Assembly: GCA_964057225.1 (NCBI GenBank) | Contig: OZ059897.1 | Span: 12,586,001 to 12,650,000, forward strand | Length of the DNA: 64,000 nucleotides | Origin: Auanema rhodensis | Lineage: Eukaryota > Animalia > Nematoda | Direction: 5' to 3' | Part shown: positions 1 to 64,000 of the stretch, in pieces | Position numbering within the stretch: position 1 is the first letter of the stretch | Layout: the number at the start of each line of letters is the position of its first letter | Position numbers and translations under genes: made by a program | Notes under the pieces: model-generated | Seen by the model: only the letters and a program-made list of their open reading frames with translations | What the model was told of the DNA's origin: nothing | Database searches by the model: none

Positions 1-493
1 CTCTCCTTTCCAATATAGATTGTTATAAGCTTGGAATAGATTATAGTTCTTATAATCAAGCTCAAAAAGTTCTAAGGGAGAATGACAAGATATTTCTTTA
101 ATAAAATCTAATATGCAAACTATATGTATCCTAGCGTTTATTACAGTTGTCTTTACGTTTTATATTAATAAAATTATGTTCGCTTTGCATCAATTCACAA
201 GCATTTCATGCAAACACGTTCAACACAAGTATGTCAAAAGTCAATTTTCACCTATCGTCCGTCGTCGTGTTAATGTTCAGATTTATGCACTATCCAATGT
301 TTTGTTTTCAACAACAACAACAAAAACTCTTTTAACCATAACATTTTTTAAGTTTTCTAATATAAAAATTAAATTTTATATTATTATATACTAATTATAA
401 CATTAAATATAAGATTTAACCTTAATTATTTTTTAATAATGATCACTAATCAAGCTTATATACCGCTTCTCATCTAATCCATTTAACATTTAG

Positions 494-3400
494 CACTGCG
501 AGTACGTATTCTGGATCCTAAGCATCAAGTCTTAGGAGTTGGTCAGAAAGCACAATGGATTTGTCAAATAGTTGGCAACATAGTAAGCTTATAACTACTA
601 TAACATATAGCTAAAAGAATGATTATTTATGATTCAAATATGAAAATTATTTTTTTTTTTTTCAAAAATCAATAAAATCATTCTTTTAGTTTAGCATAAC
701 AAATACTTTATAACATTATAATTTATTAAACATAGCCTGTGTTGTCTTCAATTTTAGCCATCTAACGCTCATTTGGAATGGACACGTGTTGGATATGCTA
801 CGTTACCATCTAAAGCTTATACGGATGAAGGATATCTATCTTTGGATAATGTACAAGAAGAAGATGAAGGACAATATCGTTGTACCGCAACAACTATACA
901 TTCATATGCTACTGATGATGCCTTACTTACCATTAGTCAGCAGCCTAGTATGCTTTTCAATCACTCAAAATGCTTCACCCACCTTAGTTTCAATATCAAA
1001 AAAGCTTAGAACAATGCTTATGCTTCATTCTTTAGTTTGTATTCAGTTTTCAACAGTTAAGGATATTTTAATCATTGTTAACAGAAAATCAGATGAGAAA
1101 CCTATAGCTATCATCTTAACAACATAACTGTCTGATTCTCGTGTTTTCATGATATCTCCTACCTTTGTTTAAACAAAAGTCTAAACAACTGAACTATATG
1201 TATGTGCAGTCTTTTCGTTTTTTGAACAAAAAACAGAACTTTTTATTTAGTTCTCAATGTTTTAGTTTAGAATATATATTTTATGAGTTTAAGCTATTTT
1301 AACAAGCTTAAATTACAAACGTTTTGTCAGCTTTTTTTGTTTTGTTTTAATTTTATTTTTATAATTTATACACAAAGCTTTATTCCACATAATATTTATC
1401 ACATATAGCTTTATGATGTTAAGTTTCGCTTAAACTCAGCCGTTATGCACAATATTTCAAACAAATATTTCAAGAAATTATCTAAAGATTGTTTGTTAAA
1501 GTTTGTTAATTTGATATGTTTAGGTGGACGTCCTCCTCAGCCAGTAATTGATCCACTTCATCAAACTGTTATTGAAGGAGATGCTGCATCATTCAGATGC
1601 TGGGTACCTGGAATTCCTGATTGTCAAATCACTTTCCATAAGGTAATATCACGCTTTTTCTTGATAGAATTATAATTTCTTTTCTTTTAGGAACATATTG
1701 GTGGCCCATTACCTCATGGAGTTTACCAAACTGGTAATGCTTTGAAGATTCCAAGAGCTATGCTTAAGGATGCTGGAAACTATATCTGTACAGCCATCAA
1801 TCAATATGGAATTGGACAATCACCAAATGCTCGTTTGGATGTTGTTAGACGTTCGTTTTCTATTATTCTTTGAAATTAATTTTACCACATATGTTACATC
1901 AATGAAACCAATGATATTTCAGCTGTTCAAAAGCCAAAGGTTGATCCAATTGAGCAAACTGTAAATGAAGGTGAGCCCGCCCGCTTCCGTTGTTGGGTTC
2001 CTGGAAACAACGATGTTCAATTGAAATGGACTCGTATCGGACAACAACCATTGCCAAGTGGTGTACAAGAGCAACAAGGAATTCTTCATATTCCTAGCAC
2101 ATCTCACAATGTAATAATCAATATAATATATAAATTTATTATAATTTAACAATTGTTTTTCAGGAAATTGGACAATACGTTTGTACTGCAACTGATCCTA
2201 GAGATGGAAAGCCACAGGATTCAGATCCAGTTACTCTTAACCTTCGTAAACCTGATGGTATGTTTTCTTATAGTTTAGTTTCAAAATAATATTCAAAATC
2301 AGTATCATGTAAAACATATATTTGTTATTTTAGCTCCAGCTCAGCTTCCACAAGTTGATCCTCCTGAGCAAACTGTCAATGAGGGAGATCCAGCTCAATA
2401 TCGTTGCTGGGTTCCAGGAAATCCACATGCTCAACTTCGTTGGACTAAAGAAAATGGCGAACGTATGTTATAGATAAATCTTTAACTCTAATTAAATTTA
2501 AAATATTTCAGCTTTGCCAGAAGGAACTCTTGAACGTGACGGATACCTCCGATTGAACAACGTCAAGATGAGCGATGCTGGTCGTTACATCTGTACCGCT
2601 ACAGATCCAAGAACTGGAGCTCCAAGTGAAGCTCCACCAGCTACTCTCAATGTCAAGCAAGGAACTCCTATTGTTCCACAAGTTGATCCACAGGAACAAA
2701 CTGTTAACGAAGGAGAGCCATCTCAAATCCGTTGTTGGGTACCAGGAAATCCAGATATTCAACTTCGTTGGACTAAAGAGGTAAGATTATTCAATTATTC
2801 ATTTTTTGTTCTAATATTGATGAAAATATTTTCAGAGACGTCAACCACTTTCCCATGGATCTACTGATCGCGATGGTGTATTATCTATCAGCCGTACCAT
2901 GAAGGCTGATGAGGGAAGTTATGTCTGTACTGCTATTGATCCTGTATCTCGTCAACCTATTGAAGCCCCACCAGCCAGAATTAACGTTAGAGCTCGTAAG
3001 TTTAAGTTTTTTAAGAATTTTTAGGCTTCTCCATTTCTTCTGGAAGCATGTTCCTACCTCTTACTGCAATATTTCCCCTTTTTTTCCAACAAGCATGCAC
3101 ATTCTTTCAGCACTGAAACCAATCGTTGAGCCAAACGAGCAGAGCATTCCTGAGGGTTCACCATTCAGAATTCGCTGTCATGTCCCAGGACACCCAGAAT
3201 TAGAACTTAGCTGGCGTAAGGCAGAAGGAACTGTAAATGACTTAGCTGATGAACGCCAAGGACATCTCACTGTCCAACAAGCTGAGATCACAGATGCGGG
3301 AGATTACATCTGTTCCGTTGATGATCCACATACCGGAGAGCCAATAGACTCTGATCCTGCTACTGTACATGTCACTTCACAAGTCAGACCACCAGTTGTG

Positions 3401-6400
3401 GATTTGAGTAAGTTTGACACAACTTTATAACAATCACGGCTTAAACCTATCCTTTCCTTTCAATCACACTTAATTTTACAACTATCTATTTTAATTTTAT
3501 TTTAATCACTTTCAAAAACTTAAAAAAAAATTAAAAAACGTACACACGAGTTCAATTGGAAACTCTACCCGTTTGGAATTGCTGTGATTTTGCACCAATT
3601 GCCGTGAAAATAATAACTTTATGCTATGACACACGTTCTCTAGGTGACAAGGGACCAGAAATTTCTCCACCTCATCAGAAGGTTCCAACCGGAGATCATG
3701 TAACGATCAAATGTTGGGTCGAAGGCGATCCAAGTGCTCATTTGACCTTCAAACGCGTTGACGGAAGTCAATTGCCTTTCGGCTCATCTGAGCAAAATGG
3801 AGTTCTCTCCATTCCAAATGCTCAACCAGCCGATGAAGGAGATTACGTATGCGTTTATCATCCAGCTGCAGGAGGACATCCAAAGGAATCTTCCATCAGT
3901 CGTCTTGATGTTGAATCTAGTATGTTTGCTGTGAAGGAATTAACTATACGTGTGGCATGTCACTTATTGATGTGAATACTATACTAACAAACGTCTAGCT
4001 TGGAAATCTTTCGGATTTGGAAGTTCCAATTCAATGAAACATGACGTTAGCCTTGTCGTTGTCTTTTAACAGAAACTCATGTCCGTTGTTCACTGAAGAA
4101 TTGTATCATTGAAGTGTTTTCACTGTTTACAGCTGGTCAGCCTCCTCGCCCTGTGGCTACACCAGCCATCCAGAGCGTTCGTCGTGGATCTCCAGTCCGA
4201 TTTGTTTGTGTTGCACATTCATCCACACCAGCACGTATAACTTGGACATTTGCTGACGAGCAAACAGCTTTACCATCATCTGTCCGTCAAGAAGGAAATG
4301 ACATAGTCATTGATTCTGCTTCTGATGGTGATGCTGGATCGTATATCTGCTCAGCTACAAATGAATTTGGGCGTGGTGTTGCTGAACCAGTTAGATTAGA
4401 AGTTACAGATGGTAGTCGTAAACATCTTAATACGAATTGTTTTATCTTAACTTTATTTATTTTCGGGAAAATAACCTTTGGGCTCACAAATTCACTTTTT
4501 TTTCAATTTATTATGGACAAAAGATATATTAAATTCAGAAATAATTATATGTTATTTAGATGAGCAACCACCAACTGCTCGTGTTGAGCCACGTACTTGG
4601 AATGGAAGACCAGGAGATCGTCACCAATTCAAGTGTATTGTTACTGGAGTACCAACACCAAAGGTAAATGTTTCATTAAATAATCAATATTTATACCAAA
4701 TTACTCTAGGTTGTATGGTCTGGACCTAACGGATCCCCACTTCCACATGATGTAACTCCATTAGAAGACAACATTCTTGATTTTGCTCATGGACGCACCG
4801 AACTCAATGGAGACTACACCTGTACAGCTACCAATCCAGTTGGAGTTGTAAGTCTTTTTTTTAGAAAGATTATACAAAATTTGTTTACTTTTTTAGGCTT
4901 CTGATCACGGAGTTGTCAATATTGGACCATCTTTGACTGTCAAGACAACACCTGCTGGGCCAAGACTTGTTCTTACTGTTGGAGAACCACTTCTTGTGAA
5001 ATGCGAAGCCTTCGGAGAGCCTGATCCAGAAGTTGAATGGCTTCATGACCCTGGACCAGAGCGTGGAGATTTGCCAGATGACTACAAGCCAGTTACCATC
5101 TCTGAGCAATTCATCCGTCATCCAGCTATTGGACTTGGAAACTCTGGACTCTACACATGCAAGGGATCTAACAGCCATGCAACAGCTACTAAAGATATTT
5201 ACATCGATGTTGTTGAGCCATCTCGTGTTGCTACTGTATCTATTTTGGGAGGATCCACTCAATGGTTTGAACAAGGAGAACCATCTGAACTCATTTGTAC
5301 AGCCACTGGTTCATCTCTTGTCGATCGTCTTGAATGGATTAAGGTTGATGACCAGCTTCCAACTGACGTCGAAGAGCACAACGAACCAGGACTTCTTCAC
5401 TTCCCTAACTTCAAGGTAACACAAAAGTTTTTTTATGTTTATTCATCGATAATTTTTAGAACTCTTATGCTGGAGAATATGAATGCCGCGGTTATCGCCA
5501 CGACGAACTGATTGCTACAGCTACCGTAACTGTACATTCAGCTACTTCTCGGTTAGATGATGCTAAGGTTGAAGTAGATCCACCACGTGTACGTGTTATC
5601 AATCAAGGAGATTCTATTGTACTTCGTTGTTCTGTATCAGGTAAATATTTAATTTAATCACTGTGCATGTGTCTGCTCCATCTGTCCATTTGTCCCTGCG
5701 TCATTAGCTTTAGTTCTTATCTGTCCTGTGTCCAGATAGTTTCTGCGTTTAGTTCTAGTTCAAATATGTGCGAAGCGTCGAGTGTCTCGCATCTATGTAT
5801 GTGTTCAATGTGCTTTCAGATCCAAAATCTCGTGTGCTATGGTATCACACGCAAAACTTCGTTGATGCTCATCAAGTTGGAGCAAACATCTATTTGCATC
5901 TTTTACATGCTGATCTTTGTGATCGTGGATTATACTATTGTACCGACGAATTCAATAACTATGAGTTAACCCAAAGTGCAACATGGCTTGTTGTACAACA
6001 AAATCATTTTTATGGTGATCATTTATATGTTTTTTAATTTATTTATTAACATTTGTTTCTATTTTGCTTGATGCCTATATATATAATATGTGTGTGTGTG
6101 TGTGCGTGTATGCGTGTGTGCATGTTTAGTACTAACATTTCTAATATTTTCACAGGAATTTATCAGCAGATTATCACCAATTTTTTGGAGATTATTAACA
6201 TAATTTAAGCTTTTTAAACATTTCTATTTATTAATAATATGCAATATATGTATGTATATGTTTCTATATAGCTAACTTTTTTGTATTGCTTTTCGTCGTT
6301 ATCATCGTCATCGTCGGCACTATGCTTCACAATAATTGTATGAAGATGTGAATCTCTTCAGGAGCTAAGAATGGAGAAAACTTCGAATGGGCTTTATTGA

Positions 6401-9400
6401 GAGGAGGAAATATTGTTAGAAAGCTTGGAACTGAAGCTACTCTCACCATTAATAAGGCTGATCCAACTAATGATTTCGGAGTCTACAGATGCAATGTTGA
6501 AGACAATAATGGAATGGTTATCGGAAGTGCATACACCGCTGTTACTGTTGGATTTGATAACAAGCAGAGTACGAATTACATACAAACACCCAATAACTTA
6601 TGAAAGATATTGTACGAAAGAGAGATAGAGAATGACCAAGTTTCTACAAAAAATTCAGAAACAAATATTTTAAATTTTTAACATCAAACTTATTAAAATA
6701 TTTATAATAATAATTGAAATATTTAGACGCTCAAATAATGAAGTTTGATGAAAACTCTGATGCTTCATTCGTTTGCCCAGTATATTCTGTTCCTGGATCT
6801 AAGGCAAATCTACTTAACTATATTCAGGAAGAGCAACCAAATATGTTTTAGGTCGAATGGAGTCGTGATGATGGTGAGCTTCCAACCAATGCCCAGCCAA
6901 ACGGCAATAAGCTTGAGATCAAGGACTTCGATGATAAATCATCCGGACTCTATGTGTGCTCTGTACATATCAATGACCGTGTTGTTGAAGGATACGTTCA
7001 TGCTCAGATCTTTGGTATGATTACAGTATGAAATGTATAATACCTTGAATTGTTTCAGTTCCTGATACCATTATTCAAGTTCTTCTCGAAGTTTCCTCTG
7101 AAAACATCAATGTTGGAGAGAGAGCTTGGTTTGATTGTAAGGTATGTCTATATAAATCAATATATATTTGTAAAATTAACAAATTATTTATATTTACAGG
7201 TAACTGGAGATCCATCTGCTGCTATTACATGGCAGAAGGATGGAGCTGATGAGCTTCCTACTAATGCTCAGGTTGGTATTTAATTCTTAGTATATCATTT
7301 CTAAATTACTCATGACTATAACTATTGGAATATGCTGGAACACAGCTTTTACAGCTTTTGAAGTTTCTTATGATTCTTTGGATTACGAATTCGAAAAAGT
7401 TCAAATTCTCTAAATTCCTCTGCTGCTAAGCAAATCGAAAATATTTTTTTAGGAAAATAAGATAGCATGGTTCGATGCTGTATGCAATCGAACTGTAAGT
7501 TTGTAAAATGCGCTCTTAGTTTGATTTTATTTCTCAGCCGATCAAAGCGGTTTTTAGTATTTCATACTTGGGAATTTCTTTCTTCTGATTTTACATCCCT
7601 ATCATTGCACGCTTAATACACTTTTCAATCTTTTATTAATCAAATTTTTATATTAAAAGGAATTATATATATTCCTTGTCTTTGCCAAAAACATACTGAA
7701 GAATATTGAAAAATGGCTTGTTTTTGGGTTGTTTTTTTAATTTTAATTGTTTATGAATAGCATGCTATTGGTATTTATTCTCTTCTTCTGGTTTTTTTCA
7801 GTTATTTTTCAATTATTTGTTTTTCATCCAGAACTATTTTCTGGACTTCAGCTCATCTATGTTCTAAAATAATTTCTTCTATTCAGGTTACTGGTGGACG
7901 TCTCTTATTCACTGATATCACCGAAGATAATGCTGGAACCTATCGCTGTATGGCAAAGACCAAGGCTGGACCATTGGAAACCCGCACGGTCCTCAACGTT
8001 GGACCAGCAAAACGCAAGCGAAAGCATGCTCGACGTGGACGTCACGCCCGGCACCAACGGCGTCATGCTGCTCCTAAAACTCTGCTTCATGAGCAGAAGC
8101 AACAGCAGCAGCGTTCGCTGTTCGGATCCTGGTTCTCCACCCATAACTAACCCCGGTCTGACTCGTCCTAATTCAAGCCAATTCATAATCTGAACTAAAT
8201 CTTTCTCAAACTTATAAAAATCTCTTTAACATCGTTTTACAAAACAATTTGTCCAATGAGTCTTACCTACCTGTTCAATTATCTTGTTGTGTGCGCGTGT
8301 TTTTCTTTTCTAGCGAAATTGGAGTTTGAAATTTCTTTTTTTTTTCTCTTCAAAAAATACTTATTTAACCTATTCCAATCCCGGACATTTCGCGGCTCAA
8401 ATTCACTTGGTCTCTTTCCAAAATATATTTTTGGATTCAGACCATATAGCCTAAGTAAACTGCCACAAAGATTACGGTATATTAGAGAGTATTCTTAAAA
8501 CTTTTTTTTATATTTTCTTTTTGAATTTTCAAACAACCCAACTATGTTTTATCCTAAATCGTTGTCTGGACAAATTGATAGAACAGTCTGATCCGGATCT
8601 TCCCATTTATGGTGCTGTGCATATTACTGCCGTCCTGTTTTTCTTTTATTTTAAAAAAAATTTGAATACATAAAGTGTCTGTCCTTTTTTAATTTTTTTT
8701 TTGTTTTAAATCTTAATCAGTGTGTGTGCTCAAAGACCCCAAAACAATAAATTTTATATTGATTTGTATTAATATAAGCATGATTAATATTTATAAAAAA
8801 AAAAGAAAACAATAACAAAGAATTGTGTTTGATGGGTGGAGAAGATGTGTGACGTATACACGTTACTGTTTGAAGTGCTATATGTGACTGTTTCAAGAAC
8901 TTTTTGACTAAAAGTTCATTTTCTTCAGAATCCGAAACAACATCTCCAATGCCTATCCAAAAATCTATTGGTGAAGAAGTAAGTTTTCAATCTTGAATAG
9001 TGGAATATTTAACTAGTAAGATATGTGCAATGAAACAAAGGACATTTCTTTCTTCAATTCTAAAGGCCAAATAAGAGAAAAGTTTATTCTTAAGTAATAG
9101 AGAAGTAACGAAAACAACCTATCTGATAATAACAAATCAAGGAAGTTGAATATATTATGGAAATTCAGGCTTACTTATCTTGTCAAGCTCCATCTTGGGC
9201 TCGTAATGCAACTTGGACACGTACTGATGGTAAAACTTTATCTGAAAAAGCTGTTGTAAATCATGGAGTATTAAATATTCCAAAATTAGAAAGAGAAGAT
9301 GATGGAATGTATGAAATATATAAATTAAAAATATAATTTATTCAAAATATTATAGTTATTCTTGTATAGTTGATGATAAAGGCCAAATATCAACAACTGT

Positions 9401-12400
9401 AGTTCAATTAGAAGTTTCGGGTAATTAAAAACTTTTATTTTTTAAATATTTATATTCATAAATATAGATTTTGTTCCCATATTTACTGGAAAAGAAGTAT
9501 TGGAATTAGATCCATTAACTGATGATCAAATAGAAAATTTAAATATTCAAATGACAATGAAACCTACAAAAGAAAATGGTATTGTTGTAATTATAATAAT
9601 TTTATAATTAAATTAATTTTCAAAGGAATTTTATTTTCAACTGCAAGACGAGGTGATATTGCTCAATCGATGTATGATCCATCATTTGATCGAAGGCCAC
9701 CAATTTTGGAACATAATACTCGTTTCCAAAATAATTATCTTGTCTATCAATATGATATTGGTTATGGAAAAGGTTATTCAATTATTAGTTTTAATATAAA
9801 TTTTATTTCTCAGATGAAATTGTATCAGCTGAACCAATTGATCTTAACCAATGGAACACGGTCGAAGTCACTAATGATGACAACAAAGGTTTTGAATAAA
9901 ATTTATAGCTGATTATTCAGTAATAAAATTTATTATTTTCAGCTACTATACGCATAAATAATGGACCAAAAGTTGAAAAAGAGCACGGTCCTGTAGTTAA
10001 AAGGCCCGGAAGTAATACGAAATTCATATTAGCTGGCTTAACTATTGACCAGGAAGCTCGTGAAAACTATAAAGATATTGAACGATATGAAGGTATGTTA
10101 GAAGATTATAAAAGAAATATTCAATCAATATAATTAAAATTTAAATAAACAATACTTATATGACGTCATTATCGATGTAATATATGGAGTAATTTGTAAA
10201 AGATAATAGATGAAATGCTACATAAACATGAAAAAGCGGATGTTCATGTAAATAAAATAAAACTTAAAGCATTAAAATAATATTTATTATCTAATTAAAT
10301 AATATTATATTCTTAAATAATGTAATGTAATAGTAATGATATATATGTATTATTGATTTAAAAATTTATAAAATAATAACTCTAATGTACTCTACATACA
10401 TATGTATATGAATGCATGTATGTTTCAAAATTTAAAAGCTTAAGTTTGAAAAAAGAAGACAAAAAACGTTTTTACAACTCAACATTCATACATTTATACA
10501 TATAATATATTCATTCATATTTGGTAGAAATACAATGTTTCAAATATTGATAGTTGGTAAGTTTTTACTTTGATTTGTACTTAATATACATACATATATA
10601 CATAATATATTTTTAAAAAAATTTTATTTTATATTTTAAATTTCAGGAATAATATCTGAAGTTATTGCTTCGGGCGAATCGTTGAACTTAGGTCATGGAA
10701 CTCGAATTATCTCAATGGCCCGATATGATGCATGTACTCTTCAACAACCTTGTCCTAATAATGCTAGATGTCGAATATCTAATAGAAGAAAAGTTTGTTT
10801 AAATCTATTCTCTAAATTAAAAAAAAATTCAAAAAAAACAAATAAAAATTCAAAAACAGCATTTGAATCATCAAAAAACAAAAACATTTTTGCAGGGTTA
10901 TACATGTGTATGTACTGAAGGATTCGTAGGAGAACATTGTCATCTTCGATCTGCAACATGTAAAAATGGTTTGTTTAAGAACAAATTGAACAAAAATAAT
11001 TTTTTCTTCTTGTTTTCTTCTCCATCTTACAAGAACAATCTTAATCAAGTCTGAAAACTTAATTCACGCTCAAAATACATTTCAGAATATTGTCATGAAG
11101 GAATTTGTCTAGAACAAGATGATATGTGGCAATGTGTATGTCCAGCTAATAGCACCGGCTTAAGGTTTTTACATTTCTTTGAAAAAAAAAGAAATTTCAT
11201 ATATAAAAAAATTAATTTTAATTAAATAATTTGTAATTCAGATGTGAAGTGGAAATGAATCCTCCAGATTCTTTGGCTTTCTTACATGATACTTCATTTT
11301 TTTCCATGGAATCACCAAGAAATGTTGAAGAATTTGAGGTTTATATAGTATATTTTGATATAAATGAATATTTTTTATTTTTAGTTAACTCTCACGTTTT
11401 CTCCTCAATCAGTAACTGATGAACATATTTTGATGTATTTGGCTTCGGGCTATAACCCATCTTCAGCAAACCACATGAGTATTTCAATTGTCGATAATGT
11501 TCTCATATATAGCTTTGAAAATGGTCCCGGAAGTAAGTGAAATTTCAAACAAAACTGATCACCAAGGACACGAAAAGGCTTTTTTTTCCAAAGCATAAGT
11601 TGTTCAAAGTTGTTCAGTTCTGTCTTTGCTTTCAAAAATTGAAAACTAATTGAATTTTGAGCTGAAAGAACTCACCTAATTAGACTAGTCTTCCATTAAA
11701 TCTTCTCAATTTATAAATTTTCTAATTTCTTGTTATCAGAAATTTTTTTTCAAAAAGTTTTATATGAATTGAGAAAAAAGAAAATATAAAACAATGGAAA
11801 ATTGGAATACGTTCATCATAATTATCAAACAAAAAAAGTTTTTTTTTCGTTTTTGCAGTTTCTTGAACATTTCGGTAGCAAGATCTCCCCCAAAGTTTTC
11901 ATATTTTGAATGAATTGAGTGTCTTATAGTTCGTCAACAGTTGAGAAGCTCAAGTCTTGAAGATGGCAATGAATATGAAATGACATTACAACGAAAAAGC
12001 GGTCAAACTAACTTGATTGTAAATGGACAACAATATGTATTATCGGTATATCATATGGGAATTTTAAATTTTAATTCAATTTCTCGTATTTTTATAGTAT
12101 TCTCCAACAACTTTCGAGCCTGGCACTGACCTTTTTATTGGTGGTCTGCCTCCTGGTGTTAGCACCCCTGATTCAATTCCCGAAAAATCTTTCAGAGGAT
12201 GTATTCGAGAGGTTAACAGAGATTAATAATGATTCTCAACATTTTCTTATAGATTGTTGTTAATTCAAAGAAAATCGAGTTCAGTGATACGAAATCCTAC
12301 AAATCCGGAGATTTATCAAGTTGTAATGCTTCTCCCACGAGCCCTCCAGAAACTGATTATAATGAATCTGCAGAAAATGATTTAGCTGAATCTGTAAGTC

Positions 12401-15400
12401 ATTCCGATATGGTAAGAAAATCTCAAAACCAATAACATCACTAAGTCATGTTATACAATTTTAGGAAATTGATACTACTTCAACTCCAGATACAGCAATT
12501 GAGCACGAAGAAGAAGAAGAAGAAGAAGAAGGATTATCTGAGCCAACTGAATTGATAACCACGACAACAACTGAAGAGCCATATCATTTCTATGAAACTC
12601 ATCGTGATCATACCCCAGAGACATTAGAATATACAACGACAACTATGATGACCATCATAACATCGGAAGTTCCAACTGTTGAAACAGAAATAGATACAAC
12701 CGAAATGGCAGAAGAAGAGCAACTTCATGAAGCAAATGAAGCGGAAGCTGAACCAATAGAAGAGGATGTAAATGAAAATGTAGTCGATGAGGAAGGAGAA
12801 GTCGAAGGTGTAACAGAAGAAGCTGAAACAGAAGAACATGAAGAGCATGTTGAAGCACATCCAGAGCAAGAAGGGCATGAAGAACATGAGGAACATGAAG
12901 AACATGAAGAACATGAAGAAGATATAGAACCAATGCAAAATAGTGAAAGAGAAGAAGATCACGCATCTCCTCCATTTTATCCAAGTAATCCTGTTGAAAC
13001 CCATCCTGATCAAGAGAATATGCCCTCTGAACAGCAAGAAATCCATCAGGAAGAAGCCATAGATGATGTAAATCAAGTACACAGCATTCCTGTAGTGAAT
13101 GAAGAGCGACATGAACCAATTGAAGAAATAATTGAAAATACTGTTAGCAAATCTGAAGAAATATTGCCCGTTATCATAAAATCAGACAAAAGTCTTGAAG
13201 AAATATTATTCACAACTTCGATTCCAATAGAAGAATTATCTACTACTCCATATTATGGTGATGATGATGATGATGATGAGGATGAGGATGAGGATGATGA
13301 CTATAAGGTGGATGAAACAACAACAACTACGTCAACAACTACAACATCACCTCCAACAACAACAACAACAACTACTATTCCAGATCTAGCTCCAGAGATA
13401 ACTACAATGACGTCAGGTATATTCTTAATATTACGAATGCTTGATCGATCTAATTCCCACAGAATATGATATGTCCGAAAGCGAGCCTGATTATGAAACA
13501 GCTGAGCTGTTACCAACTGATCCAGACTTTTCCATAACTGATTTAGAGAACGATTTGCCTCAAGAGCTTTTCACACCAGGAGAGCCGGAATATATCCCTA
13601 CCGATGAGCCATGTCCAGGTATTCAAGCTTTTCAGATAGTTTATTGACATATACTTTTGAAACTAAAATATTCAACTTGGAAAAGAGTAACATGTAGTAA
13701 CGTAATCAGCATGTGATAATGACCTTTCAAAGTTCATTGTGCTTGTAGAGGAATTGCAAAACATTTCATGTTGATAGTGAAGAATTATCGGAAAATTGCA
13801 AGAAATGAAGAAAATTAAATTGCAAAGTATCAATAGTATTCTATTGCTAAAGTAAAGTTGTTTATCTAAGAGGAAAGGGCCCAAACACCCCCGCGATGTC
13901 TTTCCGCTTTTGAACATTAGCTGCTTCAATACTGTCAAAGAATGAATTAAATATAGAGAAAGAAAAGACAATTTCCACTTCAATTATATATATATTTAAA
14001 TTTCTTCATGTAATTTCATTGAATAACTAACAAATCCTAGATTGGAAATGTTCGATAATTAAAGTTTTAATAGGACTTGTAACGTCATCAAATAGTTAAC
14101 TATTAAGCTTAAACTGAAAGCTATTAGATAGTATAGTAGAAATTTATGTATTAGATTTAAGTAATTTTGAACAAAAAAAAGGAAAAAAAAGTTCCTTTTT
14201 TAATTGAATCGAACAGTTACAAGATTTGAACTTTTCCAATAAAAAAAAAGTTTAATTTGCTTTCCTAAAACTTGTAAAGAACTTTGAACACATTAAACAA
14301 GTTTTAGAGATATTTTTTTATATTCAAAAATATATTTGAAAGTGTATCTTATCATTTATATTTATACATATGTATATGTATATTTGATAAAATATTTGAT
14401 TTACAATAATAATTATTCGTATTTTTGCCTATTTTTCTATAATTTTATTCAATTTAATATTATATTTATGTGTTAAAGACGAAGACAAAAATTATACATG
14501 TACTATTATTATGTAATATAAGAAATAATATTCAACTGAGATCAACTTTATTACGATCATGTCTCTACATAGTTCGAACGCCAAAAATGAAAATAAACGA
14601 ACACGATATCTGATGATGAAGTTAAGATGTGTCGTCGTCAAAATCATCATCATACGAAGCTGATGAGTCGAGAAGTTCATAGAAATATGTATATGAAAAT
14701 GATTAGTATAAAATGAAAAAAAAAAGAAATAAAAATTCATACAACAAATTACAGAGAAATAGAGAGATCCTGAAAAATAAAAGGGTCACACATAGAAAAG
14801 AGAGAGAGAGAGAGGGGGGGAGAGGGAGAGAGAGAGAAAAGAGCAGAAGATGGAAGAGAGAGAGAGAAAGAGAGAAAGAGAGATGTTTCTCTCTCTGTTG
14901 TCTGTTCACTGAAGAAATTTTAGAAAGTTCCATTATGGTTTAACATGATGAGAACTTAAGATTGATGACGGAATATGATTTTTCTGAAACACAAGATATT
15001 CAATTTATTATTGAATTTCGAATATTTCATTTCCCATATTGTAATTATCGTAACGAAATCATAGCCCTATCAGAAGGATAATCTGCTTTCATGTAATCTT
15101 AAAAGTACGAATAATCTTGAGTTTTATCTCTCTAAACTATATGATCTTTTATCTTTTTATTTTATGATTAAAACAAAAGAAAAAATGATGATTAAGATTA
15201 TAATATTATTATTTAATTATAAATATAAAAATTAAATTAAATATTTAATATATATTATACCTTTTTATTTATCTTGTCCTTGGTATCTTGCAAGCATGTT
15301 ATACAAATCACCAAACCGTCTGAAATATTTTGGATTTTTTTCTGAACAAAACAAAAGAAAATTTCAAAAATAAAGATAATTTCTAAAAAATAAAACTAAC

Positions 15401-18400
15401 TTATCCATTTTATTATCATCCTGATATTTGTTTAAAAGACCGTAAAAATCAGTAGAAAATCGCCTGTAAAGTGTTCAGAATTTGAATTTCAAATAGAATT
15501 TTTAAAAAAATACTTGTTAGGTCTTTCTTGATATCTGCCAAGCATAGAGTAATAATCATTATTGAATCGTTTCTGCTGTTGATATTTACTTAGAAGACCG
15601 TAAAAGTCATTGAATCGTCTGAAATATTCAAGTTTAATGTCTTTTCTCATTAAGTTGTTTAAGTTTTTGCTTCAAATTAATACAGTAAACTTAAACGAAA
15701 TGATGTTATTATGGATCAGAAACTATGATAAGTCTACTTTTTGCTTTGTTTTTTCTATTTTGAATTGATTACAATTTCCTTTTCATATCTATTTTTTATA
15801 ATTTTTAAAGCTGGGATAAATATAAGCCAAAGCTTAAGCCTTTCCCTGTGAACGCTAACTCTCCAAAAAAAGAACTCCAATCCAGCTATTTCTTATTAAA
15901 AAACAAAGACACAAATTTATTTTCCTAGGAATTTATTGAATTAAAGTATGAATTGAATTGAATTCATATAATAAGATAAAAATATTATAAAAGAAATATG
16001 GTGGGTGATTGAGAACAAAACAATGGTTATTGATCACATAATCTTTTTTCTGAATATTTGGGATAAATGAATCAAACTTTATACTATGATTTCACTTTTA
16101 TTATATTTAATATGTAAATATCTAGATAATCATTTTATATTAAAAAATGATTCAATCTTTCAGTAGATGTCTCATCTTTTTCAAAAAACATCTACGAAAT
16201 TTACATTTTATAAGGGTAAATACAAGAAAAACTGGCAACTAAACTCCCTAAGCTTCATTCTTTCGTCATTCTCTTCTTATATTTCGTACTCACTCTTTCT
16301 TTCTTAATTTGTCTAGATCTTCTTATGTTTCGAGAAAATGTAGAGAATCCTGATCCATTAATAGACAATTCATCTTGTCTTCTTGTCTCATTTGTACATC
16401 AGATATCTTTCTGTTTCCGCAGAAAACGATTGCAGTCATTGTCAACGAGAGTCACTCCTGACAGCTTTTGATGCACTCGTGAATATCTGAGGTTTTAAAC
16501 TCATGTCTTGAGCATATCTTCTTCCTTTACTTTTTTTTATGAAAGAGAAAAGTATTGTAATTTTCCACAAACAGCTTTTATTCATAAAGAAGAAGAAAAC
16601 GACGAATATGAATTCGATTAACTATGCCATATTGAATAGACACATATGAATTCAGTGAGACTTGGATCAAAAGATTGAACAAAAAAAAACTTTATTTAAT
16701 GACTTTTTCATTCATTCATTCATTAATATATTAATTTTATACGCATTTTTAAGATAATTATACTAAATATTAATTTAATATACTAATGTTTCTATTTTAT
16801 GTTATTTTTAACATATCCTGTATGTGAGAAAAAAAGATCAATTTTTTGTTTAGAAGTTGAAATGTTCAAAGGCTGCTTTCTAATCTTTTAGCCTAATTTT
16901 ATTAGTTTAAAATAGTTTTTAAACAGAAAAAAAGCTACTGAACTTCACCAAAAATGACTACAACTTTGAAACTGGAAAAATGTCTCCAAAAAAACTGTCA
17001 TTTTTTATAATAATCTTTTAATAAAAACTTGGACAAGCTCTTAAAAAATGTTTTTTTTTTAGAATCAAATAGATTTTCTTTTATTTATTAATTTTTTAAA
17101 TTCAAATACATATACAAACATACTGAACCATTTATATTTCAGTTTTTCCCTGTGTATATACGTATATTTAAATATAATATTCATTCGAATGTACAAATAT
17201 AGTTTGATAGAATACCAAAATTTGACAACATTTTTAGAAAAATTAGTATATAGATTAACGAACTATTGAAAATTTGTCTCAAAATCTTTTGAAATATAAA
17301 GAGATATAACGAGAATCCTCATTTGTAAATAGAATAGTATTCTGATCAGAAATCTTAGAATTCGTTAATGAATTCAACATAATTCTTTCCAAAATTTTAC
17401 TTACAAGATACTGATGATGTTTAAAGAAATTAATATCAAGCGATTGTTATTTCAATTCAGAAAAATGAAGGAAAAGATTCAGAAGCAAACATAGTTTGTA
17501 TTATTTTCATCAAGGAAAAGCTAAACCAAAGTCCAGAAAAAGGTCGATAAGCATCTTTTTTCATTTACATTTATGCTTTACTTTTACAAAAATTTTTATA
17601 TTTTTTAAACAAATATATGTCAAATTTAAAAATATTCTTGATTTAAAATACTTTTTAATCTAAATAATGTTGTTATCCTGTGTTGTTAAAGTAACAAATA
17701 GGTTGAATATTACTTTTCGCACTTCTTACAAGAAATTATGAATTCAGATACGAAATGGTTTGTCAAAGATATATAGGTAAAACTAAAGTATTTGAACAAA
17801 AAATTTGTTAAAATAGATGAACTTTCATATATTTTATTATATTATTTATATAATATTATGAAATATTTTATGTTTTTAGTTATATTCAACAAGAAAAAAA
17901 TTCTCATGTAATTCGACATAATGACTGCAAACACAGGCTCAAAATCTTTTTCTTTTCATTATATACAAGTATTCATTGAAAATTCCTTCATAATCTAAGA
18001 ATATGATTATGATGTTCCAACTTTATGAGCATCATGAAAAAGACATTTTTCTAGATAATGAATAGAAGAGAATTTTATATTTTTAAAAGATATTATGTAA
18101 TTTTTAGAAAGAAAAGATATTAAATATAAGAATAAAAAAGAGAAAAAAAGAGAAAAAAAAGTTAAAATAATTAAAAGAAACTCACTTATCTACTTGCTGA
18201 GTAGCATGACAAGTCAGCAAGCAAAATGCTGATAAGCAGATTACGAATAACAGTGTTGATCTCATCATTCTAAAGATCTACTATGTATGTCTATGTCTTA
18301 TATTGAATATAGAAAACATTGTTAAAAACGAAAGAAAAATTTTGAAAATCAATTACAACAGAAAACAAAACAAAGAATGAATGAAATGTGAATGTAGTGA

Positions 18401-20012
18401 AAGCAGCTGAGAAAGATTAGTATGGAAAGAATATTCGTGTATGGTTGAGCTAGCAGTTTCAAGCTACTCCTCCTCTCTTTTTTACCTTTTTAGCTCCTCC
18501 CACTTGCTCAAACCGCACCCTCACATTGAGCTCCTCCCTTTTCTTGATATACTTTTTATATTTCATCTTAAAAAGGAACATAACAATATATAATGACAAA
18601 AAGAATTGAGTATGTAATGAAGAATTATGAAGTTTCGTTCAAAAATTGAAATAAAAGTTATTTGAATGAGCAAAAGTCTTGGAGATTATCAACCAAACGT
18701 AATATGATTTAGATTTTCTGATTTTCGTACTTAAAGTTTTATATAATTATGAATATAATGAAACAAAAAATATGAAGATAAATTACTTTTGTTTGAAGTT
18801 AATATTTTCAAAACATGACTGAATTTCCTATGATTCACAAAGATTTTTTATTATTTAGTTTTATTATTATTGCTGAAACAAAATTTTTGAGTATGAAATC
18901 TCACGCCAACTTCTATATATTTCAAAAAAAAATTGGTTGAAAAGTAAACATTCTGTCAATCCTCATAATTTTCAGAATTTACTACATGTATAAACTAGAC
19001 CAATATGCTATATTAGGTCATTCATTATGAGAAAACGCAATAATCATGAGAACTATATATTCTAAGAATTATAAAAGAATATTTCCTTCAATCTTACATT
19101 TTAAGCACATTAATCTTGAAGAAAAAAAAAACGAAAAAAAAAAAATTTTATGCACATCCGGTCATTCTGTTGGATGTGCATTGCCGTCGTTTCTAATGTA
19201 TGATCTTTTTCAGCAACTGGCTGTATTCCGGAAATTTGTCGTCAAGCTGATTGTGGTAAGAGAATTATTATTTTTTTTATTTTAATAATAATCTTTTTTT
19301 TCTTTGAAAAAAAAAATAATTTTTAAGGTTTAAATGGAAAATGTGTTGAATTCAATACTACACATTACGAATGTGTATGTAATCTATTCTATGATGGACC
19401 TCGTTGTAATATCTGTAAGAAGTTTCTTATTTATATGAAAAACAATAAAAATAGAAGAAAAATTTCATTTAAATCTAATAAAGAAGCCTTTTTTCATTCC
19501 TGTTTTTCCAAAAAAAAACAGCTAATTATGAAAAAAATAACTGTAGCAAAGTGATTATGTGAGAACATACGATTCTGTTTATTTATATTTTTTTTTCTTT
19601 AAATATATAGAATATATGAAGCATAAATATGAATATAGTATATATATATATATATATATCGGGATTCAAGTTTCAATTTTCAGTTAAACCTATTGAACAT
19701 GCTGCCAAGTTTAACGGAGATGCATTTATTGAATTATCTGCTGATGAATTTCCACATTTAACATCTGAGAAGAATGAAGTGATTCAACTTCGATTCAAAA
19801 CAGAACATCCTAATGGAGTAATATAATAATATTTTTGACTATATGTTTATGAGTTATGATAACATTTAGATTATTTTCTGGCAAGGGCAACAGCCGGATG
19901 TATCAGTTGTAGGAGAAGATTATATCTCATTAGGCTTGACCAACGGTTACCTTCACTATTCGTATGTTTTTTTTTTGATAATATTTCTCATATTAGTATA
20001 TGCTAACTAAAT

Positions 20013-20047
<35 letters not shown>

Positions 20048-20875
20048 TCAATATATTCAATATAGATATGAATTGGGTGGAGGAGCAGCAAACATGGTGT
20101 CACCCATAAGATTGAATGATGGTCAAATGCATACTGTAAGATTAGAAAGGTCTGATTTTTCATTTTTATAAAGAACAATAACAAAAGAAATGAAAATTGT
20201 TTTGCAAAATTATTCGGAAAAAATAAAAATTCATATCAAAAGCTAGAATATGAAATAATAGTTTGTTCATTTATTGCATACTGATTGTATGTAAGTGATG
20301 TTTGAATAAGTAACTATAGGACAATATAGTTTAATATGAATATATTAATTAATCTTTACATATTATATCAACTTTCATCATTTTGTTAAGTAAAAATACT
20401 ATTTTTTTCAATTTTTTTTAGACGCGGAAGACGAGGTATTCTCCAAATTGATTCTGAAGCTCCTATTATTGGAATGAGCAGTGGAATTTTAGCAATGTTG
20501 AATGCAGAAGGAAATTTATTCATAGGTAAGAGCTGAAAAGCAACGAGTGTTTTTGACTTAATCCGTAAAAACTATACACTTTTCCTTTTACAGGTGGAAT
20601 ACCAGATATACGGCATTCTACTGGCGGCTTACATCATCAGAATTTTGTTGGATGTATAGCCGATGTAGCTTTAAATGGTGAAAAAGTTGATCTTATGGGT
20701 ACAGCTATTGATGGCAAAAATGTTCGACCATGTGAGGAATGGATTGCACCTAAGCGATGGCTAAAGAAACTCAGAAGGTATCGTTTATTTATAAATATAT
20801 ATAATATATATATAATTAATATAATTAATAGAATAACAAATAAAATAATTATTTCTTTTTAGGCGAACACAATAG
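494..20875 (+). CDS. unc-52: Perlecan/UNC-52 heparan sulfate proteoglycan, 3' portion (domain IV Ig repeats and domain V LamG/EGF), long isoform; 5' end lies outside the window
   Basis: Many spliced Ig I-set exons (e.g. PQPVIDP...FRCWVPGIPDCQITFHK, D-x-G-x-Y-x-C motifs, VEWLHDPGPERGDLPDD, EEHNEPGLLHFP) closely match recalled C. elegans UNC-52. LamG and EGF exons follow (CVCTEGFVGEHC, LFIGGLP...FRGCI, YELGGGAA, NFVGCIADV). Last exon G CGA ACA CAA TAG at 20863-20875; AATAAA at 21024-21029. Confidence 0.96.
5820..6014 (+). CDS. unc-52: Alternative half-Ig exon of unc-52 (DPKSRVLWYH...ADLCDRGLYYCTD...), putatively mutually exclusive with exon 6362-6568
   Basis: tttcag acceptor ends at 5819, and phase-1 entry matches the donor at 5641. 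The exon encodes the Ig C-strand Trp and the DxGxYxC motif. Phase-1 donor G|gtgatc at 6015, or read-through to TAA at 6035-6037. Confidence 0.7.
7887..8150 (+). CDS. unc-52: unc-52 medium-isoform terminal exon with basic tail (KRKRKHARRGRHARHQRRH...LFGSWFSTHN*)
   Basis: Acceptor attcag ends at 7886. The exon finishes the last Ig and reads on into a Lys/Arg/His-rich tail ending LFGSWF, like the recalled C. elegans medium isoform. Stop TAA at 8148-8150. Confidence 0.88.
   Translation, partial: VTGGRLLFTDITEDNAGTYRCMAKTKAGPLETRTVLNVGPAKRKRKHARRGRHARHQRRHAAPKTLLHEQKQQQQRSLFGSWFSTHN
12831..12922 (+). repeat. Coding (EEH)n repeat inside the acidic/Thr-rich insert of UNC-52 domain V
   Basis: Imperfect tandem GAAGAACAT units encode EEHEEHVE...GHEEHEEHEEHEEHEED. 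Nearby are poly-Asp (about 13260-13301) and poly-Thr tracts. Confidence 0.85.
14740..14885. repeat. GA-rich simple sequence
   Basis: Imperfect (GA)n/purine tract. Confidence 0.8.
15265..18268 (-). CDS. Neuropeptide-like precursor, 101 aa, nested antisense in the unc-52 intron
   Basis: Exons 18268-18186, 15618-15514, 15463-15401 and 15319-15265; all introns GT-AG and phase 2. Protein: MMRSTLLFVICLSAFCLLTCHATQQVD KR FNDFYGLLSKYQQQ KR FNNDYYSMLGRYQERPN KR FSTDFYGLLNKYQDDNKMD KR FGDLYNMLARYQGQDK*. Hydrophobic signal peptide and four dibasic sites; a tttag acceptor (possible trans-splice site) lies 1 nt before the ATG. Confidence 0.88.
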
Positions 20876-23800
20876 ATTCAAATATCTGTTCCAACACCTA
20901 TTTTCATATTTCTGATGAAGACAGTCAAACAAATCTGTTTCACTCTACGTGTCTCTCTTTCATGTTGCTTTTTGGTCATATTTTTTTTTGTTTATCTGAA
21001 GTTCCGTAATTATGACTGTGATTAATAAACATCATTTTGTTTATAGATATGATAATATATATATATATATTATTTTCTTTTTATAATAGTTATGTTTTTT
21101 TTTACTTTTTTTTAAAAAAAATAAATAAATATAATAAAAAGAATTTATTTTAGTCGTTTTATAATGGAAAAAATATTTATTTTTGATAGCCTAGTTCTCA
21201 ACCAATTATGCTAATTCATATTCACGTAGGTCAAAAACTACGTAATATATTACTTCATTTCTAGTTTTCTGAATGTATTGAACGGTTATGGAAAAAAGAA
21301 CAATCATGAACCTATTTTCCTTCAACAAATAGTAGCAATAATTAGTTTTTTTTTTTTTTTTGGAGGAAAAAATCGTATCGAATACGATGAGTATAAGATG
21401 TGTTTGATATGTTTTTCAACAAATTTCACAACTGCACGCTAAGAAATTAATCATATCATATAATTATACTTTATGTCATCGTTTATTTCGTATCCTCTAG
21501 ATTCATAGTACTATTTGGTTTAAATAAATTGAATGTTAAATGAAATATATTATTTAAATATATAGATTACCATGGGTTTTCGATACTATTCATTTATGTA
21601 ATTTTTGTGCGAAAAATGTCTTTTATTGGTCAAGAGGGGATAACGTATGTAGATTGGCTAACAAATTGCTTGTCGAGTCTCTACTTCTTGTTATGGTAGT
21701 ATAATATGAAAATATATAAAAAAAGCAGATATCATTTAAGAAAAAAAAATATTTTTATGTAAATTTCTTTAGTATATATTATAATTTTATATTATTTTAA
21801 CTATATATAAATGTATACATATATGCATAGTGCATGTACATAAGAATTAAAAAGCTCAGCTTGTATTGAAACTTTGGATTTTTCTCCACAAATGAACGAT
21901 AAACATAACAAAAAGATTATTTATATTAATGTTTATTTTAAAAAGAACTATCTAAGAGGGCAAGCGTCGGACATAAAATGTTTAAAATAAAGTTTAACTA
22001 AGTTTTCAAGAGAATAGCAAATCATTACGAATTCGAAAGGGGAAACATATTTTTATATATAAAACTATAGTTATATCTGCCCCTTTCTATATATACTATA
22101 CATGTTATTTTTATAATTTTTATATTATAATAGTTTAGAAAAAACTATGAGAAACGAATTTTTTTTTGTCGGACATGTCCGGCAAGCCAGGAAGCATGTG
22201 CTAATCACACAATTTCTGGGAAAATATATTCAGAAACCTATTAGATATATACTAAAAAGATTATATAAGGAATATTTTAAAAAAGTAAAGTAGATTAAGT
22301 TGAATGGGATGCTATTTCCTTGTTCTTCAGTTTGAAAGCCTAATATACTTCAAGGCTATCAGGTCCCATTAAAATGAGATCGACCTATTAGTAGTTCTTC
22401 TCATGTCTTTCGAGCTTTTGCAGAAAAATATATAGACAGTGTATCAGAATCGTTGTCATCTTATCTGGGCATCTAAGAAGAACAAGATACATTTCATGAG
22501 TTTGTTGAACGTAAAACGAAGACTGTCACCAATAGCAAGCTACAACCCGGTTTCATCTATGAATCATCTTCAATTACAATTTATTTATCGGCATAAAATT
22601 GCCATCATTGAACAGCTAAGCTTCATTCAAATGAATTAAACATTTTATACATAGTATGTCTATAGCTAACAAGAAATACAACTTGAATCTAATGTCTGAC
22701 TCATCTGAATCAATCAGTTGAATACCTTGAACTTATTTTTCTTCTTTTTGAACTTTACGCTTCAACTCAGACCATATAAGCCAGAAGAAATGCTTTCAAA
22801 TCCTTTAAAGACTGATTTTTCAATGGCTCTCTCTTTCTTTTTATTTCTTTCTATCCAAATTATTTATGTCTTGTCCAGTTTTATAGAAACAAGATGATCT
22901 CCTATGTGTCTGAGATCCATTAACAAATCTGAGCAGTCATCTTTCTATCATTTTTGTTTTCCATTGTCTTAACATGATGCATACTTTAGTTTTCACAGTA
23001 AAGAACTATATTCGATTTTCTGATTTCTTTCATTTCTGCTATCTCTCAACTCTTTTAAACAAGCAAAAAGCGAAGCAGTTACCCTTGTCCTCAGACTTCC
23101 AAAATCTAGTCATGTCCGCATGTCATTCATTTGAAAAACCAGCATATCCCCCCCCCTTTATTTTCCTCCGTTAATGGTAGACATCGAAAAACTTTCGGTC
23201 TTTCAACTTCTTCTCATTTCGTCCTTATTATCTTTCTGGTCTTACTACCACCAAATTCATTGTCTCATGTCAATCCTCTTCTGAATTGACGTCAATTTTT
23301 TTGTTGAAAAATGAATTTCGACAGTTAATGCATGGTCTACGATGACCATAATCTCTCATTTTGTCCTCTTTCTCACTTCTACCTGTTTCTATGATGACAG
23401 ACTCATAATTGACATGCTGGCCATTACTGAGGTTAGTCAACATCCATATGTCGTCGTCAATGATCCAAGCTTGCCTTCTCATTCTGATCCATCTTAAGAT
23501 AGACATTTCCAACTCATTCATATTGAAGACAGTTTGACAATGCTTCTGACGATTAACGCAAAACGCTACAGGGTATAAGAAGATCACAATTCCCTGTACA
23601 TTCTCACAATGCTCTTTAGTGCTGCAGATGGTTGCTTAAGCCATCTTTTAGGAAGCTTAGCGTTATCCCTCGTCAATTCATTGGTGAATCATACTAAGAC
23701 GATTTCTTCTTTTTTTCCAAGATTTACAGTTCTTTTCTTCCAGAAAATCTTAAAATAAAATATTCATAGTATTAGCTTCTATACTCAGTTAAACTCAAAA

Positions 23801-24390
23801 AGTCGGTAGGTCTGATGTCTAACAGTTATCTAATCTTTCTTATTGAGTCAATGTCGAGGACATCCTCAATCTTAACGATGATGATGACGTTGATTAGACG
23901 AACATAAGATCATCAGACTATGATCAACACCTTCAATTTCATGTTGTCTACACTCCCCTTCTCTCCCGTCAGATCATCTATCCATCCTTCCATCCTACCT
24001 TCATCGCATACACGACGTCGACCTATATACGGTCATCCATCTTTTTCGTATCATTGTCTCTCTCTTTTAAACTCATTCTATGTCTATATTCCTCGTTTTC
24101 ATCTTAAACTTCATAATGTATTTGACCCTCCATAATCCATCTAAACAAAGAATGTTTTCTCATGATATCATTTTCCTTATTTATTCCTTCATTGCATAAT
24201 CATTATCCTTGGTTAATCTTATAGATTTATCATACAAAACTGAAATAATTCTTCTGAATCGTCTTCATTGTCATCATATCATTCTGCACTTTTAGTTTTT
24301 TTTTATTAATAGGTTAAACAACGTCTTTTCTTTCAACTTTTCTTTTTCTCATTTTTCCTTTATTACTTAATTTTTCTTTTCAGAAAAACG

Positions 24391-26890
24391 ATGAAGTGGA
24401 CCTTCTTGGTACCACTAATTTCAATTTCAACAGCTTTGCAGCTGTTGCCCAATCATGTTTCACTTAATAATAAAACTAAAGTTATTGAAGCTGATACAAC
24501 TTGGTTAGACAAAAAGCAACAAGAAGTTCAAAGAGTGAGATAATCAACAACTGGATTTATATTGATAATGGATTACTATTTCTAGATTTCGCTTGATGCT
24601 TCAAATAAGGAAAAAGTTATATTGCAATTATTGAACACAAAGAAAACTTTTGAAGCTAGTGCTTCTGGAAATGTCGCTGCAGCCGAAACTTCAGATGGCA
24701 AAAGAGCTCAAGTTCAAAAGATTGGAGAAAAAGGTGGAATAGCCACATATGATGGACATAAGTGGGTGTTCTTCAATCATTTTCTTTTTCGCTTTCAAAT
24801 AATTCATCTGAATAATCGTTTTTAAGAGGTCAAATCCGTGTGAAAGATGATGAAGATGGACGTCATGCTTTCTTGAAAGCAGATGGAAAATATGATTTAG
24901 ATACAGTAATGAGAGGAGATCTTAAGAAACCTGAGGTAAATTGATTCATAATCAATAAAATTAATTTTTTTCAATAACTTTAGACAACAGACTTTGAAGC
25001 AACTAATGATCGTTTTGATTTTAAAGTAAATCCAAGTTCACATGACAATAATACCGGTGAAGGTACATTGGCGTTTAATGATAAGGTTAGATTAACTATA
25101 TAATATAATTAATATATTTATATTGTATAGAAAGAAGGCAAAAAAGGTCAATATCAATATACTATTTCTCAAAATGGAAAACGTACTGATGCTTTTCTTG
25201 CTGGAACCGATAAAGGTGCTGCCGGAGAATTTGGTCAATCTCTCTTCGGTCGCCGTAGTGAGAAATACCATTGTTTAGGTAAGATTTATACATAGAAATA
25301 TAATTTAAAAGTTTTGTTTTAGCTGAAACTCCTGGTGTTTCTCAGTGCTATGATGCTCAGGGAAAATCTGTTGGAAAAGTAGTTGCTGACAAGAATGGAA
25401 ATACTGTTGTGTACAACGACAAGGATGTTCCTATTGGTACCGGCACAGTCCGCAAGCTCGGTGAAAGAAGCTATGAAGTAAACAATTATTTCAAAAGTCA
25501 CATGTGGTTAATTATAATATTTTAGGCTGTAATCTCCAAAAATCTATTTATTGCACGTTTGAAAGATGCTCGATCAGCTCCATGCTGCAAAGAGTTAACT
25601 GGAAAAGAATGCACTCAACCAATCAAGTTAGCGAATCCAACAGTGAGTATAACTTAACAAAAATTATATTATTTTAACTATTTGATATATATATATATGT
25701 CATATTATATAATATTTTTTTATAGTTTTCTCATCCATCTCGCCGAGAAGGTGAAACTGTTCATTTGACTTGGCCAGATTGTTTCGATATGGGAATTGAT
25801 GTAACATTACCTCCAGGTAAAACATTAATTAATTATTTATTATTCGATAAAACTGATAATACTAAATTCAATTTGCAGGAGTTCATATCAACAAATTGGC
25901 CATGAAATTGGATGTCTCTATTCAACCAATTGGTAAGCTTCGTTGTATGGATGTTGCTACTTGTGGTCGAGAATGTTTCTATTGTGACTGGTGCAAAAAC
26001 ACAAGGTTCTATTAAAATTCAAAAAAAAACATTAACCAAGTTTATCCAGACAACTAAAATTATTGGAAAATAATGAAGGAAATCTTTGTCGTGCTACTGG
26101 TGAGAGAACATATCGTTTAACAACCAAGCTTTGTCCACCACCTGAGGATCCAAACTTTACTATGTGTTCAGCTTTCTCTAAGTAAGAAATCTTTGATTCT
26201 TTAAATTTTTAATTATTTTTCTTTTGTAAGATCTGTCTGGCAAAAAGATTATTGGCAAAAGCAAGGAGCTGTTGATGTTTGGATGAAATTCTATGAACGT
26301 GGTCAAACTAGACCTGAGGTAATTTAACAGAAAAAAAAGTAATTAATTCATTGAATACATAATTAATTTCAGTTAGAAAAAGAATTCTTTGCTCAAATAG
26401 ATAATCCACTTCTTGGACGTGCTTTCAAATTAGCTATTATTGCTGAATGGTTAGCAGCTAACAGTATTGATGTACGAATATTATTATTTTTTTTGTTTTA
26501 ATTAAAAGAAAATTATTTAGCAAGGATCATATACTCCTACAAACTCTGAATTATTAGAATTTTGGGTTTCAAAGCGTGATCCAGATCGTCTTCTTGCTTG
26601 TCAACATGCTGTTGTTGATTATGAGATTGAAGGTGCTAAGGTTAAGACAAATCTTCTATTTGAAGCTGCTACAACAGCTAATTCTGTAAGTTTATTGTCT
26701 AAAGCATTACAGTAGTTTATTTTAAATTCTTTTTCAGATTCCTAATATTCTTAAAGACAAAAAATGCAGTGCTTTTGAAAAATTACAAGAAGATCGTTTC
26801 CAACAAGAAGCTCGTGAATACAAAAAGCAAACAGGTGGAGGAAATCTTCTAAGTGGTATTGGAAGCTTCTTGAATACTGTTCGAGGATAA
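24391..26890 (+). CDS. Secreted protein of unknown function: signal peptide, Gly/Lys/Asp-rich beta-type N-terminal region, Cys-rich C-terminal domain
   Basis: TTTTCAG at 24377-24383, then ATG at 24391 (MKWTFLVPLISISTALQLL). About 14 short exons splice in frame. C-terminal motifs include APCCKE, WPDCFD, GKLRCMDVATCGRECFYCDWC and LLACQ. Stop TAA at 26888-26890. Confidence 0.85.
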
Positions 26891-29059
26891 CAATGAAGAA
26901 TATCGAATCATTTAAATTTTTAAAAAAACTTAATTTATTTTAATTTTTCATATATAAGCTATACGGTTCGAAGTTTTATGCATATTCCTCGTATACTATT
27001 ATTATTTTGTTTTTATTTTCATCCAAGTTTTCTTTATCTGTACATAAAGATCTCCAAATATACTACATACATACATTTCTGAGGTTTTTAATTATAATAT
27101 TTTCTATTTAAAAAGAAAAATAAAAAAAGAAAAATATTGAGGTTTTGCGGTTAAAATGCAAATTAGATGAAAACAGGTGTTTTGCATTCTATTTAATTTG
27201 CTTGATTTCACATCAAAAATCAATCAGCTGCTGCTTTTCACTACGACTATTCACCGACTCATCCGTCATAATCCGAACAAGCCACAAGATGATCTATCGG
27301 CCAAGATTCTGAAAGCACTCAAATAGAATAATTGACAGATAGACAGATCTATTAGTTATATACTGATCTTAAAAGCTTTGTTAAAATCATCAACATCATA
27401 TATTACATATACTTCAAATGTATAATCATCATCATCATCATCATTATCTATTCAAATTTTTAATTATTTAAAACTTCTTTTATAATATAAAGTTATTATT
27501 AACATATAATAAGTATAAATATAAGTATAATTAAGAATTTTTATTTAAGAAATATTTTAAATTTCATGTATTCATTTTCACTCAATTTTAAAACTTCATT
27601 TTTGACTTTTGAATTATTTAAAGAATTTTATGACGTTTTATACAAAAAATAAAATTTTCTATATATTTTCACTACAAATTCATTCAGATTCAGAGAAAGA
27701 ACAACACAAAACGATCCAATCCCTCTTTTCTTCTGCAAAAATTTCCAATTTTTCAAAAAATTGGTCTTCCACCATCATCTTCTTAAGTCCACGAGCGCTG
27801 TTATTAGCACAATGATGTAACTTCCGAGCTTTTTTTGCCTCAAAATTTATATTTATTTTACTTTTAAAATATATTTATGATAATATATTATAATATAAAT
27901 AAATAATTATGTTCTATTACTTTTCATGTTCTATAACTAATAAGAAAAAATGTCATTAATAGCAGGATGAGCTAAGTTTTTTTTAATTGTGCAACTCGAA
28001 AGAAGAAAATCTGATAGCATTGAAGTTCATTAATCACGTCCTATGAGATTTTAGCTTATTTTCATTTTCCTTTTCTAAACATAGATTACATTTCGCTTTC
28101 TTCTTCTTCTTCTCTTTTTCAATTTTTTGTATTTGGCTGTGAAATGTAATTTTTTTCTTTTTTTTTGTCTTCATTATTATTATTATGCAAAAAAACTTTT
28201 TGTTAATGAGAAAGAAAAAGTTGTTTTCATATTTAATATTATATTTTGAATTTTAAAATTACTATTTCATTAATTACGTTTTGCAATATTTTCCTATCTA
28301 CTATATCTTAAAAACCTCGTTTTTTTTCCTTTTTTTTGTTTTCAAAAAAAAATTGTTCTATTCTTAAAGTAAACTTTTAAGAAATCTTGATTGATGAGTT
28401 ATAGTTAACATTGTCCAAATGATAAATGTTTTTGAGAGTATAGTTAAATCATGAACCTATCCCGTTAGAGCAAGTTCTTTCGCTTTTGGCACCGGAGGCG
28501 GAGTCGATTTTCGTACGAGGAGTCTCGGATTAAATGCAATGGGGTCCTCCTGAACCTTCTGATGGCTGGCAGAGCTTCAGCACATTCATCTAAGCTAGAT
28601 TTCTTTTCTTCTTTTTTTTGATTTTTTAATTATTTCAAATATATCAATAACCATATATGTTGATGAATTAATTAAATAAAGAAAACATTCTGAAATTGAT
28701 GTCCAAAATATTTTGATGCTTAAAACTCTGAAAAATGAAATGATGTGACATTTTGAATAAGATCAAATTACATATATAAACGAATCTTCGACCATCTTTT
28801 TCTTATTTTAACATTTACTATTACACTTTTGTTGAAACAATTAGACACCTTTTTACTTTTTATTTTCTAAAATACATATATTATATGTATATTATCAGCC
28901 ATTTTACTATTATTAAGGTAATTAATAATTAGTTTTTTACTATAATTTTATTTTCTCTCCTTCATGTGTAAATATAAACGTTTTCACTTCATTATTGGAT
29001 AATATTTCAGTTCATTTCAGAGGCTGTTGCCGTTTCTGTTTTCAGAATCAACGGACAGA

Positions 29060-30307
29060 ATGGAGCGAGAGCTTCGTTTGAAAGCCTTTGTAGAGGAATA
29101 TAGTCGTTTAGTTCAACTATTCGATGATATAATGACTATGAAAGAATCTATGATGAGATTAGAAACATACATGATTATTATGGTTTGTCAAGTAGCAGCA
29201 GCTATGATGGTGAGGTTTTTCGACATTCTTCTAAATATATTCGTGAAATGTAAGAAAACTATAAATTTTCATATGTATCGTGGTATTTTTCACACATTCT
29301 CTTATTTGAGGTTGAATTTCTTTTAAGCTATTCAATCAGATTTTTAAGTATTAAGACATATAATATAGACAGATGTAATATATCTGTCATATAGAATAGA
29401 ATAAGGTCTAATTATACATATGTATGTGTCCTTATTTCAATTGAAAGCTAAACCTTTTTATGGATTAACTATAAATTTTATATATTTATAACATATAAAA
29501 TATATTTTGAAATCTAAATAGTAATAGATTCTTTAGTAAGTTAAAAAGAAAGACTATTCATCATTATATTGACCATTCTATGATGACTTGTTAAAGCAAT
29601 TTGAACGTTGTTCAATTGGGTTTCTTAGATTAATTCCTTAAAAGAAAAAAGAATTAACGTGCCATCAAATCATTATAAAAGGATAGAAATGAAGATCTTT
29701 TCTCTTAAGATTAATCATATAGCAAATTAGACACTCATTTCATATTCATTCACAATTCTCTTTAATTAATTAACATTACATTACTTATAATACCTCATTT
29801 TATCTTAACTATACATACATATATTCATATATATATATATATATAAACTTTTATATATTACTTATACTAAAACATTTTTTAAGGCTGGAAGCTTCTTTCT
29901 TTTATTTCGATTTTGTCAACATCAGAAACATCGTGGGGAATATGAATTGGAACATCGTTTCGAGAGAGAAAATACAAATGTCCAAAATAAGGAGCCAGTT
30001 AGACGATCCGTTGCCTAGGGTACGTGTCACTTTTTTCCAGTTGTCCTCATCATCAAACCTTTTACAGACTTGTAATGATGTTCAGGCTAATAATGATGAT
30101 GATGATGACGATGAGGATGATGAAGATTCTTCAGAAAATAATAAAAATTCACAATTTCTTACAAAAATTGAAATTTCATCTTCTACGGCATCATCATCTA
30201 TTAAATCAGTAAGGTTACATCATAATGCTTATTATCCATCAGAGGTATCAATTCCTACAATTGATCGAACCATCAGCCAAGATTCTTTAACCATCATTCG
30301 AAAATAA
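29060..30307 (+). CDS. Small putative single-pass membrane protein; 3' structure ambiguous
   Basis: ttttcag then ATG at 29060. Exon 29060-29209 splices to 29884, giving the hydrophobic span YMIIMVCQVAAAMMAGSFFLLF. That frame stops at TAG 30016-30018, while a +1 frame continues as an acidic/Ser-rich ORF to 30307. Confidence 0.55.
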
Positions 30308-30699
30308 AAACTGAATTTTTTGTGTTTGTAGCAGCCTTACCTTTCTTCTCAGGAAGAATATTTTTGTTTTGTTTCTTTTTTTTTTTGAAAAAGAAAAAGA
30401 ATAAAAATTCATTTTTTTACTTATCTATTTGCTTTTTTTTTATAATTTTGAAGTTTTTATTGTATAAATAGGCTTGATTGTTAGAGATTTTTTCTTTTCT
30501 TCAATTTATAAACGGATTTTTTATGTACATATATGTATTTGTGTATGTATGTTAATATTACGTAAAATATTTTTTTGTCTTGAATTTTAAAAAAATAATA
30601 TTGTAATTCTTAATTAATTTATAATATATTAAAAATTATTGCTTTAATATTTTATTATATATAATATTATTTTTATTTGTTAAGAAGACCCATTCATAA

Positions 30700-32663
30700 T
30701 TAAATTGGTTGAGCATCAAGTGTACATAAGTGAACATTTCTTTTTTGCTTTTGTTGTTTTCTCACAATAAAGTTCAAAAATATATAAGAAAAGAATTAGT
30801 TTACTCTCTTGATCCTGATTGACGATTTAAAGCATCATCAACAGAAAATCTTTTATTATTATTCTGGGACATTGGAGATGGAGTTGTTGATGATGTTGTA
30901 AGTGTAGCAGCTGTAGATCGACGTGGTCGACTAAATTTCAGAGCTTTACCCAAAATATTCCAACGTGATTGAGCCTGAAAAATTAAAATATAGTCTTTGA
31001 GGAAAAAAATTTCTTTTTTAGTTAATGACTCTGAAATAAGGAAGCTGTCATGTTTTGCATTTTTGTGTATGACAAATGAGAGCTTTAAATATGCTACATC
31101 ATACAGTGAGGATTAAACTCCGAACTGAAGGTAGAATCAGTAAAAATAAAAGAAATTTTTTTTTTTAAAGTTATAATATATCAATTATTTTGATTAAGTT
31201 TTAATTTTAAAACTTAAACACTTCAAAACATTCTACAGAATCACTTACACGTGGTGACAGTGAGTCATGTGAACCTAACGATGACGTTGATGCTGTTGAA
31301 GTATATGGATTAAGACCCGGATAATGAGATCGAGAAGACCAGCTTCTAAAACAATTGAAATTGTTTATAAACTTCTGAATTTGTTTACCTCGTATTCAAT
31401 GATGTACTAGGAGGAACTAAGCTATGTCTTGGAGAAGATTTGATTTTAAATTCAAGATATTCACGTGTAACCATTTCTCTATCATGAGGCTTAATCATAT
31501 AATTTTTTTAATATATTAAGATTAAAATATTTCAAAACCTTTTCTTGTCTCCAAAAATATTGTACAAATATTCTTTTTTTGAAATTATTTGAATTTTCTC
31601 CTTCTGAATATGATATATACAAAGTATTAAGTTTATATTTAACAAACGTAATGTTATAGGACTTATTACAGATACAATTCGATGAAATGATGTGCACGTT
31701 CTCCAACTACTAAAATATCGTGAGACTCGAAAAACCTAAATGTATATATATATATATATATTATATTTAAAATATATAATTGATATTGTACCTGATTTAG
31801 AGAGACACTTTGAATTCCTGCACCTCGAGCTCGTGATCTATAAGCTCCTCTCATCTCTCCTCGACATGTCAACAAGGTAACCTTAAAAGCCTTATTAAGC
31901 ATTGAACAAAAATTATTTCAACTTGATGAAAGGTTGTCATATTTTCTGATGAATAAAATCTTGTTGAACAACTAGTTTGCTTCCACCATTGTTGATCACT
32001 TAGAATTTCTTCTTCTGATACTTCATCTCCATCACAAATAAAACAAAAATTATCAACAACCATTGATGGTGGTATCTAAGATTAATAAATTAATTTTATT
32101 TAAATTATGTATATATATATATATAGATATATATAAACATACTTTACTAATATATTTAATAGGACAACGTATAGTATTTGTTAATGTACTTGGTCCATCT
32201 AATGGCTTTTCATCAACTGAGAAAACAGGTATAGGTTCACATGAATTACCATAATGATATAATACTGCTCGTTCTTCTTCAGTACTATCACTTGTTGTAA
32301 GGACTAAAATATAAAATTATATTATTTTATTTTTCAAATCTTTACCGGATTTGCATAGCCTCACAGGACATGCATTAACTTCAACTGGGAAGTCAATAAT
32401 GGAATCCTCTGATTCATCGCGTGAACTGCTAAAGAATTATTCCAAAACAAGTGTAAACATTATTTCATATAAATAATATAATTAAAACATTATACTCTTC
32501 ATAAATAGACAATCCCAATATTATTTAATTTCTCCAGTTGTTTTTTAAACAAAAAAACACAAAACACTGTCAATCTTTTATCATACCTGTCTATAGTTAA
32601 GAATCTTTGTAGCCTTCCTCGCCTAATCATCGTTTCAGATTCATCAAGTATAACCGCAAACAT
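30700..32663 (-). CDS. Stand-alone nematode conserved-domain protein (DUF7747-type by recollection), paralog of the TWK tail domain
   Basis: Eleven phase-compatible exons: 32663(or 32707)-32587, 32428-32346, 32303-32143, 32075-31923, 31881-31792, 31735-31648, 31603-31539, 31489-31389, 31345-31249, 30974-30805, 30760-30700. They encode IPPSMVVDNFCFICDG...QQWWKQTS...SRYFSSWRTCTSFHRIVSVI...FKKRIFVQYFWR. The last acceptor is an atypical GAG, so the final exon is less certain. Confidence 0.8.
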
Positions 32664-33489
32664 GCAGCTCTCATCCTCGACAAATCTTAAATTTCCTTTT
32701 ACTATTCCTGTATTTAAATGTTGTCAGAAATGTAATGGAAACAGTAAAAGAAGTACTACGAGCAGAGGCCACACAGCCAAAAACAGTAGGATGTTTTGGT
32801 AGAAGTATACAAGAAGTAAAGCCTTAGAAGTTTTAGCCCCAAGCTAGGATAGCAATGATAGTACTAGTAGTAGTAATAACAGTAGTAGTACTATACATCA
32901 GAAGTAAAACTTCAATTATGAAACATAAAAACACTTATGTAGCTTGTAGAAGAACGTGCGCCCAAACATACAATGCACACACAGTATGGTAAAAGCCAGA
33001 AAATTTGATACATATATTTATATAATATAGATAATCTTTATTTATAAAATGCACATAATTAGAAAGAAGATATTAATAGTAATGAAATGTCAAATTATCA
33101 GTTTCTAATTAGAAAAAGAAAAACAAAGAAAGAAGTTGTTTGGAAGATATTGTCTTCAAAATTCAACGATTATGACTCAAGAGCTATTTTGATGAAAATA
33201 TAGTTTTTATATAGAAATTTGTTGAAAAAAAATGTTTTTTTTTTCAAATAAAAAACAAAAAGAAAGCAGAAAATAAAAATTGTTTTTAAATAAGAGGTAT
33301 CATTTCTGCAAATTGTTTGTATCAATGAACAGCACTAAGCAAAAAAGTATGAACCTGAGATGGTTTTGCATATATCTTATACATTTTCTGTATCCTTTTT
33401 AGGAAATTTTTCTTCCCTTCGATATACATTTTACTTTGAAATTTACAAAACAAATGAAGGAGGAAGGTAAAAACCCGCATAATTTGGAT

Positions 33490-33770
33490 ATAATATAAGA
33501 GAATTGAAGATAAAAATAGTAAGAAGAAGTAAAAGAGAGAAACAAATGAACGACAAGATCATGAAAGAGGAAATATGAAATGGGGGATAGCGAGATGGAT
33601 ACACAGGGACAGATAGACTGATTGGACAGAGGAAGAAACAGTAACAAACATAGAAATATACAAAAACCTTTTAAGACAGAGAGGGAGAGAAGGGGGGAGA
33701 GAAAGAGAGAGAAAAGAAAAGAAAAAGAGAGAAATAGAGAGTGAGATAGAGAGAGATAAAGAAAAAAACA
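33490..33770. repeat. GA-rich simple sequence between the two DUF7747-type coding blocks
   Basis: Long purine-rich (GA/GAA) tract on the + strand, i.e. CT-rich on the sense strand of the minus genes. Confidence 0.7.
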
Positions 33771-33889
33771 AAAATTTAAAAGTTCTCTCTAAAACAGAAA
33801 GATAAGAAGTTGACAGGGAAAAATTTGGCTAGAAAAAGACATCATCTTCACAGTCTTAGAAATGGCTGAAGCGTATCTAGACAACAAAG

Positions 33890-36800
33890 CTACATCTTCT
33901 GAAACCTCTTCCGTTGAGCAGAATCTGTTACGAAGCGCAATAGACGCTGTCTTCGAGGATCAAATTCCTTTTGCACCCGAGCTTTTTCCACAGCTTTAGC
34001 ATTACGCCATAGATATTGGACAAACAGACGCTTCTTGAAAGCTGGATTACTGTTTCGATCATCAGCAGACACCTTATCGATCATGGTTACAATACGATGG
34101 AATGAAGTGCAAGTCTTCCAGAATGAGTAGAATCGTATTACCTGTAAGAGCAGTATCATAGACAATATCTGCTCAACTCAAAGATATTAATTTCAAATTA
34201 TGCCAAAAATTAATTTGAAAACAAAAAAGTTTGAGAATAGCCCTACTTTGTATACATGAGTCAGGCAAACTTTGTTCTGAGCTTGTTTTGAGGAAGTCCC
34301 GCTAACTGATGATCGTGGTGTTGATGATGAAGAAGCAGTCGGATGATTTACCTATTTAGTAAAAAATAACTTCTTCAAGTAATAACTAATAAGATATAAT
34401 CAAGAAATAATCTACTAGAATCTAATATCTAATTTATTTTCTATTAGCTACTAGAAGGGTAAAAAGTTACTTGAAGAGTTCCACTTGCTAATTTAGCAGT
34501 TATGACTTTGCCTTTAGCTGTTATGCAGTTAACACGATGGAATTGTCGAAGATCCTCCGAGTAAAAATACTGAGAAAATGAGAAATTCATCTTATTATCT
34601 CAGTCTTATATACCTTTGTCGGTCGAGAAGTATGTCTCCACCATTGATCATCACCCAAAATGTCTCCCATTCGTACCCGTTCACCGTCAACCACAAAGCA
34701 ATAATTATCCTATAAATTTGTTTCTTTCCCAAAGAACTGATAAACAAAAAAAGGTAACAATGGTGCAGAGGTACGAATGGCTACTCTAATTCAAATTGGA
34801 AATATTTCTAAATATCAGGGAGGCCAGTGTTCAAAATTTGAATTTAAAGATTGGCCCCCTAGACAAGGATTAGTGTGCGCGGATGCAAGTGCGATTGTGA
34901 GTGCTGGTGCTGATCATGAATGCTACATACCTCAACCATAGTTGGTGGAATAGCTCCTGTCAACATGCTAGATGGTGCTGACATGAGATTTGCCAATGCG
35001 GCTTCTGTTTGTACCGTATCATGATGAACAGAATGCACGGGCATATCTTGATGAAATATCACCTGAATATAGTACTTGCATGTTTTTCAAATGCTAGAGG
35101 AAAACTAATAGAGGACTAATAACTACAGTATATCTTGGAAAATAAAGAAATATAACCCATACCGGGTCCTCTGTGTTCAGCAATGTCTCCGCCGAAAGGC
35201 CAGAATCAACAAGCTCGAAAGCACCAAGATCTAGATCGAAACCACTAGTGCTTTCCTCTTCTGATGGTATATCTACCACATGACTGAAAAGACTTCTGTA
35301 TGAACTTGAAATGTCATCGAAGTCAAGAAGAGCAGTGAAAGTGCCACATCACATTCACGAAAATAAAACCGAATAAAACCATTAAGCGAAAGAATATTTA
35401 AAAGAGTTTGGCAGTGAAAGTGAAAAAAACGAGAACTTAAAAGCTAAGTCAACCACAAAAACCCTCAAAATCACAAAAACTAATGATAGGTGCACCACAA
35501 AAACTAAGAGTTAATCACAACCTCGATTATATGTAAATTAAAATTGGAAATAGTTGTATAGATTAGAAAAAGTAGAAGACAAATACGCACAATTTCCAAT
35601 TACATATTGGAAGAAAAGAAAAAAAAACAAAAAGTCCAATGTAGTAGTAGTCCGTAGCAGTATAAATAGTACATAGGAGAAAAAGAAACGAAATACTTAA
35701 CAGCACCACACGAGGTAAACTATAAGAAGATAATGAAGTCTAGAATTTCTAGTGCTTTCCAATTATTTTAAACAAGCTTGTCGTGTAAAGAAATACCGCA
35801 CAATCACATTTTCACAGTCAAGAGGGGAAGGAAATCGCATTTGCAATAGAAGAGCCATAAGCTAAAGAGAGACGACCACGTAGCAAGATGGTTATATCCA
35901 TATATGAACAATAGGCCATAGAAGCAGAGAATGTGTTTTAACCTGTTACGCCTGGCAGTGATTAGTGCATCTTCGTGCACTTCCATGTGCAGTTGATCCT
36001 CCACTTCAAGCTCCAAAAATATGGATGGTACTTCTGGTGGAATATGTACCATTTCAGCTGGTGAATGTAATCTTATAGATGCTGGTGTATGTGTAGCAGG
36101 TGGCGATGAAATTGACGACGTCATCCGATAGAGGGATGACGTGACTTCAGCTGAGAAGATGTTCGGTTGTGCTTGCGGCAAATAATAAATAGTATCTAGT
36201 GGAGAAGTTGTTGTGGACATTGCACACGATTCCGGTGGACAGGGAGATGCAGCAAAATGTTCCGGTGGTGAAAGAAGGAAAGTAGGTGTCGTAATTGGTG
36301 ATGCCCCGAAAAGTAACGGCAATGTGTCAATGCGGAGCTCCTTTGGTCTATCCTCGATCACGTATTGGCCTCTGTTTGTTTTGAGATTTTATATTATTAT
36401 ATATGTATATATATATTATGTTATTTGTGGAAATTTAACACAAGTAATATTCAAAGTTAAAATCATCTCATGCTTAACTAATTATTTCGTTCAAACTCAA
36501 TAATGTGCTATTATGAAGTGCAATTAATGTTAACAGCATTCAGCTACTTTTTTGCTAATTTTTTGTTCAAAACTCAAAAAATTAAACTTACAAATTCAAA
36601 TCAAATTGATTAATTCAAAAAAAACAAAACAAAAAAAAACGAAAATATCGTACCTCTCATATGGTTTTTCATACTCTTCCAACATTTGAATGTATGAATC
36701 CCAATCTTCCATACATGCCAAGCCAATGGGCTGAAAAACAAATATTTTCTCTGTAGCTTTAAGCATATTCTCTTAATCTTTAATGCTTTTTTATATTCCA

Positions 36801-39800
36801 AAGTATTCTTTTATAATGTTTTCAAGTTCATTTTGTACTTGCGACAATTTGAAAAAAACATGCTAAAAGATGAAGCGAAGCCATGCTAGCAGGTATTCTA
36901 TAGAAACATGAGGAAAATAAAGTTTTACAAGCAAAAAGGAGTAAAGGTTAATTCTAGTAATTATAAGCTATTAAGCAGGAAAAAGACAGTAAGCATGTCC
37001 GGCAAACTTACGTTTCTCGGACTGACAAGCACAACAGAGGTAGGCGAGCTGATAGCAGAATCTGTTACAACAACACGAGGAGAAATGCCAGATTGGCTTT
37101 CTGACGAGCATAATCCCGAAGATTCACGAACATGATTGAACAGCGTTGGTAGATCATCACGCACTATCTGTTTTAATACCCTTGAACGTGGTGATATGTT
37201 TAGCCAATCAACATCATGCAAAGGATCGGAGAGTTTTTCCAGTCGTTCCCTCTTTTTACGTTTAAGCAATGGTTCCGGACTCTCTTCACGGCATTCCATA
37301 TGCGAAGATGGCCGTCGCTCAGGTATTGGAAAAAGCGTTGAACGAAAATTAAAGCGAGGGGTGGAACGCCGAGAGCTCCTATTTGTTCCGGATGGTGAAA
37401 CTGGCGTTGATGGGGCATCTGTAGGTAAAAAGAGGCGAGGCACATGCACTGACTCAGACGTAAGAGGCGTTCGTTCTTGTGGATAGTGTAAATCAGGAGA
37501 TGGTACACGTTGTCCAGCTAGCTGAGTTGCTCGAGGTGATTGAAAGCGTAATAAATTAGCATCTAGCAAATCCATAATATCACATTGAACAGCTAGCTTG
37601 GACAACATGAATGGCTCTGATATACGGAAGCTATCCAGCTTTTGCGAATAAAGCGGCTCAAACTCCTGGCCCTCGCAGGCTTGAAGATTGTGAAGAGATC
37701 GTTTTCTTACTGATGGAGGTGGGCAGGAGAAATGAGCAGCAGGACATGATAATATCCTACGAGATCGTCGAGCTTCCGCTGCTATAATGTCGAAAATTAT
37801 GTGAATTCATTCATATTTGAATAGAAACCTATCTCGCTATAGTCTGGGCTAGGTAAAGGAAATTCGAACTCAAAAGAAGTCACCGACGGATCCGGAGAAC
37901 GAAAGTTTTCCCAATAAGCCTGTAATTCAGCATTGTTTTGCTCATTTCAAAATAAATTCGTACTTCTCTGGCATATACAGATGGTTCTGTTGATAATGAG
38001 CAATGTTCGGAAAGGGATGGACCCGATTCATCCCATGATGCACCACGTGAAAAGTAACGATTAAACATCCTGTAATATTACAATTTTAGATAAAAAATGA
38101 AAATTTTAAAGTATAATTTCTAGAAATAAACTCACATTGATCTGGCTGACGCCGAAGAATTGCTATATATACTAGGGGTTCGGAAACTACAAGTAGATTG
38201 AATTAATTTTATAATAAAACAGCATATACCTTCTGATAGAAAGAATATTAGGAGAAGGCACTTTATCAGGTTGTGGATAAGAAATACTGCATCGGCTTTT
38301 CATAATTGTATCATCTATAGCCCATCTATAATATTATAAGTAAATATCTAATAGTCAAGAAAAATGTTTATATAAAATAGAAAACTTGTCATCTTTTGAA
38401 TAAATTTGCATTTTGAATATAATAACCAATCACTTACTCAGGTGATGGACACTTTTCTTCGAATGTATCTTCAACTAGAGGAGATTCAGGCCTGAATATC
38501 AAAATACAAGTTAATAAAGAAAAATATTTAGATACATATGTTGTTGCATTTGATGCATATACATCTGCAAAATTTCTTCTCCCTGACCCATAGCTAACCG
38601 TCGTTCTATCATCCTCTTTCGCTTCAGTAAATGCAAAAGATCCGTTCCTCGGAACTATAATCAGACATAGTTAAAAGTAGAAAATAAATTTTAAAGATTA
38701 CCTTTCGACCGAAGTAATGTATCTTTTGAATATATTGAATACCGACTAGATCAATACACATAGTTGTGACAGCTAATCCTACACCAAGATACATAAGCAT
38801 CAGAACAATGTAGCTAAAAATATTTATAAAGTATAATTATATTTTAAAAAAATTATTGTAAATATAAATCAAATTAATTCAAATACTCACTCATGATTTT
38901 CAGGAACAATATCACCAAATCCAATAGTTGTTAATGATATAAAAGCTACAAAGTATATAAAATTAAAAATAATATCTATATATGAAAATAATTTACAATA
39001 ATAAAATGCATCCATATAAGACCATCCTTCTAAAAATGAAAACAGAACACCCCCAAATGCTATATACAACTATAAAATTTTAAAATTTAATATAAGTATA
39101 TAAATATAAGAAACAAACCAATAATATTGTAAAAACCATAAGGACCGGTACTTCCGTTTTATCCATTACAAGTTCTTCCCAATCTAACGTTGACGTTGAT
39201 GATTTGTCAGATTGATCTTCACAATCTTCTAGAACAGTCAAATAAACAATAAAACTTCAAATGAATATTAAATATAATACCTTTTCTATTCCCTCGTAGC
39301 CTCTTCCAACGTGTTTTAATTACTATTTTGGCTTTTTTCATCTGTTTGTAAAGCCATATTGTACATTCAGATAGAAATTTACCCAAATCTAAGATTATCA
39401 TGTTATTGAATAAAATATGTCATATATTTTACCTCCAATAGTGATGATAGCTAATGGTGCACCAAACAATGCGAATACAACACATGCTATACGTCCAGAA
39501 GATGTAGCTGGGACAATGTTACCGTAACCTAAACAAAATAACATTACTTCAAATATGTTTTGTATATTATTTTCGTCTAGTTATTTTTCTTATATTTTTT
39601 CATCGATTTTTTTCTTAAAACATCCCAAAATCATGAATGTTGCGACGTCTTTAAATATATGGTCAGTCATATCTATCTCATGCTTTTCATGTCCTTTTTT
39701 ATGATGTCATTTACTTGTCTTCACAAGCACATTTAATATTAACAAGTTGTGACGTCATCAAAGACATTGATCTATGATATGACTTTTTCACAAAATGTTG

Positions 39801-41025
39801 AAACGAAAAAAAAAAGAAAGAAAGAGTACAAAAACAATATGAAACAAAAAGAAGAGATAGTCGTGAGATTTATATATAAAGTATATGCAACAAGCGCTTA
39901 CCAATTGTTGCCATTGTTGTAGCAGCAAAGAATAAAGCACTACTAGCAGTCCACATCTTTTCTCCTTTATCAGCTCTTGATTTTGTATTCCTAAAATCAT
40001 TTTTCACAATTCAATTAAATATTCTTTAGATTATATCTAATTTACCTATGTCGTTTTGTTCTATCTGGATCATCCTTATCAGCTGAAGTCAATTGAAGAT
40101 TTGATACCCGAACATCCGGATACCTACAAAATAAATCTCAATTAGCCCAATGTATTGGAAACGATAACCAACCGGACATATTGTTCTTTGAAAGCTTTAT
40201 AAATTTTATCATTGAACCTATATAATTCTTCTTCTAATGAGTCTTTCCATACCCGTTTGGATTGATCGCGACCTTAAAAATTATTTTCCATATTCATGGC
40301 AGTAACTTACGTTTTACAAGATCAAGCATACGCATTCTCATATCGCCTATATTGTTTTTTCCTATTGTTTTCAACTGAAATACTCATATAACTATAAGAT
40401 AATGAGTAATTATAATAATGATACAACCGGTTTATTTGATTGAAAATATAGAAATAACTTTTTTCTTTAACGACTTTGTTACGCTATGATTTATGCTAAT
40501 TTTAATTATTTCTTTTGCAAATAAAAAATAAAAAAATATACTTATATCATTTAATTAAAAAATAAATGATGTTTTATATTTAAATGGAATTCCCATGGGA
40601 ACTGTTTTCGACATTAACAGACATATGTTAATCGACTCATGGAATGAGTTTCGGAATAAATTTAGCCTAGAAAATTGAGAGATGGATGACAAAACATCGA
40701 CAAAGTGAGCAACAAAGTTGGTTTAGAAATTATTTTTTATATTTTAAAGGTTTGAAGCTTCTAAAAAGTACTTACACGATCTTCATTTGGCGATTCCAAT
40801 CTATAGAATATATAAGCACCAATAACTGCATAGAGACAAACGACTGCCACAAGGGCTACGTGAGGAAATACAAGTTTAATATACTAAATTTAAAGTTTTC
40901 ATATTTTCAAACTGTAAGAATATTCTTATTTCACAAACTTTTTTTATTCGGCTTTGTGTCGAAGAGTTGACGGTGTCGGTTGTTGTCTCCAGCAAGCCCT
41001 CTATTTCTTTTAACTGTTCCTCCAT
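33890..41025 (-). CDS. TWK-family two-pore-domain (K2P) potassium channel with a long Ser/Pro-rich cytoplasmic tail ending in a DUF7747-type domain
   Basis: TM1 FPHVALVAVVCLYAVIGAYIFYRLESPNE; P1 FAATTMATIGYGNIVP; P2 FISLTTIGFGDIVPEN; TM4 followed by YIQKIHYFGRK. Resembles C. elegans TWK channels (possibly twk-1, from memory only). Fifteen further exons (38654 to 33890) join in frame. The start at ATG 41025 is minimal and upstream exons are possible. Channel core confidence is about 0.95; the fused model is less certain. Confidence 0.75.
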
Positions 41026-42447
41026 TCCATTTGTTTCTGAGTTCGGTTGGCCACGTACTTCTACTGTAATAACAATGTTTTTATATATTAAAATATAAAA
41101 TTCAAAAGTTCAGACCTTATGATCGCTAATTGTCTCCGTTCTCACAATAGACACATTGGTCCTGAATGAAAGAAACTGGTGGTAAGATTTGAACACAACA
41201 GCTATGATACTGAAGTTAAAAAAAATCAATGTCAATTAATAATTAAAAAGTAATAAAGTGAAGTTCAAATAACATAATAAGGCATTTAAAAAATAAACTA
41301 ATGCATTTAAAAGTATTGAAGAAAACACAAAACAAAACAAAAACAAAGAAAACGTATCCAGCATGTAGATTTTTGTAGTAATTCGGATAAAAATGAAAAA
41401 ATAAATTGAGATTTATAGTAAGTAAAGCTATATCTCATTATAATTCTGGATAATGTGATATATTAGGCTTTTTAACGTAGTTTTAGAAATATTCTACAGT
41501 TGTAACAGTTGATGAAAACGAAAAAAATGAAAAGAGAGGGACAGAGAGAAAGAGCAAGAGAGGTGCGGAGAAGGGAGTAGTGGAGGATCGAGAGAAAAAA
41601 CCATGGAGGGAGAAAAAGAGATGAATATAGAGAGAACACAAGTGAGTTGCGATGTGAATATCTCAGATCAAACAACAAAGGAAATTAAGAATGCACGAAG
41701 AGTGTGTAATAGAATGTATGGACAAGCCTTGGACTGGGTGAGAGGGAGGAAAAATGAGAGAAGATAGCCATATATGTCAGGAGAAAGTAAGCTTTTCAAT
41801 GGCTAGTGGTGTGGTCCAACTATCAGCCCCCTCTCCTTGTATCATTTTGTGAAAGAAGAACACATTCTTAATTCACATCTCTTCTTCGTATCTGCTCATA
41901 TAAAAATAAAACAAAAAGGATTGTAAACAAAATGACAAAAACTTAAGAGCGAGTTGAAAGAAAGCTAAATTCAAAAAAATATGGTCAAGTCGAGCTCAAG
42001 AAATATAAAAACATGAAGCCTACTAGAATCCTTGGAAATTATAAATATTGTAGAATTCTCGTAGTTAATGAGGATTTTTGGATTTAAAAATCAATTGATC
42101 ATGCTTATTCATACGAGAATTTTGAATGAAGAATAAGAAGATCAACTATACATGCATATAATTAAGAAAAGCATAAGTCAAACTTTCATCAACGATGTAA
42201 TAAAAGTCCAAAGAAGTCTTAGATGAGCGAATATATATACATACATAAATAAAAATCTCAAAAAATTTGTAGAAAAGCTAAAGATAAATTAACATTTTTA
42301 CCATATTTCTTGAATAATTATAATTCATCATTTCTGAAAATGAGGTAAATGACATGAACTTAAGGGTAGAATAAGTTTATATTTATCATAATTTCAAATA
42401 ATTTATACAATTGCATACACTAAAACTGTTGAAATATGTTGAAACGT

Positions 42448-42672
42448 ACAACAGGCTGTAGAAGATATCTCATTTCTCATTTTCATTTTACATACACTTT
42501 ATGGTGAGTTTCCGAAAGATTTAGGGGCTATCTGTCATAGTGATTAGAGCATAAGGCTATATTGGCTCTCCATATATGTACATACATCGATAGATATACA
42601 TATGTATATACATAAATATTTCTATATTTTCATATATAAGGAAAGAGAAACAACAGGCTGTAGAAGATATCT
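42448..42672. repeat. 23-bp perfect direct repeat ACAACAGGCTGTAGAAGATATCT, two copies
   Basis: Copies at 42448-42470 and 42650-42672. Confidence 0.85.
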
Positions 42673-43873
42673 TCCCTATTTGTTGCCATTCTCTCCCACT
42701 TTGTCTATCTTTTACTCTCTGTCGTTCACTCTCTCTCTCTAAAATGAATATTTAGGTTCGCCAATGACAACCACATGGAACTTTAGGGTTTTCTCCATCC
42801 TTTACATCGATGTTCCTAAGCTATAAAACGAAGTAATTTATCTGTCTCTAATAAGAAAGAACGAAAGATAGGGTGAGGGTAGATACGAGAACGAATGAAG
42901 CAGAAAGGGTAAAAGTGAATGAAGAAAACATGATTGAAATTAAAAATTTGACTCATCTCTTCAAAACGTCGTACTTACTCAAAGGAATATTGAACAATTT
43001 TCAAAAATTTCGATAGGAGTTCAAAAGAACTAAAATCAAACAAAAAAAGGGGCTTTATGATCCATCAAATAAAGAATTATTGATCGTTCAGAACCATGTA
43101 ACATAAGTTATAACTAAGACAAATTGCAAAGCGATAAGAAGTGAACTGCTTAAAAGAATTTTGAACAAATGCAGAAAAACAATGTTGAAATGAAAAATTA
43201 AGAAAAAGTTCATTTTGCTTATAACATGTATTTATTCAAAATGTAAGAAGATAAAAGTTCGGAGCAAAGACCTCGTGGAAGCAAAGTAAATTGAAATATA
43301 ACCTCATCTTCATTTGAAAAGCTCCAAGTAAAGAGTTTATTTCGAAGGGTTATATGCATAAAAATTCTTAATTCCCAAGTGATTCAGCTTTGTGGAAGGA
43401 CTAAAACCGTCTTTTTCTCTTATTCTCTTAGAATCCTCTTCTCAACATAGTTATTTCACTTTTTAAGCATTCTCCAACTGAGATGTTCTTTTTTCATGTC
43501 AAAAAAACTTATTGAAAGGCTTAAAACTTGGAACTAAAACTTAAAAAATTAAAATATATTTAGTATATTATTGTTATGAATACTGCAGTGATTTCAATGA
43601 CGCCTGCATGCATTTTTTTAATCCACATAAATCGCTTTCATGCTGCATCTTAGGCAACTCAAAAACAAATTCAAAACATCTTCTTTTGTTTGTTTTTTGT
43701 TGAAAAACTAATAAAAACAAATCGCAAAAATTTGTCCTAGATCATAATAAAATTAAAAAATTACTTTTTTTACTTCCTCATACTAAGCAAAAACGTAATG
43801 AGTGTGATCCAAATAATACAATAATAACATTAACAAAATAAAATAATATGTATATATATATATGAAGCTCAAC

Positions 43874-44186
43874 AGACGGTTCGGGAGCTTGGCTCGACGG
43901 TTTCGGAACACCCCCCCCCCCCAAACTCGTCTGATCTAGCTCCAACAGATTACCATCTGTTCCGATCAATGGAGCATAGTTTAAGTTGAATTTTAAAATT
44001 TTTTTTGCATCTAAAAGTAAAGTATTTTTCAGAAACAGAATCCGAAACCTGAACGAAAGATGGGGAGAAGGACATCGAGAATGAAGGGAAATATAGTATA
44101 TAATAAATTTTTTGCAAATTTCATACTTTCTTTTTAATTTTCATAGTACTATAGGGGGGAACGAGTAAAAAATTCGAGACCTAATA
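43874..44186 (+). mobile_element. Degenerate mariner (Tc1/mariner) 3' fragment with putative right TIR
   Basis: Frame-broken translation RELG..VSEHPP/NSSDLAPTDYHLFRSMEHSL...FFASKSKVFFRNRIRNLNERW...ENEGKY matches the mariner HPPYSPDLAPSDYHLFRSL motif and C-terminus. Ends ...GAGACCTAA-TA, whose reverse complement TATTAGGT is a typical mariner TIR end plus TA target site. Confidence 0.85.
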
Positions 44187-44198
44187 CATATATATATG

Positions 44199-44205
44199 GA
44201 GAGAG

Positions 44206-44246
<41 letters not shown>
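44199..44246. repeat. (GA)n microsatellite
   Basis: About 19 perfect GA units from 44209. Confidence 0.9.
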
Positions 44247-44249
<3 letters not shown>

Positions 44250-47200
44250 TTATTATAATCTACGAAACAAAATACTCTCTAGTCCACAAAAATAGAAGGC
44301 TGATGATTTTAGAGCTTAGCTTTAGAATATGAACAATGGGTTCAGAGGAAACTAAACATACTTTCGAGGACAAAAAAAGTCTCTGAATAAAATTGGGTAA
44401 CCGCATATTGGAAACACTTGTGAGTAGTCGGACCGAAATTCCGATGTATGTATATGCCATTATAGATTTCCCATGATGTTGACAAATGAAGTTGCTTGAG
44501 AGAAATGCGAAAAAAGTGAAAGTTTTCTTAAGAGAGGTCCATCAATTCGAACCAAAAAGGACACAGGAGCAGAGGGGCGGGACAAGAAGCCACGAGCATA
44601 AGACGAAAGGAGAAAGCAACTAGAAACGGCCGGAAAACGGGCGGCCGGACACAAAGCTGAGAAGATTTATTTTCCACATTTGGATCGTCTGACGAAGGAT
44701 ATATTGTTCAAAGCCAATTCATTTAAGCAATAACAACGTAGAAAATCTGTGAAGATAAAGATGGGAGCTGAAGTAGGTATGATTGCCTAGTATAAATATT
44801 TTTCACTATATTGTTGTACAAGTTATACACACGGTTGAACAAGAAAAAGGGAAAAGATATCGATAGCAGATGGCTGAGGATGATGAAGAAGCTAAGGGGG
44901 TAGAGCCTGATGGAAGAGAGAGAGAAAACAAAAGAGAGAGAGAGGCAAAAGCTGAAAACGAAATACTGAAAGCCATATAAAGTGTGTTGGAAAGAAAGAA
45001 ATAGACAAAGAGATGAGCTAATTGGATTTGTGGGTTTTCATTTCTGGTCCGGGTACCCATCAGCCGCTCTTTCGCAACTCACATACTACACCCTACTGTG
45101 CTCATATGATATGAGCCACGCTGTTGCTGTTCGCCCTCCCTTTCAAATTAGAACGTTTATGTTTCGATTTTTGATTCCTTCATTCAAATATAACTAAGAG
45201 AGACAAATAATATACTTGAAGTTGAAAAAAAGAGAATAATAGCATGAAGATAATAGTTTTCTTTTGGTCAAAAACTTTATCTAAGTATTTTGGTTGATTG
45301 GGATATGATTATGGTGTTGAAAATATATGCTTGTTCTAACAAGTCTAACGACATCTAGAATATATTCAACCAAATTTGGCAACATCCATTTTATGAAATC
45401 AAAATCAGACAATCGAGAAGGGATAAAAAAGAAAAAAATCACAAAAATATATAAAAATAATGTACAGCCTATTATTAAAAATTTATATTTGTGTAATCAA
45501 TTTTTAAATATTTAAAATAAAATAAAAGGATCTATCTAACTGTTATAAGATCACTTACAAAAAAAATCTTTTAAGTAGAATCAGAATGCATATAATAAAA
45601 TTTGAATAGTAGAATAATATGAATACGAATTCGTTAAGTATTTTAGGAAGTATGGATATATCTTTCATTCAGCTGATGCCATTCCAAGAAGACGTCAAAT
45701 CGAACAAGAGAGAAACAGAGTTAGAAAAGGCAGCTTTACCAGAAGGGGTAAGCAGAGTAACGAGATTGGGAATGGATAGCTTGAAATAATTTCGTTTTGT
45801 TTCTCTTCGTCTCCCTCTCCCCTCTCCTCTGGTTTGCTGACTTACTGGAACTCAACTCCTGGAGCACAGCACCAACCTAGTTTACGGGGTCTTCGGCCAT
45901 TTGGTTGTCATTTCCGTCAGAATTTGTGAACTGAGCTCGATTGAGAACGTAAAGGTTGAGGAGCGTCAAAGATCGCCAATGAACAGAATTAGAAAATCGG
46001 AAAAATAATGGAGCATATGACGAATGAGAAATAAAGCGGAATGACTACATAAGAGAGTGAAAGTAAAGCACAACTCATTTCATGAGAGTTTGAAAACAAA
46101 TAAATAAAAGTCAAAACGATTCCAAATGTTTTAATTAGAATGTAATAAAACAAATAGTTGAAAGAGATCGCAAAAGAAGTCATGAACTTATGCCTTATAA
46201 GCTTATATTCTCAGTCTTGCTTGTACTCAATGTATTTATTCACGCATGTGTGGTTTACTAATTTAGTCCAAAGCATTGCACAACTTCATTGTCTTCATTA
46301 AGAACCGTATATTTCTTGTAGTTTTTTTTCCGAATTAAAAAAAAAATATCGATATTGATATTGATATAAAAATTAAAATTGAAATATATATTATTTGAAA
46401 CTATATGAAAATTCATATAAAATAATCTTTTGTATCGAAAAATCTATCTGAATTTATCAGGAGCCAGGAGTCTCTAGTTAAAGAGAAATCCCTAAACTCA
46501 TACATAGCTTCATTTGCTTTGAACAGCCTCAGAGGTTCTCTTGAAAGGCCTTTTATAGGCTGGCACTCACTCACTGATTACTGGGGATTCGGGAAATGGA
46601 CATTTAAATCGGCACAATGTTGAGGCTCTGCTCAGAATCCGTCCGAATACTGGTCGAAGCTATTTTCTATCAGCTTTCAACTTTCAAACCGATTTCACAT
46701 ATAGAGCCATTTCCTTCTCTCTCTTCTAAACAGACCTATCCTTCTGATGCAACTGCAATGCAACTGTGGTCATCATTGATCGACAATTTCAAGCTGTCAC
46801 GATGCCGGAGATGGAAGAACATTGCTAGAGAGTTAAGGAAAAAAATTGAAAAAGTTCAAATGAGAAAAACTGTCGATATCGAACGAAAAAAAGGAAAAAT
46901 ATGATGTCCATGATTGGCATTTTGAAGAGGAAAATAAGGTTTTTTCTTTCAAAAATTGATGGATATGTTCTACAGAAGTGCTTGTCTTTTTCTTCATATT
47001 GTAAAAAAATCTTAAATGTTATTAATAATATCAAAACTAAAAAATGAGCATTCATTAATAATAAAAAATAATAATAAGGTAAAAATAGGTTAAACATAGG
47101 TTAAATCGGGGTTGAATATGGATACATAACATAATATACTAGAAAAGTTCTTGAGACTTTGAAGAGATTTTTAAAGGTAAAACCACGAAAAGTCTTTCTT

Positions 47201-49943
47201 AGAAATAGAATAAAGACAATAATTCGAGCATTAATAGCAGGAAGAACCTAGTAAGTTGGGACATACTATGCACTTACCTTTGTGGAATAATCTAAAGAGT
47301 GGTCAATTGGAAAATCAATGAGGAAAAAGGAAAAGAATTTAAAATTGAGAGAGCAATAGAGAAGCAGAACGTAAGCGATTAAGAGATGCAAAGGTTTTGA
47401 GAAAACGTTCATTACCACATCCAGAAATTTAAAAAAAAACTTTGAAGAATAATGGAAATTAAGAACTAGCTTAATTTACAAAGGATGTTGCTTGTATTAG
47501 GCAACTAGTTGAAGCAAAAAGTCAGGTAGCACAAAATTATTTGAAGTATCGAATCGTGAAAGTGTTGTCATGTGAGAGAAGCGGCAGTATAACCGAGCCT
47601 CAGATGGCCTTTTTCAATTGATGTTCTCTTTTATCCATAAAAGGTAGTCGAAATACAACAGAAAAGGCATTAGAGATTATGGGAATGCAGAAAAAAGTTC
47701 TGTTTAGGGAGAAAAATAGGAACTGACTAGAAGCGCAAGGGCAAATGTAGCTTCTGACAACTCTCACTCATGGGGCTCAGACTGAGTCTTAGCCCTTTCT
47801 CTCTCTCTTACTCACTCCTACTTTCTATTTCTCTCCATCATTCTCATTTTCGTCCTCGGGAGGGGCTAAAGCAGTAGCAGCTACTAGCTCTGGGTATATG
47901 TGTGTGAAGGTACACATACATATATATACAACGATATTGCCAATGCATAGCGCAGCTACCCATTGATCCAGGCCAGCTTCTGAAAAAAAAAGAAGAATAT
48001 GCTCGTGAATGTGTATTTCGATGTAGATGTCTTCCGTCAAATGAACGACAAAACGGGAAAGAGATTGACAGAAAACAAAGAGATGGAGGGACAGATGGGA
48101 AAAGAGAGGTATCGAGAGAAAGCAAGAGAAAATGGGAGAACAAGAGTAGAACATAAGAAGGATGGAAACTGCTAAGATAAAGATAAAGCTTCTGCCTGAA
48201 TGAGCTCCTAAAATGAGCATTTTGCTTGCTAAAGTTCAAATGTTTAAATTTGACAACAAGGATGCCAGCAATTCCATATATCTTGGGACAATTTTTCATC
48301 CAGAAAGAAAATACTATATAATTAGTTGACAGTAAAATTGTAATTTAAGATTAGAAGATCAAATATATGGATAATATATGGAAAATATATGGAATTAATA
48401 AATAAACATGAAAGTTGAACTTCAGCCTTCAGTTCAACTTGAAGAGCAATTTTTTCTTCAAATAAACGGAAACATGGCATTTTATAAGAAAGTATAATTG
48501 TTCTGAAATTGTTGTTTTCCTTCTCTCTAACCCATGAATACAATCTAAATTTATATAAAAAGTAATTCTCGATGAATGACGGTCAACATATTTTGTTACT
48601 TTAAGAAATGAATATGTCAACATGTTAAAAACCTAATTTTTCTTGTCTATCCATAATATCATTATTAGCAAAACTATTGTTGAAATATTTTAGTCATTCA
48701 TCTGAATCATATTGAATTTTTAAATAACTTCAGTTATACTATAAGAATAAGTAAAGAATTAAAGCTGTCAGTAGGGTAGACGAATACTACTTAGGTCTAT
48801 ATGAATAGAAGAAAAAATCAGGTGATGAAAGAATGTTTCAGAATAGTGCTAATGGAAACAAAAAAACACATCCTTTATTAGGATTTGTGAAAAGAATGAA
48901 GTTTTTTTCGGTATTTTGCAAGTACAAGTTGTTGTATGACAAAATTTTTTTGAAATTTTCAATTTCTCATCATCCTTTCTGATATAATTGAAGATATTTT
49001 AAAATTACAGTAAACTCTTTTAAATACTTTAGAAGCAGATACATACATACATATGATATATATGCTCGTCAGCTAACAAAGGCAAAGTTCATTTTCACAA
49101 CAACAGCTACGAAACTGCGGTTTCTTTTAGAATTAACATCAACATTACCATCACCTTTTTATATCATTCCAAATATACGAATTATACTTCATATCGTTAT
49201 CTCTAAAGTAGTTCCTATTCTTAATCAACTTATTCTAATCGATCTCCCTTTTTGTTCCATATCTTAGAATGTCATGTTCGTTATCCATACCATCGTCCTA
49301 TATATACTACAGGTAAAAGAAGATTATATAAGATTCATTATAGATATATTTAATAGTTATATCTCATTACTTTTCCATTACGTTGATGAAATTTTCCTGT
49401 ACTTTTGCATCATCTTTTCATTTTTGTAACATTGATTGGAGATTAGTTTGTTCTTTTATAATTTCTTTTTTCAAATAACTCTAAAAGAAACGACTGGTAG
49501 ACAGTCGGGTGCAAAGTTTAATGTTATAACTAGCATCACAATGTATATGGCGATAGCAGAATGCAATCGTTCGATTCATTCAGTGTCCTTGTCTTCATTT
49601 CACTTTGCCAGTACGTTTTAAGCGCAACAATGTTCATTACATGGTTTTATAAAGAAAATTGTATCATTATTATTGATTTTTCCTCAAGATGACCTATCCA
49701 TATACAATTAGCCATGTCTATTCCTTTATCTATTGATGTTGTTTTTCAATATGCACTTTTTCTTATCTATTTCAAATAACTCCATAGATAATGTGAATGA
49801 TAATATACAGCTCAAAATGAATTAATATGTTAAGTCTGTTAACCTTTTCTTTTTATAATTAACATTTTTTTTGAATATATAGTGTTTTAAGCGTGCATCT
49901 TCTCTTTATATCAGTGTTAAAAGTACGTATTTACTACGAAATC

Positions 49944-49955
49944 CTTATCTGATAA
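49944..49955. promoter_or_regulatory. Paired inverted GATA sites (CTTATC-TGATAA) about 90 bp upstream of the metr-1 ATG
   Basis: Sequence cttatctgataa. TGATAA is the established ELT-type GATA site in nematode intestinal/hypodermal promoters; function here is inferred. Confidence 0.35.
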
Positions 49956-50043
49956 AAGAAACAAGCACGCCTATTTCGTTCTTCATATTCCTTTCACTAT
50001 CGTGCACTCGATAATTTCTATCGGAAATACTGCTTACAGAGAG

Positions 50044-55452
<5,409 letters not shown>

Positions 55453-55611
55453 ATAGATTTAAAAAACTAATTGTTTAAATTAAAATTCTTTTTTTTTTAA
55501 TAAATGTTTTTTGTTTTTTTTTCAGCATTACAATACACAATATTTTGATTTCTTAACGAACTTCGCTGCTGAATATTAATAATATTCAAAATGTTAAAAT
55601 AATTAATATTT

Positions 55612-57312
55612 TTAAAGATCATCGGTTATTTCCATGTCATCAACAACATCCAACTCTTTACTGGTTTTCTGAACATCTTCTTTAACCAATTCGCGTAAAT
55701 CTTCTAATGCTTCCTAAAAAACAAATTTAGATTTGGTTACGAAATTGTGACACTAACGCTGCTAATCCATCCTTTTGTAGGAATATCAACAGCATTACTA
55801 TAATCTTTCTTAAGAAGCATTTCTGCTTGGGGTAATTCAATATCAACAATACTGTACCACATTTGTCTTACTCTAGGTAGTTTTCCTAAAACCAGTTCCA
55901 ATTAGTATAACACAAAAAAAAAGATAGAAACCTGGTTGATAGACATAGTTTATCGGTTCATATTCAGAAAATCCTGCCCTTTCCGTTGAAACTTTTAGTC
56001 GTTGTCGTTCGGGAATCTTTGTATGTTGCCTAAACAAGGACTTATATATAGAGATGTATATGAAATTCAAAACAAACCTGAAAGTTACCATAAGAGTTTG
56101 ATACTTTTTAGCTGATAAATCTAGTCGAGGATCATAGCCAAACTTACACCATAAACGCCCCCAAGGACCCGAAGCAACATAAAACGCAAATTTTTGTAAT
56201 AACGATCTAAATTAACTTGATTTGAAAAAAAATTAAAATTTACAAAGTACTTTAATAAATTATCGTCTAGTCCAGTTTTATATTGAATAGCAACTCTGGT
56301 CCACATCGGTCGTTCTTGGAATATTTTTTCTAGCATTTTATGTGGCTCTTCGTTTTTGCATCTATTTCCAATATAATTAAAGAGCGTAGTTAGTATCAAA
56401 AATTACCTGAAGTTAGCGTCATTCACAGCATCCTCGGATGGTGCTGATGGAAATTCGTCTTCAGCATGAACATTAACAGATAAAGCTTTTCTTTCTACCC
56501 GTAAATCTTAAAATAATCCAGAAACGTTATATATTCTTTTTTCAAATTTACTTTGTCCATGACCAACTTTCTTCTTTGTTTTTTCTATACTGATATCAGT
56601 TTCTCGATGCAAAATTTTTGTAGACGGTGAATTATATCTGTAACAATTTAATATAAAAATTATTTGCTTTTCATACTTACCGGCTAAACTGATAAGGAGG
56701 TAAAAATAGTTGGGTGTATCCAGGCAACTTATCTTGTTTCTCCCACCAGCATAAGGCGGAAGGTAAGTCCAAAGGAATTAAGCGAGGAATAAGATCATCA
56801 TGAATATCCGTATTTAATCTTTTTTTTACTGGCAAATATTGAAAATCGCACATTGAATCAAAGTCATAAACCATTGATATCTAAGGAAAAAAATAATTTA
56901 TAAGTAAACAAAATACAAATACCAATCCTAAACATTTCGTTTCAACAACTTCTGGATTTTTCTTTTTTCGTCGTACTTTCATAACAAGCCTCAGAGTTCC
57001 CGATGTTACCTAAACTGAACAGTCTATAACTTTTGAATTGATGTTACTCACTTTAGCATCTATTTTTCTATCGGCAACTAGACAACTTGTATAAGGATTT
57101 TCGGGAGTATGTCTTAACTCTAATGGTCTTCCAGCAAAATGATTCTGAAGAGCAGATACTTATAATTATAATAACGATCTGATTACTTGAGACATTTGAT
57201 TTAATCCTCCAAGAGTTTCCAAACCTCGCTCCAAATTTTCAATAATTCCTGGGTACTGTACTAAAACCAATTCATTTAGAGCTAATGGTTCATCATTGAA
57301 TTGTGAAATCAT
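55612..57312 (-). CDS. tftc-5: General transcription factor IIIC subunit 5 (GTF3C5/Tfc1/tau95)
   Basis: N-terminal VQYPGIIENLERGLETLGG, YDFDSMCDFQYLP, LPPYQFSR, FQERPMWTR, and GPWGRLWCKFGYDPR are tau95 hallmarks. ATG directly follows ttcttcag. Confidence 0.9.
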
Positions 57313-57468
57313 CTGAAGAATTTTTTTTTATTAATTTGTTCATTATGTGCAATAAATATGAAGACGATGAAAACGGTTATTGTTCCATTAATACAAAAAG
57401 TTTAATGCAAAGTTTCAAGATTGATGATTATTTACAAAGCTAAACGATATAGGTAAGATATGCAACAT

Positions 57469-59120
57469 TCAAACAAATAAAATTCTGTTGATTTGATAGT
57501 AAGGATAAGCTCTAAAAGATCCAATTTTCACTCCATGGGAGAAATTGAACTCTGCGAAACATTCATCACAAAACAATACTGAGGGAGCTGGAAGACGTTC
57601 ACACTCTTCTACACGATAACTGTAATAACGTCGTCAAATTAAAATAATTAAACGTACAAACATACGTAGCATAATTCTGTTTGCAACCAGCACACTTAGC
57701 GTCTCCACCTTTCTCATAAGCAAGAATAGGATATTTAGCAATGTCCTGAACATAAAAAAATGAATAAATAAGAAAGAAACACAGTAGTTAACCTGTACAT
57801 CCGATTTATGCATCAGTCTAAGATCGTGGAATATCAGAAGATGCTCACAAGTTCCGGAATGTTGAAAAATATAAGGTTGTCCTAGTCTTAAATTAAATAA
57901 TATTTTGGATTAATTTTGTCTTCTTTACCGTAATTTTAAATCAATAATTTTAACATCAGCCATAGGTTGATGAAAAACTTGATCAAAGCATTTTTTCCTG
58001 CTCATAAACTCACGTATAGGTCTGAAAATTACAATAAAATGTGGTTCAGTTCAAATATATGCTCACTTTGATATATCCTCGTTTCGAGGGTTACTGTAGT
58101 CAATATAAAAAACGTCGTTGATAAAAATGAAAGATGATGGATACTGCATCATGGTAGAATATTGCATATCATAAGGTTCTAACTCTTTCCCTTCTTCTAA
58201 CGGCACAATCATATCCGATACACATTTCTGAAATATAAATACTGAGAAAATAACAGAGTAAAACATTACTAATTGTTTCCTTAAACTATCTAGTGTACTC
58301 TCTCCACGAAGCACGAACTTGGAATGAGGTTGCATCTATACAAAAAGATAAACACAAGTAACAAATACGCAACTTACTATTCGACTACACCTAGCTTCTT
58401 GATGAGACAATATTTTATTATTAGGAACAATAGCACTTACTGTAATTATTATGTCTTTTTTTGTTACTTGGTTCCATTGCGGCATTTCTCTTCGTAGCTG
58501 AAATGATCATATGCTAGCAAGTAATTGAAGCTACTGAAACCAACACCAAGAGCATAGTCTTCAAACTTGTCATACTTCATAGTTCTCAAATAATTTGATT
58601 TCTTTTGAGGATTTTGCATGAGTTTTAAATTTTTCTCTACGTGACTGAATTTAAAATTTTTAAAAAAAATTGCCATAATGTGGTCTACCTATGAACTCGA
58701 ATCTTTTCTGGTCTTAAATTTTCACTAACATCATCCTGCATATCATCATCATATAATTTTCTCGGATTATACTCTCCGTCAATCAAATTGTTTAAACTAA
58801 AACAATTACATAAATATTGCATCTATACAGACTTCTTACGATATTTCCTTTTCAAAAATATGCTTAGCGGCTTTTTCTGAGCATCCAGAATATTCAACAA
58901 AATCATGTACTAGTTGCAACGCATGATAATCTTCTTCTTTGAGCACGACATCAGACGTAGGTCTGCCTAGGGCACCTGAACAATCAGGTATAACAATTTT
59001 AATGGCACCAAACTCACTTCGTAGGGTAAAATCAGTTTGCCAAGCTTCCTCTAAAAATTCACGAAGGTTTATAATCGGGGATATGAACCATTGTTCATCA
59101 GATTTGAACTTCCGATCCAT
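57469..59120 (-). CDS. snpc-3: snRNA-activating protein complex subunit 3 (SNAPC3/SNAP50)
   Basis: FVLRGESTLDSLR, SSFIFINDVFYID, LRLGQPYIFQHSGTCEHLLIFHDLRL, and C-terminal CAGC...FCDECF zinc finger (zf-SNAP50_C). Exact paralog not assignable. Confidence 0.9.
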
Positions 59121-59239
59121 CGTTCTGACTTGAATTTAGACCATTTTCTGACTCAGCAACAAGTAAACCCGTATATGAAGCTAAATTTCAAACATAATTT
59201 CAGAGTATACGCCTTTGCACAACATTTGCGCTTAGCTAC

Positions 59240-59253
59240 TTGGCGCGTTTGAA
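59240..59253 (+). promoter_or_regulatory. Putative E2F site plus CHR element in the bidirectional snpc-3/prp-21 promoter
   Basis: TTGGCGCG (59240-59247) is immediately followed by TTTGAA (59248-59253), within the 234-bp gap between the divergent ATGs. Confidence 0.4.
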
Positions 59254-59354
59254 GGGTGAAGTTCAAAAATTTATTAGACGCAACATCGTTTTAGATATAT
59301 TAAGCTTGATTTTTTTTGCATATTCATTTTCATCAAAAATTATAGTCCATCAAG

Positions 59355-61995
59355 ATGGTTCTGGCTCCGGTAGTTTCCAATCGTGAAGAAGATTCTATGA
59401 ATAATGAACCTTCTCTCAGTGGTAAAAGTATTATTGGTTTAATTTACCCCCCACCAGATATTCGAAGTAAGTTACATTTCTATAGTCAATTGCTCAAGTA
59501 TTTATATAATTCATTTCAATTTTGTTTTTTAAAGCTATTGTTGACAAGACAGCATCTTTTGTTGCACGTAATGGTACAGAGTTCGAAAACAAAATTAGAG
59601 AAAAAGAATCAAATAATCCTAGATTCAGCTTTTTGAGTCCAACAGATCCATATCATGCTTATTATCGGCATAAGGTTTGCAATTATAAGTTTAATCATGA
59701 TATTAAATTTTAATTTTTATAGGTAAAAGATTGTCAAGAAGGAAAAAATGACATTGCTCCTGCTCCCAAGCCTGTTGTGCCTGATGCAGTAAAAGAAGCT
59801 ATAAAAAAGGCAGAGTTTGTTCCTACTAAAGCTCCACCTGCGTTCGAATTTAGTGCTGATCCTGCTACCATTAATGCTTATGACTTGTAAGTTTCATTTT
59901 TTCTCTCAACAGTATTAATTCCTTTTCAGGGATTTGATCCGCACTACAGCTATATTTGTTGCGAGAAATGGACGACAATTCTTGACTCAAGTTATGACAA
60001 GAGAAGCTAGAAATTATCAATTCGACTTTTTAAAACCTGCTCATTCAAATTTTAGTTACTTCACTAAATTGGTTGAACAGTACACTAAGGTATCATCAGT
60101 ATCATTACTTTTTTTTATATATTATTTAGGTTATTATCCCACCAAACAATATTATATCTACTTTGGCCTCTGATAAAAACAGTTCGAAAGCGTTAATGGA
60201 GGAAATCAAATATCGTGTAGCTTGGGAAAAACATCAGAAGACATTGAAAGATAAAGAGGAGAAAGAAGCCGAAAAGGTTCTTAATGAAGACTTATGAAAG
60301 TTAATTAGTGATTTAAAGGAACGATTGGCATATGCTGCGATTGATTGGCATGATTTTGTTGTTGTTCAGACTGTAGACTTTCAACCTGGAGATAATGGTA
60401 ATGTTAATTTCTGAATAATAACACATATTCTAATTTAAGCAAATCTACCTGGATTATGTACTCCTTCGGATGTTGGTGCTAGAATTCTTTTAGAACAGAG
60501 ACAAGAAATGAATAAAACAGCTGGTGAAGCTGTTGAAATGGATATGGAAGAATCTGATAGTGAGGATGAAAGTGATCAAGGAAAATCAGAGGTATCTGGT
60601 AAAATAACTTTACTTATTTGATTTTTTCCATATAGGTTGTTCAACCAGAAGTTATTCGACCAACTCCGGAGTTCACTGCACCTCTGCCACCTACAAAACA
60701 AAAAGATATTATCGTTCGCGATTACGATCCAAAAAGTAGAAACTTTTCAAGATTTGTATATATTTTATCTTTTTAGCAATGCACAAAACGAAAAAGGCTA
60801 CCGAGAAATATCTTATTTCTCCTCTTACTGGAGAGAGAGTGCCTTCAGACAAATTGGAAGAACACGTCAGGTATGTTTTATATTCAGCCTTGTTTATTAC
60901 TATATTCACTTAAGATATAATACTGTTGATTCTCAATATTTGGAAGGCCGCGATCGCTTTGCTAATGATCGTGCTACAGATGAACCAGTTCTTGCTCCTG
61001 GTGCTGATATTAGTCGTAATCTTGGAAAGTGAGTTCATTGCAAATTTTAAAATTTATTCGATTCATTTTCAGCTTCGCTGAACGTCGTTCTGATATTTTC
61101 GGTGTTGGAGCTGCTGGAGCTGAGCAGACAGTTATTGGAAGAAAATTGGGTGAAGAAGAACAGGCTCCTATGAATACGAAGGTTTCCATCCCATTGTTCT
61201 CATTTCCTATATTTTTATTTTTTAGCATATATGGGATGGCTCTGAAGAAACTAGAGAAATACACACACAAAGGGTTCAAAATCAAATCACTCTTGGTATT
61301 AATAAAATTAATATATGGATATTAAATAGTAATATCTTTTCAGATCAACAAATTCATGAAATTCAACGACAACATGGCTATATTCAGGACCCGTCGAAAG
61401 AACGTATTGGAGCGCAGCCTATTCCTAAACCTGTAAGTTAGTGATTAGGGAGAGTTTTACATTTGTTATAGCCCCCACCAAGCGCTGCTGCTTTGCCAAT
61501 CCCACAGCGTGCTCCAGTTCCACGTCCACCTCCAGCTGCTGTATCTGCTCCCCCACCCATGAACGAAGGACCTCCAGCCAAACGTCAAAGAACAGAAGAT
61601 GACTTAGAGCCTGAAAATTCTTGGCTGGAACGAGTGTCTGGAATTGTAGATCTTCGAATTCAACTACCTGTTGCTCCTGATCTCGGTATGGACGGTTCTA
61701 TAATTGCTCTTCAAATTGATATAAAATCAACTGTAAGTGAAGAAAGTTTGAGTTGCACATAGTGTTTGGTTTTCAGGTTGGAGAGATGAAACAAAAAATC
61801 CAGGAAGTTAGTAATATGCCAATAGCTAAGCAAAAACTTAATTTTGATGTAAGCTGTAATTTTTTATTTAACATTTATTAAAAATAATTTCAGGGATTCT
61901 TCTTGAAAGACCAACTGTCTCTTGCATTTTATAATTTAAATAATCTTTCGTTGGTAACTGTTCAAGTTAAAGAAAGAGGAGGAAAAAATAAATAA
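59355..61995 (+). CDS. prp-21: Splicing factor SF3A1 (SF3a120/Prp21)
   Basis: IIGLIYPPPDIR, two SURP domains (IVDKTASFVARNG; LIRTTAIFVARNGRQFL), YAAIDWHDFVVVQT, ERRSDIFG, and a C-terminal ubiquitin-like domain ending KERGGKNK*. Confidence 0.96.
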
Positions 61996-62890
61996 GTATT
62001 TTTTGTTGTGTTATTGTCTCATAATCTAATTTACTATAATTTCTCACCTCGATATTTGTTTTAGTAAGTTGTCATGTTCTTTGGCACAGATAAATATGTT
62101 CCTTCAACACTCTACTTGTTTGAAACAAATGATCACTTCTGTATTATTGCTTTGATTTTTTGTTTTTTGTACCATTTCCAATTTCTTTATGAGCATTTCC
62201 AATGTGATACTTGCAAGTTTTCGCACTGGCAAACAACATGAGGATATACTACAGAGAATGCGAATGGTGTTTTTATACATAATCTTATCTATGTACTCTT
62301 CCTCTAGTGGGATGCCCAATTATATATTTCATTACATCTTACGTACATGTTAATAGTTATGTTGTAGAAAAGCTTGTGAAAACATTGCAATCTTCCTAAC
62401 TCTTCCGAGAAAAGAAGAAAAACAGAAATTCTTGATAAATGTGACGAAGCTCTTGTTAATTCTTTTTAGACGATAACACATTGTTGCCTTCTCGTTAATA
62501 AACAGTTTCAAGCATAATCTGATATATAAGCAAATGGTGAAGCTCTGTTGAATAATATCCAAAAAAAGAAAAATATAATATATTGAATTTGATTATTTTA
62601 CAAAAAAACAATTTAAAGGTGAATTTGTTGTTAAATGATATCATTATAGTTATGTACATAAGTGTTTTAAAGTAATAGAGACAGAATATATATAACTATA
62701 TACAAGAAAAAAACTTAAACCAAACACAGAAAGACATACAAAGACAACTGCAAAATAAATATTGGAGCAAAAAAAAATTAACAAGAAACAGAGTTATGCC
62801 TTTAGTATGAGGTGTCAGTATAACATGTTTTTTAATAACATATTGACTCTTGGAGCATAATCTTAAAGAATAATAAGTTTTCTTATGTTT

Positions 62891-64000
62891 TTAAAGTGTT
62901 CGAGCTCGAGGTTTTGTAGCATCAATATCGAGATCCATAGGTTCAGTAGTAGTAGTAGTAGTAGTAGTCTGTGATAACGTTCTCGGTCTTCCGTACAACA
63001 ATTCAGAATCATGTACAGTTGTTCTATCAAGATCATCAGCTCTGAAGAAAAAGCGATAAATAATCCTATTTCACGGTCTTCGTTTCCTCGTGATGAGGGT
63101 TTGATATTTTTAGTTTTTAAGAGAATGGAAGAACCAGAAGAAGGTAGTTATCAATGATCTGATAAGCATACCATATAGGATAAACAAATAAAGGAAGACA
63201 AATGAAAAAATAGTAAGATAAGGTGAAATGAAATAGCCTCTTTCCATGAAATGGACACGAAATTTACTATACGAAGTAGAGAATTTCAAAATGATAAGTA
63301 AATTAAATTTCAACTTCGCTTTCACTTTTATGACTCTGAATATTCATATAGTATCTCACACTTACTTATTTACTTCAATATTTTGATGCCGTTTGATGTG
63401 TTTCTCCAGCATAGCTGGTGATTTTGCAACATGTCTACAGAATTGGCATTTACGTGTTCCTAAATAAGATATGGAATTAGGTATCGAATTTCCGTAAATT
63501 GTTTTACCTTGATCAATAGTGGTTGGCAAAGCAATACCGTGTCTGTAGTACTTATGGAAATGAATGTAACGAGCTTCTCTTGTTGTGAATTGACAGCCAG
63601 CAATATCACATCTAAAATATAGTGTTATTTGAAAAGTTGTAAGCTTGAAAATATTACTTGATTGGTGGATTTCTGTGATAAATTGTAACGTGATAGGAGA
63701 CAGAGTTATATCTACCATATACTTTTTTGCATACTGTACATCTAAATCCTTGTTCAGTTTTCTCAATGTATTTTTTGTTTCGACACCATCCTAAGAAATC
63801 CGATTCATTTGCATTTTCTATGAAAAATATTTACCTTCGTTATCTGTGCTTGGAATGATCACGTCTCCCATATTGTCATATGGTTCATCAACGTCAGCCG
63901 AGTTCGAAGGCTTACGATCCCGTGATTTTTTCTTAGTGACTTTATCTTCAGCAACCATTTCAACTTGTTGAGCATGGCTCATGTTATTCAATGCCAAAAT
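62891..64000 (-). CDS. C2H2 zinc-finger protein, 3' end (5' part outside the window)
   Basis: CDIAGCQFTTREARYIHFHKYYRH and CQFCRHVAKSPAMLEKHIKRH fingers. The last exon ends ...KPRARTL with TAA at 62893-62891. Confidence 0.85.

Follow-up and report, generated by a model that had tools for sequence, protein, structure and literature searches.

The closest described systems are the neuropeptide-like protein (NLP) precursors of nematodes, taken as a class, with NLP-14 and NLP-15 as examples. These come from small multi-exon, SL1-trans-spliced genes, and each has a signal peptide and several KR-flanked paracopies that give non-amidated peptides. Amidation is common among bioactive neuropeptides, and many accepted nematode NLPs are without it. 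The nematode neuropeptide catalogues have been built mainly on C. elegans, and families missing from that species will thus have been systematically overlooked. Unnamed NLP families still regularly turn up, as with nlp-85 to nlp-98 (PMC8764417) and nlp-99 to nlp-118 (PMC9881375).

In the window, the 64-kb stretch of Auanema rhodensis DNA analysed here, a four-exon gene lies on the minus strand within a perlecan-like gene (Table 1). We consider it likely that this is a real, expressed and SL1-trans-spliced gene for a 101-aa prepropeptide of an unnamed nematode NLP-type family. The exon structure, the spliced mRNA and the SL1 junction are observed; the neuropeptide identity we infer from the architecture of the precursor.

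Table 1. Features of the peptide gene and of its host gene, in window positions
Feature	Position	Strand	Evidence
Upstream flank of the host gene: domain-V exons of perlecan-like type (Ig, LamG-like, EGF-like), with one acidic/Thr-rich exon	9166..13632	+	
Exon 4: peptide 4 FGDLYNMLARYQGQDK	15261..15319	-	sequence, spliced contigs
Intron 3, 81 nt, phase 2	15320..15400	-	gene model, spliced contigs
Exon 3: peptide 3 FSTDFYGLLNKYQDDNKMD	15401..15463	-	sequence, spliced contigs
Intron 2, 50 nt, phase 2	15464..15513	-	gene model, spliced contigs
Exon 2: peptides 1 FNDFYGLLSKYQQQ and 2 FNNDYYSMLGRYQERPN with KR sites	15514..15618	-	sequence, spliced contigs
Intron 1, 2567 nt, GTGAGT...TTTCAG, phase 2	15619..18185	-	contig joint 15618/18186, 4/4 runs
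Exon 1: ATG, predicted signal peptide MMRSTLLFVICLSAFCLLTCHA, short pro-segment TQQVD	18186..18268	-	sequence, spliced contigs
SL1 trans-splice acceptor TCTTTAG/A	18269..18275	-	contig ends and window sequence
Downstream flank of the host gene: exons of EGF-like and LamG type	19306..20775	+	

The coding parts of the four exons, from 18268 to 15265, join to 306 nt, that is 101 codons and TAA. Splicing the window sequence reproduces the four-exon, GT-AG, phase-2 model of the earlier note, and the protein and its four KR-delimited peptides are identical to those given there. On the minus strand the donors of introns 1 to 3 are GTGAGT, GTATTT and GTTAGT, and the acceptors TTTCAG, TTACAG and TTTCAG. 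The running total of exon lengths (83, 188 and 251) places all three introns in phase 2, each splitting the Lys codon (AA/R) of a KR site, and exon 1 accordingly ends within the first KR, two bases into its Lys codon. The stop codon (15267-15265) overlaps an AATAAA, and the transcript contigs extend to 15261. The mRNA may be polyadenylated downstream of this AATAAA, or else spliced onward from AAAG/GTATAA at 15261/15260. There is no second copy of the peptide motif anywhere in the 64-kb window, and an Rfam scan of 14000-19500, intron 1 included, gave no family.

The RNA evidence is from assembled contigs of four public runs (X1-X4) of a single study, with RNA status guessed by the tool; that the contigs are spliced and SL1-bearing argues for RNA origin. 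The spliced contigs, of 314-322 nt, carry the joints 15319/15401, 15462-3/15513-4 and 15618/18186 with 0 mismatches, and contig depth is 28-126 for spliced against 2-3 for intronic contigs. All three junctions that had been predicted (18186/15618, 15514/15463 and 15401/15319) are thus in contigs from the four runs. In all four contigs the part matching the window stops at 18271, and in the X1 contig CAAGTTTG (minus strand) is directly upstream of the AG at 18271-18270, the two together giving CAAGTTTGAG, which we take to be the 3' end of the nematode SL1 leader. The mRNA is thus trans-spliced at 18269, the site that had been proposed, and this first base of the mRNA is one base ahead of the ATG.

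The N-terminus, judged by eye, has Arg3, a hydrophobic core of 16-17 residues and a C-H-A/T that fits the -3/-1 rule. Full-length orthologues also have a hydrophobic N-terminus, while some gene models, such as P0008, do not. There are four KR sites in the precursor, conserved among orthologues, and the predicted peptides, of 14-19 residues, have F-x(1,2)-D-[FYL]-Y-x-[LM]-L-x-[KR]-Y-Q as their common core. Their predicted monoisotopic masses are 1749.836 for FNDFYGLLSKYQQQ, 2165.959 for FNNDYYSMLGRYQERPN, 2313.026 for FSTDFYGLLNKYQDDNKMD and 1789.809 for FGDLYNMLARYQGQD, and the peptides given in the main text of a Haemonchus peptidomics paper do not include these. Each peptide has Q, N, D or K as its last residue ahead of KR or the stop, none has RF, and none precedes Gly in the spliced protein, as had been claimed. 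With no C-terminal Gly in any member, the peptides would be without amidation.

We propose that the predicted signal peptide would route the precursor to the secretory pathway, where a PC2/EGL-3-type convertase would cleave after each KR and a carboxypeptidase E/EGL-21-type enzyme would remove the basic residues. The four non-amidated peptides so released would be extracellular signals, most likely acting via a G-protein-coupled receptor.

With regard to relatives, the orthologue in Auanema sp. JU1783 has 75% identity (E 1e-41), rising to 85% aa identity for exon 2, and a protein search found an orthologue in Heterorhabditis. Two profile searches, one of them over 1.84 billion representatives, added C. 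auriculariae, Haemonchus, Trichostrongylus, Necator, Nippostrongylus, Cylicocyclus and Ancylostoma, the last six being the strongylid genera with the family, and two further family proteins of unknown source. Three strong-looking representative matches, P0003, P0005 and P0009, are long tandem-repeat proteins without the KR-peptide architecture and were set aside as false positives. All relatives are annotated as "hypothetical" or "unnamed", and the earlier description of the gene as hidden needs qualification, as the gene is already predicted, in the form of unnamed proteins, in at least 9 other nematode species. Protein searches found no homologue in C. elegans, and the C. auriculariae protein, used as sole query for orthologues in other Caenorhabditis, matched itself alone.

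In the alignment the KR or RR sites and the peptide cores are kept and the signal region and spacers vary, with 2 to 4 KR-bounded units per precursor, depending on species. The third strongylid peptide, FP[VA]GLYYSLMGEDLT, has a single variable position across five genera. Phase-2 introns within the Lys (or Arg) codon preceding each peptide are found in Auanema, C. auriculariae and Haemonchus. These comparisons show the predicted protein, its KR sites and the phases and positions of the introns to be conserved across clade V nematodes. Between the window and JU1783 pS is 0.83 (saturated) and pN is 0.17; taken by region, pN is 0.15 for the peptides and 0.23 for the signal region. With pN far below pS, selection acts on the protein, and strong purifying selection on the predicted precursor is shown.

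In the case of the host gene, the upstream exons listed in Table 1 are collinear with JU1783 perlecan models and with C. auriculariae, and their translations have EGF Cys patterns and LamG-like motifs; Ig exons farther upstream (2909-5511) are Pfam-confirmed. The downstream exons have 69-93% aa identity to a JU1783 model bearing Pfam Laminin_G_1/2 and also match a C. auriculariae LamG model. Among the Pfam domains of the collinear Auanema models are Ig, I-set, Ldl_recept_a, EGF_laminin and Laminin_G, and with the Pfam Ig domains on window ORFs these place the host gene with perlecan/UNC-52, which is defined by LDLa, laminin-type EGF, many Ig repeats and a C-terminal LamG/EGF domain V. The antisense nesting in a perlecan-like gene that the earlier note described is borne out by EGF/LamG-like plus-strand exons on both sides. 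Judged from the predicted exons, the window, Auanema sp. JU1783 and Caenorhabditis auriculariae all have the peptide gene antisense between perlecan domain-V exons, and this nested place is retained in all three. No perlecan synteny was found in the strongylids: the Haemonchus and Cylicocyclus loci are without a LamG match within 10 kb and have UDP-glucuronosyltransferase neighbours. The Necator protein and a MetaClust protein have no genomic place on record.

The paracopies probably arose through phase-2/phase-2 exon duplication in which each exon carried a single peptide, followed by loss of one intron in the Auanema-like lineage. The family is spread over clade V, from the free-living Auanema and the entomopathogen Heterorhabditis to hookworms, trichostrongyles, cyathostomins and an early-branching Caenorhabditis. 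We put at about even the chance that this is a clade V-wide peptidergic system with its own receptor, lost in C. elegans or diverged there past recognition, and such loss or divergence would explain its omission from the C. elegans-centred catalogues.

With regard to named families, the table of C. elegans nlp-1 to nlp-84 precursors does not contain the motif, and the nlp-85 to nlp-98 motifs of McKay et al. 2022 (PMC8764417) differ from it, with 'KYQ' absent throughout the supplementary files of that paper. For nlp-99 to nlp-118, named by Cockx et al. 2022 (PMC9881375), the supplementary text has no match to the motif. A full-text literature search with peptide substrings gave no relevant match, only one unrelated Plasmodium paper. 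The claim that the peptides match no named nlp, flp or ins family thus holds for these three comparisons, as far as the parts of the sources covered extend. FLP membership is excluded by the absence of a C-terminal R-F and Gly from all four peptides, and INS membership by the absence of the Cys framework of insulin B and A chains, there being no Cys past the predicted signal peptide. A Pfam scan of the protein gave no match above threshold. GoLoco (PF02188), at 22.9 bits, is below its gathering score of 25.1 and probably a chance match; the pattern shared is a helical F/Y-x-x-L-L-x-R-x-Q, with a faint pre-computed match on the Auanema orthologue too, but GoLoco is a cytosolic G-alpha-binding motif and the protein here has a predicted signal peptide. 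Weak Pfam matches to G1_gp67_C and BBP1_C were dismissed as chance.

A less likely reading is that the peptides are secreted and KR-cut and yet non-neuronal, made in hypodermis, gland, gut or reproductive tissue by a furin/KPC-1-type convertase, with for example an antimicrobial, matrix-associated or pheromone-like role. The non-amidated, neutral to acidic peptides (net charge 0 to -2), the location within a basement-membrane gene in three species and a transcript depth that is fairly high for whole-animal libraries would all fit this. However the nematode antimicrobial families (NLP-24 to NLP-33/caenacins, ABFs and cecropins) consist of single peptides that are cationic, Gly/Tyr-rich or Cys-rich, and are not known as KR-separated paracopies. 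Short cores that are very strongly conserved from genus to genus are in keeping with receptor recognition. The architecture matches neuropeptide precursors, as do the protein-language-model neighbours (0.87-0.90), all of them neuropeptide precursor families (PDH, DH31-like, galanin, PBAN, allatostatin and tachykinin); these neighbours we take as a lead only. We thus consider a non-neuronal role unlikely. That the 101-aa product works intact as a small secreted protein, or is untranslated, with the KR repeats incidental, is very improbable. AlphaFold gives long helices and nothing else, at low confidence (pLDDT 69), but a pTM of 0.23 indicates a precursor without a stable fold; conservation is centred on KR-bounded units that vary in number as in peptide precursors, and the protein-level selection described above also argues against this reading. 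For the amphipathic helix proposed for the peptides, the AlphaFold helices are of low confidence and the hydrophobic moments are not clearly higher than those of shuffled peptides (fractions 0.06-0.31), and the proposal is only weakly supported.

The family would not be new if it were a diverged member of a named one, most plausibly NLP-48/52/78 with its C-terminal peptide (N/S)QFYGL(F/Y)K. NQFYGLFKK of NLP-48 does resemble NDFYGLLSK here, with 55% identity over 11 hhalign columns and a pairwise E of 0.026. However the hhalign probability is 1.9%, which is not significant, for a candidate picked by eye among about 90 precursors. The defining first peptide of that family, FFSPFR[MI]xG-KR, is missing here, and that family has a single copy where the precursors here have 2-4. 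Haemonchus carries both an NLP-48 and a member of the motif family, and the profile searches gave no NLP-48-like protein. We thus regard this relationship as quite improbable and NLP-48 as rejected as the C. elegans counterpart. NLP-56 is rejected also (hhalign probability 0.2%, not significant): its SFYRMLGHDRQLRP is loosely like DYYSMLGRYQERP, with a gap needed, and it is without the repeated KR-flanked unit of the precursor here.

An NLP-type precursor thus remains our preferred reading. There are clear orthologues in parasites of livestock and humans (Haemonchus, Trichostrongylus, Necator, Ancylostoma and Cylicocyclus) and in the tractable free-living Auanema, and the family is therefore a candidate source of ligands for orphan parasite receptors and of entries for peptidomics databases. 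It would also be a clean case of a peptide gene growing by phase-2 exon duplication while keeping its nested antisense position in perlecan. In comparison with the NLP precursors as a class, the gene differs in its peptide motif, which has no counterpart in the parts of the nlp catalogues compared, and in having no C. elegans homologue found. In its predicted signal peptide, its several KR-flanked paracopies, its small multi-exon SL1-trans-spliced gene and its non-amidated peptides it is like them, and while the peptide family is unnamed in the neuropeptide catalogues compared, the kind of system is one already known.

The four minus-strand exons of the peptide gene (see table), joined in silico, give 306 nt of open reading frame, 101 codons and TAA. 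The introns have donors GTGAGT, GTATTT and GTTAGT and acceptors TTTCAG, TTACAG and TTTCAG, and each of the three, in phase 2, interrupts the Lys codon of a KR site, so the four-exon GT-AG model of the earlier note, including its exon 1 junction, is correct. The product starts with a predicted signal peptide, MMRSTLLFVICLSAFCLLTCHA (before TQQVD), and continues with four units bounded by KR, FNDFYGLLSKYQQQ, FNNDYYSMLGRYQERPN, FSTDFYGLLNKYQDDNKMD and FGDLYNMLARYQGQDK. None of the four ends in Gly, as had been noted, and a six-frame pattern scan of the whole window found no further copies of the motif F-x(1,2)-D-[FYL]-Y-x-[LM]-L-x-[KR]-Y-Q.

Coordinates of the peptide gene and of exons of the perlecan-like gene around it
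Feature	Position	Strand	Basis
Peptide gene exon 1	18268-18186	minus	joined reading frame
Peptide gene exon 2	15618-15514	minus	joined reading frame
Peptide gene exon 3	15463-15401	minus	joined reading frame
Peptide gene exon 4	15319-15265	minus	joined reading frame, ends at TAA
Exon run collinear with Auanema sp. JU1783 models (Ig, I-set, LDLa, laminin-EGF, Laminin_G)	~800-13632	+	
Ig-domain exons	2909-5511	+	Pfam
Ig-like, LamG-like and EGF-like exons just upstream of peptide gene	9166-12342	+	translations
Acidic Thr-rich exon	12552-13632	+	translation
EGF-like exon and LamG exons, downstream side	19306-20775	+	LamG 69-93% identical to JU1783 LamG model

All transcript support comes from four small public runs of one study. 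About one tenth of the words of 15100-18400 occur in each run, equal to the exon share of that interval, and each run gives one contig of 314-322 nt that aligns with 0 mismatches to 18271-18186, 15618-15513, 15462-15401 and 15319-15261. Read on the plus strand, the joints are bounded by CT..AC, equivalent to GT..AG on the strand of the peptide gene, and all three predicted junctions are thus present. Depth is 28-126 for the spliced contigs as against 2-3 for a few intronic ones. The contig from run X1 has eight extra bases upstream of 18271, CAAGTTTG on the strand of the peptide gene, which with the AG at 18271-18270 make CAAGTTTGAG, as at the 3' terminus of SL1, the nematode spliced leader (GGTTTAATTACCCAAGTTTGAG). 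This places SL1 trans-splicing of the mRNA at 18269, one base ahead of the ATG and at the site proposed in the earlier note. The RNA status of the runs is a guess by the search tool, but we take the contigs to be RNA because they are spliced and SL1-bearing.

The four contigs share an end at 15261, four bases beyond the stop codon, and each has one unaligned base after it. On the minus strand of 15255-15270 an AATAAA overlaps the stop codon and AAAG/GTATAA at 15261/15260 is donor-like, and there may be a 3' UTR intron or alternative 3' ends. Unspliced contigs at 2-3x lie at 16233-16697 in intron 1 and at 18278-18400 just upstream of the SL1 site (16698-16737 was passed over as a repeat in the mapping); pre-mRNA from either the peptide gene or its host gene is a possible source, as is DNA carry-over.

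With regard to genomic setting, perlecan-like exons lie on either side of the peptide gene, which thus lies antisense within domain V of the host gene; the gap, about 5.7 kb wide, is taken as an intron by homology with perlecan architecture. The antisense nesting proposed earlier is borne out by these exons and by the same setting in JU1783 and Caenorhabditis auriculariae. The Haemonchus and Cylicocyclus orthologues have UDP-glucuronosyltransferase genes as neighbours, and no LamG match was found within 10 kb of either; these strongylid loci extend over 8-10 kb and devote one exon to each peptide, and the Haemonchus record includes alternative C-terminal isoforms (P0010 vs P0013/P0016).

The acidic segment between the LamG/EGF exons of the host gene comprises a 305-aa ORF and an adjoining conserved frame, extremely acidic, Thr/Glu/His-rich and of low complexity, with HEE repeats, poly-D/E and poly-T. 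No Pfam family matches it, and conservation is weak, at about 54% identity to JU1783 and about 28% to C. auriculariae; possible readings are a mucin-like, lineage-specific addition to domain V or an alternative terminal exon. A long, low-complexity CT/GA dinucleotide-rich tract (14790-14900) separates the 3' end of the peptide gene from the upstream perlecan exons. Downstream of the LamG exons, in the window and in C. auriculariae alike, is a multi-exon gene (24439-26116, plus strand) with 64-89% protein identity to a 602-aa C. auriculariae model that has no recorded Pfam match.

The gene, described earlier as hidden, is real, but it had already been predicted in other nematodes, where every relative found is annotated as hypothetical or unnamed. 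A word-indexed search found a 102-aa JU1783 protein (75% identity, E 1e-41) and a Heterorhabditis bacteriophora model matching across its first 61 residues. Profile searches (one against 1.84 billion representatives, then a second) added members from C. auriculariae, Haemonchus contortus, Trichostrongylus colubriformis, Necator americanus, Nippostrongylus brasiliensis, Cylicocyclus nassatus and Ancylostoma ceylanicum, and two further proteins recorded without source organism; no C. elegans protein was among the matches, although one conserved peptide copy sufficed for passing the threshold, as the 61-aa Ancylostoma fragment shows (35.7 bits). Three long repeat proteins were rejected as false positives. 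The C. auriculariae protein as sole query retrieved only itself. Members L004 (a Logan contig of SRR10595406) and P0004, both with NDYMGLL and RYQQRPYK, resemble the window in having a single exon for peptides 1 and 2, and are probably from another rhabditid or diplogastrid lineage.

Family members carry 2-4 peptide units. The KR/RR sites and cores F-N-N-D-F-Y-x-L-L-x-[KR]-Y-Q are conserved while signal region and spacers drift, and the third strongylid unit, FP[VA]GLYYSLMGEDLT, has one variable position among five genera. Between the window and JU1783 pS is 0.83 (saturated) and pN 0.17 (0.15 in the peptide region, 0.23 in the signal region), and the precursor protein is therefore under strong constraint. 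Introns in JU1783, C. auriculariae and Haemonchus are again phase 2, within the basic codon preceding each peptide; each exon encodes a single peptide in C. auriculariae and Haemonchus, and peptides 1 and 2 share an exon in the window and JU1783. Such a structure is consistent with expansion through duplicated symmetric exons, presumably followed by one intron loss.

No Pfam family is above threshold on the 101-aa product; the best match, GoLoco, is a cytosolic motif and probably due to chance. AlphaFold on the family alignment gave helices only (pLDDT 69, pTM 0.23), so the precursor is predicted to have no globular fold. The hydrophobic moments of the peptides are not clearly above shuffled controls, which leaves the amphipathic helix suggested earlier weakly supported. 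ESM Atlas language-model neighbours, useful as a lead only, are all neuropeptide precursor families (0.87-0.90). The precursor is built like a prohormone, with a predicted signal peptide, conserved paracopies that are flanked by dibasic sites and vary in number, and no fold. By analogy with the established pathway, the most likely mechanism is that the precursor would enter the secretory pathway, a PC2/EGL-3-type convertase would cut after KR, a CPE/EGL-21-type carboxypeptidase would trim the cleaved ends, and four non-amidated peptides, putatively neuropeptides, would be released to signal through a receptor. The observation in the earlier note is thus confirmed and its interpretation supported. 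The family is unsurprising in kind but useful to parasite neurobiology, since strongylids conserve it and C. elegans apparently lacks it.

It remains to compare the family with named neuropeptides. The motif is absent from the C. elegans NLP-1 to NLP-84 precursors (McKay et al. 2022, PMC8764417, supplementary table S2). None of the eight supplementary files of that paper contains KYQ, GLYYSL or NDYM, and the few occurrences of RYQ, NDFY and NDYY are all within unrelated precursors. The motifs published there for nlp-85 to nlp-98 (RPamides, allatostatin-C-like, NPYSW, SLAPTTSA) differ from ours. For nlp-99 to nlp-118, named from Steinernema peptidomics (Cockx et al. 2022, PMC9881375), there is no match in the supplementary text, one file of which is covered in part. 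The Haemonchus family peptides are not listed in the main text of a Haemonchus peptidomics paper (PMC8153747), and substrings of the peptides retrieved nothing relevant from 8.4 million full texts. Closest in appearance are NLP-48 (NQFYGLFKK) and NLP-56 (SFYRMLGH..QLRP), which we rejected as counterparts on hhalign probabilities of 1.9% and 0.2%, and Haemonchus carries NLP-48 as well as a member of our family. We therefore treat the family as unnamed, in the operational NLP class by its architecture but distinct from the named families of that class.

What the first reader, a model, noticed from the sequence alone, without database searches (positions are those of the whole stretch)
33890..38654. 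K2P potassium channel reads in frame into an ~865-aa tail ending in a conserved, possibly DNA-binding domain
Seen: after TM4 (HYFGRK), 15 exons join with GT-AG and matching phase at every junction and no stop (2,598 nt including the stop). Exons: 38654-38536, 38491-38438, 38325-38230, 38186-38136, 38069-37964, 37919-37829, 37781-37012, 36730-36654, 36371-35943, 35283-35163, 35062-34931, 34709-34614, 34569-34471, 34351-34247, 34141-33890. The tail is Ser/Pro-rich, carries an NLS-like LKRKKRER, and ends in PPTMVEDNYCFVVDG...DDQWWRH...VYKVIRFYSFWKTCTSFHRIVTMI...KRLFVQYLWR with a basic C-terminus. Established: K2P tails are usually much shorter, and channel-derived nuclear fragments exist (Cav1.2 CCAT, CACNA1A alpha1ACT). 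Inference: the motif order (P..FxxD..D..W..YxxxxxxxxFxR..hVxY) recalls the CG-1 DNA-binding domain of CAMTA, so this could be a channel-tethered or cleavable transcription regulator.
Basis: partly seen in the sequence, partly recalled or inferred. Interest (0 to 1): 0.85.

Follow-up and report, generated by a model that had tools for sequence, protein, structure and literature searches.

The report
Potassium channel carrying CG-1-like tail domain
This is a nematode's copy of the TWK-2 potassium leak channel; its messenger RNA does run on into a long tail, and the tail ends in a compact domain predicted to fold like the DNA-binding domains of CAMTA and WOPR transcription factors, a first clue to a tail whose role the literature calls unknown.

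Summary
All 15 exons have GT-AG borders and join into one 2,598-nt frame. Spliced RNA contigs from four runs of one study show 11 of the 14 junctions, including those joining the channel exons to the tail. The gene is the orthologue of C. elegans twk-2. The same channel-plus-tail-plus-domain layout is in RefSeq (NP_001350988.1), on one intronless Caenorhabditis mRNA contig, and in gene models from nematode clades I, III, IV and V. A 2023 paper already notes the tail and says its sequence gives no clue to function, so the architecture is not new.

The terminal ~190-aa domain has no Pfam or PDB sequence match. Two AlphaFold models (pLDDT 84 and 93) both find CG-1/CAMTA clusters as the nearest Atlas shapes. 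Their top PDB neighbours are WOPR, GCM, Ssr4 and NAC, the subgroup of the WRKY/GCM1 clan that Holm (2022) united with CG-1. Profile-profile comparison with CG-1 is not significant.

DNA binding, cleavage and nuclear entry are all untested. I also found an in-frame alternative splice that removes 233 aa, and a second copy of the domain downstream that an alternative donor could reach.

The parts
38702..41025 (-). Exons coding for the K2P channel body (start ATG at 41025, through TM4 ending ..HYFGRK)
   Evidence: tblastn is colinear with residues 1-368 of Haemonchus P0004 and C. elegans P0076. Pfam Ion_trans_2 matches 38887-39069. RNA joints 38654/38702, 38813/38891, 38945/38997 and 39069/39119.
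35943..38654 (-). Tail exons 1-9: a mostly disordered Ser/Pro-rich cytoplasmic tail with conserved islands
   Evidence: Splice sites and frame. RNA joints for introns 2-6, and a 2,301-nt contig ending at 35943. Islands are conserved in clades III-V.
36731..37710 (-). Segment removed by an alternative splice (donor after 37711, acceptor at 36730). It takes out 233 aa in frame, including the NLS-like LKRKKRER at 37266-37243.
   Evidence: The 36730/37711 joint is seen in all four runs. GT lies at 37710-37709 and the frame is kept. C. elegans NP_001350988.1 has the same short form.
37741..37770 (-). Conserved RRxxSCP motif, a candidate phosphorylation / 14-3-3 site, kept in both splice forms
   Evidence: Present in all seven aligned orthologues; coordinates. 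The functional reading rests on my own knowledge and was not tested.
35284..35942 (-). Intron 9, the weak link between tail and domain exons. It is covered end to end by low-depth unspliced contigs in the runs taken together.
   Evidence: Contigs 35257-35699, 35593-35972 and 35342-35805. Sequence. No in-frame ATG lies between the last stop (35351) and exon 10.
33890..35283 (-). Exons 10-15: acidic lead-in (FDLDLGAFELVDSG) and domain copy 1. The folded core runs about 35044-33968, as two conserved blocks split by a Ser-rich linker, followed by a basic C-terminal helix and the stop at 33890.
   Evidence: RNA joints for introns 10-14. 57 representative homologues. Alignments A1 and A2. AlphaFold models. 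Fold searches.
34567..34652 (-). DDQWW / WWRHTSRPTKY hairpin: a DxxxW motif plus the most conserved loop of the domain, the candidate recognition loop. The span includes the 44-nt intron 12 (34570-34613).
   Evidence: The W is invariant, and D sits at W-4 in 20 of 29 (A1) and 22 of 32 (A2) sequences. PMC9252788 reports that DxxxW stabilises the DNA-recognition loop in WOPR (read). The plant CG-1 sequences I fetched carry D-G-H-N-W. Structural equivalence was not checked by superposition.
33281..33889 (-). 3' untranslated region of the short (one-domain) form, with a CT-rich low-complexity stretch at 33600-33780
   Evidence: The 1.4-1.6-kb contigs read straight through the stop to 33781. The X1 contig (record 1) carries about 500 further letters beyond that point.
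31389..33906 (-). Predicted alternative 3' part: a donor inside exon 15 (last base 33906, then GTTTCA) joined to eight further exons encoding a second, paralogous domain copy. Exons: 32685-32587, 32428-32346, 32303-32143, 32075-31923, 31881-31792, 31735-31648, 31603-31539, 31489-31389. The frame stays open beyond 31389.
   Evidence: All borders are GT-AG and in frame without a stop. tblastn matches the second copies in C. briggsae, Diploscapter, Ditylenchus, Aphelenchoides and Thelazia. The join reads ..RKR|FVEDES..FAVIL.., as in C. briggsae P0006 and Diploscapter P0005. Not tested with reads.

Best explanation
The locus is the orthologue of C. elegans twk-2, from a low-GC clade V nematode close to Heterorhabditis.

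Shown:
- One mRNA joins a TRESK-like two-pore potassium channel to a long cytoplasmic tail.
- The tail is mostly disordered, carries short motifs conserved across nematodes, and is alternatively spliced in frame (233 aa in or out).
- It ends in a ~190-aa beta-rich domain that forms a nematode-only family with no Pfam model.

Inferred from predicted structure: this domain belongs to the WOPR / CG-1 / Ssr4 / NAC subgroup of the WRKY-GCM1 clan, with CG-1 as nearest neighbour. It keeps a DxxxW motif ahead of its most conserved hairpin and is basic overall.

Inferred from homology: an alternative donor in the last exon adds a second, more diverged copy of the domain.

Proposed mechanism (about 40-45% likely, untested): the domain binds nucleic acid, most likely DNA. 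The channel would then hold a gene-regulatory module at the membrane, to be freed by proteolysis, or made in smaller amounts from transcripts that start in intron 9. The conserved NLS-like motif in the spliced-out segment would decide whether a released fragment can enter the nucleus.
For: Frame and splice sites.

Orthology and fusion elsewhere:
- Ion_trans_2 plus the domain in Haemonchus, C. briggsae, Bursaphelenchus, Strongyloides, Cercopithifilaria, Romanomermis and Trichinella.
- C. elegans NP_001350988.1, 1,016 aa, with the domain at 729-1016, 71% identical.
- An intronless 3,838-nt Caenorhabditis mRNA contig carrying the whole 1,026-aa fusion.
- PMC10320741 describes the large tail as unique among K2P channels.

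Domain:
- High-confidence models, pLDDT 84 and 93.
- Atlas top hits are CG-1 clusters for both models: TM 0.48-0.50, 121-125 residues, 3.6-4.0 A.
- DxxxW is kept in 20 of 29 sequences.
- The core has pI 8.4-9.5 in most members, and block 2 plus the C-terminus carries net +15.
Against: No sequence-level link to CG-1: no Pfam hit at E<=10 in any of 32 members, and hhalign P=0.056 against 0.076 for the reversed control. My CG-1 profile was plant-only and shallow (Neff 1.5).

Two members of the same structural subgroup (Ssr4-N and At3g16750) are thought not to bind DNA (PMC9252788), so the fold does not prove the function.

The exon 9-10 junction was not among the joints displayed.

The published GFP::TWK-2 sits at cell surfaces and dendrite tips. 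It is N-terminally tagged, so it says nothing about the C-terminus.
Confidence: 0.6

Rival explanations
1. The terminal domain has this DNA-binding-type fold but has taken on a new role, as proposed for Ssr4-N and At3g16750. On this reading it is a protein-protein, cytoskeletal or membrane-proximal docking module. It would position or gate the channel, for example by tethering TWK-2 near sensory cilia, and never act in the nucleus.
For: PMC9252788 argues that two families of the same subgroup lost or never had DNA binding. PMC10320741 proposes a cytoskeletal tether and finds GFP::TWK-2 enriched next to mechanosensory cilia. The domain is permanently fused to a membrane protein in the C. elegans and long-read-based C. 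briggsae models, and my length-limited search (179-570 aa) found no named C. elegans or C. briggsae short form. The second copies often lack the D of DxxxW.
Against: The domain is basic, with a strongly basic C-terminal extension. DxxxW and the hairpin are the most conserved part in first copies. A conserved NLS-like motif sits in the tail. None of this is decisive.
Confidence: 0.4
2. Exons 10-15 mainly make a protein of their own, from transcripts that start in intron 9 or are trans-spliced at exon 10. On this reading the channel-domain fusion is a minor read-through product, and the locus is really two nested genes.
For: Contig depth for exons 10-15 is 2.0, 3.9, 3.3 and 1.1 times that of exon 9 in the four runs, so it is not a fixed ratio. 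Intron 9 is covered by unspliced contigs across the four runs taken together. The 3' contig stops 2 nt rather than the expected 3 nt past the acceptor in three runs, which hints at a third upstream partner. Fully spliced domain ORFs preceded by 740-880 nt of intron-like sequence ending at an acceptor occur on contigs of two other, unnamed organisms, presumably nematodes. Separate gene models exist in Ancylostoma ceylanicum, Dictyocaulus and Toxocara.
Against: No spliced leader was found on those contigs. In this window no in-frame ATG lies between the last intron stop and exon 10, and the first Met (MPVHSV) is not conserved as Met. Many short database proteins simply start at an internal Met of the fusion, for example P0104. 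A whole fused mRNA contig exists in Caenorhabditis. Depth per contig is a poor measure and 3' bias could explain it.
Confidence: 0.2
3. The structural matches are only a common beta-sheet arrangement, and the domain is a new fold unrelated to the WRKY-GCM1 clan.
Confidence: 0.15

Closest known systems
C. elegans TWK-2 (NP_001350988.1; twk-2, chromosome II), the K2P channel of dopaminergic mechanosensory neurons
   Same: It is colinear over the channel, the tail islands and the terminal domain, which is 71% identical over 288 aligned positions. It has the same short-exon-7 junction (..PPPS|PIGLACM..). The large tail is described in PMC10320741.
   Different: It is from a different species. The window also shows the long-exon-7 form and a predicted two-domain form, which is known from C. 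briggsae models. The published work gives the tail no fold or function.
CG-1 DNA-binding domain of CAMTA transcription factors (Pfam PF03859)
   Same: It is the best structural match in the ESM Atlas for both models. It has the DxxxW motif before a basic hairpin and a buried hydrophobic last strand (..VHY.. against ..VQY..). The overall size is similar.
   Different: There is no significant sequence or profile similarity. The nematode domain is split by a variable Ser-rich linker. It lacks the CAMTA context of TIG, ankyrin and IQ domains and sits at the end of an ion channel. Nematodes have a normal CAMTA (camt-1) as well.
WOPR domain (Wor1 / Gti1-Pac2, PF09729), PDB 4qtj and 4m8b
   Different: WOPR is a fungal family. 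There was no Pfam hit, and whether the linker lies at the same topological place was not checked.
Ssr4 N-terminal domain (PDB 7k7v) and At3g16750
   Different: They are thought not to bind DNA and show no strong DNA-binding electrostatic signal (At3g16750 also has an acidic tail). The nematode domain is basic.
Channel-encoded nuclear factors (Cav1.2 CCAT, CACNA1A alpha1ACT) and membrane-tethered NAC factors released by proteolysis (from my own knowledge)
   Same: A regulatory C-terminal part is encoded in, or tethered to, a membrane protein gene. NAC shares the fold superfamily.
   Different: No release, internal promoter or nuclear localisation has been shown here. In those channels the fragment is not a recognised DNA-binding fold.

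Membership tests
Two-pore-domain (K2P/TWK) potassium channels | Two Ion_trans_2 pore domains in one subunit of four transmembrane helices | tested here: met
   Ion_trans_2 matches 38887-39069. Orthologues show two stretches. The window is colinear with their residues 1-368.
TWK-2 orthology group | Colinear similarity through channel, tail islands and terminal domain to C. elegans TWK-2 | tested here: met
.
CG-1 (PF03859) | Match to the family HMM | tested here: not met
   No CG-1 hit at E<=10 in 32 family members, nor in 20 full-length proteins at E<=0.01.
CG-1 (PF03859) | Profile-profile similarity | tested here: not met
   hhalign gave P=0.14 for A1 and 0.056 for A2, against 0.076 for a reversed control. 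The CG-1 profile was weak (12 plant fragments).
CG-1 (PF03859) | Same three-dimensional fold | tested here: met
   CG-1 clusters are the top Atlas matches for two models: TM 0.48-0.50, 121-125 residues aligned, 3.6-4.0 A. This is borderline in size but reproducible.
CG-1 (PF03859) | Residues needed for DNA binding in CAMTA3 (W75, H88, YY102/103, Y132; PMC10417383) and the DxxxW loop motif | tested here: inconclusive
   The invariant W with D at W-4 is present, and an aromatic in ..VQY.. could match Y132. No counterpart of H88 is evident. No residue-level superposition was available.
CG-1 (PF03859) | Sequence-specific binding to CGCG-type DNA | not testable with these tools
   Needs EMSA, PBM or SELEX.
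WRKY/GCM1 clan, WOPR-CG-1-Ssr4-NAC subgroup (Holm 2022, PMC9252788) | Helix plus five-strand sheet core, similar to member families at the Z seen between them (5.4-9.8) | tested here: met
WRKY/GCM1 clan, classical zinc-binding members | Cys/His zinc ligands | tested here: inconclusive
   Two Cys and one His are nearly invariant (NYC, KTC, FH). Their geometry could not be inspected because no coordinates were available.
WOPR (PF09729) | Match to the family HMM | tested here: not met
   No hit at E<=10.
Channel-derived or membrane-tethered transcription regulators | Release of the domain, by own transcript or by cleavage, and nuclear entry | tested here: inconclusive
   There are only hints of transcripts starting in intron 9. 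Cleavage and localisation are not testable here. The published tag is N-terminal.

The most novel reading that the evidence does not exclude
TWK-2 is a membrane-tethered transcription regulator. On this reading a leak potassium channel of sensory neurons carries one or two CG-1/WOPR-type DNA-binding domains at the end of a long regulated tail. The domain would be freed by proteolysis, or made from an internal start. Alternative splicing of the NLS-bearing segment would then control its entry to the nucleus. That would give nematodes a direct channel-to-gene signalling route that arose with the phylum.
Probability: 0.25. Interest if true: 0.85.

Novelty: new variant of a known kind. Interest (0 to 1): 0.62.

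Why it matters
TWK-2 damps the dopaminergic touch neurons that sense food. It is reported to be the only K2P subunit with such a tail, and the paper that studied it says the sequence offers no clue to the tail's function.

A reproducible structural link to the CG-1/WOPR/NAC group of DNA-binding domains turns that open question into concrete experiments: a C-terminal tag, a domain deletion, and a DNA-binding assay.

If the domain does bind DNA, this would be an ion channel carrying a recognised sequence-specific DNA-binding fold, conserved across all major nematode clades including animal and plant parasites. If it does not, it is a further case of this fold being put to another use, and it still defines an unnamed nematode-specific domain family that merits a Pfam entry.

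Tried and rejected
- Pfam on single exons and on 32 domain sequences: nothing relevant.
- PDB sequence profile search: nothing.
- Foldseek against the PDB with both models: no match at E<=0.001, with lipocalins and triphosphate tunnel enzymes at poor TM.
- Language-model look-alikes: no usable hit for P0003, and noise-level IQ / myosin lever hits (0.77) for P0040.
- hhalign against a CG-1 alignment built from 12 plant fragments: not above the reversed control. All 120 listed hits carried PF03859, but most were exon fragments running into introns.
- SL1/SL2 leader search on three mRNA contigs: none.
- UniProt names on orthologues ('SH3 domain-containing', 'BEN', 'RING-type', 'HTH_Tnp_Tc3', 'NARG2_C'): I did not follow these up. 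No such Pfam family was found in the domain region.
- Read laying was limited to one call starting at 33600, so the 33906 donor and the second copy could not be tested.
Full report
**Observation.** Every acceptor is AG and every donor GT. The pieces sum to 2,598 nt, and frame 0 is open to a single terminal stop (865 aa); the other frames hold 37 and 61 stops. Intron lengths of 43-659 nt, many of 43-47 nt, fit a rhabditid nematode. The window has 31.5% G+C.

**RNA evidence.** Four runs of one 2019 study hold 50-57% of the sampled words of 33890-38950, roughly the exonic share. Their contigs are spliced, so I treat them as RNA.
- I laid them on 33600-39560 (5,961 letters, within the operators' limit).
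- They show the junctions of introns 2, 3, 4, 5, 6, 10, 11, 12, 13 and 14.
- They also show four junctions inside the channel part, including 38654/38702, which links TM4 to the tail.
- Intron 1 appears as a 13-letter loose end.
- A 2,301-nt contig in X4 ends exactly at 35943 (the exon 9 donor). From its length, it must reach back through the tail into the channel exons.

The exon 9-10 junction is not in the 15 joints printed (5 more were not shown). The indirect evidence is as follows.
- Contigs stop exactly at 35943 and at 35285/35286, which is what a splice branch produces in an assembly graph.
- Exon 9 ends ..AACAG and intron 9 ends ..TTTCAG, so a stop 3 nt past the acceptor is expected for those two partners.
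- Three runs stop at 2 nt. I cannot explain this. It could mean a third upstream partner.

All four runs carry a joint 36730/37711. It uses a GT at 37710-37709 inside exon 7 and removes 233 aa in frame. Contigs covering 37012-37740 show that the long form exists too.

**Identity.** I searched the exon-15 peptide against 1.84 billion representative proteins. It found 57 proteins, and every one with a name is from a nematode.
- The long ones carry Ion_trans_2 at the N-terminus and the domain at the C-terminus: Haemonchus, C. briggsae, Bursaphelenchus, Strongyloides, Cercopithifilaria, Romanomermis and Trichinella. These span clades I, III, IV and V.
- C. elegans NP_001350988.1 ('TWiK family of potassium channels', 1,016 aa) has the domain at 729-1016, 71% identical to the window. 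It has the same short-exon-7 junction.
- A 3,838-nt intronless contig from a Caenorhabditis RNA assembly carries the whole 1,026-aa fusion in one ORF.
- C. briggsae names the channel part CBR-TWK-2. Its older annotation split off the domain part as CBG03693, and the newer models fuse them.
- Heterorhabditis bacteriophora P0092 is 95-98% identical in well-predicted exons, so the window comes from a close relative.

**Literature.** PMC10320741 (Cell Rep 2023) shows that TWK-2 damps dopaminergic mechanosensory neurons. [quoted passage not shown] It suggests a cytoskeletal tether. Its reporter is GFP::TWK-2, tagged at the N-terminus, so the fate of the C-terminus is unknown. In my single combined search of the held library for twk-2 with CAMTA, CG-1 or camt-1, none of the ten best-ranked papers contained twk-2. 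The architecture is therefore known; the nature of the terminal domain is not.

**Tail anatomy.** The tail is acidic and Ser/Pro/Thr-rich. It holds islands conserved from Parascaris to Caenorhabditis:
- the helix after TM4;
- SWDESGPSLSEHCSLSTEPS;
- an RRxxSCP motif, RRSNSCP in Caenorhabditis, which looks like a PKA / 14-3-3 site (my reading, untested);
- SFRISEPFMLSKLA;
- PIGLACMEDWDSYIQMLEEY.

**The terminal domain.** Alignments of 32 and 35 members show two conserved blocks separated by a variable Ser-rich linker. The blocks are PV.S...PP.MV.DNYCFVVDG...DD.WW..TSRPT.YYYSEDL..F.RV...KGK.I.A and VPL..VYKV.R.YSFWKTC.SFHRI......FKKR.FVQYLWRNAK. Pfam and PDB sequence searches find nothing.

AlphaFold2 gives confident, mostly beta models for two members that are 34-35% identical:
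- an Ancylostoma first copy, pLDDT 84, with only the linker and N-terminus low;
- a Steinernema second-copy type, pLDDT 93, pTM 0.89.

The shape searches agree between the two models.
- In the ESM Atlas, the best match for both models is a CG-1 cluster. For the second model the top three are all CG-1/CAMTA clusters: TM 0.48-0.50, 121-125 residues aligned, 3.6-4.0 A.
- The same paper notes a DxxxW motif that stabilises the DNA-recognition loop in WOPR. The plant CG-1 sequences I fetched carry D-G-H-N-W. The nematode family has an invariant W with D at W-4 in 20 of 29 sequences, DDQWW in the window. That motif is followed by its most conserved hairpin, WWRHTSRPTKY.
- The core is basic (pI 8.4-9.5 in most members), and block 2 plus the C-terminal helix carries net +15.

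**Against homology with CG-1 in particular.** Profile-profile comparison is not significant and is no better than a reversed control. My CG-1 profile was shallow. Foldseek sees nothing in the PDB. I therefore place the domain in the structural subgroup, nearest to CG-1. I do not file it as a CG-1 family member.

**A second copy.** tblastn with two-domain proteins of other nematodes lights up 32400-31390 on the same strand. A GT inside exon 15 (after 33906) joined to an acceptor at 32685 reads ..RKR|FVEDES..FAVIL.., the same join as in C. briggsae and Diploscapter. Eight further GT-AG exons keep the frame open through a full second domain. The RNA contigs I could see read straight through the stop at 33890, so the one-domain form is the main one here. 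The two-domain form is a prediction.

**One gene or two?**
For a separate domain transcript:
- the depth of exons 10-15 relative to exon 9 varies from 1.1 to 3.9 across runs;
- intron 9 is covered by unspliced contigs across the four runs taken together;
- contigs of two other, unnamed organisms (presumably nematodes) carry a fully spliced domain ORF behind 740-880 nt of intron-like sequence ending at an acceptor;
- several species annotate a 270-330 aa stand-alone protein.

Against:
- no spliced leader was found on those contigs;
- no in-frame ATG lies upstream of exon 10 in this window;
- many short proteins merely begin at an internal Met of the fusion;
- my length-limited search (179-570 aa) found no named C. 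elegans or C. briggsae short form.

I put a substantial separate product at about 20%.

**Mechanism.**
- Shown: a fused channel-tail-domain mRNA, alternative in-frame splicing, and conservation across the phylum.
- Inferred from models: a WOPR/CG-1-type fold with its loop-stabilising motif.
- Proposed: nucleic-acid binding by a domain that the channel holds at the membrane until it is released. The spliced NLS-like segment would control nuclear entry.
- Main rival: the fold has been re-used as a docking module, as argued for Ssr4 and At3g16750. That would fit the cytoskeletal-tether idea of PMC10320741.

**Verdict.** The architecture is already annotated and published for C. elegans. The transcription-factor function remains open and is now directly testable.

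Noticed in passing
window 37741-37770 (minus strand): An RRxxSCP motif is conserved in the tails of all seven aligned orthologues (RRSNSCP in Caenorhabditis). It looks like a PKA/CaMKII plus 14-3-3 mode-1 site and resembles, as I recall it, the regulatory site in the TRESK loop. It is kept in both splice forms.
   Followed up: partly
window 37243-37266 (minus strand): The NLS-like LKRKKRER is conserved (PEPLLKRKKRER..DWLNVSPR) and lies inside the 233-aa segment removed by the alternative 37711/36730 splice. Splicing could therefore switch it on or off.
   Followed up: partly
window 35283-35286: The contig covering exons 10-15 stops 2 nt past the exon-10 acceptor in runs X1-X3 but 3 nt in X4. 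Exon 9 and intron 9 share the 3-nt suffix CAG, so a 2-nt stop hints at a third upstream partner, such as a spliced leader or another exon.
   Followed up: no
window 33600-33780: The 3' UTR holds a CT-rich low-complexity stretch, which reads as SLSLSISL.. in one frame. The reads tool skipped it as a repeat.
   Followed up: no
proteins P0080, P0010, P0100, P0083, P0092, P0002, P0017: UniProt's automatic names for orthologues or fragments of this gene disagree with each other: SH3, BEN, RING-type, HTH_Tnp_Tc3_1 and NARG2_C. Several probably come from gene models fused to neighbours. None matches a Pfam family in the domain itself.
   Followed up: partly
The strain list of PMC10320741 puts twk-2 on chromosome II in C. 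elegans, where unc-52/perlecan also lies (from memory). The neighbourhood may therefore be syntenic.
   Followed up: no
L001:1-878 and L002:1-742: mRNA-like contigs of two other, unnamed organisms (presumably nematodes) carry a long AT-rich unspliced leader ending in a splice acceptor, directly upstream of a fully spliced domain ORF. This suggests starts inside the upstream intron, or stable retention of it.
   Followed up: partly
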